In this document: piece after piece, positions 1 through 64,000 of the stretch | Layout of the letters: every line of letters starts with the position of its first letter | Numbering within the stretch: the first letter of the stretch is position 1 | Assembly: GCA_049303795.1 (NCBI GenBank) | Contig: JBAQNM010000008.1 | Coordinates: forward strand, 18,288 to 82,287 | Direction: 5' to 3' | Origin: Candidatus Moraniibacteriota bacterium | GTDB lineage: Bacteria > Patescibacteriota > Minisyncoccia > Moranbacterales > UBA2206 | Length of the DNA stretch: 64,000 bases | Notes under the pieces: generated by a model | What the model saw: the letters and a program-made list of their open reading frames with translations, nothing else | Told to the model about the DNA's origin: nothing | The model's database searches: none | Translations under genes and position numbers: made by a program

Positions 1-478
1 AAATAAGTAAATCGCCAACATTCATAGCTGAGTAATTACTGAAAAGCACTATTCCAGCTGCAAAAAGCATTAGCATCGCGCCAAAAAAATGAGAAAAAGA
101 GACTGGTTCTTTTTTAGCAATCCAGCCTATTACTATAAAACTAAAGGCTGCTTCGGTTATACTGATAAGCGCTACATTTTGTGGAGAAGTAAAACTAAGA
201 GAGAGATAATAAAAAAGATAGTAAACAATGGCAATAAGTAGCACTGCTATGGCAATATCTTTTACAGCTTTGGTGTTGGTAATGTTTTTCTTCCATTCTT
301 TTTTTATCGTCAAAAGAATCGCAAAAAAAATAGTTGCAACGATATAGCTATAAGCAAGAGTGCTTAAAGGCGAAAGATGATTTGCATAAGCGACGATAGT
401 TAGGACAGGAAATAAACCAGAAAAAATATTCTTTAAAAGCAAAATTCCATCAGTTAGTTTTTTTTCGGAAATAATCAT
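1..478 (-). CDS. Membrane protein, N-terminal part (possibly DMT/EamA-like transporter); C-terminus lies beyond the window
   Basis: Reverse-strand ATG at 476-478 opens an uninterrupted hydrophobic ORF to position 1 (MIISEKKLTDGILLLKNIFSGLFPVLTIVAYANHLSPLS...); multiple predicted TM helices; family is a guess. Confidence 0.4.
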   Translation of the reverse strand, partial: MIISEKKLTDGILLLKNIFSGLFPVLTIVAYANHLSPLSTLAYSYIVATIFFAILLTIKKEWKKNITNTKAVKDIAIAVLLIAIVYYLFYYLSLSFTSPQNVALISITEAAFSFIVIGWIAKKEPVSFSHFFGAMLMLFAAGIVLFSNYSAMNVGDLLI

Positions 479-517
479 AAGTTTAATTATTTAATGAATA
501 ATGAATTTAGTGTTTAA

Positions 518-1606
518 TTAATAGCTCTTATAACTATGCTTTTTAAAATCCATCTTCGCTTTTTTGATAAACTTTCCAAACTGACGATCTTTTTCTTTTT
601 TTTCAAGTTTAGTCATCTTGTAATGTTTTGTTTCTTTTTTCAAATTAACAAAATTAGAATATTTATCCCTATCTAACTCGCCGGATTTTAATGCCAACAA
701 AACTTCACAACCAGGCTCATGAACATGTGTGCAATTAACAAACTTACATTTTTTAGACAAGCTCGTTATTTCATCAAATAAATTATCGACACCACTATTG
801 GCATCCGTCATCCCCACTTCTCGCACGCCTGGGTTATCGATAACAATGCCACCCTGCTCCAAAAAATACATTTCTCTCGCAGTCGTCACGTGTTTTCCCC
901 TGCCTGAACATAATCCGATTTCACCGGTTTCTATTTCACTTTTTCCAAGCAAGCGATTAATGAGAGAAGATTTTCCAACACCAGAAGAACCCAAAAAGCA
1001 ATATGTTTTCCCTTTGGTAATATATTTTTCTAGTTCGTCCAACCTACTATCAGTCAAAGTGCTGGTCACAAGAACATCGATATTTTTAAACCGGTCTTTT
1101 ATTTGATCGAGTTTCGAGGATAATTCTTCTTCGGAAATTAAGTCTATTTTGTTTAATATTATCGCCGGCTTGACCCCACCATCACTTGCCATGGCAAAAT
1201 ATCTTTCATATCGATTCAAATTATAATCCCTGCCTACCGCTTCAATAATAAACACCACATCAATATTTGTTGCTATAATTTGGGTTTCATCCTTGCCACT
1301 ATATTTTCTTTGCATAATGGTCCTTCTCGGCAATACACTCTGAATCGTTGCTTTGCCTTCTTCCAAATTGGAGATCGCCACCCAATCACCAACAGCCGGA
1401 TAATCCTCTCTGGATTTTGCTTTCCAAATCTGTTTGCCCATTATTTTTGCCGAACATTCACCTTGAGCGTTTTTCACCCGATAACCTCCTCTCAGCTCGG
1501 CAATTACTCGAGCAATTTGAAAAAGCTCCAATCCGAGCTTTGCCCGGCTAGCTTCAAAAAATTCATCGTAACCCAAATCTTCAATTTTTATTATTTCTTC
1601 AGGCAT
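518..1606 (-). CDS. rsgA: Ribosome small-subunit-dependent GTPase A (circularly permuted GTPase RsgA/YjeQ)
   Basis: G4 LNKIDL precedes G1 GSSGVGKSS (permuted order); OB-fold N-terminus; C-terminal zinc motif CTHVHEPGC. Confidence 0.85.
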   Translation of the reverse strand: MPEEIIKIEDLGYDEFFEASRAKLGLELFQIARVIAELRGGYRVKNAQGECSAKIMGKQIWKAKSREDYPAVGDWVAISNLEEGKATIQSVLPRRTIMQRKYSGKDETQIIATNIDVVFIIEAVGRDYNLNRYERYFAMASDGGVKPAIILNKIDLISEEELSSKLDQIKDRFKNIDVLVTSTLTDSRLDELEKYITKGKTYCFLGSSGVGKSSLINRLLGKSEIETGEIGLCSGRGKHVTTAREMYFLEQGGIVIDNPGVREVGMTDANSGVDNLFDEITSLSKKCKFVNCTHVHEPGCEVLLALKSGELDRDKYSNFVNLKKETKHYKMTKLEKKEKDRQFGKFIKKAKMDFKKHSYKSY

Positions 1607-1754
1607 GTTCGTATTGTAGCATTGAAAAATTAATTATTGTAGTAATTTATTTAAAAAACCACCACCAAAATTAATCTGATAACGGTTAAGGTTTATTTAT
1701 AAAATGTTAAGTTTAGTCAAATACAGAGAAAAATTAATTTACATTTGTGATTTG

Positions 1755-4700
1755 CTAAACTGAGGCAGTTTTTGCTTGCAAAGCAAAATGTTTAGTCAAA
1801 TCATAAAGTAAGCTTACAAAATTTTCTGTAAAATCATTTTCTCCGGAAATAATGTGCGCTATCTCATGAAGCGAGGTACTGGCCAATTCACGCCCATTCT
1901 TCTCTAATAATAATCCTTCGTTAAAAATAACTTTTTCTTGTTTAACTTGACCAAAGAGAGTAGATTCAATAGGAATAACCGCAAGGCTTTGATCTCTTTG
2001 CTCAATTTTTTCAGCATCATTCCATTTTCTTATTTCTTTTTTTGCTTTTTTTATATGATACGGCATTTGATCAGCGCCATATTCATTTTCAATATCATCA
2101 ATAACCCCTGAAAAAACTTTTGCGCTTTCAGCCACCACTTTGCTTAGCATTTTTTTTGTTTCCGCCGGTAGTGGAAGCTCTTCTGCTTCCATTTTATTTA
2201 TAAAACCTTCAACTGTTGGTAACATCGTCGCAAAAATATTATAATTCTCGCTAGAGACATCCAGCAACTTTTTCCTGTCAACATACATCATATTCATTTG
2301 AATATATCTAGCCTTTTCCGCCACTTCAATACTTTGCTGTTTTTCTTGTTCATTATAAAACTGAGTCGGATACCCATATTCATCAAATTCAAAATTAAGA
2401 TCCGTTCGCAATTTTTCTGAAGAATAAACTAAAAAATCCGGCCAAATCTTTTGAGCCACTTCTGCCCAAACAGCTGTCGCGCATTCATCTTTGCCTATGC
2501 TATAACCGATTTTCAAATCTCTAGTAACTTCACCTTTGGCTGCTATTGATTTTCTTAATATCTCCTCAATTATCAAAGGGTTGGTAATATGCGAAATGAT
2601 ATGTCTACTATAATAAGCTAAGCGAGCAGTATCATATGAATTTCGCTCACGAGTAGTCACAATCTCAGGAACATCATATCCAAAAGACATTAGACGCCCT
2701 GATTCTGCATTAGGATTAATTCTTAATCCATTTTCATAGACAGCCCCTGGCTCATCTAAAAGAATTGATATACTACCTATCTTATATTCTCTTTCTGAAT
2801 TGGGTTTGCGTAATTGCCGTACAAAACGAGCTAAACCGCCATTATTATAAGAATCTTTTTTACGAGGATCGATAATCGATACCCATTCAGACCATTGTTT
2901 AATCTCTTTCTCTGATGCCTTTTCTGACATTCTTAATGTAGAAAATGATCCTACTGCAGATGAATTTTTAAGAGCCGAGATATCAAAAGCAACCAACTGC
3001 TTTTCCACTTCCTTTCCATCTAGAATTACTTGTCGAACCTCACTTACTGCCTGCGCCCTCCAGCCTACCTTCTTTCCATCATTTTCAAAAACAGATTGAT
3101 ACTCAAGATCAAGACCGCTGCGCAAGGCTGCTGCTGCAATCATTTTTTGTCCTTCACCATATTTTCCAGCGAATAAAGGACTTTTTTTGCTACTTGCACC
3201 CATAGTACTAATTTCAGAAGGTGCATATCCATCACCATTATCAGAAACTTTCAAGCCAACGATTTTATCACTAACATTCATCTCATCGCTCGTTATCCAA
3301 ATCTTATTCTCATCCCGCTTCACCTCAAGCATCAATGACACACCTCCCAGCCCAACAGAAGCATCGACATGATTTTGAATTATATCTTGAAAAATTCTAA
3401 CAGGATTATCCCACTCATCTTTTCCGTATTCTATAGGTATTGCAGTGGCAAAAACTCCCTCAATAATTTCATTATTTCCCTTTTCAGCGCTACCTTTTGG
3501 AAAATATTGATATGCTTCCAGTTGCTCTTGAATATAATCGAAAGTAGTTTTGTTGTATTCATTTCTAAACAAGACTATTCCTCCTGGATTCACAGCAATT
3601 TTTCTTGGATTATTAGAATAATCATCAAATTTAACTTCATACTCCCCTATTTTCAGAAAATTATTCCCATCATTTATTATATATTCTTTCTTCTTGCCTT
3701 CACCACGAGAAAGCACTGCGCCTTCTGCCATAGTAGCTGCCACAAAAAAACGTCCGTCGGTAAGTTCATATACTGCATTCCCCTTCCATTCAAAAATTTT
3801 ATTTTCTTTTGATAATTTCAATTCCTGCCAATCATTAATCCCTTTATTATAAAAATGCAAACTATTGTCAGAAACAAAAACACGATCCATCAACACTCTT
3901 TTTGCTCTATTTTGATCAAAATAAGCATTGTCTTGAAGTATATGTCTAGCTTCCGCAAAGCTAAGATTGGAGGATAACGTCTTTCTGTACAATTCATACG
4001 CCAACTTCTTTTTATTTGTTCTAGTTTCAATATTATCAGAAAGAGCCTCTAGCAATCTGATCACAACTTCAGTATTTTTTGTATAATTAAATGAACTCGG
4101 AATTGATCTAAGCAATGGAGAATCTTCAGGAATGAGACGTGTAATTAGCGAATCAATAAAGTATTGCGATTTCTTGAGATATTCCACATCACTTACACTA
4201 AATTCTTCATCAAAATAAGCGTCTCTTGAATCGTTTTGATTATCATCATCAAAATCATCATTATAATCATCATAATTATCCTGCTTGTCCATTGCAGTTT
4301 TATCACCATAAGCCGACAAAAGACACAATTCGATTTGGCGTTGTAACAATGCCTGCTCATCATAACCTTCCCCAGGGTCAATTATTTCATAAGGATCAAT
4401 TATAAGATTGTTGCCTTTTATTCGCATAGCTTTTCTTTCGGTCATATAAATATCACCATATTCATCTTCCCCGTTTTCATTAGAATTAAATGACATGGAA
4501 AAATTTTGCAAAGGAATACCGCTAACAGTGATGACGGAATTCAAAGATTGGACAGCAGAGGAAAAAACTTGGCGTATAGCCCGCTCCTTTCCCCCTTCAA
4601 CAAATTCATTCTTTGGCCTATCCATTTCCTTAGAGCTAAACTCCGATCTAATTTCTTTTAATGATACAACCTTATAATTACCAGGTATTCTTTTAGCAAA

Positions 4701-6260
4701 TTCGGAAATACTATATGATGAAACATCGCCGGCTATAATTTCTATTCTATATCTTCCACATTCCTCTGCATAATTAATATATTTACCCCAACCCCTTTCC
4801 TTATCATCATAATCTTTACCGGATAATATTAAAGTAGGAACATTTTCTTCCAATACAAGCTCCGCTATCATTGTTTCATCGATAATTTTTTGGATTCTTT
4901 CTGCTATTATATTTTTTTCATCCTCCTTATTTTTAACATCTCTTGACAAGATGCTTTCAAAATATATTAGCTCAGGTGCACCTCTTTTTCCTCCTTTTGA
5001 TTCATCACCTATAACATCTCGCACAAGTCTTTTTATAAGTTCCGGATTATCATTATTCTCCCAAAAAGATCTTATCCTTGAAATTATATCGTCCTTTATT
5101 TCATTCCGATCTCTTCCTCCAATAATGCTGGAATCTAAAATATTATAAGAATACCATGGATTGCCATAGCCAAATGATTCGGTTGCAAGTTCCACCCTAA
5201 GCCCTTGCACATATTGCACATCGCTTTTGCTGATCATATTTATTCCAGCCAAATTTTTTTCGGTAATAGGCATTGGATAAGCAAATTCTTCCGAATTAAA
5301 TTCTAAGATATTTCTAGAGAGACCATCATACCTTGGATCAATATTTTCTAACATTTTCTGTCGAAAGTCCTTGTTAGCTTTTTGCAATGAAATAATGGTA
5401 GTTGATCCAGTTTCTTCAATTTCATTTTTTTCAATTTCCACACCTTCAGAAACTAGTTTTCCATTTACTAATTTTGCTCTTGCTTGCCATAAGCGTTTCC
5501 GCTCTCCCTCGTTTGATTGAAAAGAATATTGCGAACGCATTTTCATTTGTGCACCATGACGCAAAAGATGAAGCTCGCTCATTTTTGCACCTTCACCAAA
5601 TTTCCCACGTAAATGTTTCTTCCCCGTTTTACTGGATATATATAAAGCTGAAAGTTGCGAATCATACCCCGGACCACGATCAACAATTTTCATTCCATCA
5701 ATTCTATAAATTTTCCTTCCCAGAAATGACTCTTGATATAGAGGCTCATCTCTCAGCGTCTCATATGGGATCCAACCTAATGGCTTATTTGTTTCAGTGT
5801 TGGTTATCTCATAGGACACCCGTGGAATTTGCATAGACGATTCTTTTGCCTGTTCCATAAATAACGCCACATCAAAAACTCCATCCTTCACAATTCCCTC
5901 CTTAAGTGGCAACTCTGCTGATATCTTTTGCAGATGTTTTTCAGAAATAGCTCGAGCTTCTGGAGTCATATCTTTGGCATGATTTGCAAACATATAACTC
6001 ATATAAAGGAAATCGCTAATTTTCTCCATTGCATCATCTCCTTGTTTTTCTAATTGTTCTTCATCAAAAATAAGCGAAGAAATTTTTTTATAATACCTAG
6101 CCGTTTCTGCATCAAGATGGTTCTGCATTAAATCCCTCACTGTCTGAGCAGTGGTCCAAGTTTTTTCTCCATATTCAACATTAGTTTTCGCCTCATGCGA
6201 TATTAGTCTGGCTTGATAAGCGTCTTCATTATTTCCCCGTGATTTCCATTCCATTGACAT
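1755..6260 (-). CDS. Giant (1501 aa) cytoplasmic protein with two GHKL/Hsp90-like ATPase modules and a C-terminal HExxH motif
   Basis: Module 1: LMQNHLDAE (N-box), DRGPGYD (G1), GKFGEGAKM (G2). Module 2: IIQNHVDAS, DNGDGYA, GKYGEGQKM. Acidic low-complexity linker (DDYNDDFDDDNQND); HEIAHII near C-terminus; no signal peptide. Confidence 0.6.
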   Translation of the reverse strand: MSMEWKSRGNNEDAYQARLISHEAKTNVEYGEKTWTTAQTVRDLMQNHLDAETARYYKKISSLIFDEEQLEKQGDDAMEKISDFLYMSYMFANHAKDMTPEARAISEKHLQKISAELPLKEGIVKDGVFDVALFMEQAKESSMQIPRVSYEITNTETNKPLGWIPYETLRDEPLYQESFLGRKIYRIDGMKIVDRGPGYDSQLSALYISSKTGKKHLRGKFGEGAKMSELHLLRHGAQMKMRSQYSFQSNEGERKRLWQARAKLVNGKLVSEGVEIEKNEIEETGSTTIISLQKANKDFRQKMLENIDPRYDGLSRNILEFNSEEFAYPMPITEKNLAGINMISKSDVQYVQGLRVELATESFGYGNPWYSYNILDSSIIGGRDRNEIKDDIISRIRSFWENNDNPELIKRLVRDVIGDESKGGKRGAPELIYFESILSRDVKNKEDEKNIIAERIQKIIDETMIAELVLEENVPTLILSGKDYDDKERGWGKYINYAEECGRYRIEIIAGDVSSYSISEFAKRIPGNYKVVSLKEIRSEFSSKEMDRPKNEFVEGGKERAIRQVFSSAVQSLNSVITVSGIPLQNFSMSFNSNENGEDEYGDIYMTERKAMRIKGNNLIIDPYEIIDPGEGYDEQALLQRQIELCLLSAYGDKTAMDKQDNYDDYNDDFDDDNQNDSRDAYFDEEFSVSDVEYLKKSQYFIDSLITRLIPEDSPLLRSIPSSFNYTKNTEVVIRLLEALSDNIETRTNKKKLAYELYRKTLSSNLSFAEARHILQDNAYFDQNRAKRVLMDRVFVSDNSLHFYNKGINDWQELKLSKENKIFEWKGNAVYELTDGRFFVAATMAEGAVLSRGEGKKKEYIINDGNNFLKIGEYEVKFDDYSNNPRKIAVNPGGIVLFRNEYNKTTFDYIQEQLEAYQYFPKGSAEKGNNEIIEGVFATAIPIEYGKDEWDNPVRIFQDIIQNHVDASVGLGGVSLMLEVKRDENKIWITSDEMNVSDKIVGLKVSDNGDGYAPSEISTMGASSKKSPLFAGKYGEGQKMIAAAALRSGLDLEYQSVFENDGKKVGWRAQAVSEVRQVILDGKEVEKQLVAFDISALKNSSAVGSFSTLRMSEKASEKEIKQWSEWVSIIDPRKKDSYNNGGLARFVRQLRKPNSEREYKIGSISILLDEPGAVYENGLRINPNAESGRLMSFGYDVPEIVTTRERNSYDTARLAYYSRHIISHITNPLIIEEILRKSIAAKGEVTRDLKIGYSIGKDECATAVWAEVAQKIWPDFLVYSSEKLRTDLNFEFDEYGYPTQFYNEQEKQQSIEVAEKARYIQMNMMYVDRKKLLDVSSENYNIFATMLPTVEGFINKMEAEELPLPAETKKMLSKVVAESAKVFSGVIDDIENEYGADQMPYHIKKAKKEIRKWNDAEKIEQRDQSLAVIPIESTLFGQVKQEKVIFNEGLLLEKNGRELASTSLHEIAHIISGENDFTENFVSLLYDLTKHFALQAKTASV

Positions 6261-6442
6261 ATAACAAAAATATCTGCAATTAAGTGTTTATTTATAATAC
6301 CATTTTAAAACTAATTCAAATGCAAGTCAAAAATTAATCCATCATTAAGAAAGCTGTAAATCAATAGTGAGTGCCACTAAAGCAAATAAAAAGAGCCTGC
6401 AAGATTTCCCTTCTTGAACAGGCTTTGTGAAAAAACAATGTT

Positions 6443-7141
6443 TCAGATTATTTTTGATTTAAAAAGAGCGGCCCATATTTTTGGGCCAGAAATAAGATAT
6501 GCCACATCAAATCTTTTATCCCTTGCCTGGCCTATGGCTAGCCCGACTAAGATTCCAGCATCATCAAATACCCCAGCACCGGAGAAGCCTTTTTCAATAG
6601 ACATTTCCACGGCTATGACCTCTGCGTTGTTTGGCAATTTCCAGACGTCTATTATGCGGCCCCTTGCTAATTTATAACTGTTATCTGAAATATGTCTATA
6701 AGTAAACACGGGTTTTCCGATTAGCAGGTTTTCATCCATTTCCATGCGAGTATCTACGCTTTTATCACTCATTTCGACTGATAAAAACGCCAAGTCCTCT
6801 GAACTATCGACGTAAATTACATCCGCCTTGATTTTTTTATGAGTAATAGAGTCACCATCCAACGGCATCACCGTAATAAACGAAGCGTCTTGAATGATAT
6901 GTTTCGCTGTTGCAAGGATACATCTGCCATTTTTCTTCATCAATATTACTGCCATGCCACGCTCAACGCGTAGAACACTGCCCCTTCTTGATTCTGCGAT
7001 GACAAAATAGGACATTTTTTTAGCATACGCGATTGCTTTTTCATCCGAATAATACGGACTTAGAGTCGACATTGGCACACTTGCGCATGATGCATTCGAG
7101 AAACACACTACGACCAAAAAAATACTCGCGATTATTCTCAT
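6443..7141 (-). CDS. Secreted trypsin-like (S1/chymotrypsin-fold) serine protease
   Basis: Signal peptide MRIIASIFLVVVCFSNASCA after RBS GGGAGGAAG; His-region LATAKHI, GFSGAGVFDDAGILVGLAIG (catalytic Ser region typical of S1/Deg-type proteases). Start trimmed from the 302-aa track ORF to the SD-preceded Met. Confidence 0.5.
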   Translation of the reverse strand: MRIIASIFLVVVCFSNASCASVPMSTLSPYYSDEKAIAYAKKMSYFVIAESRRGSVLRVERGMAVILMKKNGRCILATAKHIIQDASFITVMPLDGDSITHKKIKADVIYVDSSEDLAFLSVEMSDKSVDTRMEMDENLLIGKPVFTYRHISDNSYKLARGRIIDVWKLPNNAEVIAVEMSIEKGFSGAGVFDDAGILVGLAIGQARDKRFDVAYLISGPKIWAALFKSKII

Positions 7142-7356
7142 TTCTTCCTCCCTGGTTAAGAATTCTTTTTTTATCCAATTGTTAAAAAACATTACTTTTT
7201 TATGACTAAACAGTATAACATAAAAAAATAATCCGTCAAGCATATCTAAAAAATAGGACTTTAGATAAAGCCTAAAAATATTAAGCTCACTTATTAATCC
7301 AGCTTTTGCAACTAGCTTAATAAAAATATCAGCTTTATTTAATAAAAACAAAACAA

Positions 7357-7968
7357 TTACAATCTTGAAATTTCCTCGAAAGCCTCGTCCATTTTTTTCA
7401 GATAATGACTCACATTATCCGAATCATAAAAACTCAGCCCATGTTTTTTTAGCGTATCCTCGTGAGGCGACAATCCAATATCACACACCACTAGTCCTCT
7501 TTCAGGCTCCACTAAAATATTTATTGAATTAAAAATTGATTGATCTGAAGGATTGCCGACAATATCCGGATAAAGTTTCCGCTCTTTAACACACATAAAA
7601 AAATCATCAATGAGTTTTTTCAAGAAAGCTAAATCATGCTTATTCTTTTTTAGAAATTCAACAAATTTTAATTTTCCTATTTGCTTGACTGATGGCGCAT
7701 TAATTTTTTTCTGTTTTATGCAAATATACACCTCTCCTTCATAGATACATTCGGATAAAAAAGACTCGGCTATTTTTTCTGGAAAATCCCTACATATTTC
7801 TTGAAGCTTCAAATAATCCTTTTTAGCTCGCTCAAGACTGTTACGTTTATTTATTTTAAAAACATAACCATCTTTTTCAAAAACAAGACTACTTATCCCC
7901 TTTTCACAATCCATCAAATAAAAACCATTCTCTTTGGATATTTCTAATTTTTTATCCATAAATTTCAT
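7357..7968 (-). CDS. Hypothetical protein (possibly kinase-like fold)
   Basis: 203-aa ORF, 17-nt overlap with the upstream gene; no confident family. Confidence 0.35.
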   Translation of the reverse strand: MKFMDKKLEISKENGFYLMDCEKGISSLVFEKDGYVFKINKRNSLERAKKDYLKLQEICRDFPEKIAESFLSECIYEGEVYICIKQKKINAPSVKQIGKLKFVEFLKKNKHDLAFLKKLIDDFFMCVKERKLYPDIVGNPSDQSIFNSINILVEPERGLVVCDIGLSPHEDTLKKHGLSFYDSDNVSHYLKKMDEAFEEISRL

Positions 7969-8731
7969 CCGATTTGATAACTCCCATTTCTTTTAATAAT
8001 ACCTTCATATTATGAACAGAATTTGGAGAAATTTTTTTAATATTATTTTTCAATTCTTTAATCTTATGAAAAATTTCACTATTCGGATTTTCAATGAGCT
8101 TCTTAAATTCATCGGGATAAACATTAGCACTACCGGCCACCAATCCTGCTGTTTTTTTATTTGAGGAATTTATAAATTCAGATTCGCTTCCTTGAAAGAA
8201 TAAAAAATTATCCGAAGAAATTTCTATCAATTGGTTGTTATAATCACTATCCGAAGAACTATCTTTTATACCAATTATTTTAGGATTGGCACTATATTTT
8301 TTAATGATATCCAGATCTAAATTCATACCGCCTTGTATTGCGGGATTGTTATATAGAAGAATAGGAAGATTTGAATGGTTCAGTGCCAATTCTATTTTTT
8401 CAGCTACCTCGCCTTGACCAACCATCGGCGTCAAAACAACCGCAAATGATTTCATTTTATTAGCAACTCCAATTAGTTCCTCTGTTTCTTCCACGGTATC
8501 TGCTGAAACACCAATTAAAATTGATACCTTATCAACAAAAGGAATGCACGCGCTGATAATCATTTTCTTTTCTTCAAGAGATAGTTTCAAGAATTCTCCG
8601 GTTGTTCCTAGGACAAAAATTGCATCAACCCTTCTTTCAATCAAAAAATTCATCAGCTTTTCAAAACTTTCAATATCAAATTGTGAATTTTTTCTAGGGG
8701 TTATAATTGGAACAATCAATCCTTTAAACAT
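7952..8731 (-). CDS. Dihydrodipicolinate synthase (DapA) family protein, short form
   Basis: N-terminal GLIVPIITPRKNSQFDIESFEKLMNFLIERRVDAIFVLGTTGEF matches the DapA/NAL aldolase family opening; 259 aa is shorter than canonical DapA. Confidence 0.55.
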   Translation of the reverse strand: MFKGLIVPIITPRKNSQFDIESFEKLMNFLIERRVDAIFVLGTTGEFLKLSLEEKKMIISACIPFVDKVSILIGVSADTVEETEELIGVANKMKSFAVVLTPMVGQGEVAEKIELALNHSNLPILLYNNPAIQGGMNLDLDIIKKYSANPKIIGIKDSSSDSDYNNQLIEISSDNFLFFQGSESEFINSSNKKTAGLVAGSANVYPDEFKKLIENPNSEIFHKIKELKNNIKKISPNSVHNMKVLLKEMGVIKSDEIYG

Positions 8732-8830
8732 ATTTTAAAAAATCATTATTTACTTTATTTGATTATAGCAGAATGATTAAAATTCATCTAAGATATTGAT
8801 TGTAAAAAAACTAAGTTTTATATCTAATAA

Positions 8831-9427
8831 TTAATGAGAAATAAATGCAAGCTGTCTGCGACGAACAATCAAAAAAATACTAAAAAGCAAGTTTACAAAT
8901 ACCCAAACGACTGGATACAAAAGAGTCAAAACATTGAACGATTGTAACGCAAAAATACTAAGTCCATGCCTGAAAGCTGTTATTTCCCAAGTCAGCAATG
9001 ATTCCTCCTGGGGCTTATTCCAAGATTTTCTTATCGTTGGAGCAAAACCAAAAAATTCAATTGCTGTTAATAAAATCATCGACCAAATAGGCATCTTAGC
9101 AAAAAACCAAAGAATAAGTGCCAGCAAAGAGATAAGAAGAAAAACAATATCTAACAAAGTAATATTCTTTTCGCCATATTTGAGAGAAAGAAAGAAAATA
9201 AAAATACAGATTAGAGCTACTGAGAGCGTAACCCAGGCGCCTACGCCAGCTCCCCCATAAACCTGAAGTGCCCAGATTATAGAACTAGTTAACCCCCAGA
9301 TAAAAAAAGTAAAACTGTGCGGAATAGTTTTTTTTCGCAGTACATCTCTGATATATATCCCATAACCAACGAAAGATAGAGCGACAGCAATAAGACTAAT
9401 AATAATTTTGTAGTTTAATATTTCCAT
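8831..9427 (-). CDS. Integral membrane protein
   Basis: 198 aa, about 6 hydrophobic helices. Confidence 0.4.
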   Translation of the reverse strand: MEILNYKIIISLIAVALSFVGYGIYIRDVLRKKTIPHSFTFFIWGLTSSIIWALQVYGGAGVGAWVTLSVALICIFIFFLSLKYGEKNITLLDIVFLLISLLALILWFFAKMPIWSMILLTAIEFFGFAPTIRKSWNKPQEESLLTWEITAFRHGLSIFALQSFNVLTLLYPVVWVFVNLLFSIFLIVRRRQLAFISH

Positions 9428-9500
9428 TTAAATGCAGTCTTAAATTTTATAAATTAATTATATATTTATCTTACTCTAAATTTAATAAATTTAAAACAGA

Positions 9501-9549
9501 AAACCCACCAACAGCACAGATGGGCTCTCTGTTTTCTATTGGTGGGTTT
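9501..9549 (-). terminator. Hairpin terminator downstream of gene 9553-9870; part of the left copy of the direct repeat
   Basis: aaacccaccaa ... ttggtgggttt, 11-bp stem immediately after the stop codon. Confidence 0.5.
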
Positions 9550-9552
9550 AAA

Positions 9553-9870
9553 TCATTTACGTTTGGTACTAAACTCAAAGGTGGCGTCGTATGTCTCATT
9601 AAATCCGGGGCTATCGTATTTAACTTTCCATCCTGCTGCACGATACGCCGCCTCAACATTAAGCCAGCCTTTTTCAGATATCTCTTTTTCATCCAGGCCC
9701 TTCTTTACCATCAAGACTACCACGTCTTTCTGCTTAATGGTAGCTGAGCCTCCGACAAACTTGCTTGAGATAAGCTCATTAAAGGCTTCAAATACAGCGG
9801 CGGGAAACTCTTGCTTCTTTATTGCTGCTACCTCACTGGGCTTAATAGGTCTAACTTTCTTCGTTGTCAT
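9553..9870 (-). CDS. Small hypothetical protein (105 aa); its 3' end is duplicated at about 20.09-20.16 kb
   Basis: ORF with C-terminus ...GFNETYDATFEFSTKRK; a diverged copy of the last ~20 codons and the terminator recurs at 20022-20144. Confidence 0.4.
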   Translation of the reverse strand: MTTKKVRPIKPSEVAAIKKQEFPAAVFEAFNELISSKFVGGSATIKQKDVVVLMVKKGLDEKEISEKGWLNVEAAYRAAGWKVKYDSPGFNETYDATFEFSTKRK

Positions 9871-9885
9871 AACACGCCTCCTTCC

Positions 9886-10281
9886 TTATTTTTTCATTCT
9901 TTTTTCAGATAGACCAAGCTTCTCAATAATTTTGGTCGCTGCCCGACCAGAATCGCCGATAATATCGGTCATTCGCGGATCGGTAGCAATCAATTTTTCA
10001 AGAGCGGTTTCGTCCTCAACGAAAAAGATTGAATCATGGAACGTGGTAAATCCGTTACCGAAATAAACTTTGTTTCCTTCCACGCGATTAACCTTCTTCT
10101 TCACAAACCCATACACTTTCCCTCTTGGATGAAGTGGGTCCTCATTAATCCAGATGGCATTTCCAGGTTTAAGGTTTCTGATTTCATCCTCGGTGGCCGG
10201 TCGATAATAATTACAAACAGCATAATTATCGTAACCGGTCCATTGATTGTAGGTCAAAACGACAGTGCCAAAGCCTATCAT
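9886..10281 (-). CDS. Hypothetical protein
   Basis: 131-aa ORF co-directional with neighbours; phage-like small-gene context. Confidence 0.35.
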   Translation of the reverse strand: MIGFGTVVLTYNQWTGYDNYAVCNYYRPATEDEIRNLKPGNAIWINEDPLHPRGKVYGFVKKKVNRVEGNKVYFGNGFTTFHDSIFFVEDETALEKLIATDPRMTDIIGDSGRAATKIIEKLGLSEKRMKK

Positions 10282-10300
10282 GTCAGCTTCCTTTCTTTCC

Positions 10301-10855
10301 TTAGGTTAGTTTTCTTCGATCAATTTTTTCAAAAGTTTCTAAATGCTTGAGAGCGACAAACCAAGCCTTCCCCACAAATAATTCATCTTGGTACCACCAC
10401 CCTAATTCTCCTTTCTTCCTTCTGAATACATAGCCTTTTTGCTTAAGCAATTTCCCAACAGTAACTTCATTTAATTCTCTCCAGGGTATTTCATTCCCCA
10501 TTCCGACCCAGTAAGCTAAACGAATTTTCTTTTTTAATGATTCGATAAAGTTTACCAATGGCGGGCAATCTTCCTGTCCTTTTTTATGCTTCTCAGAAGA
10601 ATTGGACAAATATTTTTTGTACTCCGAGTCAAGACTAGCGAGCAAATATAGAGCTTCTTCATATGCCGCATATTCTGCTTTTTCAGCCATTTCCATTCTC
10701 TTTTCGAGGTGTATCGCTTCTTTTTTAATAAGCAATCCGTCTTCATTACATTTGCTTATTATCATATCAAGCTGAGAAACAAGCATTCTCATGAATTTAT
10801 CCATAATAAAATCGTTATGGAGCTCTAATCCCAACACATTCTTTAGCTTTTTCAT
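10301..10855 (-). CDS. Hypothetical protein
   Basis: 184-aa ORF; no recognisable motif. Confidence 0.35.
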   Translation of the reverse strand: MKKLKNVLGLELHNDFIMDKFMRMLVSQLDMIISKCNEDGLLIKKEAIHLEKRMEMAEKAEYAAYEEALYLLASLDSEYKKYLSNSSEKHKKGQEDCPPLVNFIESLKKKIRLAYWVGMGNEIPWRELNEVTVGKLLKQKGYVFRRKKGELGWWYQDELFVGKAWFVALKHLETFEKIDRRKLT

Positions 10856-10993
10856 TGCTTTTTCTCCCCAATTATGTTTTTAAAAAACTATGACATTAAA
10901 AAATAGCACCCTATTTATTATTTGTCAAAATAAAAAGCGGGTATTGGCTATTAGCCTCACCGCTTAGGGGGAAAATCACATCACAACATCAGA

Positions 10994-11530
10994 CTAACAC
11001 CGATCAATCGCATGGGTGAAAGTTTTTTTCTTCTTGTTTTCCAGTTTCGGAACAACAAAAAATTCATCATCCTGCGCGTAGGTAATACCTTCAATCACGG
11101 GACGCTCGGCAAGCAAAGCTTGGCGATCAACCTCTTCGATGATTCGGATAAAATCATCATTGCCCGTTTCTTTGAGCAAGGCGATCACTTCTTCATCGGT
11201 CAGTTTTGTCTCAACACGCGGAGGAGTTAAACGCCAGCCAAAAATTCCGGAATTAAGCGCAATCGTCCGCAACTCTTTTGTCAATTGAGCTTTGCGGGGA
11301 TTGGCGAAAGCGAATAAGGAATTAATTTTGGCATCCCTCTCAACCACCAGCGGCCGTAGCTTCTTCGTAGCCGCCAATTTCAATTCGGCGATCCTCTCTT
11401 TCAATTCTTTTTCAATTGCATTGATCTTGTTCTGGCTATCACCTAATTGACCCAAAACAACATCAGCCTCTGTAATCGAATGCGGAACAACAGTTTTGGA
11501 CTTCTTAATACGAGTGATTGTCTTTACCAT
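10994..11530 (-). CDS. Bacteriophage Mu Gam-like host-nuclease inhibitor family protein
   Basis: Coiled-coil N-terminus followed by conserved region (KINAIEKELKERIAELKLAATKKLRPLVVERDAKINSLFAFANP) resembling Gam family; downstream hairpin terminator at about 10925-10960. Confidence 0.5.
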   Translation of the reverse strand: MVKTITRIKKSKTVVPHSITEADVVLGQLGDSQNKINAIEKELKERIAELKLAATKKLRPLVVERDAKINSLFAFANPRKAQLTKELRTIALNSGIFGWRLTPPRVETKLTDEEVIALLKETGNDDFIRIIEEVDRQALLAERPVIEGITYAQDDEFFVVPKLENKKKKTFTHAIDRC

Positions 11531-11686
11531 TTTTAAATCCTCCTAAGTAGATGTGTGATTTTTGTTTGCACCATATGTGCGGATATCAAAGTACTATTTG
11601 CACTTTAGCGCAACTATGCTATATTGATAATGTGTCGTCGACGCTCGACAAATAACTGCTAATTCGCTCATAAATCACATAAAATT

Positions 11687-12445
11687 ATGCAAAATATCAA
11701 AGGTATTCTCGCTAGTATCAATATTCCAATCTCAGCTCAAGAAATCTATATTGCACTTTTGGAAAATGGCAAAGCTACCGCACGCGTGCTCTCCCATCGC
11801 ACAGGCATCACACGCACATCAATCTATGATCAGATAAAAATTCTTCGCACCAAAGGATTGATTGTTGAACGCTCTATCGAAGGCACTACTATTTTTGAAA
11901 TTGGAGATGCTCGTCAATTGTCCATCCTACTTAACGAACAAGCAGAAAAATTACAAGAGCAACAAAACTTTTTGAAAAAAAATATCACTAATCTGATTAA
12001 TAAATCTCAATCACTACAGCCAAAAATCCGCTTTTTCGAAGGACAGGATGGAGTGAAGCAGTTGTTCAAAGACATTCTCTGGCACGATAACATCACGCTC
12101 TATTTATATTGGCCCTATGAGCAAATGCTTGAATATCTAGGAGAAGATTTCCTACTTTGGTTTAGCAGCAGAAGGAAGGCTCATAATATTCCCATTAAAA
12201 CTATCTGGGGTAATAAAAATGAAAAAATAAAAAAGCATATCTTTACTGATGACGATAAAGATGTGGAACGTCGCTATCTCATACAAAAAGATATTTCTTC
12301 GATGGGTTATATTATTTATGATAAAAAAGTGGCTTTCATAAGTTCATCCAAAGAATCTTTTGGATTTATAGTAGAAAGTATTGAATTTACTAATTTGCAA
12401 AAAATGCAGTTTGATATTTTGTGGAATACTGCTAAGAAAAAATAA
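11687..12445 (+). CDS. TrmB-family HTH transcriptional regulator
   Basis: N-terminal wHTH LENGKATARVLSHRTGITRTSIYDQIKILRTKGLIVE; paralogous to 37306, 57545 and 58352. Confidence 0.55.
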   Translation: MQNIKGILASINIPISAQEIYIALLENGKATARVLSHRTGITRTSIYDQIKILRTKGLIVERSIEGTTIFEIGDARQLSILLNEQAEKLQEQQNFLKKNITNLINKSQSLQPKIRFFEGQDGVKQLFKDILWHDNITLYLYWPYEQMLEYLGEDFLLWFSSRRKAHNIPIKTIWGNKNEKIKKHIFTDDDKDVERRYLIQKDISSMGYIIYDKKVAFISSSKESFGFIVESIEFTNLQKMQFDILWNTAKKK

Positions 12446-12584
12446 AAAGAAGAAAACTGCTCAGACACAGCTTTCTGTTAAGCGGTTATTTTTTAAATTT
12501 ACATCGGTCTTTTGACTAAATTACTATTGTCATATTCATCTTTCCCCATAAGTGCTATTATTAAAATAAATTAATTTACAGCAA

Positions 12585-14342
12585 ATGAATAAAGCGGTTT
12601 ATAAATTCATATTTCGTACCTATGGACATAGCTTCAACCAATGGATTGGTTTTTTTGCCGAAATTTTTCGCGTATCTGTCATGCGAGTATACATAGCAAT
12701 TGCAATAGCTCAGGTCACTTCTAATGTTGCTTCAGGAAATTTTGACGCCGCAAAAAAACATACACTCTATTTCTTTTTCGCATATTTGACAGCGGCCTTG
12801 GTCGGAACATTTGGCGAATGGCTATCCGTACGAACAGAAAGCAGACAATATGCAAAATTATCAGCAGCCTTCTATCAAAAATTAGCAGGTAAAGATCTCT
12901 CCTTTTATCGGGACAACCAGACGGGTTATTTGACAAGTATTTTTAGACAACACCTAGATGCATCAATGCTCCTACTTCGCTTTTTTCGTGGCGAAGCATT
13001 GGGAGCGTTTATCACGCTCACCGTTCCGCCAATTGTTTTGTTTTTTGTATCTCCCCAAATTGGACTAATTGCGATTGCGATTGTTTTTGTTCAATTTATT
13101 TATGTTTTATGGTCATCCTCAAAAGTAGGCAAATATCGCGAAATTTCTCATGAAATGTATCGTAAAACAACTGGGGAAGTTTCCGATATAATAACCAATA
13201 TTGTCGCTTTCAAATCAGGTGGCGTGGAAGATAAGGCCAGATGTCAAATGACTGAATTGGCAAAACAAGAAGCAAAAGCATTTGATGCTCGACGTAAATT
13301 ATCCGCGCTATTAGATCTGCCAAGAAATATAATAACAGCCTGCGGAATCACAATAGCTGTTTATCTTATTGTATCTAACTCTTCCAGTGCCAATCCTCAA
13401 TCTCTTGGTCTGATTGTCTTGACGTTAACATACATGTTTCAGATAATTCGTAGCGTTGACATATTGCCCTTGCTAATCACAACTCATGATGATCTAGTTA
13501 CCAAGCTTTATCCCACCCTAACTTATCTAGATAAAAAATATGAAACAATATCCGATCCAGCCAAGCCCGTAAATTTATCAATCACAAAAGGAGCAATTAA
13601 TATTAATAAAATTAATTTCAGCTATCCATCACATTCAAATAAAAATAAAAAAATACCTGTTTTTAAAAATCTTACAATGAATATTAAAGGTGGTGAACAG
13701 ATTGGCATTGTAGGATTAAGTGGCGCTGGAAAAAGCACACTAGCAAGTTTAATCCTTAGATTCGACGAGATAGACGGTGGCTCAATTAAAATTGATGGCA
13801 TCGACATCCGCGATGTGAAACAAAGCGAACTGCGCCAAAAGATAGCCTATGTTCCTCAAGAGCCCTTGCTTTTTCACAGAAGTATCAAAGAAAATATCGC
13901 TTATTATAACTGCGACACAAGCGACGAAGATATTATCTTGGCTGCCAAAGCGGCTCATGCACATGAGTTTATAGAAAAACTACCCGATGGCTATGACACG
14001 ATCGTCGGTGAAAGAGGAGTCAAATTAAGTGGTGGACAAAAGCAAAGAGTGGCAATCGCTCGCGCCATTCTCAAAAAAGCACCTATTATGATTTTTGATG
14101 AAGCGACTAGTGCGCTCGATAGTGAAAGCGAACAAATCATACAACGAGCACTACCCGAAATTATTGGAAAACAGACAGCCATAGTTGTAGCACATCGGCT
14201 AAGTACTATCGCAGGACTTGATCGTATAATTGTTATGCATGAAGGCAAAATCGTTGAATCGGGAAAGCATGAAGAATTATTGACTTTGGGCGGTCGTTAT
14301 TGTTCTTTATGGAAAAAACAAACTTCAGAATTTGTTGTTTAA
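12585..14342 (+). CDS. ABC transporter, fused permease/ATP-binding protein (exporter type)
   Basis: Six N-terminal TM helices; Walker A GLSGAGKST; signature LSGGQKQR; Walker B IMIFDEATSALD. Confidence 0.85.
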   Translation: MNKAVYKFIFRTYGHSFNQWIGFFAEIFRVSVMRVYIAIAIAQVTSNVASGNFDAAKKHTLYFFFAYLTAALVGTFGEWLSVRTESRQYAKLSAAFYQKLAGKDLSFYRDNQTGYLTSIFRQHLDASMLLLRFFRGEALGAFITLTVPPIVLFFVSPQIGLIAIAIVFVQFIYVLWSSSKVGKYREISHEMYRKTTGEVSDIITNIVAFKSGGVEDKARCQMTELAKQEAKAFDARRKLSALLDLPRNIITACGITIAVYLIVSNSSSANPQSLGLIVLTLTYMFQIIRSVDILPLLITTHDDLVTKLYPTLTYLDKKYETISDPAKPVNLSITKGAININKINFSYPSHSNKNKKIPVFKNLTMNIKGGEQIGIVGLSGAGKSTLASLILRFDEIDGGSIKIDGIDIRDVKQSELRQKIAYVPQEPLLFHRSIKENIAYYNCDTSDEDIILAAKAAHAHEFIEKLPDGYDTIVGERGVKLSGGQKQRVAIARAILKKAPIMIFDEATSALDSESEQIIQRALPEIIGKQTAIVVAHRLSTIAGLDRIIVMHEGKIVESGKHEELLTLGGRYCSLWKKQTSEFVV

Positions 14343-14547
14343 TTTTTCATTCAAGCAACTTCGTTTGACTTAGTCTGCAAAAAACACCTCCTCAATTGTG
14401 CTTTCCAGCGCCTTTGCAATTTCAAAAACTAATTTTAAAGAAAGATTATATTTATTGGACAATTATTTTTTTCATTTTTTTAAATTTAACGATTAACTAT
14501 TTTAATTATACAACAAAACATAAAACTGCACATCAGGCATTTTCTGA

Positions 14548-15147
14548 CTAAAACGACCCTGTTTTCACTTCACCTGCGCGCTCATAATTGGCAAAAATGA
14601 CTCCGCTTGGAGAAACCTTACTATTCGTTAGTTTGAATGCCGCGGGAATAGTGCCTTTGGCAAACAAGCGCTTTCCTTGTCCTAGTGTTACAGGAAATAT
14701 TTTAAGCCAAAACTCATCGACCAAGTCATGCTTCATAAGCGTCTGGACAAGAATGCCACTGCCATAGACATACAAATTCGGTCCACTTTCTTGCTTGAGT
14801 TTTTTTATTTCTTGGAAAGCATCATCACCTTTTAGAAAAATCGAATTTTTCCAACTATGTTTTTCAAGCGTATTTGAAACAACATACTTTTTCACATCAT
14901 TAACACCAGGCCACCCGGCTTCGTGCTCTGGCCAGTATGAAGCAAATATTTCAAAAGTTTTTCTTCCCAAAAGCAATTCAAATGGCTGTGACATCTGCTC
15001 GCTCATAACCTTGCCCGAAAAATCGTCAAAATAAGGCACCGTCCAACCGCCAAATTTGAAACCACCAGAAGTATCTTCCTTTTGTCCGCCGGGCGCTTGA
15101 ATTATCCCGTCGAGTGTAATGAATTCTAATACAATTATTTTTCTCAT
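14548..15147 (-). CDS. Dihydrofolate reductase family protein (RibD C-terminal domain-like)
   Basis: MRKIIVLEFITLDGIIQAPGG opening typical of the YwjB/RibD_C DHFR-like family. Confidence 0.6.
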   Translation of the reverse strand: MRKIIVLEFITLDGIIQAPGGQKEDTSGGFKFGGWTVPYFDDFSGKVMSEQMSQPFELLLGRKTFEIFASYWPEHEAGWPGVNDVKKYVVSNTLEKHSWKNSIFLKGDDAFQEIKKLKQESGPNLYVYGSGILVQTLMKHDLVDEFWLKIFPVTLGQGKRLFAKGTIPAAFKLTNSKVSPSGVIFANYERAGEVKTGSF

Positions 15148-15180
15148 ATGATTATTATCTCAAAAAAATAATTAGAATAC

Positions 15181-15672
15181 TTATTCCTGTTCATAGGCCG
15201 TCTTCAAGTCAGCGATAATAATCTTCTTCATCTTGAGCATCGCTTTCATAACCCTTCCTGCTTTTTGTTGGTCCGGATCTGCCAACATTTCTTCAAGAAT
15301 TAACGGCGTGACCTGCCAGGATAATCCATATTTATCCTTGAGCCATCCGCAAATTTGGGATTTTTTGTCTCCGCCTTCAGTTAGCTTGTTCCAATAATAA
15401 TCAACCTCATTCTGGTCTTTGCACTCGATGATAAAAGAAACGGCCTCTGTGAATTTGAATGGAGGGCCGCCGTTTATGGCGGTAAATTTCTGACCTTCCA
15501 TCTCAAACTCAATTGTCATTATTTCCCCAGCTTTCTTTCCGGAAACTTCTTCCGCTTCTTTCAGATATCGCGTAATTTTTCCAATCTTTGAATTTTTAAA
15601 AATAGAAACATAAAAATTGACTGCCTCTTCGGCTTCGTGGTCATACCACAAAAATGGAGTTATTTTTTGCAT
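15181..15672 (-). CDS. VOC-superfamily protein (PhnB-like)
   Basis: MQKITPFLWYDHEAEEAVNFYVSIFKNSKI matches the PhnB/3-demethylubiquinone-9 methyltransferase-like glyoxalase-fold family. Confidence 0.55.
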   Translation of the reverse strand: MQKITPFLWYDHEAEEAVNFYVSIFKNSKIGKITRYLKEAEEVSGKKAGEIMTIEFEMEGQKFTAINGGPPFKFTEAVSFIIECKDQNEVDYYWNKLTEGGDKKSQICGWLKDKYGLSWQVTPLILEEMLADPDQQKAGRVMKAMLKMKKIIIADLKTAYEQE

Positions 15673-15725
15673 ATATTTGATCTTAAATAAATTAAACTAC
15701 GCTTTGCTTTTTACCTAGGCATTGA

Positions 15726-16118
15726 TCATTTAGCTTTCCAATCAGTTGCCTGCATCAGAGCGAAGCGATTACCTTCAGGATCTTTCACGCTCGCAAACCA
15801 ACCCACACCAGGCAACTCTGATTTTTCCCTCGTGATAGTTCCGCCATTGGCCTTTACCGCTGCCACCGCCGAATCAATATCCGGCACATCGATTGTGCAA
15901 TCAAAAGTATAGAGCTTGTCATCAGCTGGACGCTTATACATCCCGCCATCGATACCGGGAGTTCCTTTTTCCCCGGTCATCACCATCCAATAGTCCATCA
16001 TGCCACTATTTTTTTCATCCATATACTTCTCAATCTTCCAACCTAAAACATTCTCGTAAAATTTTTTGGCACGCTCTACATCATCAGCTTGAATTTCAAA
16101 ATGTATTACTCTGTTCAT
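15726..16118 (-). CDS. VOC family protein (glyoxalase/bleomycin-resistance fold)
   Basis: MNRVIHFEIQADDVERAKKFYENVLGWKIEKY, typical VOC opening. Confidence 0.6.
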   Translation of the reverse strand: MNRVIHFEIQADDVERAKKFYENVLGWKIEKYMDEKNSGMMDYWMVMTGEKGTPGIDGGMYKRPADDKLYTFDCTIDVPDIDSAVAAVKANGGTITREKSELPGVGWFASVKDPEGNRFALMQATDWKAK

Positions 16119-16378
16119 ATTTTTTCACCTTATTAATCCCGCCAGGCGGGACTTTCGTTTGATACGAAATTTTTAATAAGATATGTTAATAATTAGTCTG
16201 CTTGTATTTAAATTAAATAATTTGCATACACATAAAAAAACAAAAAACAACCACCTCAGGCGGTTGTCCTAAAAAACTGCCAGACAAATTAATCTTTCTT
16301 GAAGATAATTCCCCTGACCTCTTGCATACAGAAAAAAGTCAAACTATTACACACCGCCTAAGCACTTCTTTTATTACG

Positions 16379-16615
16379 CTATTTGGTAGATTTATATTTC
16401 AAAAGACGAAAAAGTCCTTTGGATGGTTTATAGACCTCGTTAGGAAATTTTTCTACAAGCTTCCAGACACATCCATTGATCGTTTTGGGATGAAAGTTAG
16501 CATTAGATGTTTTAATTTCTGAGATCAATTCTGACCAATGCAAACCCTCCGGATGCTGCCTAAGCAACTCCAGTGCCATCGCATTTATAGCTCCTGTAAT
16601 TGTGGACTTGGTCAT
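16379..16615 (-). CDS. Small winged-helix-like protein
   Basis: 78-aa ORF; putative wHTH; weak evidence. Confidence 0.3.
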   Translation of the reverse strand: MTKSTITGAINAMALELLRQHPEGLHWSELISEIKTSNANFHPKTINGCVWKLVEKFPNEVYKPSKGLFRLLKYKSTK

Positions 16616-16665
16616 ATTTCTAAGCTTTTTAATACCTCAATTAGAAAATATTCAAACTTTGTAAA

Positions 16666-17472
16666 TCATTTATTTTTAAACCTTGTCATAATAACAACTT
16701 CTTTTTCATGAATATAGCCATTCTTGTCTTGTCTTTTGATAAAAAAATTTCTTGCACTTTCCTTAATTTCGGATGAAATATCATACAAATGCCTCATCCC
16801 TATCCATTCTAAAATCAAATTACCATTCTTATTAAGCTTTTTGTTCTTTGCGACAACACCAGAGAATATAGTGTCAAATTTTTTAATTTTACATTCATAC
16901 CCTCCAAGCCCGTCTAGTAGTGAATCGACTTCATTTCTGGATGAAGCATATTGATTGTCGGTTATTTTTTTGAGTCCGCCTAAAAAAGAATTTGTGTCGT
17001 TTACTATAAAAACCACCAAGCCATCATCGCTAAGCATCTTTTTGATTTTATCCAAATATGCATTGTTTCTGAAAGTATAAATACTATGAATCAAAAAGAT
17101 TATGTCATATTTACTTTTAGTGGAAAATTTCTCGAAGGTGCTCTTTTCTACATTAATAGGATATTTCTTTTTGGACGATTCCTTCACGCAACTTTTTACA
17201 AATTCCTCAGACGGCTCCAATAGATTGGCTCGAGTAGCAATCTTCCTTTGTTTAAATAAAGCGAGCAGATGCCTGAGTCGTTTCCCGTCACCACCACCGA
17301 TGTCTAAGATTTCAAGTTCTTTTTTATTTTTAATTTTTGGATAAATAATATCAAAAAGATTAGAAATCAATGAATCTTTCTTTCCGTAGAGTATGTTTTT
17401 GAATTCATTATATTTCAACGCTCCTTCTTTTGAATTCAAATAATTTAAATATTGGGCTTTAACATCTTTCAT
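16666..17472 (-). CDS. Class I SAM-dependent methyltransferase
   Basis: Motif I ILDIGGGDGKRL and acidic post-I motif. Confidence 0.55.
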   Translation of the reverse strand: MKDVKAQYLNYLNSKEGALKYNEFKNILYGKKDSLISNLFDIIYPKIKNKKELEILDIGGGDGKRLRHLLALFKQRKIATRANLLEPSEEFVKSCVKESSKKKYPINVEKSTFEKFSTKSKYDIIFLIHSIYTFRNNAYLDKIKKMLSDDGLVVFIVNDTNSFLGGLKKITDNQYASSRNEVDSLLDGLGGYECKIKKFDTIFSGVVAKNKKLNKNGNLILEWIGMRHLYDISSEIKESARNFFIKRQDKNGYIHEKEVVIMTRFKNK

Positions 17473-17719
17473 AAATAAATTCTATTAGTTTATTCTATTT
17501 TTGTCTAATGTTTGTATGGGCCGAGCTAATTCATAACGCAAAAAAGTGATGTCTGGCTCTTTTTCTATTTCTTCCAAGCCTTAGCTAGATAAATAAAGAG
17601 AATTAATATTAATAACAATCAACAAAATGCTTCAAACAAATTTTTGGAGCATTTTTTATTGGCGCCCACTAACTGCCGGATTAATTATATTTATAAAAAA
17701 TAAATTTTTCATAAAATTA

Positions 17720-17752
17720 ACAAAGACCGCAGGGTGATGCCGTACGGTCTTT
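17720..17752 (-). terminator. Hairpin terminator
   Basis: aaagaccgcagggtgatgccgtacggtcttt downstream of gene 17796-18710. Confidence 0.45.
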
Positions 17753-17795
17753 ATAAATTTGAGATTCTATTTTTAAATCTTAAAAAATACGCTTT

Positions 17796-18710
17796 CTAGT
17801 TTAGAATGAATTCGATGAATACTGGCAAGTGGTCGCTGATTTTTCTGGCGACAGACAAATCGGAAAATGATGGGACAAAATCTAGGATGCCAACTTGGCA
17901 AATGGTAATATTACCACGAACAAAAATATTATCGTATTCTCTCATGTAATAATTACCGTCTTTCAATTTGCTTTTTAAGGAAGTTTTCCCTTCGATTTGG
18001 TGCCTAAAATTCAACTGATTCTCAAAGACTGAATTTAACTTCTCGTGGCCTAAATTAAAGTCTCCTACAATAATTGCATTATTCGCAGGAAAAACATCTG
18101 GGTTATGGCCAAGCGCAATCACCTCATTCAATGGATTTTTTTTCGTGGGAACCAAATGAAAACTCATCAAGCTGAAAGATTTGTCGTTAACTTTAAAAAA
18201 CATCTTGGCCGGCTCTCTTTCCAAACTATCTTCCAAGGAGTTGATTAAATTTGCTGACCTTGGTAAGGCATTAATACGTCTTGTTTTCCAAAGAAAGCCA
18301 AAACGCTCTCTCCCTTTGCTTTTGTGGGTCGAATTACTTATCACATAATCCCACTTGTTTCCTTTTCGATTCAGATCATCAGCCAAACGAGCCACTGCTT
18401 GAGCGCCAAAATCAGAAGTGCTAACTTCTTGAATGGCAATCAGATCAGCTTCTCGAAACATCTCAGCTATAAACTCCAGTTCTTCGGCTGACTTTGACTT
18501 GCCAAAATTTCCGCCGTTAAAAGAAACTAAAACCAAACTATTCCTTGCACCATTCAACCTTATTATTTTTGTAACATATGGAGATTTAGCTTGGTTGGTC
18601 TGGGTTGCGGCAGTGGTTAAAACTTTGGAGTTTTTTTCAGTGGTTTCTTTTTGGCAGCCAGTCCCAAAAAGTAGTGCAAGAATCAATAAGAATATCGATA
18701 TTTTTTTCAA
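17796..18710 (-). CDS. Endonuclease/exonuclease/phosphatase (EEP) family lipoprotein
   Basis: Signal peptide plus lipobox LLFGTGC; EEP-like conserved Asp/His-containing blocks (GDFNLGHEK, SDHLPV). Confidence 0.55.
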   Translation of the reverse strand: MKKISIFLLILALLFGTGCQKETTEKNSKVLTTAATQTNQAKSPYVTKIIRLNGARNSLVLVSFNGGNFGKSKSAEELEFIAEMFREADLIAIQEVSTSDFGAQAVARLADDLNRKGNKWDYVISNSTHKSKGRERFGFLWKTRRINALPRSANLINSLEDSLEREPAKMFFKVNDKSFSLMSFHLVPTKKNPLNEVIALGHNPDVFPANNAIIVGDFNLGHEKLNSVFENQLNFRHQIEGKTSLKSKLKDGNYYMREYDNIFVRGNITICQVGILDFVPSFSDLSVARKISDHLPVFIEFILN

Positions 18711-18873
18711 TTTTTTTCTCCTTCTCTTTTTTAGTTATCAATGAGCATTCAAATTTAACAATCCAACATAGTATATTAATTAATTAAAGTCAAGAAGAGA
18801 GAAATAAAAAAGCTACGCCATTATTTAGATAATAGGTAGCTCTTTTCTGTTGTTGGGTTAAAAATTCAAAAAA

Positions 18874-19596
18874 TTATTTTTTCTTTCCTGAACGCCGCTT
18901 TGCTTCTTCGATTGCCGCTTTGGCTGAAGATTCAACTGCATCAACAGCGATGACGGCTTTTCGAAGGATAACCAGGATGGCCGGCGGGACATTTTTTTTC
19001 AAAATCCAATGGTCAACTTCGGATATATTAATACCCGAATCTCTGCGTGAATAACTGGCCAGTTCCTGGGAACGTCTTAAGAACAGATCCTCAATCATTT
19101 TTTCTTGCGCCGGTAGCATATGGACATGAAACCGAGAAGCCCTGTGTGCTTGAATAAGTATATCAAATGCAAGTCCAGATTCTTCAGTAATCTTGTATTC
19201 CCAGTGCCGCAGAACTTCTTTTAAAATTGCCGCTTTTGTTTTTTGCAAAACTGGGTGCAGTTGTGAAGCAGGTCCTGGCCCCTCAGCAAATAGATACAGC
19301 TTTTGATAAATTTTTTTCAGATAATGCAGTAACTCGGCATTTATTCGCTTTTCTTCTTTTTTCTCTGTAATTATCATTTCACGATAAGTCCTGACAATCT
19401 TGGGGATGAGCCATTCACCCATGAAGTCATTTTCCAAGCGATGATCATGGGCCTGCGTTGCCAGCTCAAAAACTTTTTCCAGGTGATGTAGTTTTTCTTT
19501 TGAGCTGGATATTCTTGGATTGAAAAGGTAGCCCATAATTACACCAGCCGGGTTTTCTTCGAATTCTTTTTTGTCTCTGTCATAACGATCGTACAT
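18874..19596 (-). CDS. Hypothetical protein
   Basis: 240-aa ORF. Confidence 0.35.
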   Translation of the reverse strand: MYDRYDRDKKEFEENPAGVIMGYLFNPRISSSKEKLHHLEKVFELATQAHDHRLENDFMGEWLIPKIVRTYREMIITEKKEEKRINAELLHYLKKIYQKLYLFAEGPGPASQLHPVLQKTKAAILKEVLRHWEYKITEESGLAFDILIQAHRASRFHVHMLPAQEKMIEDLFLRRSQELASYSRRDSGINISEVDHWILKKNVPPAILVILRKAVIAVDAVESSAKAAIEEAKRRSGKKK

Positions 19597-20414
19597 GGTT
19601 TTTCCTCCTTACAGTTTAACTGCGATTTCTTCTTGCGCGTACGCAAAAAGTCCAAATCACTGTTCGTAAACAGCGTTCAGAAAGTTTATTAAAATTTTTA
19701 AAAAACACACTTTCTAAATATAAATGGAAGAAAGCTTTCCATCATAGCATATTATTATTATAAAGTCAAGAAAATGTACAGTTAACACCTATTAACTATT
19801 AACCAATGAATATGCCAAAGGGAAGAGAAATTACCCCTTTATAAAAGGAGAAAATCGAAGTATATTTAATAAATTCAAGCCTATAAATTTGCCCAAAGAT
19901 AAAAAAGAACTAGAGCTTTTATACTCTAATTATCCAGTTCTGCTCTCAATAGCTGATATATTCAGAAGTTTAAATCTTAATAAATTTGAATTGGATATGC
20001 AATTGCTAAATTTCACAGTATAAAAACAGAAGACCCACCATTGACACAGATGAGTTCTCTGTTGGTGGGTTGCTAAATCATTTATCGCTTATTTAATGAT
20101 GCGAATAAACTCGAAGGTGGCATCATACGTCTCATTAAATCCAGGCTTTGGCTCGGCAAGTGGCATAAATAATGGTTGTATAGAAAATAGAAACGCAAGA
20201 CCCATCCGCCTAATTTCTTGACTACTTGCTTAGTAGAAAAGGCGGTCACTACCAAGGCAATCGCCATAACCCAAAAACAAGTAACGATAAATAATAAATG
20301 AATGCTTGTCATAACTTGATTTGCTATATCATAAATTTAAGTATTATTTAAAGTAGATTGAAGAATTATTGCAATAATGAGTTTTATGAATTTAGGCGAA
20401 ATTACATCAAATAA

Positions 20415-21599
20415 TCACTTTTCTTGAAATTGAACCCTCACTATCCTAATTAGCGGGTAAATCCCAATGATAAGGAAAGCGGTAACTGAAATTTCCATTA
20501 AGATCATCATTGAAAATCTATCCAGTATTATTCCACCAGTAAGCATAAAGACTGTCGCTCCCATACGTATAAGTAGGCTATTTAATGAAAGGACGCTTGA
20601 ACGCACTGACTTTGTGATGACTGAATTCATATCAACCATAAGCTTTGTTTCAAAATATCCACGCATTAGATGAGCAATGAACATGCCAGCGAGAGCGATA
20701 ATTGGCATATTTGTAATTCCAATAGATAAAATAGAAACCAATAAAATAAGTGTTACAATAATAATATTCAGCTTTGAAAACTTTTCATAAAATTTTACAC
20801 CAGCAGCTACGAGTAACGTAGCTACACCCGCCAATACTCCCCAAGAAACAATATTTAATCCTAATGTTAGAAATAATGGATTATACAGCCATTTAAAACT
20901 AAAGAAGAAAGTGCCTATTAAAGCAGAAACGATCATTATATTCAAAAGTTGCTTATTGGTCATTGAATATTTTAAACCTTCTATGCCAACTCCTAATAAA
21001 TTATTATCTTCAGTTTTTTCTCGCACCCTGATTTTAGTCGTAATAACCATGAAAGACGCACCCACTAAAAAAATTGCCGTGAGATATAATGGGATTCTTA
21101 AATCAATTGCAGAAACAAAACCTCCAATTGAAACTGCCAAAAATGTCACCACTACTCCATAGAACTTAACTTGTGAATAATCTTTTTTAAAATCACTGGA
21201 TACTGCGTGTAAAAGCGCGTTATCGCTCCCTGAAACAAGCGAGCCCCCAAGAGCTAATAAAAACAATGTTGCTCCATAAAATAAAATGCCACCCGAAAAT
21301 GAAAGTAGGACATATGATAAGGCTAGAATTATATAACCAAAAAATACAGATATTCTATGAGAATAATAATCGCCAATGACTCCGGTTGGATATTCTAAAA
21401 GTACGCTCATTACATAATAAAAACCTATGAGCTGAAAAACATAAGTTGTAGAAATATCTCTACTAGTCAAATATAAAACCATCGTTGCAACCCAAAAACG
21501 CGCAGAAAAAAATATTTTAGCTAGTTTTACTTTTGTTAAATCATTCATATAAAAAAATAATACCACACAAAACAAGCGTAGAGAAATTTTCTTATTCAA
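20415..21599 (-). CDS. Polytopic membrane transporter (MFS-like, about 12 TM)
   Basis: 394 aa, repeated hydrophobic helices; family inferred only from topology. Confidence 0.45.
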   Translation of the reverse strand: MNKKISLRLFCVVLFFYMNDLTKVKLAKIFFSARFWVATMVLYLTSRDISTTYVFQLIGFYYVMSVLLEYPTGVIGDYYSHRISVFFGYIILALSYVLLSFSGGILFYGATLFLLALGGSLVSGSDNALLHAVSSDFKKDYSQVKFYGVVVTFLAVSIGGFVSAIDLRIPLYLTAIFLVGASFMVITTKIRVREKTEDNNLLGVGIEGLKYSMTNKQLLNIMIVSALIGTFFFSFKWLYNPLFLTLGLNIVSWGVLAGVATLLVAAGVKFYEKFSKLNIIIVTLILLVSILSIGITNMPIIALAGMFIAHLMRGYFETKLMVDMNSVITKSVRSSVLSLNSLLIRMGATVFMLTGGIILDRFSMMILMEISVTAFLIIGIYPLIRIVRVQFQEK

Positions 21600-22015
21600 A
21601 ATTACCTAATTATTTCATCTATTCCATCCTGTTTATAAAAAAGTTTGAATCCCACTCGGATATCCAAAATAAAAGCTTATGTAAAGCATTTGATATTTTG
21701 GCTTATTTTATTTTTTGGAACCGTGATTATTGGCTATAAAAAAGTAAAAGGCCACTCAAAATCAGTGGCTTTATACACTAGCTCCGAAGCCTGGAAGAAG
21801 TCCGAACCGCTTTGAAAAAAGAAGGAGCAACAAATTGCCACAGTGGCAGATTAGGTTAATTAACCCAGAGTAGGACTAATCGCCACTTGTTTGCCCGTGT
21901 GTCAAACGATTAAGCAAAAATGGCAGACTTGCCCAATAGGGAGAAATCAACGCGATCGTGAGCAAAATTTGAATCCCGATAAAATGCCTCGGTAAAGGCC
22001 TTTTTTGGTTATGTA

Positions 22016-22061
22016 TTGACAATATTTTTGCCACATGATATTATGTTCCCATAATGGGAAC
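22016..22061 (+). promoter_or_regulatory. Sigma70-type promoter (TTGACA-17-TATTAT) followed by a 17-bp palindromic operator overlapping the higB start codon
   Basis: ttgaca 22016-22021; tattat 22039-22044; gttcccataatgggaac 22045-22061 is a perfect inverted repeat containing ATG 22054. Confidence 0.6.
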
Positions 22062-22359
22062 AATTACACAGTCAATAATAATGAATATCCTCGGTAAAGA
22101 AAAATTACATGCTTTCAAGCAAAGGCACGCTGATGTCCGTTCACAGGTAGATGCCTGGGAGGCTGAAGTGGCTATAGCAAAGTGGTGTACGCCACAAGAC
22201 ATAAAACAGCGATATGCCAGCGCCAGTTTTTTGGCAGATAACATAGTAATATTTAACTTGAAAGGGGTAAGGTATAGATTAAAAACAAAGGTTAATTATC
22301 CATATGAAGCAGTACTAATAATGAACGCTGGAACACATAATGAATATACGCGTTGGTAA
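22054..22359 (+). CDS. higB: Type II toxin HigB-family (RelE/ParE superfamily) mRNA interferase
   Basis: C-terminal KGVRYRLKTKVNYPYEAVLIMNAGTHNEY resembles the HigB core (…IAFIDFRFKKIFVKHIVTHAEYDK); 7-nt overlap with the downstream HTH gene. Confidence 0.65.
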   Translation: MGTITQSIIMNILGKEKLHAFKQRHADVRSQVDAWEAEVAIAKWCTPQDIKQRYASASFLADNIVIFNLKGVRYRLKTKVNYPYEAVLIMNAGTHNEYTRW

Positions 22360-23582
22360 TAACAAGCAAAACTATGACAACTAAAATTAAGGTTATCAAA
22401 ACTGAAGAGGATTACCAAGGGGCTCTCAAGATGGTTGAAGAGCTAATGGACAAAAATCCCGACACCAATTCAGAAGACGGCGAAAAGCTGAGTCTTCTAA
22501 TAACATTGGTTAAGGATTACGAGTCTAAATCTATCCCTGAATCTTTACCTGATCCAATTGATGCGATCCTATTCAGGATGGAACAGCAGAATCTAAAACC
22601 ATCAGATTTAGTACCTTATATTGGAAGCAGAAGCAAAGTTTCTGAAATCCTTTCTCGCAAACGCCCACTAACCCTTTCAATGATAAGATCTCTTGAGGCT
22701 AACTTAGGTATTCCAGCTAAAGTCCTTCTGAAAGAATCAGATGAATTTAGAAATGCCGAGGATATTACATGGAATAGGTTTCCATTAAATGAAATGAAGA
22801 AACGTGGATATTTCAATGATTTACCAAAAATAACAGATATAAAGGTACTGATGGAGAATTTTTTTCAACCCATTGGATCTCCCATGCAGCTTGCTGGAAT
22901 GCTTCGTAAAACAAATTACAGATCAACTAGGCCAATGGATAAGCATGCGCTGATTGCTTGGTCCGCAATGATTGTAAAAAAAGCCAACGAAATAAAATCA
23001 GTTAAAAAATTTCAAAAAGACACTGTCAACTTGGACTTTATGCAAAAGCTGGCGAAACTAAGTGCTGAGGAAAATGGTCCTCTTCTTTCTCGCGATTTTC
23101 TTGAGAAACATGGAATCATACTAATAATTGAGCCACATTTTCCACAAACTTATCTTGATGGTGCAGCATTAATGCTTCATGGAAAAAATCCCATTATAGG
23201 GTTAACTCTTAGATATGATCGCATTGATAATTTCTGGTTTAATTTAATGCATGAATTGGCACATATAGCGCTACATTACGATGATAATTCAAACTTTTTT
23301 TATGACGATTTAGAAAATTCAGATCTATCAAATACAAAAGAGAATGATGCAGACAAATTAGCATGCGAAGCCCTTGTTCCTGAAAACAAATGGATCAATA
23401 GTTCTGCAAGACTAATCTCCATGCCTATAGCCGCTGAAAGTTTAGCAAAAGAATTGGGAATACACATAGCCATTGTGGCTGGGAAAATGAGACGCGGGGG
23501 TGATAAATATATTTATTTAAATAACATAATCAATCAGGCTAAAATCAGGACATATTTCCCTGAAATATCCTGGAAAAAATAA
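22353..23582 (+). CDS. HigA-like XRE HTH antitoxin domain fused to ImmA/IrrE-family (DUF955) zinc metallopeptidase domain
   Basis: HTH region SDLVPYIGSRSKVSEILSRKRPLTLSMIRSLEANLGIPAKVLL; C-terminal HEXXH NLMHELAHIALHY. Confidence 0.65.
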   Translation: MVITSKTMTTKIKVIKTEEDYQGALKMVEELMDKNPDTNSEDGEKLSLLITLVKDYESKSIPESLPDPIDAILFRMEQQNLKPSDLVPYIGSRSKVSEILSRKRPLTLSMIRSLEANLGIPAKVLLKESDEFRNAEDITWNRFPLNEMKKRGYFNDLPKITDIKVLMENFFQPIGSPMQLAGMLRKTNYRSTRPMDKHALIAWSAMIVKKANEIKSVKKFQKDTVNLDFMQKLAKLSAEENGPLLSRDFLEKHGIILIIEPHFPQTYLDGAALMLHGKNPIIGLTLRYDRIDNFWFNLMHELAHIALHYDDNSNFFYDDLENSDLSNTKENDADKLACEALVPENKWINSSARLISMPIAAESLAKELGIHIAIVAGKMRRGGDKYIYLNNIINQAKIRTYFPEISWKK

Positions 23583-23583
23583 T

Positions 23584-24681
23584 ATGTCTGATTCAAAAAT
23601 TTACACACCCATATTAAGATGGAAGGCTGCTGAGAAAGAAGCTCTCCAAGAGCTAAAGGATGAAAATAAAAACTTCATTATTCCGCTATTGGAACTGCTG
23701 ATGCCTCAACCAAAAAAAGCGAAAAAGGGAGAAGCTCCAAAAGTGCAGAGTCCAGCTGAACTACTCATGGAATCAGTAGAAATTTTTGAGTCAACATCGA
23801 ATGAAATAGCACAAGATATCAAAAAACATTGGGGAAATAAACATTTCTTTTTAGATTTCAAATTATTGCATGCACCAATTATATTAGAGGGATTAAAAAA
23901 TGTACTAACTACGGGCGATAGCGCAGGCATCTCAACAATACCGGTAATGCATTTGAGTTACGATGCTGATATTAAAAATGGCATCATTTCACTAGTAAAA
24001 AAGCATAACGCTGAATTATGCTTGAGATTGTCACGATCTGATATAAGCGAAGATTCCATTGCAACTAAAATCAACGAGTTTCTGAAAAGCTATGATTTGA
24101 AAGAAGAAATCATACATTTAATAGTTGATCTAAAAATCACGGACGAAGATTATTCTACGCTTACTGGCAAGATTAACAGCATTCCTAATATAAATAAGTG
24201 GAAAACATTTGCTATAGCGAGTGGCGCTTTCCCTCCGGACTTAACACAATTCACTACGCCCGATTTATACCGAATACCTCGTACAGACTGGACAAACTGG
24301 GTAAATTTAATAAAAAATCTTACAAGGAAACCCTCCTTCGCAGATTATACAATTCAGCACCCTATTTATAAAGAACCGACTGGCAATGTAAACCCGAGTG
24401 CGAGCATAAGATACACAACCCATTCCGAGTGGATGATTATGCGAGGCAGAGGCTTGCGTTCACCAAAAAGTGGTGGATTTGCTCAGTATCCACCACAAGC
24501 GAAACTACTATCAGACCAGCCAGAATTTGCTGGTGCAGGTTTTTGTTTTGGCGATGATTATATCGAAGAAAAAGGTAAAGATATACATACGAAGAAAACT
24601 GGAACTCCAAGAACCTGGTTGCGAGCCGGAATTAATCGACACTTGGCATGCACTGTAGCTCAGATCGCCAGTTTAACCTAG
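23584..24681 (+). CDS. Uncharacterised protein, possibly Beta-protein (sce7725-like) family; third gene of the higB operon
   Basis: Starts 2 nt after the preceding stop; N-terminal YTPILRWKAAEKEALQEL resembles the Beta_protein family opening. Not verifiable without an HMM search. Confidence 0.4.
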   Translation: MSDSKIYTPILRWKAAEKEALQELKDENKNFIIPLLELLMPQPKKAKKGEAPKVQSPAELLMESVEIFESTSNEIAQDIKKHWGNKHFFLDFKLLHAPIILEGLKNVLTTGDSAGISTIPVMHLSYDADIKNGIISLVKKHNAELCLRLSRSDISEDSIATKINEFLKSYDLKEEIIHLIVDLKITDEDYSTLTGKINSIPNINKWKTFAIASGAFPPDLTQFTTPDLYRIPRTDWTNWVNLIKNLTRKPSFADYTIQHPIYKEPTGNVNPSASIRYTTHSEWMIMRGRGLRSPKSGGFAQYPPQAKLLSDQPEFAGAGFCFGDDYIEEKGKDIHTKKTGTPRTWLRAGINRHLACTVAQIASLT

Positions 24682-25303
24682 AGCGCAATTGCTCCCTGAC
24701 TATCTCTTTCAAGGTTTTTTTATCCAAAACTTCAGCTAGCCTCTCATATATAGCTTTTCTATTTTTTGAACGCATGCCTTTGTCCTGTCCAATTTTTTCT
24801 AAAATCCCCAGCGCCTCTTCTCTCCATAACAGTGCTGCGACAGCCGCGCTGTTTTGATTTTTATTTTGTTCAGCCTCTCTTATCTTGCAAAAAGAAACTG
24901 CGTTATTTGAATCTACAATTTTTGCAATTGTTATGCCCCACCAATCAGGAACTATTTTTATTGCTTCGTGCAAATGATTTTTACCCACCACTAATGTCAC
25001 TCTGTCGAGAACTGTATTGTATACTTCAATTTGACCAGGTAATCTCTTGAGGGTATCTTTGTCACTTTTTAATTCATAGCCATGAATAACACCGTTAACA
25101 ACGGCAATATCAATACGAGCCTCGCCATGAGTAAGTCCCAGTTCTTCAATTATCTTCGTATTTTTAAGACTTCCATAAGACTCTTCCAGTTTTTCTTTGA
25201 GCGCAGTTCGAATCATCCTATCATTCGTAAGAATAAAATGTTGACTATGTATTTTAGGCAACTGTTTTTTCATATTTTGTTTTTGTATTATTTCTTTTTT
25301 CAT
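24632..25303 (-). CDS. sce7726-like protein with PD-(D/E)xK nuclease-type motif
   Basis: GEARIDIAVVNGVIHGYELKSDKD carries D...E-x-K spacing typical of PD-(D/E)xK; 3' end overlaps the convergent gene by 50 nt. Confidence 0.4.
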   Translation of the reverse strand: MKKEIIQKQNMKKQLPKIHSQHFILTNDRMIRTALKEKLEESYGSLKNTKIIEELGLTHGEARIDIAVVNGVIHGYELKSDKDTLKRLPGQIEVYNTVLDRVTLVVGKNHLHEAIKIVPDWWGITIAKIVDSNNAVSFCKIREAEQNKNQNSAAVAALLWREEALGILEKIGQDKGMRSKNRKAIYERLAEVLDKKTLKEIVREQLRSRLNWRSELQCMPSVD

Positions 25304-25354
25304 TATAACAAATAAAATAAAAAAATGACACTAAAAATATCCTTGCTAATTGGT

Positions 25355-26275
25355 TTATTTTGTAATGAAATCCAATGCCCCTTTTTCAATCATATCGAGT
25401 GTAAGAAGATAATCATTATGATTAAAGGTTTCTCTCAATGGACGCTGTGTAGTTTTCCAACCATTGCCGTCAGTAATCCAAATAAATTTATACTTTCCAT
25501 CCAATACATCAAAGAGGTTCCTATATTCGCCAGCCGTAGATTTCAGCTTTGAACCACCGCCTCCATAAAAATTAGTCTCAAAAATAAATAGCTCTTTACC
25601 ATTTTTAACAACAAAATCATATCTCCGGGAGGACTTATCAACTGGCACATCAAAGCCCCATTGAGCTTTAATTTTTCCAGCAGTCGCTTCTTTGAGATAT
25701 TCAAAGCCATTTCTCTTACATAAATCACTGATGAAGAATTCGACTATATCTTCCATGTAATGCCCGCTCCTATTTTTTCGTCCATTACTATCAAGTCCAG
25801 CCTCAACGCCAATCATATAGTCGACAAGATTTTTTATTTTCTGAGATATAATCAAATCCTTCAATCCTGATTCCTTAACAAATTTAAGATATTTTTCCAC
25901 ATCTTCATCGGTCGGATTTTCCTTACTAAAATCATACTCCTCATAAACAAATTTTTTGTGCTTGTAATCAACAAGAATTTTGAAACTTGCACTATTGCCT
26001 CCATCCCTGACCACTAAGGCAGGAATGGCTTTTATGGCTTCGGGGTTTTGTTTGACTAGGAATCTAAACTCCTCATCAAAGTTTTCCTTGCCAACTAAAT
26101 AATTCAGGTTATTCAAAGCAAGCTCAATTTTCTTGGTATTTTCAAACACCTTGTCCCAATTCACAAAATATGACCACAGCAGAATACTTGGCTTAATGTT
26201 TTTAATAAGGCAATCAAACACTTCGTCATTACTATTGCAATTTAATGTGTTCCTGTAAAAATCTAGGTTTTTCAT
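25355..26275 (-). CDS. Type II restriction endonuclease, DpnII/MboI family (GATC specificity inferred)
   Basis: N-terminal LWSYFVNWDKVFENTKKIELALNNLNYLVG resembles the DpnII family start (…DFPKVY…ALN.MN.LIG); last gene of the methyltransferase operon. Confidence 0.55.
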   Translation of the reverse strand: MKNLDFYRNTLNCNSNDEVFDCLIKNIKPSILLWSYFVNWDKVFENTKKIELALNNLNYLVGKENFDEEFRFLVKQNPEAIKAIPALVVRDGGNSASFKILVDYKHKKFVYEEYDFSKENPTDEDVEKYLKFVKESGLKDLIISQKIKNLVDYMIGVEAGLDSNGRKNRSGHYMEDIVEFFISDLCKRNGFEYLKEATAGKIKAQWGFDVPVDKSSRRYDFVVKNGKELFIFETNFYGGGGSKLKSTAGEYRNLFDVLDGKYKFIWITDGNGWKTTQRPLRETFNHNDYLLTLDMIEKGALDFITK

Positions 26276-27090
26276 TGTATTGTTTTTAGTTGATTAAACC
26301 TTTTTATTGATAAGTCTAAATACTTTTTTTCCAAGTCTATTCCGATAAACTTCCTCCCGTGTTTCACTGCTGCAATCCCTGTCGTCGAGCTTCCCGCAAA
26401 CGGATCTAACACGACATCGTTCTTGTTTGTACTTGCCAGAACAACCCTATTGAGCAAATCCAACGGCTTCTGTGTTGGATGCTTTCCGAAAAACTTCTCT
26501 TCTTTCTTAGGGGTATTGATTGACCAAACAGATCTCATTTGCAAACCACTCTTTTTCATTTGGTCTTCAGGCCACTCACCATTTTTCATTAAATCATAAT
26601 TGAAGATATGACCAGCTTTTTGGTCTTTTCGCGCCCAAAGCAGTGTTTCATGACTTGCAGTAAAAAAGCGACAGCTCAAGTTTGGTGATGCATTTGGCTT
26701 AAACCAAGAAATATCATTAAGGATTCTGAAGCCATGCTTTTGAAGCGCAAATCCGCATTGATAGATTGAATGGTATGTTCCGCTAATCCAAATAGTTCCA
26801 TGAGGCTTCAACACTCTCCTGCAGGCCTCAATCCAAGACAAGTGGAAATTAAAATCATCCTCAACTCCTTTACTCAAATCCCAGTCTCCCTTTTTAACAC
26901 TAACCATTTTTCCATTCTGACATGTAAATGTTCCACTTGAAAGGAAATACGGCGGATCCGCAAAAATCATATCGATTGAACCTTCCGGCAATTGACTCAG
27001 CAACTTCAAGGCATCGATATTATAAAGAACAAAATTATCTGCCTTAAAAAATGGCTTTTCTTTTACTGATGATAATATCTTGTTAGCCAT
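26272..27090 (-). CDS. DNA methyltransferase (N6-adenine/N4-cytosine type; DpnA-like second methylase)
   Basis: DPPY motif IFADPPYFLSSG; SAM-binding motif I-like FAGSSTTG near C-terminus (beta-class order). Confidence 0.75.
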   Translation of the reverse strand: MANKILSSVKEKPFFKADNFVLYNIDALKLLSQLPEGSIDMIFADPPYFLSSGTFTCQNGKMVSVKKGDWDLSKGVEDDFNFHLSWIEACRRVLKPHGTIWISGTYHSIYQCGFALQKHGFRILNDISWFKPNASPNLSCRFFTASHETLLWARKDQKAGHIFNYDLMKNGEWPEDQMKKSGLQMRSVWSINTPKKEEKFFGKHPTQKPLDLLNRVVLASTNKNDVVLDPFAGSSTTGIAAVKHGRKFIGIDLEKKYLDLSIKRFNQLKTIQ

Positions 27091-27104
27091 TTTTATAATT
27101 TATC

Positions 27105-27956
27105 CTAGTAATTCAAAATCAAAAGCTCTTTAATTTTTCCTCTTCCGCTAGCTTTGCAGTTAATCGCCCTATTTGCCATGACAGTCTCACGACGGTATTT
27201 TTTATATATTTCATTGATGAATGGCGTGTGCGAATTACTCAACATCACATAGCAGCCTCTTTTATCAAGTTCATCAAAAACATTCCTGAGTTTCAGCTGA
27301 TCTTCTTTTGTAAAACTATCCTTGTGATAACTGGTAAATTTAGCTGTTTCAGTTAATGGATGATATGGCGGATCGAAGTAAACAAAATCTCCTTTCTTTG
27401 CTTCTGCAACAGCTTTTTCAAATGAAACAGATGTTAACTTTGTATGTTTTAAAACTTTTGAAACTAACAAGATATTTTCTCTATCAAGAATGGTTGGATT
27501 TTTTGCCTTTCCAAATGGAGTATTAAAACCACCTTTTGAATTTTCCCTATACATCCCATTGAAGCAAGTCTTATTTAGAAAAATAAGATAAGCACTCTTT
27601 TTTAGTTCAGTATTCGATGTATTGTTAAATTTATCTCTTATTTTATAGAAAAGCTCCTTTTGGTTTTCTTCATTTCCATTTTTATATTCATTCTCTAACT
27701 TCTTAAGAATCTTCATTACTTCCTCAGGCTTATTTTTTATATTCTTATATGTAGAAATAAGCGTTGCATTGACGTCATTTATGTGAGCTTTTGTCGGGCT
27801 CAAATTAAAAAACAAAGCGCCACCTCCAATAAAAGGCTCAAAGTAATTATTGAAATCTTTTGGATAGTATTGTTCAAATTGAGACAATAACTGAGCTTTG
27901 CCACCAACCCACTTTAAGAAAGGTCTAGCTTGAATGTCTTTATTTCTTGGAGTCAT
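27105..27956 (-). CDS. Dam-family N6-adenine DNA methyltransferase (DpnM-like)
   Basis: LKWVGGKAQLL N-terminal SAM motif; DPPY VYFDPPYHPL. Confidence 0.8.
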   Translation of the reverse strand: MTPRNKDIQARPFLKWVGGKAQLLSQFEQYYPKDFNNYFEPFIGGGALFFNLSPTKAHINDVNATLISTYKNIKNKPEEVMKILKKLENEYKNGNEENQKELFYKIRDKFNNTSNTELKKSAYLIFLNKTCFNGMYRENSKGGFNTPFGKAKNPTILDRENILLVSKVLKHTKLTSVSFEKAVAEAKKGDFVYFDPPYHPLTETAKFTSYHKDSFTKEDQLKLRNVFDELDKRGCYVMLSNSHTPFINEIYKKYRRETVMANRAINCKASGRGKIKELLILNY

Positions 27957-27964
27957 GATTTTTA

Positions 27965-28189
27965 TTATTTAATTAGCTCCTCAAGGGGTTCCTTGAAGGC
28001 ATCGGCAATCTTTTTTATAGTACTAATTCTTGGATCCGGAGTCCGCCCACTCTCGATTTTTGCAATGGTGTGATAATCAAGCCCTGTTTCCCTAACCAAG
28101 TCACTCTTGGAAAGATGATTCTTTTTTTTGAGCCTTTTTACATTCTTTGCGATTTCAGAACATGCCTTATTTAGTGCTTCTTTTTTCAT
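27965..28189 (-). CDS. XRE-family HTH protein (putative controller of the RM operon)
   Basis: 74 aa, HTH LSKSDLVRETGLDYHTIAKIESGRT; first gene of the co-directional RM operon. Confidence 0.55.
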   Translation of the reverse strand: MKKEALNKACSEIAKNVKRLKKKNHLSKSDLVRETGLDYHTIAKIESGRTPDPRISTIKKIADAFKEPLEELIK

Positions 28190-28319
28190 ATTGATAAAGT
28201 TTTACTATGTATCATAATACTATGTATAATTATACCAAATTAAGGGAAAAGCGCAAATAGAAAAAACCGACCTGAAGCCGGTAAAAGTAAGTAGCAAAAG
28301 AGGTAATTTTATACGATAT

Positions 28320-28559
28320 TTAACCTTCTGTTTTTAGTCGATCAATTTTTTCCGAAACAATCTCCATCACTTCTGTCAAAAGGACAACCAATAGAGCCCA
28401 AAGAGCGGTCCAGGTGGCATAAATAAGCAGCTCACGGCCAAATTCCAGCTTATACAGGCCAATAGCAACAATGGCGCCATCCACAAGCGCAAAAAGCGCC
28501 AAGATCATTCGCAAGAGTCTGAAAAATATTCTGAGTGAGTAAAATGTCTTTAATGTCAT
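28320..28559 (-). CDS. Small membrane protein
   Basis: 79 aa, two TM helices. Confidence 0.3.
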   Translation of the reverse strand: MTLKTFYSLRIFFRLLRMILALFALVDGAIVAIGLYKLEFGRELLIYATWTALWALLVVLLTEVMEIVSEKIDRLKTEG

Positions 28560-28573
28560 ATGATTTAAAAATT

Positions 28574-30367
28574 CTAATCATTCAATTTGTCAGCTAATTT
28601 ATTCTGTTCCCTAAATAGTGTAGCATCTCGATCAATCAATCCCTGCTCTTCAGCACTAAGCCATTGATTTGTTTCCATTTTGGATAATATCATTCTTGCA
28701 TTTGAAATCCTTTCTGAAATTATAGAGTTTATCCGATTAATATCCTTTTTATGTTCCTTGTAATAAATATCGTATTTCTTCAAATCCTCCCAGCCTGGTT
28801 TTATTTTCTTCAGATCAGAAACAGTTGATCTCCAGGAATCAATATCTGACTGCTTGTAATTCGGTGGCGAATAACCTGCCAAATGTTGAATAATTACTTG
28901 AGTAGGGCAACCATTCATTTCTCCTCGCACAACCGCAACTCCAATATCCTGGTACTCCTTACTTAAAATAAATTCTTTGGATTCCGGAAATTCAAACTGA
29001 TTTTCTATAAGCTCTTCGGAGCTATAATATCCCTGTGTTGGTAATTCTCCATAAACAATATTTGAGTATCCAGCATCACGCATGGCTTTTTTCATACCAT
29101 AACCACTCTTGTCGGCATCAAAAGAAAAATCGGCATATTTCAATATGACATCACCTCGAAGCTTGGCTGATTGTTCGAGTCTTGATTGATATTTTAATGG
29201 TGGCAAGCCTACTTCTTTACGTTTTTCATTTACTAAATTTGTATATTTATTTGTATCTAAAACAACAAGAGAGCTGTTATCAAGGTCATGAGTAGTATCG
29301 CGCCAATTTTTATCAAGCTTACCATGCTGTTTTTCCAAGGGAATGACATTGAGTATATCGTCATAATCAATAACACCTAATTTTGATCTAGAATCTTGGC
29401 TAGCCTTTCTATTATCTCCCATTACAAATATTTTTCCTTCCGGGATTGTTATTGGTTGGCATTCTGAAAAGAATTGACTGCCAAGCGTAGATCTTGGTTC
29501 GGCTATGTAAGGCTCCTTTTGGGGTATATTGTTTAGATAAAAAATTCTATCCCTGATTTCAATAGTATCACCTGGTAAGGCCACTACTCGCTTAATGTAG
29601 CTAGTGTCTTCTTTAGATAGTTCTTTGACCATATCATTTGAAAAAACCACAATATCTCCGCGCTTAATTTCATATGAAAAGAATTTCTGTCCCATAAATT
29701 CAATGCCTGACGGATACGTTATTGTTCTTGTGGGTAAAGTTATTTTTTCAGAATTTTCATCATCTCCCTTCGGAAATGTTGGATACATTGATCCACCCGA
29801 AACCATTATTGGAGAAATCATTTGACCTGTTCTGGTGCCAACAAACCAAGCTGTTGCAATATAGCCACCAATCCACATTGGCAAAATGATGATAAAAGAT
29901 ACAAAAAAAGCTCCTGATTTAAGAGCAAAAGTTTTAAATTTGAATTCTTTCCAATATTGTCTAATACCAAGAGATTTCAACTTTCTAAATAATTCAATTG
30001 GCTGCAAGATATTCCATAAAAGAAATATTGGTAAAATTGTTAGAATAAGAGCAGCTTTTATACATGCAGATATTGGATTATTTTTTGTAATATTTTTCCC
30101 TTGCAATTTATAAGTAATTGCGATTAGTCCAACACTAAAAGAAATTACGCCCATCACAACAGCAAGGACAAGCATCAAAATGTGTGTATTTGAAATTTGA
30201 GTGGCTGTTTTGTTTTCAATCAAAATAAAAATACCAACAAATGCCAGTACACAAAGAAACCAAAATGAAAAAGAAGTTAGAACCAGAGGCGAAAGTTTAT
30301 CTTTTAATTTCGTTATTTTCATAATCAATCTCAATTCCATAATCGTACCCCTCCATGGCTGGAACAT
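28574..30367 (-). CDS. Membrane-anchored signal peptidase I (S26) domain fused to a C-terminal CAP (SCP/PR-1-like) domain
   Basis: Several N-terminal TM helices; SPase boxes VSGGSMYPTFPKGD, YIKRVVALPGDTIE, VMGDNRKASQDSR; C-terminal CAP-like region (GYSNIVYGEL..., HLAGYS). Confidence 0.55.
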   Translation of the reverse strand: MFQPWRGTIMELRLIMKITKLKDKLSPLVLTSFSFWFLCVLAFVGIFILIENKTATQISNTHILMLVLAVVMGVISFSVGLIAITYKLQGKNITKNNPISACIKAALILTILPIFLLWNILQPIELFRKLKSLGIRQYWKEFKFKTFALKSGAFFVSFIIILPMWIGGYIATAWFVGTRTGQMISPIMVSGGSMYPTFPKGDDENSEKITLPTRTITYPSGIEFMGQKFFSYEIKRGDIVVFSNDMVKELSKEDTSYIKRVVALPGDTIEIRDRIFYLNNIPQKEPYIAEPRSTLGSQFFSECQPITIPEGKIFVMGDNRKASQDSRSKLGVIDYDDILNVIPLEKQHGKLDKNWRDTTHDLDNSSLVVLDTNKYTNLVNEKRKEVGLPPLKYQSRLEQSAKLRGDVILKYADFSFDADKSGYGMKKAMRDAGYSNIVYGELPTQGYYSSEELIENQFEFPESKEFILSKEYQDIGVAVVRGEMNGCPTQVIIQHLAGYSPPNYKQSDIDSWRSTVSDLKKIKPGWEDLKKYDIYYKEHKKDINRINSIISERISNARMILSKMETNQWLSAEEQGLIDRDATLFREQNKLADKLND

Positions 30368-30816
30368 GTGCCGGAATTATTTTCCGAATAACTTATAATT
30401 CCGTCATTGCAATATGCCGTTGGCACTCTGAGCGGGAGTGGAAATACATTCATGTTATTACTGAGCATATTGGCTTTGAGTTCTTTGGCTCTAGAAATTG
30501 TATTTTGTGAGTAATCATTCAGTACTTTCCTGCAATAATCAAAATGATGAGTTGATATACGTTGATAATTTTCTATAACCTGCTTACTGCAATCTCCGTC
30601 TGTATCATTGGGTGTGCATGAAAAGGAATTCAGTTCGATGGTGTCGTCTTTATTAAAAGACACTCCAGCAAGGTTTACTTTCTTTGCGAGAAATTTACTT
30701 TCAGTAGAAACCATGCCATTAATATACCCCAATACATATCCGCCCATCACAAAACATATAGCCAATATCAATAGCCAATAATTAAATTTACTTTTATGAT
30801 TTTCTTTGTGTTCCAT
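30331..30816 (-). CDS. Cys-rich membrane-anchored/secreted protein
   Basis: Start trimmed to MEHKENHK (the upstream track ORF runs into a GC-rich structured element); one TM then Cys-rich domain. Confidence 0.4.
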   Translation of the reverse strand: MEHKENHKSKFNYWLLILAICFVMGGYVLGYINGMVSTESKFLAKKVNLAGVSFNKDDTIELNSFSCTPNDTDGDCSKQVIENYQRISTHHFDYCRKVLNDYSQNTISRAKELKANMLSNNMNVFPLPLRVPTAYCNDGIISYSENNSGTCSSHGGVRLWN

Positions 30817-30836
30817 AAAAAATAAGCAACAAAAAA

Positions 30837-30978
30837 GGACAACCTGCTGGTTGTCACACCCAACTGAACACGAACACGAGGTTGCGCTCAATTGTTTTAG
30901 CAAGGTTGCCCTGTTCCAAGAACAACCTCGCCTGATAATCAGGGCGTTCGTGCTAATCATATTCAGTTGAGTGTGACA
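30837..30978. other. GC-rich nested inverted-repeat element (candidate structured RNA or recombination site)
   Basis: gacaacc/ggttgtc; gtcacacccaactgaa vs ttcagttgagtgtgac; cacgaac/gttcgtg; cgaggttg/caacctcg, all nested within about 140 bp. Confidence 0.4.
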
Positions 30979-31067
30979 TTAATAAAATACCATCAAACAG
31001 CTTAATATACAAGTGTTTGATTGATTTTTTCCGCTCGCTAGGGTAGATTAAAGAAAAGGGAAAACTT

Positions 31068-31910
31068 ATGAATGAATTGGCAGCAGAAATTGCGTTTGCT
31101 AGGTATGGCCTTAATCAAAGATTTCAGGCCGTGCATGATCGTGCGGGAAAAGACGACGGCGATCTTTTTTTATCAGCTCGCGATGCCTATATTAGGTATA
31201 TTAGGAATAGTTTAATTTTGGAAAAAATATTAGATGAAGGCTTACTGAGTAAACTTATTCCTAGCGAGGACTTACCTTCTGAAGAACGACCTGATCTATT
31301 TTTTATGACTAATGATGAAGTAGCTGATGAAATAAAAAAGGAATTCGCTACTATTTGCAAAGTACATGACATTCTAACCAAAGGACTCGGTGAGACACTC
31401 TCTTTTGCAATTCCACATAATGCAAGCAATGCGGATACTGCGTATCTTCATAATTCCATATCAGCACAATCTGGACAGCCAGCTCTACGGCAAGATATTT
31501 CAAAAAACAACAAGCCTAATATTCAGCACATAACAGTAGTCAAAGAAACTAATAGGACTAACCGTTTTATAATAATAAACAAAGATTATCCGGAGGCTAT
31601 TGAAGTTAAGGGTTTGAATTTTTCTAAGCATGTTAAGGCATTATCTGATGCTATATTAAGTAAAACTGATACACTGGAAACTGATGACTTTCTACGATGC
31701 ATGAATTTTTTAAATACCCACTCCGGATGCAGGATATACAGAAGTCGTGATGGAAAGTCACAAAAATACCACCTTACAAATATCGTAAGCATCAAAAAAG
31801 CTTTTACTGGTGAGCGTCTAGAGCTAGCTGATAAAATAAAAGCAGAGATAATAACTCATGCGGTCTACCAAAAACGTTTAAGCAATCATACATCCAACAA
31901 GCAGACTTAA
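31068..31910 (+). CDS. Hypothetical protein
   Basis: 280-aa ORF. Confidence 0.35.
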   Translation: MNELAAEIAFARYGLNQRFQAVHDRAGKDDGDLFLSARDAYIRYIRNSLILEKILDEGLLSKLIPSEDLPSEERPDLFFMTNDEVADEIKKEFATICKVHDILTKGLGETLSFAIPHNASNADTAYLHNSISAQSGQPALRQDISKNNKPNIQHITVVKETNRTNRFIIINKDYPEAIEVKGLNFSKHVKALSDAILSKTDTLETDDFLRCMNFLNTHSGCRIYRSRDGKSQKYHLTNIVSIKKAFTGERLELADKIKAEIITHAVYQKRLSNHTSNKQT

Positions 31911-32041
31911 TTAAGTTACTTAACTATTGCATCCATAAAAAAGCGCTTTAAAAGGCGCTTTTTTTCGCTTGTTTTAAGTAACTTGGCTATGTTTTTAAGC
32001 ATGGGTTTCGTGTTTCACTAAATACAGTAACACGAAATCAT

Positions 32042-32209
32042 ATGACTACATTTTCTAAAAAAGAAATAGAAGAATTAGTGAGATTGCATCGCGAGGAATT
32101 GGGATTAGATGTCTCCGAAGAAGAAGCTTGCCAATATGCTACACAGCTAGTGGAACTTTTTCGTGTTGCTTATCGGGACATTCCAGACACTAAATCACCG
32201 CCTTAAAAA
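32042..32209 (+). CDS. Small acidic protein (55 aa) upstream of the primase-like gene
   Basis: ATG 32042 to TAA 32207-32209; MTTFSKKEIEELVRLHREELGLDVSEEEACQYATQLVELFRVAYRDIPDTKSPP. Confidence 0.3.
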
Positions 32210-32210
32210 T

Positions 32211-32777
32211 ATGGAATATAAAGCACCAAAATTTACTGACCGGGAATTGCTTGAGCTTTTCCCTGAAGCCAGGAAAATAATCCCAATAAAAATCAAAGAA
32301 GTTGAGGCAGACATATGTGAAAAGAAAGCTGCTATTGAAGATCAACTAAGGAGGCTTTATTCCATGAAGACGGATAGCTTCTCTGAGTGGTTCGGGGAGG
32401 AACTAATAAGAAAACTCGTTATGCCGGAACTCACCGCTATGGAGAAAAATCTTTTCCGACTGAAGCGCTTCCAGCAGCTGATGCATCCCAAATCAAAAAA
32501 ATCCAATTGGTTCAAGTTTGAAGAAAAGATCGAGGTTGCTAGGAATTATTCGATTGAAGCAGTGGCCCGGGACAAGCTGGAGCTTAAGCAAGCAGGCAAA
32601 AATCTTATTTCACTCTGTCCATTCCATGATGAAAAGACTCCTAGCTTCTATATCTACCCCGAAACAAACTCATTTCATTGTTTTGGGTGCCAGGAACACG
32701 GAGATGTAATTAAATTAACTATGGCTCTCTATTGTCTGGAGTTCAAAGAGGCAGTTGAGTTGCTACAAAACAAATGA
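32211..32777 (+). CDS. DNA primase-type zinc-finger (CHC2) protein
   Basis: CPFHDEKTPSFYIYPETNSFHCFGCQEHGDVIKL is a zf-CHC2 (DnaG-like) motif; start taken at ATG 32211, in frame with track ORF 32163. Confidence 0.5.
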   Translation: MEYKAPKFTDRELLELFPEARKIIPIKIKEVEADICEKKAAIEDQLRRLYSMKTDSFSEWFGEELIRKLVMPELTAMEKNLFRLKRFQQLMHPKSKKSNWFKFEEKIEVARNYSIEAVARDKLELKQAGKNLISLCPFHDEKTPSFYIYPETNSFHCFGCQEHGDVIKLTMALYCLEFKEAVELLQNK

Positions 32778-34102
32778 GTAAAACTACACAATTAGAAGAC
32801 ATCAAAAACGATGTAAAAAACAATACTCCAGCCAAAAACGAGAGATTCGTTAAACTAACCCCAAGAACAAAAATAGGAATTGAGGAGTGGAAAAACATCC
32901 TAAGTGACAACTTTCCCGATCTGGCTTTTGCCGCTGAAGCAGGACTCAGTGTGATTGGACAGTTGCTCATAGATGACGTAAAAAATCCCTTCGCGCTCGT
33001 CTATGTTGACGTTCCATCGTCCGGAAAAACAGTAACATTAAACTTTTTCTCTACCATCAAAGAATTAGTCTTTACGGCAGATGACTTCACTCCGGCATCA
33101 TTCGTTTCACATGCGGCCAACAGAAAGAAAGAAGATTTAGAAAAAATTGATATGCTTCCACAAATACGATACAAAACGCTCTTAGTCAGAGATATGGCGC
33201 CAATTTTTGCCAAAAGAGATGAAGATGTGCAAGAAATGCTCGGGATCTTGATAAGAGTCTTAGATGGTGAAGGATATGAAAAAAGTGGTGGAGTGCATGG
33301 AAAGCGCGGTTATATTGGTGATTATTTGTTTATGCTTCTATCGGCCTCTACTCCAATAAGACCAAGGATCTGGAAAGTGATGGGAAATTTGGGATCGCGG
33401 CTATTTTTCTTCAATATCGATGGCGCAGAAAAAGATGAGCTGGCACTTGCTAACCAGTTAAAAACATCATGCAGAGATAAAGAGATTATCTGCCGTGAAG
33501 CAACAGAGGAATTCATAAAAACACTTTGGAGTAAGTATCCGCAAGGAATCATATGGGACAAGGAAAAAGATGATACGAATCTTACTCAAATCATTGCTCG
33601 CCTAGCTATGGTATTAGCAAAACTTAGAAGTCCCATAAATGTATGGGAGGAAGCAGCTGGGCAGAAAAAATATAACCACACACAAATAATAGTTGAGATG
33701 CCGGATCGATTGAACCAGCTCCTGTATAACGTTACGCGCGGACATGCACTTATTTGTGGACGAAAAAACATAACCCGAGATGATTTAGTGATGACCATAC
33801 GAGTAGCATTGGACTCAGCTTTGCCAAATCGATCCAAAATTTTTAAGCACTTGATTTATAATAATGGCCAGTTAGGCACAAACGAAGTTATGCAAATTCT
33901 TAAATGTTCTAGGCCCACCGCTCTGAAGATAATGCAGGAAATGACTCTTCTTGAATTAGTAGGTACAGATGACGACTTAGAAGACGAATCACATTTTATT
34001 GGCAAACAAGAACAAAACATAATTCTCAAGGATAAATACTCCTGGTTCATTAGCGATGAGTGTAAAAAGTTAATCAGTCACGGTGTCAGAAATGGTTCAT
34101 AA
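32774..34102 (+). CDS. Replication-associated protein with P-loop-like motif
   Basis: VDVPSSGKTVTLNFF Walker-A-like; translationally coupled to the primase zinc-finger gene (overlap ATGA). Confidence 0.4.
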   Translation: MSKTTQLEDIKNDVKNNTPAKNERFVKLTPRTKIGIEEWKNILSDNFPDLAFAAEAGLSVIGQLLIDDVKNPFALVYVDVPSSGKTVTLNFFSTIKELVFTADDFTPASFVSHAANRKKEDLEKIDMLPQIRYKTLLVRDMAPIFAKRDEDVQEMLGILIRVLDGEGYEKSGGVHGKRGYIGDYLFMLLSASTPIRPRIWKVMGNLGSRLFFFNIDGAEKDELALANQLKTSCRDKEIICREATEEFIKTLWSKYPQGIIWDKEKDDTNLTQIIARLAMVLAKLRSPINVWEEAAGQKKYNHTQIIVEMPDRLNQLLYNVTRGHALICGRKNITRDDLVMTIRVALDSALPNRSKIFKHLIYNNGQLGTNEVMQILKCSRPTALKIMQEMTLLELVGTDDDLEDESHFIGKQEQNIILKDKYSWFISDECKKLISHGVRNGS

Positions 34103-34640
34103 AGCAAATCTGACGCTGTGCCAGAAGAATATGGCAAAAAAAGAAAAAAGGAGCAAGAGAACTATTATGGCCATTAAGGAATCTCAAGAAGACGAGATGG
34201 CAGAAGCAATAATGCTCGCAGAATTTGACAGAAAAATGACACCCAAATTCAAAGCTTGGTCAGCTCTGTATATGGACAAGAGCAACAAAGAATATTGGGG
34301 AAATGCCACCAGGTGCGCCCTGGAAACATACAACACAACAAATATTGCGAGCGCAGCACGAATAGGTCACGACAACACAAGAAAACTCAAGATTTTCATA
34401 GGTACAATTTTGGAATATGAAGGAATGGGAATGAGTGAAATGGTAAAGATTGGCGCGGCCAAGATGCTTAAGGGAACATTCCAGGACTGGAAAGAATTGA
34501 TGATTATGGCGGGATATTATGATCCAAATTACAAACCAGACGTGGAAATAAACATAGGAGCTATCTACAATATCGCCAACTTGAGTGCCGATATTGCAAA
34601 GGCTAGAAGAGATCGAGGGCTCGACAAAATTAGGCACTAG
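34083..34640 (+). CDS. Hypothetical protein
   Basis: 185-aa ORF. Confidence 0.3.
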   Translation: MSEMVHKANLTLCQKNMAKKEKRSKRTIMAIKESQEDEMAEAIMLAEFDRKMTPKFKAWSALYMDKSNKEYWGNATRCALETYNTTNIASAARIGHDNTRKLKIFIGTILEYEGMGMSEMVKIGAAKMLKGTFQDWKELMIMAGYYDPNYKPDVEINIGAIYNIANLSADIAKARRDRGLDKIRH

Positions 34641-34694
34641 CTATTATTCGTGTTTCGGGTATTGTGTTGTTACAAAACCCAAACAAAAAAAGAA

Positions 34695-36311
34695 ATGAAT
34701 CAAGAAATTGCTAAACCAATTAAATATTTCCTCTATGCAAGAAAGTCCTCTGAAAGCGAGGATCGCCAAATGCAATCCATTGAGGCTCAGATAGGAGAAC
34801 TTACCCAAATAGCCGAACAGCAAAACATAGAAGTTGTGCGGGTATTTTCTGAATCCAAATCGGCCAAGGCTCCGGGTCGAGAAGTATTTGAGGACATGAT
34901 AAAAAGAATCAAGAAAGGCGAAGCTAATGGAATAGTCTGCTGGAAATTAAATCGCCTAGCTAGAAATCCAGTGGACGGCGGAGAAATAAGCTGGATGCTT
35001 CAGCAAGGAATAATCCAGCATGTCCTAACCTTTGGAAGAAACTACTATCCGAGCGACAATGTCTTGATGATGGCGGTAGAGCTCGGCATGGCCAACCAAT
35101 TCATTCGCGACTTGAGTGTAGACACCAAGCGAGGGCTTCGCCTTAAAGCTGAGAAAGGCTGGTGTCCCAATATGAGCGTCTTGGGCTATACCTACAATCC
35201 AAATAAAATCAAAGGAGAAAAAGAAATAATAAATGATCCAGCAAGATTTGATTTAGTGAAGAAAATGTGGAAGACGGTTATCTCGAGAAAATATACCGTC
35301 AATGAAACTTACAACCTAGCGATAAAAGAATGGGGTCTCACAAACAGAAAAGGTGGCAAAGTCTCGATCGCTTCATGGTATGCCATGCTTCATAACCCCT
35401 TCTACTATGGCTGGTTTGAATTTCCTAAAGGCAGTGGCAATTGGATTCAAGGTAAGCACGAACCCATGATAACTAGAACAGAATTTGATAAGATTCAAGC
35501 GATGCTTGGCCTGAGGGGAAATACGCGTCCTAAAAACTACGACTTTGCCTATACTGGAATAATGCGCTGTAAAATTTGCGGGGCTATGATTACGGCTGAG
35601 AATAAAACTAAAAAGAATAAAAATGGAAATGTTCATCATTACATTTTCTACCATTGCTCAAAAAGGAGAGATCCAAACTGCCCCGGAAGAAAATCTGTGG
35701 AAGAGAAAAAACTAGAAGAACAAATTCAACAGCTCATACAAACAATCGACATCCCGCCCGGCTTCAAGGAATTCGCAATCCAGCACCTCAAAAAGAATTA
35801 TGCCGAAGAACTGGGAGCTGGTAAGCGGATCCACGACAGCCAAACTCGAGCCCTTGAGGCCAGTAAAAATAAACTTAGTAGACTTGTAGACATGCGGCTC
35901 AATAACGAGCTGTCAGAGGCAGAATTCAGCTTCAAGAAGCAAGAATTACGCAAGGAACAAGAGCTCTTGGACAATGCCCTGAGGAATGAAGAAGCTCCAA
36001 AGGAAACTTGGATGGAAAAACTGGAAAAGACCATGGATGTTGCCGAGGATATTTGCGAAAGGTTCAAAAATGGAGATTGGCGCGGCAAAAAACAACTGGT
36101 TGCGAGCCTTGGCCAAGACCTCCATATGAAAGACAGCCAGTTTGTTATCGGAGAAGAAAACCCAATTCTCCGAATAAAGAAGATCGCAAAGACTTCTAGG
36201 GCAATTTACGAAAAAGCAACGGACCCGCCGGATAGTAAGGAGATGGAACTTGCCTACGCCAGCTCTACGAAACTTCAAGGACAACTAAAGGAATTGGTCA
36301 GAGAAAAATAA
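34695..36311 (+). CDS. Large serine recombinase (integrase)
   Basis: Catalytic YARKSS; resolvase domain, recombinase domain, Cys-rich zinc ribbon (CKICGAMI...CSKRRDPNCPG), coiled-coil C-terminus; start taken at MNQEIAK within track ORF 34650. Confidence 0.85.
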   Translation: MNQEIAKPIKYFLYARKSSESEDRQMQSIEAQIGELTQIAEQQNIEVVRVFSESKSAKAPGREVFEDMIKRIKKGEANGIVCWKLNRLARNPVDGGEISWMLQQGIIQHVLTFGRNYYPSDNVLMMAVELGMANQFIRDLSVDTKRGLRLKAEKGWCPNMSVLGYTYNPNKIKGEKEIINDPARFDLVKKMWKTVISRKYTVNETYNLAIKEWGLTNRKGGKVSIASWYAMLHNPFYYGWFEFPKGSGNWIQGKHEPMITRTEFDKIQAMLGLRGNTRPKNYDFAYTGIMRCKICGAMITAENKTKKNKNGNVHHYIFYHCSKRRDPNCPGRKSVEEKKLEEQIQQLIQTIDIPPGFKEFAIQHLKKNYAEELGAGKRIHDSQTRALEASKNKLSRLVDMRLNNELSEAEFSFKKQELRKEQELLDNALRNEEAPKETWMEKLEKTMDVAEDICERFKNGDWRGKKQLVASLGQDLHMKDSQFVIGEENPILRIKKIAKTSRAIYEKATDPPDSKEMELAYASSTKLQGQLKELVREK

Positions 36312-36495
36312 CTCCACGCGAAAAATGCGAGGAGTTATTTTTTTATTCTATCAGATTTCCAAATTTAGGTTCGAACCTCTTCGAAATCCCATTATTACAG
36401 GGTTAAATGCGTTTTTTGGTCATTATCAGTCCTGTTCTCGTCAGGCCTATTTTTTGATAGGTTCGAACCTCCTGAATTTGGCTTATATAACGCAC

Positions 36496-36522
36496 AAACC
36501 ACCTCTTTTGAAGGTGGTTTCT
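36496..36522. terminator. Hairpin
   Basis: aaaccacctcttttgaaggtggttt, 9-bp stem. Confidence 0.4.
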
Positions 36523-36530
36523 GCGCAATG

Positions 36531-36603
36531 CTCCGCGACCAGGACTCGAACCTGGAACAAATTGATTAACAGTCAATTGCTCTACCATTGAGCTATCGCG
36601 GAA
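36531..36603 (-). tRNA. tRNA-Asn (GTT)
   Basis: Reverse complement TTCCGCGATAGCTCAATGGTAGAGCAATTGACTGTTAATCAATTTGTTCCAGGTTCGAGTCCTGGTCGCGGAG folds as a cloverleaf; anticodon loop CTGTTAA. Confidence 0.85.
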
Positions 36604-36843
36604 TATTTAATATACAAAACAAAATAAGTATAACAAGGGATTTAAAATAAATCAATAGTCGGGCTTAAATATAGTATTTTCTTATAATTTTTAAATTTTA
36701 ATAAAATGTAAATTTGAACCTTTTCAGATAAACTTACCTGTGGATAACTTTTTATTTGCAGGAATAAAATTGACAATATTATTTCATAAAACTGCTTTAA
36801 ATAGGCGTAATTAGTTATTCATATAAAATCAGTAGAAAAAGAC

Positions 36844-36872
36844 TTGACAATAATTTAGAATGATATATACTG
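36844..36872 (+). promoter_or_regulatory. Consensus-like sigma70 promoter (TTGACA-16-TATACT)
   Basis: ttgacaataatttagaatgatatatact. Confidence 0.45.
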
Positions 36873-36977
36873 AAGATAATAAGTTCTTTATAAACAACAA
36901 AAAGTGAAACCCGAGCAGGAATGCAAATAAAAATACTTGGCGATTATGTCAGGGATAAAACGATGAATTCAATGATT

Positions 36978-37227
36978 TCATCTTCACCCTCAAACTTACA
37001 TCTCCTTGTACTTTATTTCCCTCCTACCTCATTCTTCTTTCCTTTACCACCACCCAATCCCTTTCCACCTTATTCCCCTCTTCTTCCTCCTTCTCTTTCT
37101 TCCTTCTCCTCCTTCCTCATCCTCACCTTTCCTTTTCCCTTCCTCCCCTCTCCCTTCTCCTCCCTCACCCACTTTTATTCCTCTCCTTCATTCCTTCCTC
37201 CCCCTTTCACTTTTACCCCCCCCGAAG
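36978..37227 (+). repeat. About 250-bp polypyrimidine (C/T-only) low-complexity tract with at least 6 CCTCC motifs
   Basis: Virtually no purines on the + strand across the tract; stands out against an AT-rich genome. Confidence 0.7.
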
Positions 37228-37305
37228 ATTAAATTAATGCATTTAATCTTCTTTTTCTTTACATATCAAGTTTATAATTCATATAACAACTTAAAATATA
37301 AAAAA

Positions 37306-38061
37306 ATGGATATCTCAATTTTAAAAAAGATAGGTCTGGATGACAAAGAAATTAAAGTTTATTTAAAACTGCTTGAATATGGCGCAATCTCGGTGCGGGG
37401 CCTGGCAGAAATCTCCGAACTTAATCGTGGAACTACCTATGACATCCTAAAAAGACTTCAGGAAATGGGCTTGATCAGCTATTATTATCAAGAAAAAAAG
37501 CAAAAATTTGTCGCTGAGGAGCCGGAAAAACTTTTGGAAATTTTGAAAAATAAGGAACGAGAAATCAAAGAAACAGAAAATAGAATTCTTTCCCTTATTC
37601 CGGAGCTCAAATCAATTCAGGGCAAGGAAGGAGCGAAACCGACTTCTAAATTTTATGAAAATAGAAGTGGAATTAGAACAATTCTGGACGATCTGCTTTT
37701 TTCAATGAGTGAATTGGATAAAAAAGATAGGGAATATTATATTTATTCTTCAACGGAGGCCAGCTCGGATATCAATAAAGCCTACCCAACCTTCACCAAA
37801 GAAAGAATAAAAAAAGAAATAGCGGTAAAATGCATTTCTTTGGCCAAGGGTGGTGGCGTGCATGGATTGGACGAAAGGCGTTGGATGGATACAGATGAAG
37901 ATTCTGCCACTTTTATTTTAATTTATGCCAACAAATGCGCTTTCATTTCCCGCGATTCACAAGGCTTGCCGGTCGGCGTAATCATTGAAAACAAAATGAT
38001 TTATGAAACGCAACGAATGATCTTTTTGAAATTATGGGGTTTTTTAGGAAAAAATATTTAA
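37306..38061 (+). CDS. TrmB-family HTH transcriptional regulator
   Basis: MDISILKKIGLDDKEIKVYLKLLEYGAISVRGLAEISELNRGTTYDILKRLQEMGLI; start trimmed from the track ORF, which runs back into the CT tract. Confidence 0.55.
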   Translation: MDISILKKIGLDDKEIKVYLKLLEYGAISVRGLAEISELNRGTTYDILKRLQEMGLISYYYQEKKQKFVAEEPEKLLEILKNKEREIKETENRILSLIPELKSIQGKEGAKPTSKFYENRSGIRTILDDLLFSMSELDKKDREYYIYSSTEASSDINKAYPTFTKERIKKEIAVKCISLAKGGGVHGLDERRWMDTDEDSATFILIYANKCAFISRDSQGLPVGVIIENKMIYETQRMIFLKLWGFLGKNI

Positions 38062-38070
38062 ACTAAAAAA

Positions 38071-39057
38071 ATGCGTCTAAAAAATATTGTCACAATTGGC
38101 GGAGGAACTGGGAGTTTTATGCTTCTATCAGGACTAAAAAAATATCCGGTTAATATTTCGGCGATTGTGTCGATGGCAGATGATGGCGGCTCAACCGGTA
38201 TGCTTCGCGATGAACTGGGAGTACTTCCTCCAGGTGATGTCAGGCAGTGCTTAGTAGCTTTATCAGAGTCTTCTGAAACATTACGAAAACTTATGAACTA
38301 TCGCTTTAAACAAGGCGGACTGAAAGGTCACAACTTCGGCAATATTTTTTTGTCAGCGCTAGAGAAAGTTAGTGGTAATTTTGAAAAAGGAGTGGAAGAG
38401 GCTTCTAAAATATTAAACATCAAAGGAAAAGTTATTCCGGTTATCAATAAAAGTGTGCGAATGCACATAAAACTTAAAAATGGAAAAATTATTATTGGAG
38501 AAAATAATCTTGACCATAATGAGGAGATAAGAAGAATCGGACTAGAAAAAATATTTCTAAAACCCATAGTTCCAGCCAATAGAAAAGCATTAGAGAAAAT
38601 AAAAAAAGCCGACCTGATTATAATAGGACCTGGAGATTATTATGGCTCTATTATGCCAAACTTATTAGCCAAAAATATACCAGAAGCAATAAATAACTCT
38701 CGAGCTAGAATTATTTATGTATGCAACCTTACTAATAAAAAAGGACAGACTGATAATTTTAGTTTAGAAAAATATACTAGCGAGATAAATAAAATGCTTG
38801 GCTCGTCCAAAATCGATACGGTCATTTTTAATAATAAAAAAATAAATCCTTCTTTGATAAAAAAATACGAAACAAGGGAAGGGAAAAGTTCTGTTGTAAA
38901 AAAAATGGAAGAAGTGAAATTGAGATATAAAATAATTGAAGCGGATATTATAAGAAATATTAGAATCGAAGCGATAAAAAATGGACAATCTTTTATTCGT
39001 CATGACAGCGATAAACTAGCAAAAGTCATAATGAAAATAATGAACAAAAAAATATGA
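38071..39057 (+). CDS. YvcK/CofD-like family protein (gluconeogenesis factor, UPF0052)
   Basis: IVTIGGGTGSFMLLSGLKK...SMADDGGSTG typical of the YvcK N-terminus. Confidence 0.75.
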   Translation: MRLKNIVTIGGGTGSFMLLSGLKKYPVNISAIVSMADDGGSTGMLRDELGVLPPGDVRQCLVALSESSETLRKLMNYRFKQGGLKGHNFGNIFLSALEKVSGNFEKGVEEASKILNIKGKVIPVINKSVRMHIKLKNGKIIIGENNLDHNEEIRRIGLEKIFLKPIVPANRKALEKIKKADLIIIGPGDYYGSIMPNLLAKNIPEAINNSRARIIYVCNLTNKKGQTDNFSLEKYTSEINKMLGSSKIDTVIFNNKKINPSLIKKYETREGKSSVVKKMEEVKLRYKIIEADIIRNIRIEAIKNGQSFIRHDSDKLAKVIMKIMNKKI

Positions 39058-39701
39058 AACTCTTTATAGATTTCGATGATGTCTTATTTAATGCCAAAAA
39101 ATTCAAGACTGATTTGATCAATATTTTCATTAAAAATGGCGTAAGCAAGCTGGAGTTTGAAAATTCCTATTATTCTTTTCGAAAAAAAGACCAAGCTTTG
39201 GGAAAATACTATGACCTTAAAAAACAAATTTCCGCTCTCAAAAAAATCAAAAGACTGAATCATGAAAAGTTAGCTAACGAATTAGCCGACTTCACAGCCA
39301 ATCTTGAAAGCTATGTTTTTTCTGATGTGAAAATATTTCTAGAAAAATTTCCCAAAAAAGATTTATTCCTCATAACTTATGGCCATGAAAAATTTCAAAA
39401 ATTAAAAATTAAAAATTCTGATTTGAAAAAATATTTTAGTCAGATAATAATTACTAAAAATTATAAAGCTGATGATATAAAAGAAGTTTCTGAGAAGCTA
39501 GAATTATCTCTTGAGGAAAAAATAATCCTAATTGATGATCGTCCGGAACAAATCGAGATTGCAAAAAAGAAGAATAAAAAAATTATCACGCTTCGACTGC
39601 GCAGAAAAGAAGGTCGCTATAAAAATTTGATTTGCAAAAATACGGATTATGAAATAAAAAATTTAAAAGAAGCATTAAAAATAATTAATAATCTAAAATA
39701 A
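39054..39701 (+). CDS. HAD-like hydrolase family protein (putative)
   Basis: Motif I LFIDFDDVLF (DxDxV); 4-nt overlap with the upstream gene. Confidence 0.4.
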   Translation: MKLFIDFDDVLFNAKKFKTDLINIFIKNGVSKLEFENSYYSFRKKDQALGKYYDLKKQISALKKIKRLNHEKLANELADFTANLESYVFSDVKIFLEKFPKKDLFLITYGHEKFQKLKIKNSDLKKYFSQIIITKNYKADDIKEVSEKLELSLEEKIILIDDRPEQIEIAKKKNKKIITLRLRRKEGRYKNLICKNTDYEIKNLKEALKIINNLK

Positions 39702-39705
39702 CCAT

Positions 39706-41544
39706 ATGTGTGGAATAATCGCTTATATTGGCAAACAAAAAGCTGTTCCAATTCTTATGGAAGGGCTAAAACAACTAGAATATCGCGGTTACGACAGCTC
39801 GGGTTTTTCAATTCTAGATGCTAAAAAAATAACCACCGTGAAGGCGATGGGAAAAGTAGCAGAGTTGCAAAATAAAATCGGCAATAGAAATTTTTCAGAA
39901 AATATCGGCATCGCACACACACGTTGGGCAACACACGGAAAACCCAGTGATGAAAATTCACACCCCCACGGAGATTGCCAGGGAAATATTTTTTTAGTAC
40001 ACAATGGCATTATTGAAAACTATCAAGAACTTAAAAAAATACTGCGAAAGAAAAAACATAAATTTCTAAGCGAAACCGACTCGGAAGTTCTGGCCCATCT
40101 CATCGAAGAATTTAATAAAAAACTAGACTTCAAAAAATCAGTGCTAGAAGCATTGAAACTTATTCGCGGAACCTATGGCTTGGCAATAATCAACAAAAAC
40201 GAACCGGAAAAAATAATCATTGCTAGAAATGGCTCTCCCTTAATCTTGGGAATTGGCAAAGATGAATTTATCATAGCGTCCGACGCCAGCGCAATTGTTC
40301 GTCACACTGACAAAGTAATTTATTTGGATGATGGAGAAATGGCAGAAATAACTTTCGATAGTTTTGAAATTACAAACATTAAAAACAAACTTGTTAGCAA
40401 AGAAATTTCCAAATTAACTTGGACACTGGAAGAATCAAAAAAGGGCGGATTTGCACATTTCATGCTCAAGGAAATTTTCGAACAACCGGAAGTGATTCGC
40501 AATGGAATGTTGGGAAGAATCGACCGCTTTCTTTCAGAAACTAGCACGCCAATGCTTGGCGGTCTTCGTTCGATCGAAAAAAAACTAAAAAAGATCAAAA
40601 AAATTATCATTGTTGCTTGTGGCACTTCCCATTATTCCGGTTTGGTTGGAGAATATATGCTCGAAGAATATGCTGGCATTCCAACAGAAGTGGAATATGC
40701 CAGCGAGTTTCGCTATCGAAAACCAATTCTAGATTCTTCGACGGCAGTGGTGGCAATTTCTCAATCCGGAGAAACAGCCGACACCCTAGCCGCCATTCGC
40801 GAAGCCAAAAACAAAGGGGCGCTGACACTGGGAATCGTGAACGTCGTTGGTTCAACAATTGCGCGCGAAACCGATGCCGGCACACACACGCTCTCTGGTC
40901 CAGAGATTGGGGTAGCCTCAACCAAAGCTTTTACCACGCAACTTGTGGTTTTGACGCTTTGGACTTTGATGTTTGGTCGACAAAGATCTATGTCGAATGT
41001 GATGAGTAAAAGAATCGCTTCGGAGTTAAAAAAAATTCCAACACTAATTGAAAATATTTTAAAAAATTCCAAAGAAATTAAAAAGATTGCCAAAAAATAT
41101 TCGAGCGCCAAAGATTTTTTGTATTTAGGAAGGAAATATAATTTTCCCATTGCCTTGGAAGGCGCCCTAAAAATAAAAGAGGTTTCTTATGTTCACGCCG
41201 AAGGTTATCCTACCGGAGAAATGAAGCATGGACCGATTGCCCTTATCGATGAAAGTTTTCCCTCAATTTTTATTTGCCCGAAAGATAGTGTCTATGAAAA
41301 AAATTTAAGTGGTATGCAAGAAATTAAGGCGCGTGGTGGGAAAATAATTGCCATTGCTACGGAAGGCGACAAAGAAATTGCCAAAATTGCCGACGACGTA
41401 ATTTATATTCCAAAAACTCTCGAGATGCTCACCCCGCTCATTTCCGTCATCCCACTCCAACTTTTCGCCTATTATTTTGGCGTGGCCAAAGGTTATGACG
41501 TGGACAAACCAAGAAATCTAGCGAAGTCTGTGACAGTGGAATAG
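39706..41544 (+). CDS. glmS: Glutamine--fructose-6-phosphate aminotransferase
   Basis: N-terminal MCGIIAY (Ntn Cys); two SIS domains; 612 aa. Confidence 0.9.
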   Translation: MCGIIAYIGKQKAVPILMEGLKQLEYRGYDSSGFSILDAKKITTVKAMGKVAELQNKIGNRNFSENIGIAHTRWATHGKPSDENSHPHGDCQGNIFLVHNGIIENYQELKKILRKKKHKFLSETDSEVLAHLIEEFNKKLDFKKSVLEALKLIRGTYGLAIINKNEPEKIIIARNGSPLILGIGKDEFIIASDASAIVRHTDKVIYLDDGEMAEITFDSFEITNIKNKLVSKEISKLTWTLEESKKGGFAHFMLKEIFEQPEVIRNGMLGRIDRFLSETSTPMLGGLRSIEKKLKKIKKIIIVACGTSHYSGLVGEYMLEEYAGIPTEVEYASEFRYRKPILDSSTAVVAISQSGETADTLAAIREAKNKGALTLGIVNVVGSTIARETDAGTHTLSGPEIGVASTKAFTTQLVVLTLWTLMFGRQRSMSNVMSKRIASELKKIPTLIENILKNSKEIKKIAKKYSSAKDFLYLGRKYNFPIALEGALKIKEVSYVHAEGYPTGEMKHGPIALIDESFPSIFICPKDSVYEKNLSGMQEIKARGGKIIAIATEGDKEIAKIADDVIYIPKTLEMLTPLISVIPLQLFAYYFGVAKGYDVDKPRNLAKSVTVE

Positions 41545-41689
41545 CCCTTGATTTATTAAGATAAAATATCACTAATTATTTACACAAATAAATTATAAAA
41601 CAAGGGTTTATATTAAATAAACTTCGAATATTTATTAGCTTGACATTCAGACTAAAATTTAGTAGCTTTGCGTTAGGTAACAAATTTAC

Positions 41690-41716
41690 CAAATCCAATG
41701 ATAGGCATTGGATTTA
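41690..41716 (+). promoter_or_regulatory. 10-bp stem hairpin in the metK 5' leader
   Basis: aaatccaatgataggcattggattt, about 40 nt upstream of metK ATG. Confidence 0.3.
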
Positions 41717-41754
41717 CCGTCCCTTAACAACCAATTTTTAGAGGAGAAAACGTT

Positions 41755-42909
41755 ATGATCTCAGGAATGCCCCAAAACGAACTGAAGAAGATGGAAAGAT
41801 CAGCAGAAAGCGTAACGCCAGGCCATCCGGACAAAATCTGTGATAGAATGGCAGACATGTTCGTTGATGAATGCATGAAAGCAAATCTCGACGTCGCCCC
41901 CAATAAAATGGTCGGGCGTATGGCGGCTGAGGTTACCGGAGGACATGGAGAAGTCTATGTCACCGGTGAATGCCGGATTGCAGGAGCGGAAACACAGGAA
42001 GATCTCCAGACTTTTATCGGCGGATGTGAAAAAAATATCAAAGCCATTTACAAAGAGATCACTGGATGCCAGTTGAACCACGTTCGCCTGAATATGGTTC
42101 CTCAGTCGGCAGATATTGCCGCTGGTGTTGACATTGGCGGCGCAGGAGATCAAGGAGTAATGATCGGGTATGCAACAAATGAAACGCCCGAAATGTTACC
42201 CAGACCTTTTCTGCTGGCCAGAAAAATCACCAAGGCACTCTATGCAGAAGCCATGAATAACCCTGATACCTGGATGCAAACTGACGGAAAGTCAGTGGTA
42301 ATCATGCGCAATGGAACAGTCGCTTCAGTTGTCGTGGCCATTCAACACAAAAATGGCAACGATAAGGAAGCAATGACGGAAGATTTACTGAAAAGGATCG
42401 TCATGCCCGTTCTCGGATACGCACCAACTCGTTTTGTCGTCAATGGCGCAGGAATATTCTGCATCGGCGGGTTCGAGGCCGACGCCGGCACAACCGGACG
42501 TAAATTGATTATTGATAACTACGGTCCCGAACTGCAAATCGGCGGCGGAGCATATTCCGGAAAAGATGCAACCAAGGTTGATCGGTCAGCAGCATACATG
42601 GCTCGTTATATTGCCAAAAATGCTGTAGCCCATGGGATCGGCGGATCGGAAAAAGTTACCGTTCAGTTTGCCTACGCCATCGGAATTGAACAGCCCGAGG
42701 CTATCATTGCAATCAACCAGAAAGGCGTCGACATCTCCGGATGGGTACGACACAACTTCGATCTCAGTCCCAGAGGCATCATTGAACGCCTGAATCTCTG
42801 GCGTCCGATATATCAGGAAGTCTGTACCGGCGGCCATTATGGCCTGAACCATGAGGCGTCAGACAAATTGGACGTCTGGACATGGGAAGATATTGACCCT
42901 TCACTTTAA
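41755..42909 (+). CDS. metK: S-adenosylmethionine synthetase
   Basis: GHPDKICD, GAGDQGVMIGYA, TGRKLIIDNYG, GGGAYSGKDATKVDRSAAY MetK signatures; GC-rich relative to surroundings. Confidence 0.8.
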   Translation: MISGMPQNELKKMERSAESVTPGHPDKICDRMADMFVDECMKANLDVAPNKMVGRMAAEVTGGHGEVYVTGECRIAGAETQEDLQTFIGGCEKNIKAIYKEITGCQLNHVRLNMVPQSADIAAGVDIGGAGDQGVMIGYATNETPEMLPRPFLLARKITKALYAEAMNNPDTWMQTDGKSVVIMRNGTVASVVVAIQHKNGNDKEAMTEDLLKRIVMPVLGYAPTRFVVNGAGIFCIGGFEADAGTTGRKLIIDNYGPELQIGGGAYSGKDATKVDRSAAYMARYIAKNAVAHGIGGSEKVTVQFAYAIGIEQPEAIIAINQKGVDISGWVRHNFDLSPRGIIERLNLWRPIYQEVCTGGHYGLNHEASDKLDVWTWEDIDPSL

Positions 42910-42921
42910 AGGAGAATCACC

Positions 42922-44241
42922 ATGACAAACAAAAAACCCACCGACCAGAACAGAAGTATGATGGGCATGCGCAGCGCCGACACCGGTAATTGGGGTGTTG
43001 GCACTTCAATCTTACATGCAGGTTACGACGCAGACAGATCCGAAGGAGCAGCAGTTGTACCATATTTTCCATGCTCAACTTATGCCTTTTCTTCGGCAGA
43101 AAAAGGAGCCGAGGCATTTGAGCTGGCGTTAGCCGGCAGTAATGAAGGTGAACTGATCTACGCTCGGGTAAACCACCCGAATGCGCAGATACTGGAGGAT
43201 CGATTGAAATATATCGAGCCAGGTACTGACACGGCATTGATTTTCAATTCGGGAATGTCAGCCATCTTCACAAGCATACTGGCACTTCTACCAAAAGAAA
43301 AGACCTTGGTCTTCTCTGATCCGCTTTACGGAGGAACGTATCATTTTTTTGAAACCATTCTGGGCCAAAAGTTCGGCTATAATGTGCAGATGGTCGACAC
43401 GAGTGATATTGAGAAAACCGGAAAGCTTTTTGCGGAAATTGGGTCAAATCTGGGTATGGTGTTTTTGGAAACACCAGCTAACCCAACCCTGAGGATGACC
43501 GATATTAAACTGGTTGCAAAGATGGCAAAAACAGCTAATCCGAATTGTTTTGTTATGGTGGATAATACCTTCTTGGGATTATTCCAAGCCGTATTCAAAA
43601 TTTCGCGAGATGTTGATTTTGTCGTTTACTCAGCGACCAAATACATCGGCGGTCATTCCACGGTGGTGGCAGGGGCTCTTATGGCCCGAGAAGAAATGCG
43701 CACCCATATTCCCAGCATTAAAGAAATGCGCATCATGGCTGGAACGATTCTGCCACCATACGAAGCATGGACATTGCTTCAGCAGATCAAAACCTACCCC
43801 ATGCGTATGAGAAAACAGGCCAAAAATGCGACTATTATCGCAAAGGCCTTGCAAAAAAATCAATTCGTAAAGAAAGTCATTCATCCATCTCTCCTGACGG
43901 AAAATGACCCGGCATACGAAATTTATAAAAGGCAGTGCACTGGTCCCGGAGCGATAATTTCTTTTTATCTCTACAAAGATCAGCGCAAATATGCCTCCCT
44001 CTTTCTTGACGCAGTTAAGCAAACAAATATCATCATGATGGCCGTTTCCCTTGGTGGGGTTGAAACATTAATCGAACACCCCGCCTCGATGACCCATAGT
44101 GAGATGCCACCGGAAGTGCAACGCAAAAACGGAATCAGTGAGTCGCTCATTCGATTGTCCGTTGGCATTGAAGACCCCGAGGACATCATCGCTGCCCTTA
44201 TCGGATCACTAAACATCATTGATTTTATTGGTCTCGGCTAG
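42922..44241 (+). CDS. PLP-dependent Cys/Met metabolism enzyme (O-acetylhomoserine sulfhydrylase/methionine gamma-lyase family)
   Basis: SATKYIGGHSTVVAGAL (PLP-Lys region) and overall MetY/MetC-like fold signature. Confidence 0.7.
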   Translation: MTNKKPTDQNRSMMGMRSADTGNWGVGTSILHAGYDADRSEGAAVVPYFPCSTYAFSSAEKGAEAFELALAGSNEGELIYARVNHPNAQILEDRLKYIEPGTDTALIFNSGMSAIFTSILALLPKEKTLVFSDPLYGGTYHFFETILGQKFGYNVQMVDTSDIEKTGKLFAEIGSNLGMVFLETPANPTLRMTDIKLVAKMAKTANPNCFVMVDNTFLGLFQAVFKISRDVDFVVYSATKYIGGHSTVVAGALMAREEMRTHIPSIKEMRIMAGTILPPYEAWTLLQQIKTYPMRMRKQAKNATIIAKALQKNQFVKKVIHPSLLTENDPAYEIYKRQCTGPGAIISFYLYKDQRKYASLFLDAVKQTNIIMMAVSLGGVETLIEHPASMTHSEMPPEVQRKNGISESLIRLSVGIEDPEDIIAALIGSLNIIDFIGLG

Positions 44242-44339
44242 GAAAAGCTGGACCAAAATTAAAATCAATAAAAAAACAATCTTAAAGAGGGGGTGCGATC
44301 TTTGTATCGCTCCCCCTTCATTATTAAAAGGAGGTGCTC

Positions 44340-46004
44340 ATGAACAGAAATGTTTTAATTGCTAAGGCCTGGCCATATGCCAATGGTCCTTTGCATATTG
44401 GACATCTGGCAGGACTACTCGGTGCCGATGTCTTGGCGAGATATTTTCGCCTGGCCGGAGACAACATACTATTCGTATCAGGAACCGACTGTCATGGAAC
44501 GCCCATTATGAATCGGGCGATTGACGAAGGAATCAACCCTGAAGATGTTGTTAAAAAATACCACAAACAATTCACCGAGTGTTTTCAGAGATTAGGCTTT
44601 ACTCATGATCTCTACACGCTCACCTATACACCGGAACATCACAAGATGGTGCAGCAAATTTTTCGCAAGCTTCATGAAAAAGGACATCTCGTTCCCAGAA
44701 ATGAAATTCAGTTATTCTGTCCGGACTGCAATCAGTTTTTAGTGGATAGGCTGGTTGAAGGAAATTGTCCCTATTGCCATGAAGCAAATGCGCGCGGAGA
44801 TCAATGCGATGCTTGCAGTAAAACCTACGAAGCCATTGAACTTCTTGACCCGCATTGCAAAAAATGCGGTCAAGCTGCGGAAAAAAGAGCATCGGAACAT
44901 CTGTATTTTGATTTGGCCAATTTTTCAGAACAACTCCAGAGCTGGTCTTCTCAAGTTAACGGTCAGTGGAGAGAAAACGCCAAAAGCGTTACGCAAAGCT
45001 GGCTGGACAGCAACTTGCACGACAGGGCGGTTACCCGTGATTTAGAATGGGGCATCGATGTCCCCGTTCAAGGTTTCGAGAAGAAAAAAATCTATGTCTG
45101 GTTTGATGCGGTATTGGGTTATTTAACAACCTCCATTATTCACTGCGGCGGCGATATTGAAAGCGGCCCGTGGGAAAAATGGTGGCGCCCAAATAAAGAC
45201 CTGCTTCATTACTACGTTCACGGGAAAGACAATATTCCCTTCCACACAATCATCTTTCCGGCAATGCTCATGGGACTTGGAAACCTGGAGCTGCCCACCC
45301 ACATTATTTCATCTGAATATCTTAACCTGCCGGCTGGTCACAAATTCTCCAAGTCTTCCGGCTACGGAGCAACCCTACCTCAATTCTTTGATCTGGTTGA
45401 TTCGGTCGAAGCTCTTGAAGTGGATTCAATGAGATTCTTCTTGATCATCCGTGGTCCGGAAACAAAAGATTCCCATTTCTCATGGGAAGATCTGACAATG
45501 CTTCACAACTCCGAACTGGTTAATAAATTCGGCAATATTGTGAGCAGAATTACAAGTCTGATCTCGAATAAATTCGATAATTCTGTTCCGAAATCATCAG
45601 ATCGCTCTCATGAACAAATCGCCTTATTGGAAAAAGTGGCCATAGCATATCAGGCCACTGGTGAATACATTGAAAAAGGTGAGTTTCGCCTGGGCTGTCA
45701 GACAGTCATCGAACTGATAAGGGAGGCCAATAACCTGATCAATCTGGAAGAGCCCTGGAAACAAATCAGTCTTGATCCGCAAAAAGCAATGGACACGCTA
45801 AACACATCAGTGCAGGTTTTGTTTAATCTGCGAACATTGCTCGAACCATTTATTCCATTTGCGGCGCAAAAATTAACCGAGATATTGAATGCCTCATCCA
45901 TTCCAAAGCAGTGGAAAATGCAAATACTGCCAAATGGCTGGAAACTGGGTGAAAACAATCACATCTTCACTCGAATTAAAGAAGACCAACTGCCGAAAGA
46001 ATAG
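44340..46004 (+). CDS. metG: Methionyl-tRNA synthetase
   Basis: HIGH motif PLHIGHLAG; zinc knuckles CPDC...CPYC...CDAC; KMSKS variant HKFSKSSG; RBS aaaggaggtg. Confidence 0.9.
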   Translation: MNRNVLIAKAWPYANGPLHIGHLAGLLGADVLARYFRLAGDNILFVSGTDCHGTPIMNRAIDEGINPEDVVKKYHKQFTECFQRLGFTHDLYTLTYTPEHHKMVQQIFRKLHEKGHLVPRNEIQLFCPDCNQFLVDRLVEGNCPYCHEANARGDQCDACSKTYEAIELLDPHCKKCGQAAEKRASEHLYFDLANFSEQLQSWSSQVNGQWRENAKSVTQSWLDSNLHDRAVTRDLEWGIDVPVQGFEKKKIYVWFDAVLGYLTTSIIHCGGDIESGPWEKWWRPNKDLLHYYVHGKDNIPFHTIIFPAMLMGLGNLELPTHIISSEYLNLPAGHKFSKSSGYGATLPQFFDLVDSVEALEVDSMRFFLIIRGPETKDSHFSWEDLTMLHNSELVNKFGNIVSRITSLISNKFDNSVPKSSDRSHEQIALLEKVAIAYQATGEYIEKGEFRLGCQTVIELIREANNLINLEEPWKQISLDPQKAMDTLNTSVQVLFNLRTLLEPFIPFAAQKLTEILNASSIPKQWKMQILPNGWKLGENNHIFTRIKEDQLPKE

Positions 46005-46074
46005 GCAGAAAAACGGTTTTCAAAAAAACAACACGCCCCTGGGTCCGTCAAGGATTCCAGGGGTTTTTATTTAC

Positions 46075-46848
46075 CTAAATCAATTTATCTCCAACAGACA
46101 GATCAAAATAATTTTTAGCTGATCCACCCTGAACGACAATTTCTACAAAGCGCATTTTTTCCAAGCCTGAGCTTCCAGTTATAAAAGCAGCCTGTTTATC
46201 TGGAACATCTTTTAGTCTTTTATAATGCGAGATATACGTTTCTTTAATGATAATATTATCAGGCAATTCTTCTTCTAAAAAAGTAGTCTTGCAATTACCA
46301 AAATTATCAATCCACCAAATTACCTCTCCTATTTCAGCAAATTCTTCAATAGCTATTAAATCTGATTCAACTTCCTTTTCCTTAATTATATATTCAGCAA
46401 TGCGAGGTAGAAAATCAAAACTACGAAATTGCGTATTAATAATATATTCTTTTTGCTCTGCTGTTATATATCCTTTTTTAAATAAACTTTCGACTACAAC
46501 TGGAATATTCAAATTATTGATAAAATTTGTCAGCTTTAATTTCTTAACTAAAGATAAAGATAATCCGTCAATAGTAGATATAATCAAAGCATTTTTATAT
46601 TTAAAATACCCAAATGGAGATCCGTTTTTCCATTTTTTAGCCTTAGCATCTCTGGGAGCAACATTAACCAAAATCACACCTTGCCTTTCCTCGAGAGCAT
46701 CCAAAGCATCAATTAAATTTCCAGCAGCTTCAATTTCATTATTTACCCGAATATAATTTACTGGGCATTGCAATATTGAGCTGGTTCTGGTAACTTGCCT
46801 GCCTACCGCGTTATCATCGCTACAATCATTTATTATTGTTACTATCAT
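46075..46848 (-). CDS. SAM hydroxide adenosyltransferase-like (DUF62) family protein (putative)
   Basis: C-terminal WIDNFGNCKTTF resembles the conserved ID-FGN-TN motif of DUF62; N-terminal block weakly similar. Confidence 0.45.
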   Translation of the reverse strand: MIVTIINDCSDDNAVGRQVTRTSSILQCPVNYIRVNNEIEAAGNLIDALDALEERQGVILVNVAPRDAKAKKWKNGSPFGYFKYKNALIISTIDGLSLSLVKKLKLTNFINNLNIPVVVESLFKKGYITAEQKEYIINTQFRSFDFLPRIAEYIIKEKEVESDLIAIEEFAEIGEVIWWIDNFGNCKTTFLEEELPDNIIIKETYISHYKRLKDVPDKQAAFITGSSGLEKMRFVEIVVQGGSAKNYFDLSVGDKLI

Positions 46849-47040
46849 AGTTTATTTGTTAAATATTAAAAATTTTAAATAAATAAAAACAGCCTCTCTA
46901 GGAAGGCTGGGATATTTTAGTGTGTAATAAAACTAAAATGCAACCTTCCTATTCTAAGGCATCATATCCATCATGAGTTGCATTAATACATTATTCATGT
47001 TTTTCATATTACATTATTGCTATGAATAATGCAAGGATCT

Positions 47041-48843
47041 TTATTTCAAATATTGTTTTCTGAGTTCCCGAGAATCTCCGTGTTCAATAAATCGATCTTC
47101 AATGCCAATCAATTTTATTTTAGTTTTAATATTTTTCTTTGCTAATTCTTCTAAAATGGCACTACCAAATCCCCCCGCCTTAACATTTTCCTCCAAAATA
47201 ATCGCTTCGTCAGCAAGCTTAATAGCACTAATTAATTTCTGATCAAGTGGCTTTATAAAACGTGCATTATAAACCGCGCAGTCTGGACTTTTTTTGGCCA
47301 TTCGCAAAGCTTTTTCTATTTGATTGCCGAGAGAAATAATCACCTTTTTCTTACCTTTCTTAATTAGCTCAGCTTTCCCCAAAACAATCGGCATTAAATC
47401 CGAATTCATCAATTCATTTTCTGCACTTCCTCGCGGGTAGCGGATAGCCACTGGCCTCTTTAATTCAAAAGCGAATTTAAGCATCATGGCCAATTCAATA
47501 CCATCACGCGGCGCCATCAAAACTAAATTAGGGATGAAGCGTAAAAAACTAATATCAAAAACGCCATGATGAGTTGGCCCATCTTCGCCAACAATACCGG
47601 CGCGATCAATGGCGAAAACTACTGGTAAATTTTGCAAACAAACATCTTGAATAATTTGATCCAATGCTCGTTGCAAGAAAGTTGAATAAACCGCCACAAC
47701 GGGCAAAAATCCATTTCTAGCCATACCGGCTGCAAAAGTCACTGCGTGATCTTCGCAAATTCCTACATCAAAAAATTGCTCGGGCAAAGTATTTGCCAAC
47801 ATATTTAGTCCCGTCCCACTGGGCATCGCCGCTGTAATCCCAATTATTTTGGGATTTTTTTTCGCTAATTCCAAAACTGTCTCGCCAAAAATATCAGTAA
47901 ATGATTTGGTCTGGGCTTTTTTTTGACTGTCACCATTTTCCAAAATAAATGGCGACACTCCATGGAATTTTTCCGCTCGCTCCTCCGCCGGAAAATAACC
48001 CATACCTTTTATTGTCCTAGCATGAATCAAAACCGGTCCAGGATAATTCTCAGCTCTCTTCAGAGCCTTCGTCATTTCTGAAATTGAATGACCATCAATC
48101 GGGCCAATATAATGAACACCTAATTTTTCAAAAAGTAATCCTGGTGTTCCAACCTGCTTAAAAGCTTTCTTTAGTTTGCTAATATTTTTCAAGTAAGCAG
48201 TATTATCAGAAGAACAACTTGCAATTAAACGATCGATATTCTTCTTCACTTCCTGATATGTTTTAGTTTTTTCAATGCGCTTGGTATAAAGCGAAAGCGC
48301 ACCTACATTTTCAGCAATTGACATGCGATTATCATTCATAATGATAATCATTTTAGTTTGCAAGTAACCAATTTGATTGATTGCTGAAAGCGCCAATCCT
48401 CCTGTAAAAGATCCGTCTCCAATCACTGCCACTACCCGATTTTTTCTCCCTAACTTTTGATTTGTTTCGGCAATTCCCATTGCCATGGAAATAGAAGTGC
48501 TGGCATGTCCTGTTTTGAAAAGATCATATTTACTTTCAGCTGGATCAGGAAAACCGCTTAATCCACCTTTTTTTCGCAGTGTTTTAAAAAACTTCTTACG
48601 CCCGGTCAAAATTTTATGCACATAACTCTGGTGGCCAACATCCCAAATCAAAGAATCCTTGGGACAATCCAAGAATTTATGCAGAGCGATAGTAAGTTCC
48701 ACCACACCTAAATTAGACGCTAGATGTCCCCCGCTTTCCGAAACTTTTTCTAGCAAAAATTGGCGAATATCTTTCGCTAAAATAATCAACTGCTTTGGTG
48801 AAAGTTTTTTCAAATCAGTAGGAAAATCGACTTTTTCTAACAT
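47041..48843 (-). CDS. dxs: 1-deoxy-D-xylulose-5-phosphate synthase (transketolase-like)
   Basis: GGHLASNLGVVELTIALH, DVGHQSYVHKILTGR, TPP motif GDGSFTGGLALSAINQ; 600 aa. Confidence 0.8.
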   Translation of the reverse strand: MLEKVDFPTDLKKLSPKQLIILAKDIRQFLLEKVSESGGHLASNLGVVELTIALHKFLDCPKDSLIWDVGHQSYVHKILTGRKKFFKTLRKKGGLSGFPDPAESKYDLFKTGHASTSISMAMGIAETNQKLGRKNRVVAVIGDGSFTGGLALSAINQIGYLQTKMIIIMNDNRMSIAENVGALSLYTKRIEKTKTYQEVKKNIDRLIASCSSDNTAYLKNISKLKKAFKQVGTPGLLFEKLGVHYIGPIDGHSISEMTKALKRAENYPGPVLIHARTIKGMGYFPAEERAEKFHGVSPFILENGDSQKKAQTKSFTDIFGETVLELAKKNPKIIGITAAMPSGTGLNMLANTLPEQFFDVGICEDHAVTFAAGMARNGFLPVVAVYSTFLQRALDQIIQDVCLQNLPVVFAIDRAGIVGEDGPTHHGVFDISFLRFIPNLVLMAPRDGIELAMMLKFAFELKRPVAIRYPRGSAENELMNSDLMPIVLGKAELIKKGKKKVIISLGNQIEKALRMAKKSPDCAVYNARFIKPLDQKLISAIKLADEAIILEENVKAGGFGSAILEELAKKNIKTKIKLIGIEDRFIEHGDSRELRKQYLK

Positions 48844-48869
48844 AATATTTTTAGTAACAATTGCAATAA

Positions 48870-49187
48870 CTATTTCGGAGATTTTTTGAAAGCATTAAAA
48901 CTATTGGCAAATGCTTCGGCAATTCTTCTTGAAGTATATGTATCCCCCAAATCCGTATCCACCTCCACTTTGGATATATCCTCTTTTGTTAATTCATTCT
49001 TCTTCAAAAGCTCATCAAAAAACGGCAACAGTTTTTGAGAAATATTTTCTTCCTGATTAAATTCAATCTCGTCAATCAGTTTTTCTTGATCTTTTAAAAT
49101 TAACCGAATAACTTTATTTTTTATTTCAATGATGATTTGCATAACTATGTGAGATTTGCACGTTTGTTTATTAAAACTTTCAAGCAC
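48870..49187 (-). CDS. Hypothetical protein
   Basis: 105-aa ORF. Confidence 0.3.
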   Translation of the reverse strand: MLESFNKQTCKSHIVMQIIIEIKNKVIRLILKDQEKLIDEIEFNQEENISQKLLPFFDELLKKNELTKEDISKVEVDTDLGDTYTSRRIAEAFANSFNAFKKSPK

Positions 49188-49211
49188 TAAATGTGCAAAA
49201 TTTACTATTAT

Positions 49212-50039
49212 TTATTTTTTAACTTTATCCCAATTAAAATTCCAAGGATCATCTTTTCGTCCCGGTGCAATCTGATTGTGTCCTAGAATATTGTTAATTT
49301 TATATTCGCCTTTCAAGCTCTTGATCAATTTATTCAAACTGTCATATTGATCTTGTGTCAATTTTTCAGTTTTAGTTGTCATCATTTCAATACCCAGAGA
49401 AAAGCCATTCACGCCCGTTCGCGAGTCTGGCATCTTACTCTCTCCTGCATGATAGGCGATGTCATAATCCCTGACAAGTCTATAGATTTGACCTTTTCGA
49501 TCAATCAAGTAATGCGGAGCAACGCCATAAGATTTATATTCAGCGATGAGGCCACTCACACTATACGGATCATCTCCAATCGCATCATATGAAGAATGAA
49601 TAATGATTGTATCAATTTTTCGGCCTGAACTTTTTTGAAAACCCCAGTTGACTAATTTATCTGTAATTTTTAAGGTTGAACTTTTCACCTCTTGAATTTC
49701 TTCCTTCACAACGTCCGGAATGTTTTTCTTTTCTTCATCATCAATATTGACTTGCTCTAGTGCAATCTTTCCGTCTTCTTTTTTATCCATTTCTATGGCG
49801 GGCTTTTCTGGTTGCACCTGCACAGCATCTTCCTCCTCAACATCCTTTTCAATCATTTCTGCTATTGGGCTATCGATAGAAGCTTCCTGCAAATCCAATT
49901 CCACTTTTCCATCAATGTTCTGTACTTTTTTATAATACAAAAAGCTACCCGCAATAATGAGAATAGATAGGCTTAAAATGGCAATTATTTTAACCGATTT
50001 TTTCCTTAGCATAGATCTATCATAACAATTTTTGAGCAT
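49212..50039 (-). CDS. N-acetylmuramoyl-L-alanine amidase (amidase_2/PGRP domain), membrane-anchored
   Basis: TM anchor, acidic linker, C-terminal IIIHSSYD...YHAGES amidase_2-like blocks. Confidence 0.55.
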   Translation of the reverse strand: MLKNCYDRSMLRKKSVKIIAILSLSILIIAGSFLYYKKVQNIDGKVELDLQEASIDSPIAEMIEKDVEEEDAVQVQPEKPAIEMDKKEDGKIALEQVNIDDEEKKNIPDVVKEEIQEVKSSTLKITDKLVNWGFQKSSGRKIDTIIIHSSYDAIGDDPYSVSGLIAEYKSYGVAPHYLIDRKGQIYRLVRDYDIAYHAGESKMPDSRTGVNGFSLGIEMMTTKTEKLTQDQYDSLNKLIKSLKGEYKINNILGHNQIAPGRKDDPWNFNWDKVKK

Positions 50040-50437
50040 ATTGACAACATTTTGTTTAACTATTATATTTGAAGTAGTTAATTTTATATCATTCTGAGCG
50101 AAGTAAAGAATCTACCTGTATTAAATACCAATCATTCTTCATTACGCTTAGGATGATAGTAAAATTACAAAAAAATGTTCTTTGAACTAAAAATAAAGTT
50201 GCTTAATTTTAGTAACTTTTAAAAAATCACATATTTTTCGTTGACCGTGCCCGCGCTTTTTATTTCGGGCTAAACCTAAACCTCGATCCTTCGTGATCGG
50301 AAACCCTTTAACGGAAAAGGCTAAAGCGTTACAGAGTGAAAAATCCACCGAATGTTCGGTGGTGTCGACGCAATGATCATCGCGTCGAATGAAAAACATT
50401 TTCATTCATTTTCATCAATTTTTTTGGAGGTGCCGCC

Positions 50438-50572
50438 ATGATGAGTAAACATTCCCCGTTACACGAAGAAGATCTGCACGAAGACCTGATTGAAAAAGCC
50501 GTGAAAAGACTGCATGCGCATACCGTCGAAGACGTCGCCGTTACCGGCCGACAGGACCTGGGAATCGTTTAA
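50438..50572 (+). CDS. GC-rich small ORF (44 aa, His/acidic-rich) with strong RBS and terminator
   Basis: GGAGG 7 nt before ATG; MMSKHSPLHEEDLHEDLIEKAVKRLHAHTVEDVAVTGRQDLGIV; followed by terminator at 50608-50650. Confidence 0.35.
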   Translation: MMSKHSPLHEEDLHEDLIEKAVKRLHAHTVEDVAVTGRQDLGIV

Positions 50573-50607
50573 CGGAAATAATGTGAATCCCGGTTTACTG
50601 AAGGGTA

Positions 50608-50650
50608 GACCCGCCCCCGTTGCACAAGTGCCGCGGGGGTAAATTTTTTT
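50608..50650 (+). terminator. Rho-independent terminator
   Basis: cccccg...cggggg stem followed by T7 tract. Confidence 0.55.
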
Positions 50651-50762
50651 AATGTGTCCGTTTAAGTATTTAAAAAAAATAATAGTCAACTATTTTCCTC
50701 TTTTTGAAAATCTGTGCTAAACTTAACTCTGTTGTTAAATAAATAATTTATAAAAAAATAAA

Positions 50763-51116
50763 ATGCAAAACATCCAAGACCTGTTCGACACGCTTCAAGT
50801 TACAAAAAAGGAGCAAAAAGAAATCAAAAAAGAATACCGTGATACGCTAACAAATGCCAATGGATACACGGAAGTGGAAGAGGAGTTGAAAAAATTGAAA
50901 GAAAAAAAGAAACAAATTGAAGCCACAACTCAAAGCCGTATGGGTGAACGCTATGTGCTTTTGGAAAATCTTAAAGCTAAAGTGGAAGAAATCGATCAAG
51001 CCATCACCGATATCGCTATGTCCACTCTGATGGAAGGGAAAAGTATTGAAATCAAAGATCAATATGATAATCTCTACGAACCAATCTATAAAATCAGTTT
51101 CAAAAAAGCTTCTTAA
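50763..51116 (+). CDS. Hypothetical coiled-coil protein
   Basis: 117 aa, Lys/Glu-rich heptads. Confidence 0.35.
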   Translation: MQNIQDLFDTLQVTKKEQKEIKKEYRDTLTNANGYTEVEEELKKLKEKKKQIEATTQSRMGERYVLLENLKAKVEEIDQAITDIAMSTLMEGKSIEIKDQYDNLYEPIYKISFKKAS

Positions 51117-51244
51117 TTATTAAAAGCTAACAAAAAAAAGTAACGGGAATATGTCACAAACATATTCCTTTTTTGTTTGACAGAAAGCCTTTTTTAGACT
51201 AAAATTCTAAACTGAATATAAGTTGATAATTTAAATTTAAATTT

Positions 51245-52321
51245 ATGAAAAAAATTCTAATTCCCGCTGCGCTGATTATTATCGTTATTGTTTTTTTGGT
51301 TTATAGCAAAAAAAACCCACAGGAAACAATCTCAACTGATTCTGGCAAAAAATCAAGTCCAATTGCCATCAAAACAATCGCAGATAGCGCTACATTAAAG
51401 GAAAATTTGGTTTTACCAGGTATCGTATCTGGAATAAATGAAGCGACTATTACTGCTAAGTCGGGAGGCTCAATCACTGCACTTAACTTTGATCTAGGCA
51501 GAACAGTTGCCAGCGGACAATTGCTTGCCAAGATAGATGACACGGGAAATAATCTTGAAACAGGCAAAAATGACTTGCAAAGCGCCAACGTCCAACAATT
51601 GGAAAAAGCAAGATCTCTAGCCAAGAAATCTCTCGAATTGGCAGAAAAAAATTACAAGAAAGACACTAATATCGCTAACCGCACAGCTCGCGATATTGCC
51701 AAATTACAACTTCAAAATGCGGAAATAGCATTACAATCAGCTCTGGATAATCATCTGATTACCGCACCAATTTCCGGAAAAATAATTGCCAAAAATGTTT
51801 CACTTGGTGATAGCGTCGCGCCAGGGCAAACATTGGCAATCATCAGCAAATCAGACCAAGTGAAAATCCAGTTTTTCGTCGATCAAGCTCAATATCCTTA
51901 TTTTTCAATCGGAATGTTTTTGGATCTAACTGATAATAATCAAAACATTTTTAAGGCTAAGGTCTCAAATATTTCTCCACAAGCTGACAATGCCACTAAA
52001 AAATTCCTAATCGAAGCAATTCCTACCGAAAAAAATAGTCTGTTAAGCGGAACAGTTGTTGATGTGTCATTAGTAATTGAAAAACACACTAGCGAAAATA
52101 ACAACATTTTCATTCCTCTTTCCGCGATTACTATCGGTCAAAATGAAAACTACCTATTCATCGTAGAAGATGGTAAGGCTAAAAAAACTACAACTTCAAT
52201 CAAAAATATTTTCGGAGAAATAGGCGAAATAAATCTCAATTTGCCAAAAGAAACTCAAATCATAGTCAGTGGAAATAAATCACTCCAGAACGGAGATGCC
52301 ATAGAAATTAAGAACGACTAA
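51245..52321 (+). CDS. Efflux RND transporter periplasmic adaptor subunit (HlyD/MFP family)
   Basis: N-terminal TM anchor, biotinyl/lipoyl-like hairpin, coiled-coil, beta-barrel; directly upstream of the RND permease. Confidence 0.7.
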   Translation: MKKILIPAALIIIVIVFLVYSKKNPQETISTDSGKKSSPIAIKTIADSATLKENLVLPGIVSGINEATITAKSGGSITALNFDLGRTVASGQLLAKIDDTGNNLETGKNDLQSANVQQLEKARSLAKKSLELAEKNYKKDTNIANRTARDIAKLQLQNAEIALQSALDNHLITAPISGKIIAKNVSLGDSVAPGQTLAIISKSDQVKIQFFVDQAQYPYFSIGMFLDLTDNNQNIFKAKVSNISPQADNATKKFLIEAIPTEKNSLLSGTVVDVSLVIEKHTSENNNIFIPLSAITIGQNENYLFIVEDGKAKKTTTSIKNIFGEIGEINLNLPKETQIIVSGNKSLQNGDAIEIKND

Positions 52322-52350
52322 ACACCTTTTTTACTTTTTTATAAAAAATC

Positions 52351-55300
52351 ATGGAAAACCAAAAAGAAGAACTTAAATCATCAGATCATCGCTACTTGGA
52401 ACAATTAGAATTTGATCCAAATCTAAGAAAAACTTGGCTCAATTTTTTTGTGGTAAATTTCCGCGTTGTCATCTTGCTAATTATTCTACTCACCGGCTGG
52501 GGTATCTATTCCTATCAACGACTACCTCTTGAATCCAATCCGGAAGTCAAAATCCCTTTTGCGCTAATTGCCACATTCTATCCTGGCGCTGCGCCAACTG
52601 ACGTGGAAGAATTGGTGACTAAAAAAATTGAAACCGCCATTTCCGGCGTCAAAGGAATTAAAAAAATTACTTCTAGTTCAACAAATTCGTTGTCCGCTAT
52701 TTCAGTTGAATTTGAAACAAGTGAAAATCAAGATGACGCCATCAGACGCTTACGCGATAAATTAACTTCAATTAAAGATTTGCCTACTGATGCCAATGAG
52801 CCAGAATTAAGTGAAATCTCCTTTGATGATCGACCAATTCTCTCTTTTTCCCTGACTGGACCTTATGATGGATTCACTTTGCGTAACTATGCTGATGAAA
52901 TCAAAGACGATTTAGAAAAATTAGCAGACGTTCGCGAAGTTAAAATTTCCGGTGGAGATGAAAAAGAATTTTCCATCAGTTATGATCCGCAAAAATTATC
53001 CGCTTACAATCTTTCCGCTAACACTGTTAATCAAATTATTTCTGTTTCAAACAATGCTATTCCCGGAGGAAATTTTGAAGGACAAGAATTCAACTATCCT
53101 ATCCGCGTCGATAATCGTTTTTTTGATGCCGAGAAATTAAAAAATATTCCTATTTTTCATGGCGAAAATGGCTCAATCGTCTATCTTAAAGATATTGCCG
53201 AAGTAGAAGAAAAAACCATCAAACGCACAAATTATTCACGTTTTTCCATCGAAGGTTCTCAGCCCCAATCCTCTGTCAATCTTGATATTATTAAAAAAAC
53301 TGGTGGTTCTATCATTGATACTGCCGATATGTCCAAACAAATAGTCGACGCGAAAATAAAAACATTTGCTCCCGGCGTGAAATATAGCACCACCACTGAT
53401 TTTTCTAAGATTATTCAAAAAGATTTTGATCAGCTAACTCACGACTTCCTAATTACACTTGTTTTGGTTTTTGGTGTATTATTTTTAATTGTCGGTTTCA
53501 AAGAAGCCATCGTAGCCGGACTGGCAATCCCGTTGGTTTTTTTCGCCACTTTTGGCGTGATGAATATGACTGGAATTACACTCAATTTTCTTTCAATTTT
53601 CTCTCTTATTCTAGCTTTAGGACTCTTAGTTGATGATGCGATTGTTGTTGTCAGCGCAACAAAACAATATCTAAAAACAGGAAAATTCACTCCGGAGGAA
53701 GCAGTTCTTTTGGTGTTAAAAGATTTTAAGGTTGTATTAACCTCAACCACACTTGCCACCACCTGGGCTTTTCTGCCACTTCTTTTCGCATCCGGAATTA
53801 TCGGATCTTTTATTAAATCTATTCCCATCACAGTTTCTGTCACACTGATTGCTTCGCTCATTATTGCACTAATAATCAATCATCCTCTGGCAGCAGTGTT
53901 GGAAAGAATTCGCCTTACGAGAAAATCTTTTTGGATTTATCTCAGTCTCCTTTCAGCCCTTACTATTTTTATTTTCTGGCAAAAAAATATTTATACCTTC
54001 GTTATTGGAGTAATTTTAATTTTTATTCTTTTCTTGCTCACAAAATGGTATAAGCTGGAAGGCAAGAAAAAATTAGAAAAAAATGAGCTACTTACAGAGT
54101 TAGAATGGAGTAGTGATGAGGCCATCAAAGAAAAACTGCGTTGCCAAGGCAGGTGTAAAGATGAAGATTTCTTAAGTAAACTGATTCATGGCATTATTCA
54201 TTTTGATAAAGTTATTCCGCTTTATGAAAAATATCTGCGCCTATTTATTTCCACTAAAAAAAGACGTCTAACTTTATTATTCGCAACCCTAGTTCTTTTT
54301 ATTTTCGCTGTTTCTCTGCCAGCACTTGGTATCGTGCCAACTGAATTTTTTCCCGCTTCTGATAGCGACAACATCTATATTAATCTTGAAGCACCAATTG
54401 GACTGAAAGTGGAAGAAACTGATAAGCTCATCACACAAGTAGAAGTAAAGCTTTTGAAATATCCGGAGGTTAGCAATTTTTCCACTGTAGTTGGAAAACC
54501 GGGAACATCCTCGGATGGATTATCTGATGGAGCTTCAAGCACGGTTTCACATCTAGCCGGTATTACCATTACTCTTGTTGATAAAAAAGATCGAAACATT
54601 GCATCCTATGACCTATCAAAAAAAATCCGTATGGATTTAGGCAATATAGAAGGCGCTGTAATTAGTGTTGAAACTCCAAGTGGTGGCCCACCTTCCGGTT
54701 CATCCTTTGAAGCGCGACTTATCGGCGATGATCTTCAAGTATTAGATAAAATTGCATCAGACCTTCGTCCCAAGCTAGAAAGCATCACGGGAGTCATTAA
54801 TGTTGACACCTCGCTCAAATCAGCTCCAGCCGAATACACATTCATGCTTAATCCTGCCAAAATGGAACTTTATGACCTCAATACTGCCCTAGTTGGTTCC
54901 ACAATCCGCATGGCTATTTCCGGCACAGAAATTAGCACTGTGATAAAAAACAACGAGGAAATAAAAGTTAATGCCAGATTTCTAGAAGAAAAACTACCAG
55001 ATCTCACCGCTATTCAAAATTTACAAATAACCAACTTGAAAGGTCGGCCGGTTTTCCTTAAAGATGTGGCCAGAATAGAATTGAAGCCTTCTGTTGGAAC
55101 CATAACTCATATTGACCAAAAAAAAGCCGTCTTGCTTAGCGCCGGAGTGGAAGGAAAAACAAGACCAAATGAAGTTGTTTCTAGTTTTCAAAAAAAGGTT
55201 GCCTCTGAATATGTAATGCCCGATGGTTATTCCATTGTCTATGGAGGCGAAAATGAACAAAACGCCGAATCTGTTGCTTCCATTATTCGCGCTATGGTAA

Positions 55301-55761
55301 TTGCGATGGTTCTTATTCTCTCCACTCTAATTATTCAATTCAATTCCTTCAAACAGTCTATTATTGTCCTCGTAACACTTCCCCTTGCCCTTATTGGAGT
55401 ATTTATTGGTATGGCATTTTTTCAAATCACATTGAGCTTTCCAGGACTAATTGGAATTCTGGCCCTATTTGGTATTGTGGTTAAAAACGCCATTATACTC
55501 ATCGACAAAATCAATCTTAATATCAAAAGCAAGATTCCTTTTTTCGAATCAGTTATTGATGCAGGAAAATCAAGAATTGAAGCCATTTTCATCACTTCCA
55601 TTTGCACCATCTTTGGCATTGTTCCAATCACACTTTCCAATGAAACTTGGCGCGCCCTTGGAAGCACAGTCATCTTCGGACTCCTTCTTTCTTCCTTTCT
55701 TACTCTCTTTGTTGTCCCTGCCCTCTATCTCACTTTCGTAAAAGAAAAAGAGCATTTCTAG
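52351..55761 (+). CDS. RND efflux transporter permease (AcrB/AcrD/AcrF family)
   Basis: 1136 aa, two 6-TM bundles with large periplasmic loops. Confidence 0.85.
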   Translation: MENQKEELKSSDHRYLEQLEFDPNLRKTWLNFFVVNFRVVILLIILLTGWGIYSYQRLPLESNPEVKIPFALIATFYPGAAPTDVEELVTKKIETAISGVKGIKKITSSSTNSLSAISVEFETSENQDDAIRRLRDKLTSIKDLPTDANEPELSEISFDDRPILSFSLTGPYDGFTLRNYADEIKDDLEKLADVREVKISGGDEKEFSISYDPQKLSAYNLSANTVNQIISVSNNAIPGGNFEGQEFNYPIRVDNRFFDAEKLKNIPIFHGENGSIVYLKDIAEVEEKTIKRTNYSRFSIEGSQPQSSVNLDIIKKTGGSIIDTADMSKQIVDAKIKTFAPGVKYSTTTDFSKIIQKDFDQLTHDFLITLVLVFGVLFLIVGFKEAIVAGLAIPLVFFATFGVMNMTGITLNFLSIFSLILALGLLVDDAIVVVSATKQYLKTGKFTPEEAVLLVLKDFKVVLTSTTLATTWAFLPLLFASGIIGSFIKSIPITVSVTLIASLIIALIINHPLAAVLERIRLTRKSFWIYLSLLSALTIFIFWQKNIYTFVIGVILIFILFLLTKWYKLEGKKKLEKNELLTELEWSSDEAIKEKLRCQGRCKDEDFLSKLIHGIIHFDKVIPLYEKYLRLFISTKKRRLTLLFATLVLFIFAVSLPALGIVPTEFFPASDSDNIYINLEAPIGLKVEETDKLITQVEVKLLKYPEVSNFSTVVGKPGTSSDGLSDGASSTVSHLAGITITLVDKKDRNIASYDLSKKIRMDLGNIEGAVISVETPSGGPPSGSSFEARLIGDDLQVLDKIASDLRPKLESITGVINVDTSLKSAPAEYTFMLNPAKMELYDLNTALVGSTIRMAISGTEISTVIKNNEEIKVNARFLEEKLPDLTAIQNLQITNLKGRPVFLKDVARIELKPSVGTITHIDQKKAVLLSAGVEGKTRPNEVVSSFQKKVASEYVMPDGYSIVYGGENEQNAESVASIIRAMVIAMVLILSTLIIQFNSFKQSIIVLVTLPLALIGVFIGMAFFQITLSFPGLIGILALFGIVVKNAIILIDKINLNIKSKIPFFESVIDAGKSRIEAIFITSICTIFGIVPITLSNETWRALGSTVIFGLLLSSFLTLFVVPALYLTFVKEKEHF

Positions 55762-55782
55762 AAAACAACATAAAATATACTC

Positions 55783-55818
55783 AAAAAAAATTCTCATTAA
55801 TGAGAATTTTTTTTATTG
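55783..55818. terminator. Bidirectional palindromic terminator
   Basis: aaaaaaaattctcattaatgagaatttttttt between convergent genes. Confidence 0.6.
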
Positions 55819-55834
55819 ATACATAGAAAGTTTT

Positions 55835-56260
55835 CTATACTTCATCTCCTGATACGATCTTGATACCATTTTTTCTCAACAAGTCAGTAGTTATGCCATA
55901 GCCCGAAATTATCTTTCCAGAAAATGTTCCGTCATAAATTTGTCCACATCCGCAAGATGGGCTTTTTTGCTTTAATATCGCTTCCTTCACATTGAAAAGC
56001 TTAGCTATTTTTAAAACTTCCTTCGCTCCTTTTTGAAACTCTTTCGTTACATCTTTTCCATCATTAGTGACAACCCTACCATCTTTAAGTTCATAAGGCC
56101 CCCTAGGAATCGGTAAACCACCGAGCTGTTCTGGACAAACAGGGATTAGCACTTCTTTCTCTAAGAGCTCTAAAACTTTTTTATTCGGTTTTGCTTCTCC
56201 ATTGTAACGGCAATTTATTCCCAGCAGACAAGCACTACATAGTTTCATGTTATTGTTCAT
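55835..56260 (-). CDS. DUF523-family protein
   Basis: CSACLLGINCRYNG Cys motif characteristic of DUF523. Confidence 0.55.
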   Translation of the reverse strand: MNNNMKLCSACLLGINCRYNGEAKPNKKVLELLEKEVLIPVCPEQLGGLPIPRGPYELKDGRVVTNDGKDVTKEFQKGAKEVLKIAKLFNVKEAILKQKSPSCGCGQIYDGTFSGKIISGYGITTDLLRKNGIKIVSGDEV

Positions 56261-56492
56261 GATGATATAAATACTTTCTCATGTTACCACCCCTTAATAA
56301 ATATTTCAATAAAATAAAAAAACAGAGGCTAATAGAAAAATTAGGTAGGCGGGTATCATGCGGTGGCTATTACGCTAGGATGTCAATCTAGCGATACAAG
56401 TTCGATTCTTCCTACTAACTCACAAAAAAAGCCCAGACTCTTTGAATTTGAGTTAGGGCTTAAGATTAAGTGTATTCTTTTTGGTTAAATTG

Positions 56493-57347
56493 CTATTTAA
56501 CTCTATTGCAAATCTCCGCATATTTCTCTTTCCAATTTTCTGGATCAAGAAGTATATAGTACTCATGATTACCCGATTTAAACCCAGGAAGATCAAAACA
56601 ATCTATGTATCCACTTTCCCATTCTTCTTTTTTAGGATCCTTAAAATAAACCATTTTATCATACTCTTTATCAATTGAAACTACTTGTGAGGTAAGCAAT
56701 TCTATTTTTTTGTGTTCTCTTCTTGTTCCTTCTGCCAACATAGAACCGTAAATTTTATGAATAAGATCCGGATCAGAAAAGAGACTCCTACCACAAACTT
56801 CTCTAACAGTTTTTTCCACTTTTCGCACAATACTAAAATCCATATCCATTGAGTCTTCCTCCTCTCCATAGTGCAAAAAAAGGCGTTCTGAAAAAAGGTG
56901 ACTTACAAGAGAAAGATTTTCGCATCCCCAAAGCTCACCAATTCCTTTCTCGAAAAGATTCAGTAAATCTTTTATGTCACCTGAAAATAATATAAAAAAG
57001 GGGCCTATTGGGAGTAAGTTTTCATATTGTTTATAAAATAGACTTATTTTTTTCGAATCAATTATACAATTAACAAGGATTTCTTTTGCTTCTTGCCTTT
57101 TGTCGCCAGCTAAAAGCAAAATTGCATTTGCATTTCCTTCATCAAGTAACTGTTCCACTGCGCCAATTTTTATAGCGCCATTGTACTTACGAAAATAGCC
57201 ATTAAGCACGAGAAGAATTTTTATCCTCTCTGCCAATTCACATTCCATATCAAATCCGTGATCCGGATTTTCGCATCTGTGGTTGTAAACCACATCCACA
57301 CACAGCTCTAAATGTTTCAGTAATTTTTTCATACTCGCCTCCTTCAT
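56493..57347 (-). CDS. Hypothetical protein
   Basis: 284-aa ORF. Confidence 0.35.
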   Translation of the reverse strand: MKEASMKKLLKHLELCVDVVYNHRCENPDHGFDMECELAERIKILLVLNGYFRKYNGAIKIGAVEQLLDEGNANAILLLAGDKRQEAKEILVNCIIDSKKISLFYKQYENLLPIGPFFILFSGDIKDLLNLFEKGIGELWGCENLSLVSHLFSERLFLHYGEEEDSMDMDFSIVRKVEKTVREVCGRSLFSDPDLIHKIYGSMLAEGTRREHKKIELLTSQVVSIDKEYDKMVYFKDPKKEEWESGYIDCFDLPGFKSGNHEYYILLDPENWKEKYAEICNRVK

Positions 57348-57544
57348 AAATATACTTATTGTTAAGGTACAGGGGGAAACCTAATTAGCGTAGCCTACTT
57401 AAGTTTCAAAAAAATATAACATCATCAATATCCATAGTCAATATTTCAAGACAAAATTTTTGAATATATTAACTAATTAAGCGTTTATTGACTTATATAA
57501 GCCACAATGCTAAACTGTATTTAGTATTATAATTTACGACAAAT

Positions 57545-58285
57545 ATGAGTATAAAAAATATTTTTGAAAAAATTGGATTAAATCAAAAAGAAGCGAGTAT
57601 ATATTTAGCTTCCTTAGAATTGGGTATGTCCACAGCTAGTCAAATAACTGATAAAACGGGACTTCACCGAACATATTTTTATGATATCGCTAAAGACCTC
57701 ATACAAAAAGGCTTTATCAAACAATCAAAAAAAGGGAAAAAAACTTATTTTTCTGCCGAGACACCGGATAAAATTTTAAAAATGGAGGAACAGAAAATTG
57801 ATGAGCTAAAGAAAGCTATTCCAGAATTAAACGCCATAAACAATTCAAAGGAAAAGAAGCCAAAAGTATATTATTATGAAGGCAAGAGAGGGATTGAAAA
57901 AATAAATAATGACACTCTCAGAACAAACGACTCAGAACTAGTCGGTTTTACCACTCCTCGTTTTATTTCAGCGGACGAGAAAAAAATTAGTGATGATTAT
58001 ATCAAAAGAAGAAAGGATATTGGAAAAAAAGTGAGGGTTATTGGAGAAATGAGTAATGAGATACTAGAAATAAAGAAAAAAGATAAAAATGAATTAAGAG
58101 AAACCAGAATATTACTCAAAGATACATTTCATTCTGAAATAGAAATGATAATCGGAGATGACAAAGTTTATATTGTTAATTACAAAGATGAATTTGGAAT
58201 GGTAATTGAAGATAAAGAAGTTGCCAGAGTGCAAAAACAAATTTTTGAGATAATTTGGAACAGTGGTAAAATTATAGACCCCTAG
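57545..58285 (+). CDS. TrmB-family HTH transcriptional regulator
   Basis: LNQKEASIYLASLELGMSTASQITDKTGLHRTYFYDIAKDLIQKGFI. Confidence 0.55.
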   Translation: MSIKNIFEKIGLNQKEASIYLASLELGMSTASQITDKTGLHRTYFYDIAKDLIQKGFIKQSKKGKKTYFSAETPDKILKMEEQKIDELKKAIPELNAINNSKEKKPKVYYYEGKRGIEKINNDTLRTNDSELVGFTTPRFISADEKKISDDYIKRRKDIGKKVRVIGEMSNEILEIKKKDKNELRETRILLKDTFHSEIEMIIGDDKVYIVNYKDEFGMVIEDKEVARVQKQIFEIIWNSGKIIDP

Positions 58286-58320
58286 TCGCTTTAATATAAA
58301 AATAAGTATTTAGATAATAA

Positions 58321-58349
58321 AAAAATTCTCATTTATTGAGAATTTTTTT
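58321..58349. terminator. Bidirectional palindromic terminator, near-identical to the one at 55783-55818
   Basis: aaaaattctcatttattgagaattttttt between convergent genes. Confidence 0.55.
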
Positions 58350-58351
58350 GC

Positions 58352-59095
58352 TTATAGGCCCATCCCCTTCTCCCACGCCAGCTCAAAAAAAGGTCGCATA
58401 GAATTCACCAACTCTTTTGATTCTACCACAAAAATAAAAGGCTTTTCATCAAGTAAAGTGATGGCTAATTTATTTTCAAATAAGGTAAAATCCATCTTGC
58501 TGTCATTGAGCGCTGACCAGCTTTTCACTTCTTGATTAACTTCCAAAAATTTTCTTCCAACTTTCAAATTAAACTCAGTTTCCGGAATGAGATGCCTGGC
58601 TTGCAATTTATGATATCCCTTTTTGAATTCTCGATGCCATTTTTCAGCGATTCCCGGAAAAACATTTTCCAGTAATTCATAATTAGAAACAAAAAAAGCT
58701 TCTTTGCTAGCGCTCATTTCTTCATAGATTTTTAGAATCCCTTCCTTGGTATCATAAAAATGAATTTTGGGTTTTTTGTCGCCCTTATTTTGGAGAGAAT
58801 GAATAAAAGGCAACATTTCAGAAAAATCTTTCGCCACCAGTCTAAGCTTATTGAGAATAGCCGAAGGATCAGAAGCTTGAAAGATATTGACATTTGAATT
58901 GCCCGGAAGTCTGCTTGCATAACCTCTTTTAATCAATCCTTCCAGAATTATATAAATTATTGGTCGTTTTAATTCTGTTTTTTGAGCAATTTCAAAAACT
59001 TTTCCTTGTCCCAACTCAAAAAGTGCCAAATACACCTTGGCTTCTTTCTCAGTAAAACCGGATTGTTCTAGCAATTCCACTAATTGATTATCCAT
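58352..59095 (-). CDS. TrmB-family HTH transcriptional regulator
   Basis: FTEKEAKVYLALFELGQGKVFEIAQKTELKRPIIYIILEGLIKRGYA. Confidence 0.55.
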   Translation of the reverse strand: MDNQLVELLEQSGFTEKEAKVYLALFELGQGKVFEIAQKTELKRPIIYIILEGLIKRGYASRLPGNSNVNIFQASDPSAILNKLRLVAKDFSEMLPFIHSLQNKGDKKPKIHFYDTKEGILKIYEEMSASKEAFFVSNYELLENVFPGIAEKWHREFKKGYHKLQARHLIPETEFNLKVGRKFLEVNQEVKSWSALNDSKMDFTLFENKLAITLLDEKPFIFVVESKELVNSMRPFFELAWEKGMGL

Positions 59096-59282
59096 AAAAT
59101 CAGCTTAACAAAACGTCTGGATATTGTCAATATTTTTGACAATATAATCTAGATTTTGCTTTAAAATAGCTAAAATAAAACATTATACTATATTTTCAAA
59201 TTGACTATTACTAAAAATAGTTATATTTTTATCTATTCAGAAGAGATGTTTTTTAACAATTAAATAAGGGAGAAGATAGATT

Positions 59283-59657
59283 ATGAAGGAGCTTAATTAC
59301 GAGAAGGAATCTATTAAAAAAGCAAATGATGCGTTACTGAAACTTATGTTTACATATTTGGTAACTAGTAACGGATTGGGGCTGGTTAATGAAGAATTAA
59401 TTTCAATTTCCACTGGAGGTTTTTTAAAAACTGACATGGAAAGTATCAAAATTATTAATTTGATTGGCACGTTAACCCACATGTTAATGTTTAACGTGGT
59501 CAAAATAACAGGAGGAAAGTACAATGAAAAAATATTTTATGGGAATGATAGATATGTAATCTCTCTTGAAGTTTCTATATCTGAAGTTATGAGAATTGAT
59601 CTGCCGGAGCGAACGGTCATTCTCAGAGCTCAAAAGACATCAGAATTCAAACCTTAA
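59283..59657 (+). CDS. Hypothetical protein
   Basis: 124-aa ORF preceded by GGGAGAAG RBS. Confidence 0.3.
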   Translation: MKELNYEKESIKKANDALLKLMFTYLVTSNGLGLVNEELISISTGGFLKTDMESIKIINLIGTLTHMLMFNVVKITGGKYNEKIFYGNDRYVISLEVSISEVMRIDLPERTVILRAQKTSEFKP

Positions 59658-59674
59658 GGAAGGAGAAAAAAAGC

Positions 59675-60079
59675 ATGAGAATAAAAAAAATACCAGCAAT
59701 TTCATTCACTAATACGCTTTACGTATTAGCGCTCATGTTGTCTATTTTCATAATGTTTTGGGTAGTTTATGGAATCACATTAGATGAACCAAGCAACTCA
59801 AGGCCTCGTCCTTTCGAACAAGTTGAAGTCAGTGCTTTTATTCGAAACACAACAAAAGAAGACTTTGTTGTCCAAAAAGAAGTCGAACCCATAAAAATAG
59901 GCAGCGACATCCCATTTGGCAAAGCCATTGTTAAGCAGGAAGAGGAATATTTTGCAGTTTTAGTGATTCCCTATCAAAAAATTCCCATCGGGACTAGCGT
60001 AGATCTCGCTTTGGTAAATTTTTGGCCCAGCAGAATATTTTTAAGCTGTATCTATGTTGTCAGCAAAATACACAAATAA
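59675..60079 (+). CDS. Hypothetical membrane-anchored protein
   Basis: 134 aa with N-terminal TM helix. Confidence 0.3.
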   Translation: MRIKKIPAISFTNTLYVLALMLSIFIMFWVVYGITLDEPSNSRPRPFEQVEVSAFIRNTTKEDFVVQKEVEPIKIGSDIPFGKAIVKQEEEYFAVLVIPYQKIPIGTSVDLALVNFWPSRIFLSCIYVVSKIHK

Positions 60080-60093
60080 AAAAGGAACGCACT

Positions 60094-60384
60094 ATGAAAA
60101 TTATAAATTTTTTAAAATTCATTTTAAGCCCTGCCTATAAAAAAGAAATGAGGAAAAAGGAATTAATTTTTGTTCAAAGTCAAATATTTTCAATCTCTTC
60201 GGAGATTGAAGAATCAAAAGTTACCACCAGAAAAATCCATGAAAATGCCATTGATAAAAATTCATCTTATGAAAATAAAAGGAACACTGGAAGAAATGAA
60301 GATTTGAGACATAATTATCAGCTTCTTGATGAATATCAACGGCGTGAAAAATATCTTAAAAAATATCTTAAAGAAAAATTATAA
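60094..60384 (+). CDS. Hypothetical protein
   Basis: Start at MKIINFLKF inside track ORF 60022-60384. Confidence 0.3.
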   Translation: MKIINFLKFILSPAYKKEMRKKELIFVQSQIFSISSEIEESKVTTRKIHENAIDKNSSYENKRNTGRNEDLRHNYQLLDEYQRREKYLKKYLKEKL

Positions 60385-60490
60385 AACAATTTATTTTCAC
60401 AAAAAAAACTCAAGCCTCGTCGTCTTTTAAAAGACGACGAGGATTTTTAATTAAACAAAAAACAGCCGAGAAGACTGTTTTTTAATTCTG

Positions 60491-60562
60491 AGCGGGTAGG
60501 GGGAATCGAACCCCCCTCCTCAGCTTGGAAGGCTGATATAATAGCCACTATACGACACCCGC
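60491..60562 (-). tRNA. tRNA-Gly (TCC)
   Basis: Reverse complement GCGGGTGTCGTATAGTGGCTATTATATCAGCCTTCCAAGCTGAGGAGGGGGGTTCGATTCCCCCTACCCGC; anticodon loop CTTCCAA. Confidence 0.85.
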
Positions 60563-60632
60563 TTTCTAATTCATAATCTACTGACTATTCAATTTTAGCA
60601 AAACTAATAGCTTCTATCAACTATCCCTCGTG

Positions 60633-60703
60633 TCGGGGCGCCGAGACTCGAACTCGGACTACTTGGTCCCAAACCAAGCGCGCTACCATTACACAACGCC
60701 CCG
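60633..60703 (-). tRNA. tRNA-Pro (TGG)
   Basis: Reverse complement CGGGGCGTTGTGTAATGGTAGCGCGCTTGGTTTGGGACCAAGTAGTCCGAGTTCGAGTCTCGGCGCCCCGA; anticodon loop TTTGGGA. Confidence 0.8.
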
Positions 60704-60851
60704 TAAGTTACTTGTAAATCATATCCCTAAATAAACCCTTAGTCAATGCCTTAAGACAACAAAATCCCAAATGCATGGGATTTTGTCGCTATCTTCTTAT
60801 ATTCTACTAAAACAATAAATCTTAGTATACAGAAAATATGCTTTATAGAAA

Positions 60852-61136
60852 CTATTTAACAGCTTCCTTCAAAGCCTTACCAGCTGTAAATTTAGGAACA
60901 GTCATTGCTGGAATTTGGATTTTAGCCTTAGTTTGAGGATTGATTCCTTCGCGAGCTGCACGGTTAGAAACTTTAAATGTTCCAAAACCTGTCATTGTTA
61001 CTTTCTCTCCGCTTTTCAATGATTTAGTGATAACTTCGATCATTGTTTCCAATGTCATTTCAACATCCTTTTTGGAAAGATCAGTTTTTTCGCTGATTGC
61101 GCTTACCAAGGCATCCTTATTCATATTGTTTGCCAT
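60852..61136 (-). CDS. hup: DNA-binding protein HU
   Basis: GFGTFKVSNRAAREGINPQT arm motif; 94 aa. Confidence 0.85.
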   Translation of the reverse strand: MANNMNKDALVSAISEKTDLSKKDVEMTLETMIEVITKSLKSGEKVTMTGFGTFKVSNRAAREGINPQTKAKIQIPAMTVPKFTAGKALKEAVK

Positions 61137-61249
61137 ATTATCACCTCCTTCCAGTTGCGTCCGAAAAACCTACCGGACAGCTATTAATTTTTATCTCTTT
61201 TTCACTTATATGTATATTCTACTACAATTGCTTTAAATAAAGCAAATGC

Positions 61250-62782
61250 TTATCTGGCATATTCCGTAGCTCGCATTTCTCGAATAACATTAACCTTAAT
61301 CTCGCCGGGATATTTCAATTCTTTTTCAATTTTATCCGCAATTGTTCTACTAAGCTTAATTGCGCCCAAATCATCAATCTTATCAGGTTTAACGAAAACA
61401 CGGATTTCGCGTCCCGCTTGGATAGCATAGGTTTTTTCCACTTCTGGAAAGGAATTAGCCACAGACTCCAGCTCTTCCAATCTTTTCAAATAGTTTTCCA
61501 GAGTGTCTTTTCTTGCTCCAGGACGACTGGCAGAAATGGCGTCAGCTGCAGAGATAATCATTGATTCTGGAGTTTCAAAAGGATAGTCTTCATGATGCGA
61601 TTTCATGGCGTTAATCACTTCCTTACTGATATTGAACTTCTCTAAAATCTTAATTCCAATCTCCACATGAGTTCCCTGAACCTCATGATCAATCGCTTTG
61701 CCAATATCATGAAGAAGTCCAGCTCTCTTAGCGAGATTAACGTCAGCGCCCAATTCTGCAGCTAGTGCACCTGAAAGATGTGCCACCTCCAAAGAATGCA
61801 ACAGTGCATTTTGACCATAGCTAGTGCGATATCTCAAACGACCCAAAATATGAATCAGTTTTGGCTCAAGCCCAACCACTCCAACATCATAGGCAGCTGC
61901 TTCACCAGCCTCTTTTATTTTATTGTTAATTTCTGATTTAGCGAATTCCACCGCCTCTTCAATTTTAGTTGGATGGATACGACCATCAGCAATTAATTTT
62001 TCAATCGCAATTCGAGCAATCTCTCTTCTAATTGGGTCAAAACCAGAAACAACAATAGCCTCCGGAGTATCATCCACAATAATCTCAATTCCGGTTAAAC
62101 GTTCAAGCGCTTTAATATTTCTCCCTTCTCTTCCAATAATCCTACCCTTAACCTCATCAGAAGAAATAGCCACAATACTTGTTGTAACATCAGCCGAATG
62201 TGTTCCGGCGTATTTCTGAATCGCTTGAGTCATAATATCCTTTGCTTTTTTCTCTAAAGTATCTCTTCCTTCAATTTCAAGAGATTTAATTTTTTTCAAA
62301 AGAATCTCGCCACTCTCCTCTTCGGTTAGTTGTAGAAGAATTTTTTTGGCATCAGCTTGAGAAAGCTCAGCAATTTTCTCTAATCTTTTCAACTCTTGCT
62401 TTCTCGTTTCTTCAGTTTCTTTTTTAATTTTTGCCACTTCAGCCACCTTTTTTTCCAAAGCAAGATTACCAGTCTCAAGTTCTTTGACCTTTAATTCTAG
62501 AGCTTCTTCCTTTTTCTCCAAGCGCGTTTCTGTCCGTCTTAATTGCTCCTCTTTCTCCTCTTCCTTTTTTCTAACCTCTTCCAAGATACTAACTGCTTTG
62601 TTTTTTGCTTCTAAAATAGTTTCTTGCGCTTTTTTTTCAGCTGATTCAGTTACTTTCAGCGCCTTACCTTCTGCGGTCGAAAGTTGATTTTTAGCAATTG
62701 TTTGCCTTGCATAATAACCCAAGAAGGCACCTACTGCCAAACATAAAAAAACAGTGACGATTCCTGCTATACTTATTTCCAT
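61250..62782 (-). CDS. rny: Ribonuclease Y
   Basis: N-terminal TM, long coiled-coil, KH domain, HD domain (HSLEVAHLSGALAAELG...LLHDIGK). Confidence 0.9.
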   Translation of the reverse strand: MEISIAGIVTVFLCLAVGAFLGYYARQTIAKNQLSTAEGKALKVTESAEKKAQETILEAKNKAVSILEEVRKKEEEKEEQLRRTETRLEKKEEALELKVKELETGNLALEKKVAEVAKIKKETEETRKQELKRLEKIAELSQADAKKILLQLTEEESGEILLKKIKSLEIEGRDTLEKKAKDIMTQAIQKYAGTHSADVTTSIVAISSDEVKGRIIGREGRNIKALERLTGIEIIVDDTPEAIVVSGFDPIRREIARIAIEKLIADGRIHPTKIEEAVEFAKSEINNKIKEAGEAAAYDVGVVGLEPKLIHILGRLRYRTSYGQNALLHSLEVAHLSGALAAELGADVNLAKRAGLLHDIGKAIDHEVQGTHVEIGIKILEKFNISKEVINAMKSHHEDYPFETPESMIISAADAISASRPGARKDTLENYLKRLEELESVANSFPEVEKTYAIQAGREIRVFVKPDKIDDLGAIKLSRTIADKIEKELKYPGEIKVNVIREMRATEYAR

Positions 62783-62979
62783 AATATTTTTTGCTATTCA
62801 GTTGATAAATCATAATTGTAATTAACTATCAAATTTCTATTTACCAAGCTAAACTAGACCAATTTAAACAAATTATTTAACCTCTTTATGGTATTATAGA
62901 AAAGGTTTTTTGTCAAAATGAAATGAAAATGCTATTATTTATTAGCAAGAAAAATATAAATTAAACCAAAAAATATTTT

Positions 62980-64000
62980 ATGTATAAACCAGTTGTTTTA
63001 GTTATTGTTGATGGCTGGGGAATCAGTGAAAAGACGCAAGGCAACCCGATTGACATGGCCAATTTGCCAACAATTAAGAAACTTGATAAATTTTACCCCC
63101 GAATTGACCTTCAGGCCTCAGGTATTTCCGTTGGATTGCCTTGGGGAGAAATGGGAAACTCTGAGGTTGGTCATATCACCCTTGGAACCGGACAAACTAT
63201 CTATCAAAATATGCCCCGCATCACCATGGCAATTCAAAATGGTGAATTTTTCAAGAATAGCGCTTTTCTTCAAGCTATTGAACATGCTAGAAAAAACCAT
63301 TCAGCTGTTCATTTGATGGGTCTTGTTGGAAAAGGTGGTATTCATTCAACTGTTGATCATCTCTATGGACTGCTTGAACTCATGCATGATCAAAAATTTG
63401 ATAATGTATTTATCCACGTTTTCACTGATGGTCGCGATTCCTCTCCAACTTCAGGAGTAGAATCAGTAAAGGAACTCCAGGAACGCTTAAAATCATACAA
63501 AGTTGGTCAAATTGCTTCAATTGGTGGTCGCTATTATGGAATGGATCGAAATAATAACTGGGATCGGATTAAACTTGCCTATGACTCTATGACTGAAGGA
63601 ATTGGCGAGAAAACAGAAGATCCGATCAATTACCTCAATGAATCTTATAAAAAAGAAATTCTTGATGAATATATCAATCCTGCAATTGTCACGAAAAATG
63701 GCCAACCGATTGCCACAATCAAAGATAATGATGCTGTTATTTTTTTCAACTTCAGAGAAGATCGTGCACGTCAAATCACAAAAGCCTTTGCCCTTCCTGG
63801 CTTTAATAAGTTTGAAAAAAAACCAATCAAAAATCTTCTTTTTGTTACCATGGTACAATATGAGAATGACCTACCCGTAACAATTGCTTTTCCTATTGTT
63901 GAAGTAACTACATGTCTAGGAAAAGTTCTATCGGAACATAAACTGACTCAATTACGCATCGCCGAAACAGAGAAATTTGCTCACGTTACCTATTTTTTTA
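62980..64000 (+). CDS. gpmI: 2,3-bisphosphoglycerate-independent phosphoglycerate mutase (N-terminal 340 aa; continues beyond window)
   Basis: MYKPVVLVIVDGWGI opening, EVGHITLGTG, no stop before the window end. Confidence 0.8.
   Translation, partial: MYKPVVLVIVDGWGISEKTQGNPIDMANLPTIKKLDKFYPRIDLQASGISVGLPWGEMGNSEVGHITLGTGQTIYQNMPRITMAIQNGEFFKNSAFLQAIEHARKNHSAVHLMGLVGKGGIHSTVDHLYGLLELMHDQKFDNVFIHVFTDGRDSSPTSGVESVKELQERLKSYKVGQIASIGGRYYGMDRNNNWDRIKLAYDSMTEGIGEKTEDPINYLNESYKKEILDEYINPAIVTKNGQPIATIKDNDAVIFFNFREDRARQITKAFALPGFNKFEKKPIKNLLFVTMVQYENDLPVTIAFPIVEVTTCLGKVLSEHKLTQLRIAETEKFAHVTYFF

Follow-up and report, generated by a model that had tools for sequence, protein, structure and literature searches.

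The window, by which we mean the whole 64,000-nucleotide stretch of Candidatus Moraniibacteriota DNA analysed here, carries a run of three genes on the + strand (A, B and C) and a fourth gene, D, on the - strand, whose 3' end lies within that of gene C. Gene A (22054-22359, +) encodes a HigB-like (RelE-fold), toxin-like protein assigned to component A of the PD-lambda-2 defence system (Pfam HigB_toxin, PF09907, 3e-19; PADLOC PD-Lambda-2_A, 9.5e-38), although translation may begin at the internal ATG 22081, one gene caller giving a protein of 92 aa. Gene B (22353-23582, +), component B of the same system, encodes an Xre-type HTH fused to an ImmA/IrrE (M78) metallopeptidase; it matches PADLOC PD-Lambda-2_B over its full length (5.8e-149) and Pfam Peptidase_M78 (6e-6), its N-terminal part matches PHROG HTH regulators, and gene callers place its start at ATG 22374 (402 aa). 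The stop of gene B, at 23582, lies 1 nt before the ATG of the co-directional gene C. Upstream of the three genes, a promoter-like site (22016-22044, +; TTGACA, 17 nt, TATTAT, TG-extended) matches the sigma-70 consensus at 11 of 12 positions and is the best of the region. A second such site, for gene D (25302-25331, -; GTGTCA, 18 nt, TATAAT, TG-extended), matches at 10 of 12. Both are consensus matches only, and promoter-like matches in total did not exceed the shuffled expectation in the sigma-70 consensus scan.

Gene C runs from ATG 23584 to a TAG at 24679-24681 (+, 365 aa), and gene D from ATG 25303 to a TAA whose complement lies at 24632-24634 (-, 223 aa), as read from both the ORF listing and the raw sequence. 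The two genes thus converge and share 50 nt, both stops included (24632-24681, both strands), in which the + strand encodes residues 350-365 of the gene C product followed by its stop and the - strand encodes residues 208-223 of the gene D product followed by its stop. The raw sequence bears out the coordinates and both stops of the 50-nt convergent overlap that had been claimed in the earlier note.

The product of gene C had been described as unknown, but it is a member of the Beta family, which includes phage P4 beta and PD-lambda-2 component C, and gene C is the third gene of the A-B-C operon. It matches Pfam Beta_protein over its full length (PF14350, 1.6e-54) and PADLOC PD-Lambda-2_C (8.2e-45), the PADLOC 'beta' model matches weakly (1.2e-7), and its relatives go by 'beta family protein' in RefSeq. 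The AlphaFold2 model (pLDDT 89.6, pTM 0.90) alternates strands and helices, and its best Foldseek matches are TIM barrels (TrpA, OMP decarboxylase and a de novo TIM; E 1e-6 to 1e-4, with TM-scores of only 0.3-0.55), which suggests a TIM-barrel-like fold. The last helix of Beta is conserved (GINHH...Q..NL). As an alignment of 79 Beta sequences proved too diverse for pattern search, one of 16 closer relatives served instead.

Gene D (24632-25303, -) encodes a member of the phage P4 cII/sce7726 family, as the earlier note had proposed. It scores 182.4 bits against NCBIfam sce7726_fam (NF033832, 7.8e-54; cut-off 70), matches PADLOC 'cll' (3.3e-30) and Pfam Phage_P4_cII (PF26915, precomputed), and aligns with P4 cII itself (tblastn, 5e-10). 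The suggestion that it is nuclease-like also held up. Residues E54, D65, E77 and K79 form an E..D..ExK motif that is invariant in 10 diverse and 59 closer homologues, P4 cII included, and the AlphaFold2 model (pLDDT 87, pTM 0.80) has a PD-(D/E)xK core with alpha-beta-beta-beta-alpha-beta topology (predicted elements H28-43, E50-57, E62-69, E73-79, H88-98 and E101-106). The nearest solved structure by Foldseek is 3dnx (SPO1766, function not assigned; E 1.3e-5, TM-score only 0.37-0.52), followed by weak matches to Hjc, Bax1, a cap-snatching endonuclease and SduA. The model shares the core and motif of this superfamily and differs from 3dnx by a further helical domain at the C-terminus and by a disordered yet conserved tail (R..WRS). 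From the predicted fold and the catalytic motif, D is a putative PD-(D/E)xK nuclease-like protein. Sequence searches of the PDB with gene C or gene D, as single proteins or as profiles, gave nothing significant.

Genes C and D are inherited together. Among 80 loci from species-representative genomes selected by D, a convergent Beta gene was found in all 78 with downstream sequence; among 81 metagenome or viral loci selected by Beta, a convergent D gene was found in all 77 with any downstream sequence. The genes overlap in 157 of 160 C-D pairs, with a median and mode of 50 nt and a range of 14-167 nt in steps of 3, and 151 of the 157 share one phase (length = 2 mod 3). The convergent, overlapping pair occurs in at least 15 phyla as well as in phages and plasmids, and pairwise identities of Beta and D are correlated (r = 0.80), indicating co-evolution. 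Phages with the pair include Rac-SA53, Powerball, Mycofy1 and DumpsterDude. PGAP annotates the same overlapping 'beta family protein' and 'sce7726 family protein' on plasmids of E. coli, Agrobacterium, Sinorhizobium, Rhizobium and Rhodococcus and on 93 E. coli chromosomes; a blastn search of E. coli genomes with the Rac-SA53 pair returned solely a near-identical Rac-type pair, in 93 genomes. The earlier view of a functionally linked pair is therefore upheld, in that its homologues keep both the partnership and the layout. The remaining credible convergent pairs of the window are spaced by 66-865 nt, against a 50-nt overlap for C and D, and this spacing, together with the recurrence of the arrangement in 157 of 160 homologous pairs, argues that the overlap is more than chance.

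There are exceptions. The pair is present without overlap in L064 (gap of 14 nt), L063 (gap of 1.3 kb) and phage P4 (gap of 27 nt), and the convergent orientation is invariant in these as well. In L020, a frameshifted Beta C-terminus gives a 96-nt overlap that is out of phase. A-B-C loci without D exist (L190 and L191), as do plasmid Beta genes without D (three Roseobacter-group plasmids, from Roseovarius, Pseudosulfitobacter and Sulfitobacter, and plasmids of Sarcina and R. gallicum) and D homologues without Beta (in virulent phages). The C-D pairing is thus near-obligate yet not universal. Small convergent ORFs that follow D-less Beta genes were examined as degenerate D genes and rejected as such. 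The four genes are also modular: A-B occurs without C-D on plasmids and viral contigs, C-D occurs without A-B in about 29 genome loci and in phages, and gop takes the place of A-B in P4. A homologue of gene A precedes Beta at 46 D-selected loci and at most of the Beta-selected ones.

No other DNA of the junction is as well conserved as the overlap, which has an information content of 1.29 bits per nt compared with 0.70-0.77 in the flanks. Third codon positions of Beta carry 1.09 bits within the overlap and 0.43 in the flank, and the relaxation expected at wobble positions is gone in both frames. Across 62 unique loci with a 50-nt overlap, the D stop (TAA or TGA) is the antisense of Ile(ATT/ATC)-Asn codons of Beta, and the invariant Arg209 of D is encoded by AGR without exception because it faces the Beta stop. 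The overlap is dual-coding and under purifying selection in both reading frames, in one fixed codon phase.

Two known anti-phage systems share parts of this locus. The gop-beta-cII system of satellite phage P4 (DefenseFinder 'Rst_gop_beta_cll'; Ghisotti 1990 as cited in Rousset 2022, PMC9122126) acts against lambda and P1, its toxic upstream gene being restrained by beta (PMC9122126), and is triggered by phage orf184 (bioRxiv 10.1101/2023.04.06.535777). It encodes the same two protein families, which RefSeq names 'beta family protein' and 'sce7726 family protein', and they converge as in the window. The two loci differ in that gop stands upstream of beta in P4 where the window has A-B, and in that P4 beta and cII are separated by their 27-nt gap, which holds an annotated terminator, rather than overlapping by 50 nt. 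P4 cII is also longer (264 aa) through an extra C-terminal extension, and identities with the window proteins are 18-19% for beta and 26% for cII. A phmmer search with P4 gop found no homologue in the window or in any fetched locus except P4.

The second system, PD-lambda-2 (Vassallo et al. 2022, PMC9519451), consists of three genes and is abortive-infection-like; in E. coli, A neutralises the toxicity of B, and defence depends on C (PMC9519451). Its operon has the same order and domains as A-B-C in the window (HigB-like, Xre-HTH/M78 peptidase, Beta), to which the window adds a fourth, overlapping gene. Among the PADLOC models (PDLC03978-03985), the C model, PDLC03984, gives 151 bits for the window protein compared with 450-520 bits for D-less A-B-C loci, and the best matches to the C and B models are the D-less loci L190 and L191, whereas the window Beta belongs to a different, D-linked clade. 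D-less Betas have longer, unrelated tails, whereas the window Beta stops right after its conserved last helix. The functional E. coli PD-lambda-2 clone extends only 396 bp past the C stop, too short for a complete D, so A-B-C defence does not in general need D. On these PADLOC scores and cloned coordinates, the E. coli reference system is probably D-less. E. coli PD-lambda-2 itself did not turn up when B and C were searched by tblastn against plasmids and phages; an Acinetobacter A-B locus searched by blastn against E. coli genomes returned only the HigB of a lambdoid prophage and a short HTH, and L190 had no match in E. coli. In the literature on sce7726, PF14350, gop-beta-cII and PD-lambda-2, we found no description of a fourth gene or of the overlap.

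Taken together, C and D very probably form a conserved functional module of a defence system. The wider explanation that we favour, and consider reasonably likely, is that the overlap is where the two strands of a four-gene anti-phage locus meet, in which a PD-lambda-2-like operon on the + strand is faced by D on the - strand and C-D is an ancient, co-inherited two-gene module equivalent to the beta/cII pair of P4. By this explanation C and D would act jointly as proteins. D, a predicted nuclease, would be the probable DNA-cutting effector or its partner, and C may be a ligand-binding or enzymatic regulator, by analogy with P4 beta restraining gop. The D tail (R..WRS) and the last helix of Beta would both be needed for function, possibly as a contact, and the overlap would lock the two genes against separation. 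In addition, expression of the operon and of D may be reciprocally coupled, through cleavage of an RNA duplex by RNase III or through polymerase collision.

This four-gene variant is new and links PD-lambda-2 with P4 gop-beta-cII through a common beta/cII core. PD-lambda-2 is catalogued as three genes (PADLOC, DefenseFinder and Vassallo 2022), and a large, widely transferred clade has one more, a nuclease-like gene left as an orphan by the defence-finders now in use. Because of the overlap with its neighbour, D is overlooked or wrongly called in several phage and plasmid records of the public databases. D may supply a candidate catalytic component for systems whose killing mechanism is unexplained. 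The junction is also a rare clean example of a long antiparallel dual-coding overlap, selected in both frames and held in one phase across many phyla, and so a useful test case for the evolution and possible regulatory role of overlapping genes.

At the RNA level, no terminator can fit between the two stops, so full-length C and D mRNAs are complementary over at least 50 nt. A terminator-like hairpin with a U-tract, found by pattern scan on the Beta strand inside the coding sequence of D (24827-24868, +), lies about 150-190 nt past the Beta stop, has a dG of -15.9 kcal/mol (z = -3.35 compared with shuffles) and is followed by UUUGAUUUUUAUUUUG; if it were used, complementarity in the window would reach up to about 225 nt. 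The position of this hairpin is not conserved across the family, and the Beta strand shows no positional terminator peak. On the D strand, a hairpin with a T-run 20-75 nt after the D stop was present in only 16 of 140 loci and absent from the window. RNA structure z-scores of the overlap are around 0 on both strands, and an Rfam scan of the window returned tRNAs only. Type I toxin-antitoxin loci such as txpA/RatA and bsrG/SR4 of Bacillus subtilis also consist of convergent units whose transcripts overlap at their 3' ends, and with that arrangement one RNA can cause the other to be degraded in an RNase III-dependent manner. The C-D locus resembles them in the complementary 3' ends, here produced by gene overlap, and differs in that the antisense partner of type I loci is a non-coding RNA and their overlap is not dual-coding, whereas C and D are both conserved protein-coding genes. 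That the antisense coupling is itself regulatory is a tentative proposition only.

A bolder version of the favoured explanation would make beta/cII the ancestral core of both PD-lambda-2-like and gop-beta-cII systems, with swappable front-ends (HigB plus Xre-peptidase, gop, or none), and the overlap a selected mRNA-mRNA antisense switch, in which transcription of the Beta operon might keep the opposing nuclease gene repressed, or transcription of that gene the Beta operon, until infection upsets the balance. Such a switch would parallel the 3'-overlap control of type I toxin-antitoxin loci, but with protein-coding partners; we consider this combined scenario doubtful.

The most serious alternative treats the overlap as a frozen accident: C and D would be linked at the protein level only, the overlap having arisen once and been kept only because both C-termini are required and have become interlocked, and the RNA complementarity would have no regulatory role. 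The fixed phase with lengths varying in steps of 3 is what descent with stop-codon drift would give, and the extra nucleotide conservation is fully accounted for by the two protein-coding constraints. The pair is moreover kept without overlap in P4, L064 and L063, and no terminator or RNA structure at the overlap or close to it proved to be conserved. However, the overlap has survived extensive horizontal transfer in 157 of 160 pairs, spread over at least 15 phyla, although a single earlier stop in either gene, evidently a rare event, would end it. The convergent orientation also outlasts the overlap where the latter is lost, and the toxin-antitoxin RNAs above establish that such a layout can regulate. 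Weighing these points, we judge an accident of this kind to be rather unlikely, though a contender.

The other alternatives fare worse. The earlier note had read the locus as an obligate sce7725/sce7726 pair (NF033831/NF033832) with the 365-aa protein as the sce7725 member. One half of this stands: D is a clear sce7726 member and does belong to a fixed pair of genes; the partner, however, is Beta. The 365-aa protein gives no NF033831 match even at E<=10, which refutes its sce7725 membership, and its full-length Beta_protein match and the RefSeq naming of its relatives point the same way. A distant kinship between sce7725 and Beta is hinted at by one weak match among 79 related Beta proteins (3.7e-5, far under the 60-bit cut-off) and by a marginal N-terminal match in one other related Beta, and the sce7725 reading is in all highly improbable.

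A further reading makes D the last gene of an adjacent DpnII-type restriction-modification operon (25355-28189), unlinked to Beta and overlapping it incidentally. The DpnII endonuclease gene does lie on the strand of D, 52-82 nt upstream of it, and a nuclease-like accessory gene would be plausible in such an operon, but D has a DpnII homologue beside it in only 2 of about 165 loci. Beta, by contrast, stands next to D wherever sequence is available. We therefore reject this reading, to which we give barely any credence.

The remaining possibility, an artefact of sequencing, assembly, frameshift or over-extended ORFs, has nothing in its favour at the window, the one parallel being the frameshifted Beta of L020, and is practically nil: the stops are unambiguous, both C-terminal peptides are conserved with codon-level selection signatures in both frames, and an identical Beta with the 50-nt overlap occurs on three independent assemblies, so that an error of sequencing or frameshift confined to the window is excluded. 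Independent gene callers reproduced the overlap on the three public contigs encoding the identical Beta protein and called D there as 213 or 223 aa. The shorter form, starting at ATG 25273, is the more likely because the -10 box TATAAT (25307-25302) overlaps ATG 25303 and homologues are 206-216 aa long. The choice of start codon for D leaves the 3' overlap unchanged.

The convergent genes share their 3' ends. The plus-strand ORF (gene C, 23584-24681) runs from an ATG at 23584 to a TAG at 24679-24681 and encodes 365 amino acids; the minus-strand ORF (gene D) starts with an ATG at 25303, ends with a TAA, the complement of which lies at 24632-24634, and encodes 223. The stops and frames reported in the earlier note were confirmed in the sequence, and the shared stretch, 24632-24681, is 50 nt long including both stops. 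A sequencing or frameshift artefact is excluded, since the same 50-nt overlap recurs, with independent gene calls, in three independent public assemblies that have an identical 365-aa protein. The D start is more likely ATG 25273 (213 aa) than ATG 25303, because the -10 box of a promoter-like site (GTGTCA-18-TATAAT) sits on the latter, homologues are 206-216 aa long and one gene caller chose this second ATG. Other credible convergent pairs within the window are separated by 66-865 nt. Another apparent 50-nt convergent overlap, between ORFs at 10036-10350 (+) and 10301-10855 (-), involves a 104-aa plus-strand ORF antisense to a minus-strand ORF at 9886-10281; this ORF is probably spurious and the identical length likely a coincidence.

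The plus-strand ORF had been listed as unknown, but it is no orphan: it matches Pfam Beta_protein over its full length and comes third in a compact operon. Gene A (22054-22359, +) encodes a HigB-like toxin domain (PADLOC PD-Lambda-2_A, 9.5e-38), gene B (22353/22374-23582, +) an Xre-type HTH fused to an ImmA/IrrE M78 peptidase (PD-Lambda-2_B, 5.8e-149), and gene C the Beta protein (PD-Lambda-2_C, 8.2e-45). D scores 182 bits against the NCBIfam sce7726 model (cut-off 70), matches the PADLOC 'cll' model for the P4 gop-beta-cII system, and is assigned to the newer Pfam family PF26915 (Phage_P4_cII). The sce7725 model does not match the plus-strand ORF, even at E<=10, and reaches a marginal match in 1 of 79 related Beta proteins. 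The earlier reading of the locus as an sce7725/sce7726 pair thus holds for the overlap, the pairing and the sce7726 half of the label, and fails for the sce7725 identity.

Pairing of the two genes was conserved whichever gene was used for selection. Searching for D in a single genome of each GTDB species yielded 80 loci in at least 15 phyla, including Patescibacteria, Bacteroidota, Acidobacteriota, Nitrospirota, Planctomycetota, Myxococcota, Actinomycetota, Bacillota and Chloroflexota, as well as several proteobacterial classes. Sequence downstream of D was available for 78 of them, and a convergent Beta adjoins D in every one; the remaining two stop at a contig edge. Beta-based selection recovered 81 loci from metagenome and viral contigs, with a convergent D in 77/77 of those having any downstream sequence. 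The pair also occurs in phages (Rac-SA53, the Gordonia phages Powerball and DumpsterDude, Mycolicibacterium phage Mycofy1 and satellite P4), on plasmids of E. coli, rhizobia, Rhodococcus, Acinetobacter and Marinibacterium, and in 93 E. coli chromosomes; in plasmid and chromosomal cases PGAP independently calls overlapping 'beta family' and 'sce7726 family' proteins. Three clear sce7726/cII-family ORFs are absent from public annotation, an omission presumably caused by their overlap with the convergent Beta gene: L179:2471-3148 (DumpsterDude, whose record instead places a small 'gene 32' inside the ORF on the opposite strand), L004:3995-4648 (Mycofy1) and L174:4025-4624 (Marinibacterium plasmid pLA6_006), with HMM E-values of 1e-51 to 1e-81. 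On Acinetobacter pittii plasmid pNDM-AP_882 (NZ_CP014478.1, about 67.2-80.1 kb), a blaNDM-1 transposon flanked by IS30-family elements splits a B-C-D locus, leaving the peptidase gene and a 66-aa N-terminal Beta fragment on one side and, about 10 kb away, a 5'-truncated Beta and an intact sce7726 gene that keep a 62-nt overlap. The same split layout is found on A. nosocomialis and A. baumannii plasmids.

The convergent overlapping layout is likewise kept in homologous pairs. Among 160 Beta-D pairs with both stops visible, 157 overlap, with a median and mode of 50 nt (range 4-167 nt); the exceptions are L064 (14-nt gap), L063 (1.3 kb) and P4, whose beta and cII are separated by 27 nt holding an annotated terminator, unlike the window pair. 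Overlap length is 2 mod 3 in 151/157 pairs, a fixed relative phase that sets codon position 1 opposite position 1 and position 2 opposite position 3. In an uncultured Bacteroidetes chromosome (OY969815.1; L020:6511-7656), Beta is frameshifted at its C-terminus relative to all relatives, with a long unrelated tail and an out-of-phase 96-nt overlap; the cause is either pseudogenization or misassembly.

The 50-nt overlap is truly dual-coding. Across 55 loci in the 50-nt register it is the best-conserved DNA near the junction (1.29 bits per base versus 0.77 and 0.70 in the single-coding flanks), and the usual third-position relaxation disappears in both frames: wobble positions carry 1.09 bits inside the overlap versus 0.43 just upstream for Beta, and 1.52 versus 0.37 for D. 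The encoded C-terminal peptides are both conserved, as G-I-N-H-H...Q..N-L in Beta (H353 100%, N351 98%) and R...W-R in D (R209 and W212 both 100%). D ends in TAA in 46 loci and in TGA in 16; this stop is antisense to the Beta Ile-Asn codons, and the opposing Ile codon is ATT or ATC in 57/62 loci and never ATA, because ATA would abolish that stop. Reciprocally, the D Arg209 codon is invariably AGG or AGA and never CGN, since its first base opposes the T of the Beta stop. This interlock accounts for 50 nt as the modal length. Pairwise identities of Beta and D correlate (r = 0.80), D being the more conserved partner (mean 46% versus 36%) and reaching 60-67% identity across phyla, a pattern that fits a co-inherited, horizontally mobile unit.

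AlphaFold2 models built with family alignments were confident for both proteins. No solved relative of either family was detectable by sequence. D (pLDDT 87, pTM 0.80) is predicted to form an alpha-beta-beta-beta-alpha-beta core bearing the invariant E54, D65, E77 and K79, followed by a helical domain at the C-terminal end and, at residues 209-223, a disordered tail that is the dual-coded part. The top Foldseek match is 3dnx (E 1.3e-5), ahead of weak matches to the PD-(D/E)xK nucleases Hjc, Bax1, a cap-snatching endonuclease and SduA. The predicted PD-(D/E)xK-type core bears out the original description of D as nuclease-like. Beta (pLDDT 89.6, pTM 0.90) is modelled as alternating beta/alpha elements whose best matches, at modest TM-scores, are TIM barrels (TrpA, OMP decarboxylase, a designed TIM barrel and xylose-isomerase-like barrels). 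Many of its invariant polar residues (E17, R148, D182, D219, R233 and D254) are located at or just past predicted strand ends, which suggests a ligand or active site; the dual-coded part is the well-ordered last helix.

A-B-C facing D is the rule in the window's clade (48 D-selected loci and essentially all Beta-selected loci with upstream sequence), and the modules also occur apart. A-B stands without C-D on Acinetobacter and Paraburkholderia plasmids and most B-selected viral contigs; C-D lacks A-B in about 29 genome loci, Rac-SA53 and actinophages. D is absent beside a few plasmid Betas, and D homologues stand alone in the virulent phages Mx4, Bacillus WH1 and Lactobacillus Iacchus. Two loci (L190, L191) carry A-B-C without D; their small convergent ORFs were rejected as D, being unrelated to it. 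Such D-less Betas retain the W...N/T-H-H helix core, with longer, unrelated tails, and score 450-520 bits against PADLOC PD-Lambda-2_C (window C, 151), while their B proteins score 609 (window B, 495). Given these scores, and a functional E. coli PD-lambda-2 clone reaching only 396 bp past the C stop, reference PD-lambda-2 most probably belongs to a D-less clade. We conclude that the window carries a separate variant, in which a PD-lambda-2-like A-B front end is combined with a P4-type beta/cII module. On Roseovarius sp. THAF9 plasmid pTHAF9_c (L170), a convergent UvrD-helicase gene comes 14 nt past the Beta stop of an XRE/peptidase-Beta pair; it and an AAA ATPase gene stand where sce7726 would, as on Pseudosulfitobacter and Sulfitobacter plasmids, and are either an alternative facing partner or merely an adjacent defence system. 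In an E. coli strain E6 prophage (L173) and Stx-converting phages, the lambdoid immunity region has a gene for a HigB-family toxin and, after it, one for a 218-aa HTH protein; the ORFs of the Stx phages share 48% identity with residues 19-128 of window B, making this a peptidase-less short form of A-B beside the cI-like repressor.

Neither the components nor the P4 gene map is new, and both families are already named by NCBI. gop-beta-cII, in which gop occupies the place of A-B, protects E. coli from lambda and P1, with gop being toxic when beta is missing (PMC9122126); a phage accessory gene triggers its toxicity (bioRxiv 10.1101/2023.04.06.535777). In PD-lambda-2, B alone is toxic, A rescues, and C is needed for defence (PMC9519451). 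We found no paper describing a fourth, nuclease-like gene with a large clade of PD-lambda-2-like operons, a link between PD-lambda-2 and gop-beta-cII via a common beta/cII core, or a dual-coding 3' overlap of the beta/cII pair in one phase across many phyla. On the basis of these relatives and the locus anatomy, A-B-C-D may be an abortive-infection-type defence system, with A-B as a sensor/regulator-toxin front end and C-D as the conserved back end, Beta being a regulator that binds a ligand or acts as an enzyme, and D a putative nuclease effector or partner.

That C and D form a conserved functional module is highly probable. Because of the 50-nt overlap, recombination cannot part them without damage to both, and full-length C and D mRNAs, where made, are complementary over at least 50 nt. 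A strong plus-strand hairpin with a U-tract at 24827-24868 (dG -15.9, z -3.35) would lengthen this to about 225 nt in the window, and the complementarity or convergent transcription could hypothetically regulate C/D expression. Such a regulatory role is rather doubtful, since a search for a conserved terminator or RNA structure found none and the P4 system functions without overlap; both points favour the main rival, that the overlap is a frozen, interlocked accident.

The genes immediately upstream of D share its strand and make up a complete DpnII-type restriction-modification operon (25355-28189, -) encoding the DpnII endonuclease (25355-26275), a second N6/N4 methylase (26272-27090), a Dam-family methylase (27105-27956) and a small HTH controller-like protein (27965-28189). 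Membership of D in this operon was rejected, the two being adjacent in 2 of about 165 loci. Together with A-B-C-D the operon is a small defence island, whose flanks show no integrase or GC anomaly. Further along, 32163-34102 (+) holds a CHC2 zinc-finger (DnaG-type) ORF followed by a 442-aa ORF without a Pfam match, possibly a split or unusual primase, and a tRNA-Asn lies at 36530-36602.

Follow-up and report, generated by a model that had tools for sequence, protein, structure and literature searches.

Type I toxin-antitoxin systems and dual-function RNAs such as SgrS/SgrT and SR1/SR1P place an open reading frame (ORF) of at most 50 aa on a structured transcript of a few hundred nucleotides with its own promoter and terminator. 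Phage morons likewise join a single small ORF to a promoter and a terminator of its own, differ in composition from their neighbours, are present or absent between collinear relatives, and sit between two genes without disrupting either. Riboswitch-controlled small ORFs and attenuator leader peptides have in common a long, hairpin-bearing 5' leader ahead of a small ORF. REP doublets (REPINs) are inverted doublets of a short hairpin unit that form a long hairpin, and they are abundant within one genome and lineage-specific (PMC3116915). Small variable segments have additionally been described as a major type of bacterial species-level diversity (PMC2884548). This study compares with these systems a 651-bp insertion in the genome of a Candidatus Moraniibacteriota bacterium, which is read here, with moderate confidence, as an autonomous, horizontally acquired small-gene cassette resembling a phage moron.

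The insertion occupies positions 50042-50692 of the window (the whole 64-kb stretch of DNA that was analysed), with an uncertainty of 1 nt at its borders according to the alignment of empty sites. It is flanked on one side by a gene for an AmpD-type amidase and on the other by a conserved 117-aa gene, both of which it leaves intact. In a related species (L016), with flanks 88.5-88.9% identical to those of the window over about 3 kb per side, the insert is absent and ...AGCACATC is followed directly by TTTCCTCTTTTTGAAAA; the site is just as cleanly empty in a second species (L003; 87% identity; ...AGCATAT followed directly by TTTTCTCTTTTTTGAAA) and a third (L004-L006; 77%). The remaining relatives have a spacer of 71-266 bp or unrelated content, and the 542-bp spacer of L011 and L012, with a 49-aa ORF, represents a different small insert in the same spacer. 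Altogether, the insert was absent from every related species sampled. Identical insert-bearing DNA was recovered in four assemblies from the same population (L001, L002, L014 and L015), and the insert is 100% identical in GCA_049286985.1, GCA_049305975.1, the Logan assembly of SRR28062879 and the window, leaving no dN/dS signal among the copies.

The GC-rich patch at 50226-50650, which a preliminary description of the window had called a compositionally foreign cassette, is the core of this precise insertion, and its foreignness is borne out by the relatives that lack it. The same description had taken absence from every related genome as a sign of possible contamination; that absence is what was found among the relatives sampled, and it is read instead as a lineage-specific acquisition, since assemblies produced separately carry the insert within their contigs. 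The patch has a GC content of 46.8% (rather than the roughly 50% first estimated) against a window average of 36.5%, within the top 2.6% of 425-nt windows; the coding block of metK, metB and metRS reaches higher values, up to 52.5%. Among the 21 non-coding gaps, the one that holds the insert has the highest 150-nt GC (0.56 vs 0.49 for the runner-up). The insert is foreign DNA acquired by one Candidatus Moraniibacteriota lineage, since the third-position GC of its ORF (0.545) is above that of every host gene (maximum 0.49), its gap ranks first in GC among the non-coding gaps, and a hairpin unit at its 5' end recurs nowhere else in the window yet is common in viral contigs and on plasmids of other phyla. 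The locus also matches the small variable segments of PMC2884548, in that a sub-kilobase intergenic indel separates close genomes and the same spacer holds other small inserts in L011 and L012; that label is a descriptive category implying no mechanism, whereas this insert has full expression signals.

With the junctions read by eye, no target-site duplication of at least 2 nt was seen, nor any clear terminal inverted repeat at the insert ends, and the 64-kb window holds no second copy; on these grounds we rejected a repeat or a mobile element in the window. The neighbourhood comprises genes for the AmpD-type amidase, DXP synthase, MetRS and RND efflux, and the flanking 20 kb encodes GlmS, MetK, MetRS, DXS, the amidase, an RND pump and TrmB regulators; this neighbourhood is not a prophage. 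The amidase gene starts at 50012 in the NCBI annotation and its product has 266 aa. Downstream of the insert lie genes for the 117-aa coiled-coil protein, a CzcB/CusB-like adaptor and the RND pump, and relatives keep this same operon without the cassette. Searches for related DNA returned no similarity to the cassette in phages, plasmids or E. coli (blastn), and exact 21-27-mers of the leader, ORF and terminator had no match in viral, genome and metagenome contig collections.

The expression signals are described here in transcript order, on the + strand unless stated otherwise. A near-consensus sigma-70 promoter, P1 (50041-50069; TTGACA, 17-nt spacer, TATATT; 11/12 matches), occupies the left edge, with a predicted transcription start near 50076. 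Sites of this grade (at least 11/12) number four in the 64-kb window on both strands, all in intergenic non-coding gaps, and the chance probability of P1 was 0.011 in a shuffled 201-nt AT-rich segment. A further segment at 50199-50232 (TTGCTT, 17-nt spacer, AAAAAT), ending where the GC-rich part begins, is possibly a second promoter. A similar promoter and short 5'UTR directly precede the 117-aa gene in L004-L006: BLAST aligned the segment with 30/34 matches to L004 5970-6002, the last bases before the ATG of that gene. The match is only moderately significant because the sequence is AT-rich. On the - strand, a promoter-like site for the divergent amidase gene (50019-50047; TTGTCA, 17-nt spacer, TG-TATGAT; 10/12 with TG) has a -35 hexamer built from the first bases of the insert, suggesting that the putative amidase promoter now takes its -35 from the insert.

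Behind P1, a long imperfect hairpin of about 33 bp spans 50079-50167 (arms 50079-50113 and 50133-50167), and the fold of 50076-50445, which includes it, had z = -4.84. Its two G-U pairs become A-C mismatches on the - strand. The GC-rich leader that follows (50240-50437) carries a string of simple hairpins. The three GC hairpins first reported are all present, as cgatccttcgtgatcg at 50284-50299, ccaccgaatgttcggtgg at 50345-50362 and cgcaatgatcatcgcg at 50369-50384, the last within a 7-bp stem at 50365-50388. To these can be added two perfect 5-bp hairpins (50249-50270 and 50305-50320) and a 9-bp A/U hairpin (50387-50407) that is followed, ahead of the Shine-Dalgarno (SD) sequence, by an interrupted U-run to 50425. 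The "structured leader" of the preliminary description is weakly supported: local hairpins with perfect stems show a modest excess (5 observed vs 2.0 expected, P ~0.01), whereas the fold of 50240-50445 had z = -1.06 and was equalled by 27/200 shuffles. The whole 425 nt folds with z = -3.4, to which the terminator module (z = -2.7) contributes. A 5'-3' panhandle between 50229-50245 and 50570-50586 (-18 kcal/mol) was matched in 10% of shuffles and was dropped as evidence. The Rfam scan suggested at the outset was run: over the whole window at gathering score it returned three tRNAs elsewhere and nothing in the cassette region, and at E<=10 over 50000-50800 it gave noise only (snoRNA models, and a wrong-strand SAM-II match that scored 14.8 bits where 44 would be required). 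ARAGORN likewise found three tRNAs, all outside the cassette, and no tRNA or tmRNA in the region.

The 44-aa ORF (MMSKHSPLHEEDLHEDLIEKAVKRLHAHTVEDVAVTGRQDLGIV; 50438-50572) lies where it was first placed and its translation agrees in full with the peptide first given, and the perfect GGAGG already noted ahead of it (50426-50430, ending 7 nt ahead of the ATG) extends to GGAGGTG (50426-50432), 5 nt before the ATG at 50438. The length of the ORF is not significant by itself, as 68% of shuffles hold one, whereas a GGAGG at -15 to -5 of an ORF of at least 44 codons occurred in 1.1% of shuffles. An SD sequence is absent from 31/45 host genes. GC at codon positions 1, 2 and 3 is 0.70, 0.27 and 0.55, and the GC1-GC2 difference of 0.43 was equalled or exceeded in none of 3000 shuffles. 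A long antisense ORF was read by eye as a codon-aligned shadow frame of the 44-aa ORF. Together, the SD sequence and the codon-position GC suggest that this small ORF is probably truly protein-coding, although one annotation pipeline run left it uncalled on identical DNA (L014).

The predicted peptide has, by our own count, 9 acidic, 5 basic and 5 His residues and a net charge of about -4, in keeping with the His and acidic richness reported at the outset. The His residues are scattered at positions 5, 9, 14, 26 and 28 with no run, and hydrophobic stretches are lacking. In the AF2 prediction (pLDDT 67.5), residues 10-36 form one amphipathic helix. No homologue of the peptide was found in a word-indexed search of 5.8e9 proteins or with full HMMER against 1.84e9 representative proteins, and there was no match in Pfam, PHROGs, PADLOC, NCBIfam or PDB. 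The proposed tBLASTn search was run against phages and plasmids and returned no match, nor did back-translated pattern scans of viral, genome and metagenome contigs with the ORF padded to 50 aa. Since neither the peptide nor its DNA has homologues, purifying selection cannot be shown. On reading the sequence, a lasso-peptide or RiPP precursor was ruled out, as were a His attenuator (the five His codons being dispersed) and a hydrophobic toxin (the peptide being acidic and hydrophilic).

Transcription would end in a 3' module at 50592-50650 that consists of a hairpin (50592-50611), a terminator stem (50613-50640), AAA and U7 (50644-50650). The stem has 8 pairs (6 G-C and 2 G-U) plus an apical 3-bp extension, and the module folds at -32.1 kcal/mol (z = -2.72). 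With its G+C-rich stem and U-tract it has the form of an intrinsic terminator, with the caveat of the 3-nt AAA spacer before the U7. A simple terminator scan did not list the 50613-50650 stem, owing to loop-size limits. The stem and T7 reported at the outset are thus in place, whereas the epithet "strong" is tempered by the spacer. It is proposed that the terminator also insulates the downstream 117-aa gene. The 3' tail of the insert (50651-50692), with its border taken from the empty-site comparison, is AT-rich and has no recognisable feature.

Combined, these features agree with the anatomy of a moron, on the evidence of consensus motifs and predicted folds: a promoter, a single small ORF and a terminator within a segment of alien composition that is present or absent between collinear relatives and that disrupts neither neighbour. 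In the sequence of events that we favour, a foreign 651-bp segment would have entered the intergenic spacer between the amidase and 117-aa genes. It would be transcribed from the sigma-70 promoter at its left edge, possibly with help from a second promoter before the GC-rich part, into an RNA consisting of a long 5' stem-loop, a hairpin-rich leader of about 200 nt that does not resemble an aptamer, the extended SD, the 44-codon gene and the intrinsic terminator. The insert would thereby be both transcribed and translated. The product would be an acidic, His-rich, single-helix peptide, which we infer to bind a partner, either a protein or a metal, and to be neither an enzyme nor a membrane toxin. 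The likeness to a moron is one of anatomy only: the insert lies outside any phage or prophage, it has no homologue in the phage collections searched and its peptide has no PHROG match, and its 5' untranslated region of about 360 nt is unusually long for a moron. If this reading holds, the locus illustrates on a small scale that CPR genomes, though streamlined, continue to gain complete orphan mini-genes at variable intergenic spots.

A tentative possibility, to be taken seriously, is that the segment is non-functional passenger DNA, a scrap of a foreign genome or mobile element, possibly with a formerly real small gene in it, captured by illegitimate recombination and not yet decayed, with expression signals that would be donor leftovers useless in the host. 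Its occurrence in a single lineage without relatives is consistent with this, as are the variable spacer with other small inserts in other lineages (542 bp with a 49-aa ORF in L011/L012), the decay of both copies of the hairpin unit and the lack of mobility signatures at the junctions. The intact promoter, SD, ORF and terminator, all in the right order, argue against it, and removal of the insert may not be neutral if it supplies the -35 of the amidase promoter. More doubtful is a regulatory or dual-function RNA, in which a + strand transcript of about 420-570 nt would act mainly as RNA, either as a trans-acting sRNA or in the manner of SgrS or SR1, with the ORF secondary or incidental. The GC-rich island in AT-rich non-coding DNA, the enrichment of local hairpins (P ~0.01), the fold of the whole region (z = -3.4) and the bracketing promoter and terminator point in this direction, and the size and layout, with a long 5' part, a small ORF and a terminator, may recall dual-function sRNAs. 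However, the global fold of the leader is at shuffle level, the panhandle is not significant, no Rfam family matched, and the coding-type periodicity is strong and the SD optimal. The earlier suggestion that the ORF is incidental to a structured RNA finds no known RNA family in its favour, while the SD and codon-position GC favour a real ORF. Type I toxin-antitoxin loci and dual-function sRNAs also share with this one a lineage-specific occurrence without homologues, yet the peptide here is acidic and hydrophilic and not a membrane toxin. The - strand has a terminator-like hairpin at 50362-50345; no convincing antisense promoter was found, the sole candidate (9/12, - strand, 50708-50679) belonging to a set of sites no more numerous than shuffles predict.

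Regulation through the leader, either by a riboswitch or other ligand-sensing element controlling a small metal-binding peptide or by a leader peptide for the 117-aa and RND genes, was raised in the preliminary description and is highly improbable. The richness of the peptide in His, Asp and Glu, the CzcB/CusB-like adaptor and RND pump genes downstream, and the weak A/U hairpin and U-run (50387-50425) ahead of the SD, a feature shared with attenuators, invite such a reading. Nevertheless, no Rfam family matched even at E<=10, the leader fold is at chance level, no conservation was found, and the SD is unpaired in the predicted MFE and centroid folds. No competing helix for a terminator/antiterminator switch is evident in the leader, and no alternative pairing is apparent because the hairpins at 50365-50388 and 50387-50407 share only 2 nt. 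The His codons are scattered rather than forming a regulatory run, the ORF and the 117-aa gene have a terminator between them, and the operon that would be controlled is the same in relatives without the ORF. A GC-rich, hairpin-rich, SD-bearing island in an AT-rich genome can mimic a riboswitch; this one is revealed by the relatives to be recent foreign DNA. An assembly chimera, or a contaminant joined into the contig, could likewise account for the atypical composition and the absence from related genomes; it is scarcely credible given the same junctions at 100% identity in two NCBI MAGs, the Logan assembly and the window, the syntenic host genes on both sides, and the lack of similarity to E. 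coli, plasmid or phage records.

In the long hairpin at the 5' end of the insert, a widespread 25-nt hairpin unit is present as two inverted copies, both decayed, with 3 mismatches in one arm and at least 7 in the other. The near-consensus copy, TCATTCTGAGCGAAGTAAAGAATC (50089-50112), follows the pattern GTCAT-NNN-GAGCGAAGCGA-NNN-ATC, which corresponds to GTCAT, a 5-bp stem, a tandem G-A, a GC-GAA-GC mini-hairpin, a second tandem G-A, the returning stem and ATC. The unit is single-copy in the 64-kb window and absent from about 80 kb of related loci, and the pattern occurs in 63 IMG/VR stretches, or in 96 with a loosened form. Under the loosened pattern its two NNN segments are complementary in 100/107 instances with 10 distinct pairing combinations. 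The unit is nearly identical in sequence across contigs of 37-69% GC, including phage-like contigs, and plasmids of cyanobacteria, Acidobacteria and Bacteroidota carry it too. It is absent from Rfam, and nothing relevant was found in the searchable literature; a hammerhead-like reading was rejected by eye, the core having no CUGANGA spacing.

The inverted doublet that forms the long hairpin recalls REPINs (PMC3116915), which differ in being abundant within one genome and lineage-specific, whereas this unit is single-copy here and spread over several phyla, and it is confined to the first ~90 nt of the insert instead of forming its ends. No RAYT (HUH Y1) gene was seen in the window or the retrieved related loci. 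It is conceivable, if decidedly unlikely, that the unit is a recognition element of an undescribed system for mobilisation or recombination at the ssDNA level, with the GC-rich small-gene cassette as its cargo. Such a system would explain a precise insertion into a CPR chromosome without target-site duplication and would make these hairpins vehicles that shuffle orphan mini-genes. As a covarying element of several phyla outside Rfam, the unit may deserve a separate study. In viral contigs its orientation relative to genes was the same in 34 cases and opposite in 33, and this lack of preference is as expected of an element that acts at the DNA level.

Relatives were located through 66 homologues of the neighbouring 117-aa gene and their contigs were compared with the window. 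This comparison indicates that the GC-rich cassette at 50226-50650 is part of a precise insertion (50042-50692, boundary ambiguous by 1 nt), because the relatives have short spacers and empty sites. At the related locus L016, the 117-aa protein is identical to that of the window, the DNA is 88.5-88.9% identical across about 3 kb of either flank, and the distance from the AmpD-type amidase gene to the 117-aa gene is 107 bp vs. 723 bp in the window; the spacer is also short in the related loci L003 (87% identity across the 117-aa gene) and L004-6 (77%). With a slash marking the junction, the empty sites read ...AGCATAT/TTTTCTC... in L003 and ...AGCACATC/TTTCCTC... in L016, and the filled site of the window reads ...GAGCATAT (651 bp) TTTTCCTC.... 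The junctions carry no target-site duplication of at least 2 nt, the insert ends form no convincing terminal inverted repeat, and the window holds no second copy. The preliminary description had called the cassette compositionally foreign and had raised its possible absence from related genomes; the label was right given the precise insertion, and the sites in L016, L003 and L004-6 are indeed empty.

The amidase/117-aa spacer is judged to be a variable site because other lineages hold unrelated content there, such as the 542-bp spacer in L011/L012, and it appears to be a hotspot at which small genes are acquired. The L011/L012 stretch (2458-3001), corresponding to window 50040-50762, has no similarity to the insert of the window; a 49-aa ORF called there on the other strand, hydrophobic when translated by eye, adjoins G+C-rich inverted repeats that were read as a hairpin. 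Further along, a MarR/HTH_34-type regulator gene lies between the 117-aa and RND adaptor genes in related loci (L003:789-1307, L008:4477-4947, L012:4557-5024), and is lacking from the window (51117-51244) and L016.

The cassette has 46.8% GC vs. 36.5% window-wide and ranks among the top 2.6% of 425-nt windows; it is thus richer than its surroundings as first described, at a value below the roughly 50% then given. The metK/metB/metRS coding block is higher still (up to 52.5% per 425 nt). Among 21 non-coding gaps, the cassette has the top local GC (0.56 per 150 nt), followed by a gap at 0.49 and then by tRNA loci. Additionally, its 44-aa ORF has a third-position GC of 0.545, higher than in any of the 45 host genes analysed (mean 0.34, maximum 0.49), 31 of which have no Shine-Dalgarno (SD) sequence.

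Reading of 49800-51100 confirmed the three hairpins, GGAGG, 44-residue ORF and terminator where they had been reported. All on the plus strand, the leader hairpins lie at 50284-50299, 50345-50362 and 50369-50384 (the inner part of a 7-bp stem, 50365-50388), and are joined by two further perfect 5-bp hairpins (50249-50270 and 50305-50320) and a 9-bp A/U hairpin (50387-50407) followed by an interrupted U-run. The SD, GGAGGTG, is a 7-nt anti-SD match whose GGAGG core (50426-50430) ends 7 nt 5' of the ATG at 50438, and the ORF (50438-50572) translates to exactly the 44 residues described. Downstream, folding predicts a hairpin (50592-50611) and then a terminator-type stem (50613-50640) with AAA and U7 behind it, a 3' module of -32.1 kcal/mol with z = -2.7 against shuffles; the insert ends in a 42-nt AT-rich tail.

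At the left edge of the insert, the putative promoter P1 (50041-50069, plus strand; TTGACA-17-TATATT, 11/12 matches) is built from the insert's first bases and has a chance probability of about 0.01, matches as good numbering four in the whole 64 kb, all in non-coding gaps between genes. A P1 transcript would start near 50076 and at once fold into a roughly 33-bp hairpin (50079-50167), which has two G-U pairs on the plus strand and to which the fold score of 50076-50445 (z = -4.84) is owed. An AT-rich segment at 50199-50232 (plus strand) matches the related locus L004:5970-6002 at 30/34 positions, is distinct from the equivalent stretch of the window (50720-50762), and ends exactly where the GC-rich part starts. 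Its counterpart in L004-6 is a promoter and short 5'UTR directly before the start codon of the 117-aa gene, and the match suggests that the insert has a second promoter, with a hint that the promoter region of a related genome was the source of part of its DNA. On the minus strand, a site resembling an amidase promoter (50012-50047) would now take its -35 hexamer from the insert's first six bases. The extended -10 of this site, TG-TATGAT, stops about 7 nt short of the amidase ATG called by NCBI (50012), and the gene appears to have no leader or almost none.

The left arm of the 5' hairpin, TCATTCTGAGCGAAGTAAAGAATC, is a slightly decayed copy of GTCATYCTGAGCGAAGCGAAGRATC, a pattern found in 63 IMG/VR stretches (locus GC 37-69%) against a chance expectation of about 0.01 by our own estimate. 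When three stem positions were freed on each side (GTCAT-NNN-GAGCGAAGCGA-NNN-ATC), the stem triplets were complementary in 100 of 107 distinct instances, with 10 pairing combinations, and the unit is taken to be a real hairpin for this reason. Its layout comprises a 5-bp stem, a tandem G-A, a GC-GAA-GC apex, a second tandem G-A and a closing stem; the GCGAAGC of the apex belongs to the GCGNAGC class, termed an "extraordinarily stable mini-hairpin DNA" in PMC13037366. About 100 phage-like contigs of 37-69% GC (viral loci L017-L114) carry near-identical units, for example at L041:504-572 and L019:11940-12015, often in inverted pairs as in the insert, where the unit lies at 50089-50112. Unannotated copies are also present on plasmids of Planktothrix, Calothrix, Oscillatoria, Granulicella, Hymenobacter and Phocaeicola, hosts spanning cyanobacteria, Acidobacteria and Bacteroidota. 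Relative to flanking genes, 34 units have the same orientation and 33 the opposite one; this balance argues for a DNA-level element like REP/REPIN (PMC3116915) rather than an mRNA signal. No Rfam 15 family covers the unit, and sequence-string searches of the literature found nothing. Since no other copy is present in the window or in about 80 kb of loci from related Moraniibacteriota, the unit arrived with the insert, further evidence of foreign origin. It represents a more intriguing lead than the cassette itself, and gives rise to frequent spurious ORF words such as VILSEAKNL and RFAQDDK.

Searches for the origin of the cassette returned no matches, whether by blastn of its DNA against phages, plasmids and E. 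coli, by the previously proposed tblastn of the peptide (phages and plasmids), by back-translated peptide scans of viral, genome and metagenome contigs, or by exact 21-27-mers of leader, ORF and terminator in these contig collections. Searches of 5.8 billion clustered proteins and of 1.84 billion representatives returned only the peptide itself, recorded as a hypothetical protein from a Candidatus Moraniibacteriota MAG, and it had no match in Pfam, PHROGs, PADLOC, NCBIfam or PDB. With a net charge of about -4, the peptide is acidic, and it is His-rich; AlphaFold2 models a single helix (residues 10-36, mean pLDDT 67.5), predicted to be amphipathic, and the peptide may bind a partner.

The preliminary observation was largely right, and we lean towards an autonomous, horizontally acquired small-gene cassette inserted into the variable spacer of one lineage. 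It would carry its own promoter(s), a stem-loop at the 5' end, a long leader, the 44-codon gene behind a strong SD, and a terminator that would also insulate the downstream gene. This anatomy matches that of a phage moron; unlike morons, the cassette is not in a prophage, so it is said to work like one and membership is not claimed. The cassette is an orphan, a new example of a lineage-specific small variable segment (comparable to those in the title of PMC2884548) or of a moron-like mini-gene. Dinucleotide shuffling of the region yields an ATG-ORF of at least 44 codons in 68% of cases, and ORF length alone is therefore uninformative; such an ORF with an upstream GGAGG occurs in 1.1%, and the GC at codon positions 1/2/3 (0.70/0.27/0.55) was matched by none of 3000 shuffles. 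On the antisense strand, a long ORF (50459-50689) occupies the codon-aligned shadow frame, which is what a genuine gene on the plus strand would lead one to expect. Rival explanations were ranked by weight. Inert passenger DNA is the foremost of these and has an appreciable, if minor, chance of being correct.

That the region is an sRNA or dual-function RNA is improbable; an apparent 5'-3' panhandle of the transcript was not significant. ARAGORN found no tmRNA or tRNA in this part of the window. The riboswitch, structured-RNA and leader-peptide candidates first put forward are unsupported, and a riboswitch or leader peptide now seems very unlikely: Rfam at gathering score yielded three tRNAs and nothing else across the window, matches at E<=10 over 50000-50800 were noise, and the predicted fold of the leader (50240-50445) is no more stable than those of shuffles (z = -1.06). 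The "structured leader" has weak support: perfect local hairpins are moderately enriched (5 vs. 2.0 expected, P = 0.012; stems of at least 7 bp, P = 0.015). An assembly artefact is excluded for practical purposes because the junctions are identical in separately produced assemblies, the DNA being identical in GCA_049286985.1, GCA_049305975.1 and the Logan assembly of SRR28062879.

Elsewhere in the window, 41661-45572 (metK, O-acetylhomoserine sulfhydrylase, metRS) is the GC peak and has strong GGAGG-type SDs, which could reflect high expression or an older horizontal acquisition. Further non-coding GC peaks (per 150 nt) at 27957-28573 (0.49), 21600-22053 (0.47) and 19597-20414 (0.45) have no Rfam match at gathering score and may contain small genes or unrecognised RNAs; the second contains an 11/12 promoter match at 22016.
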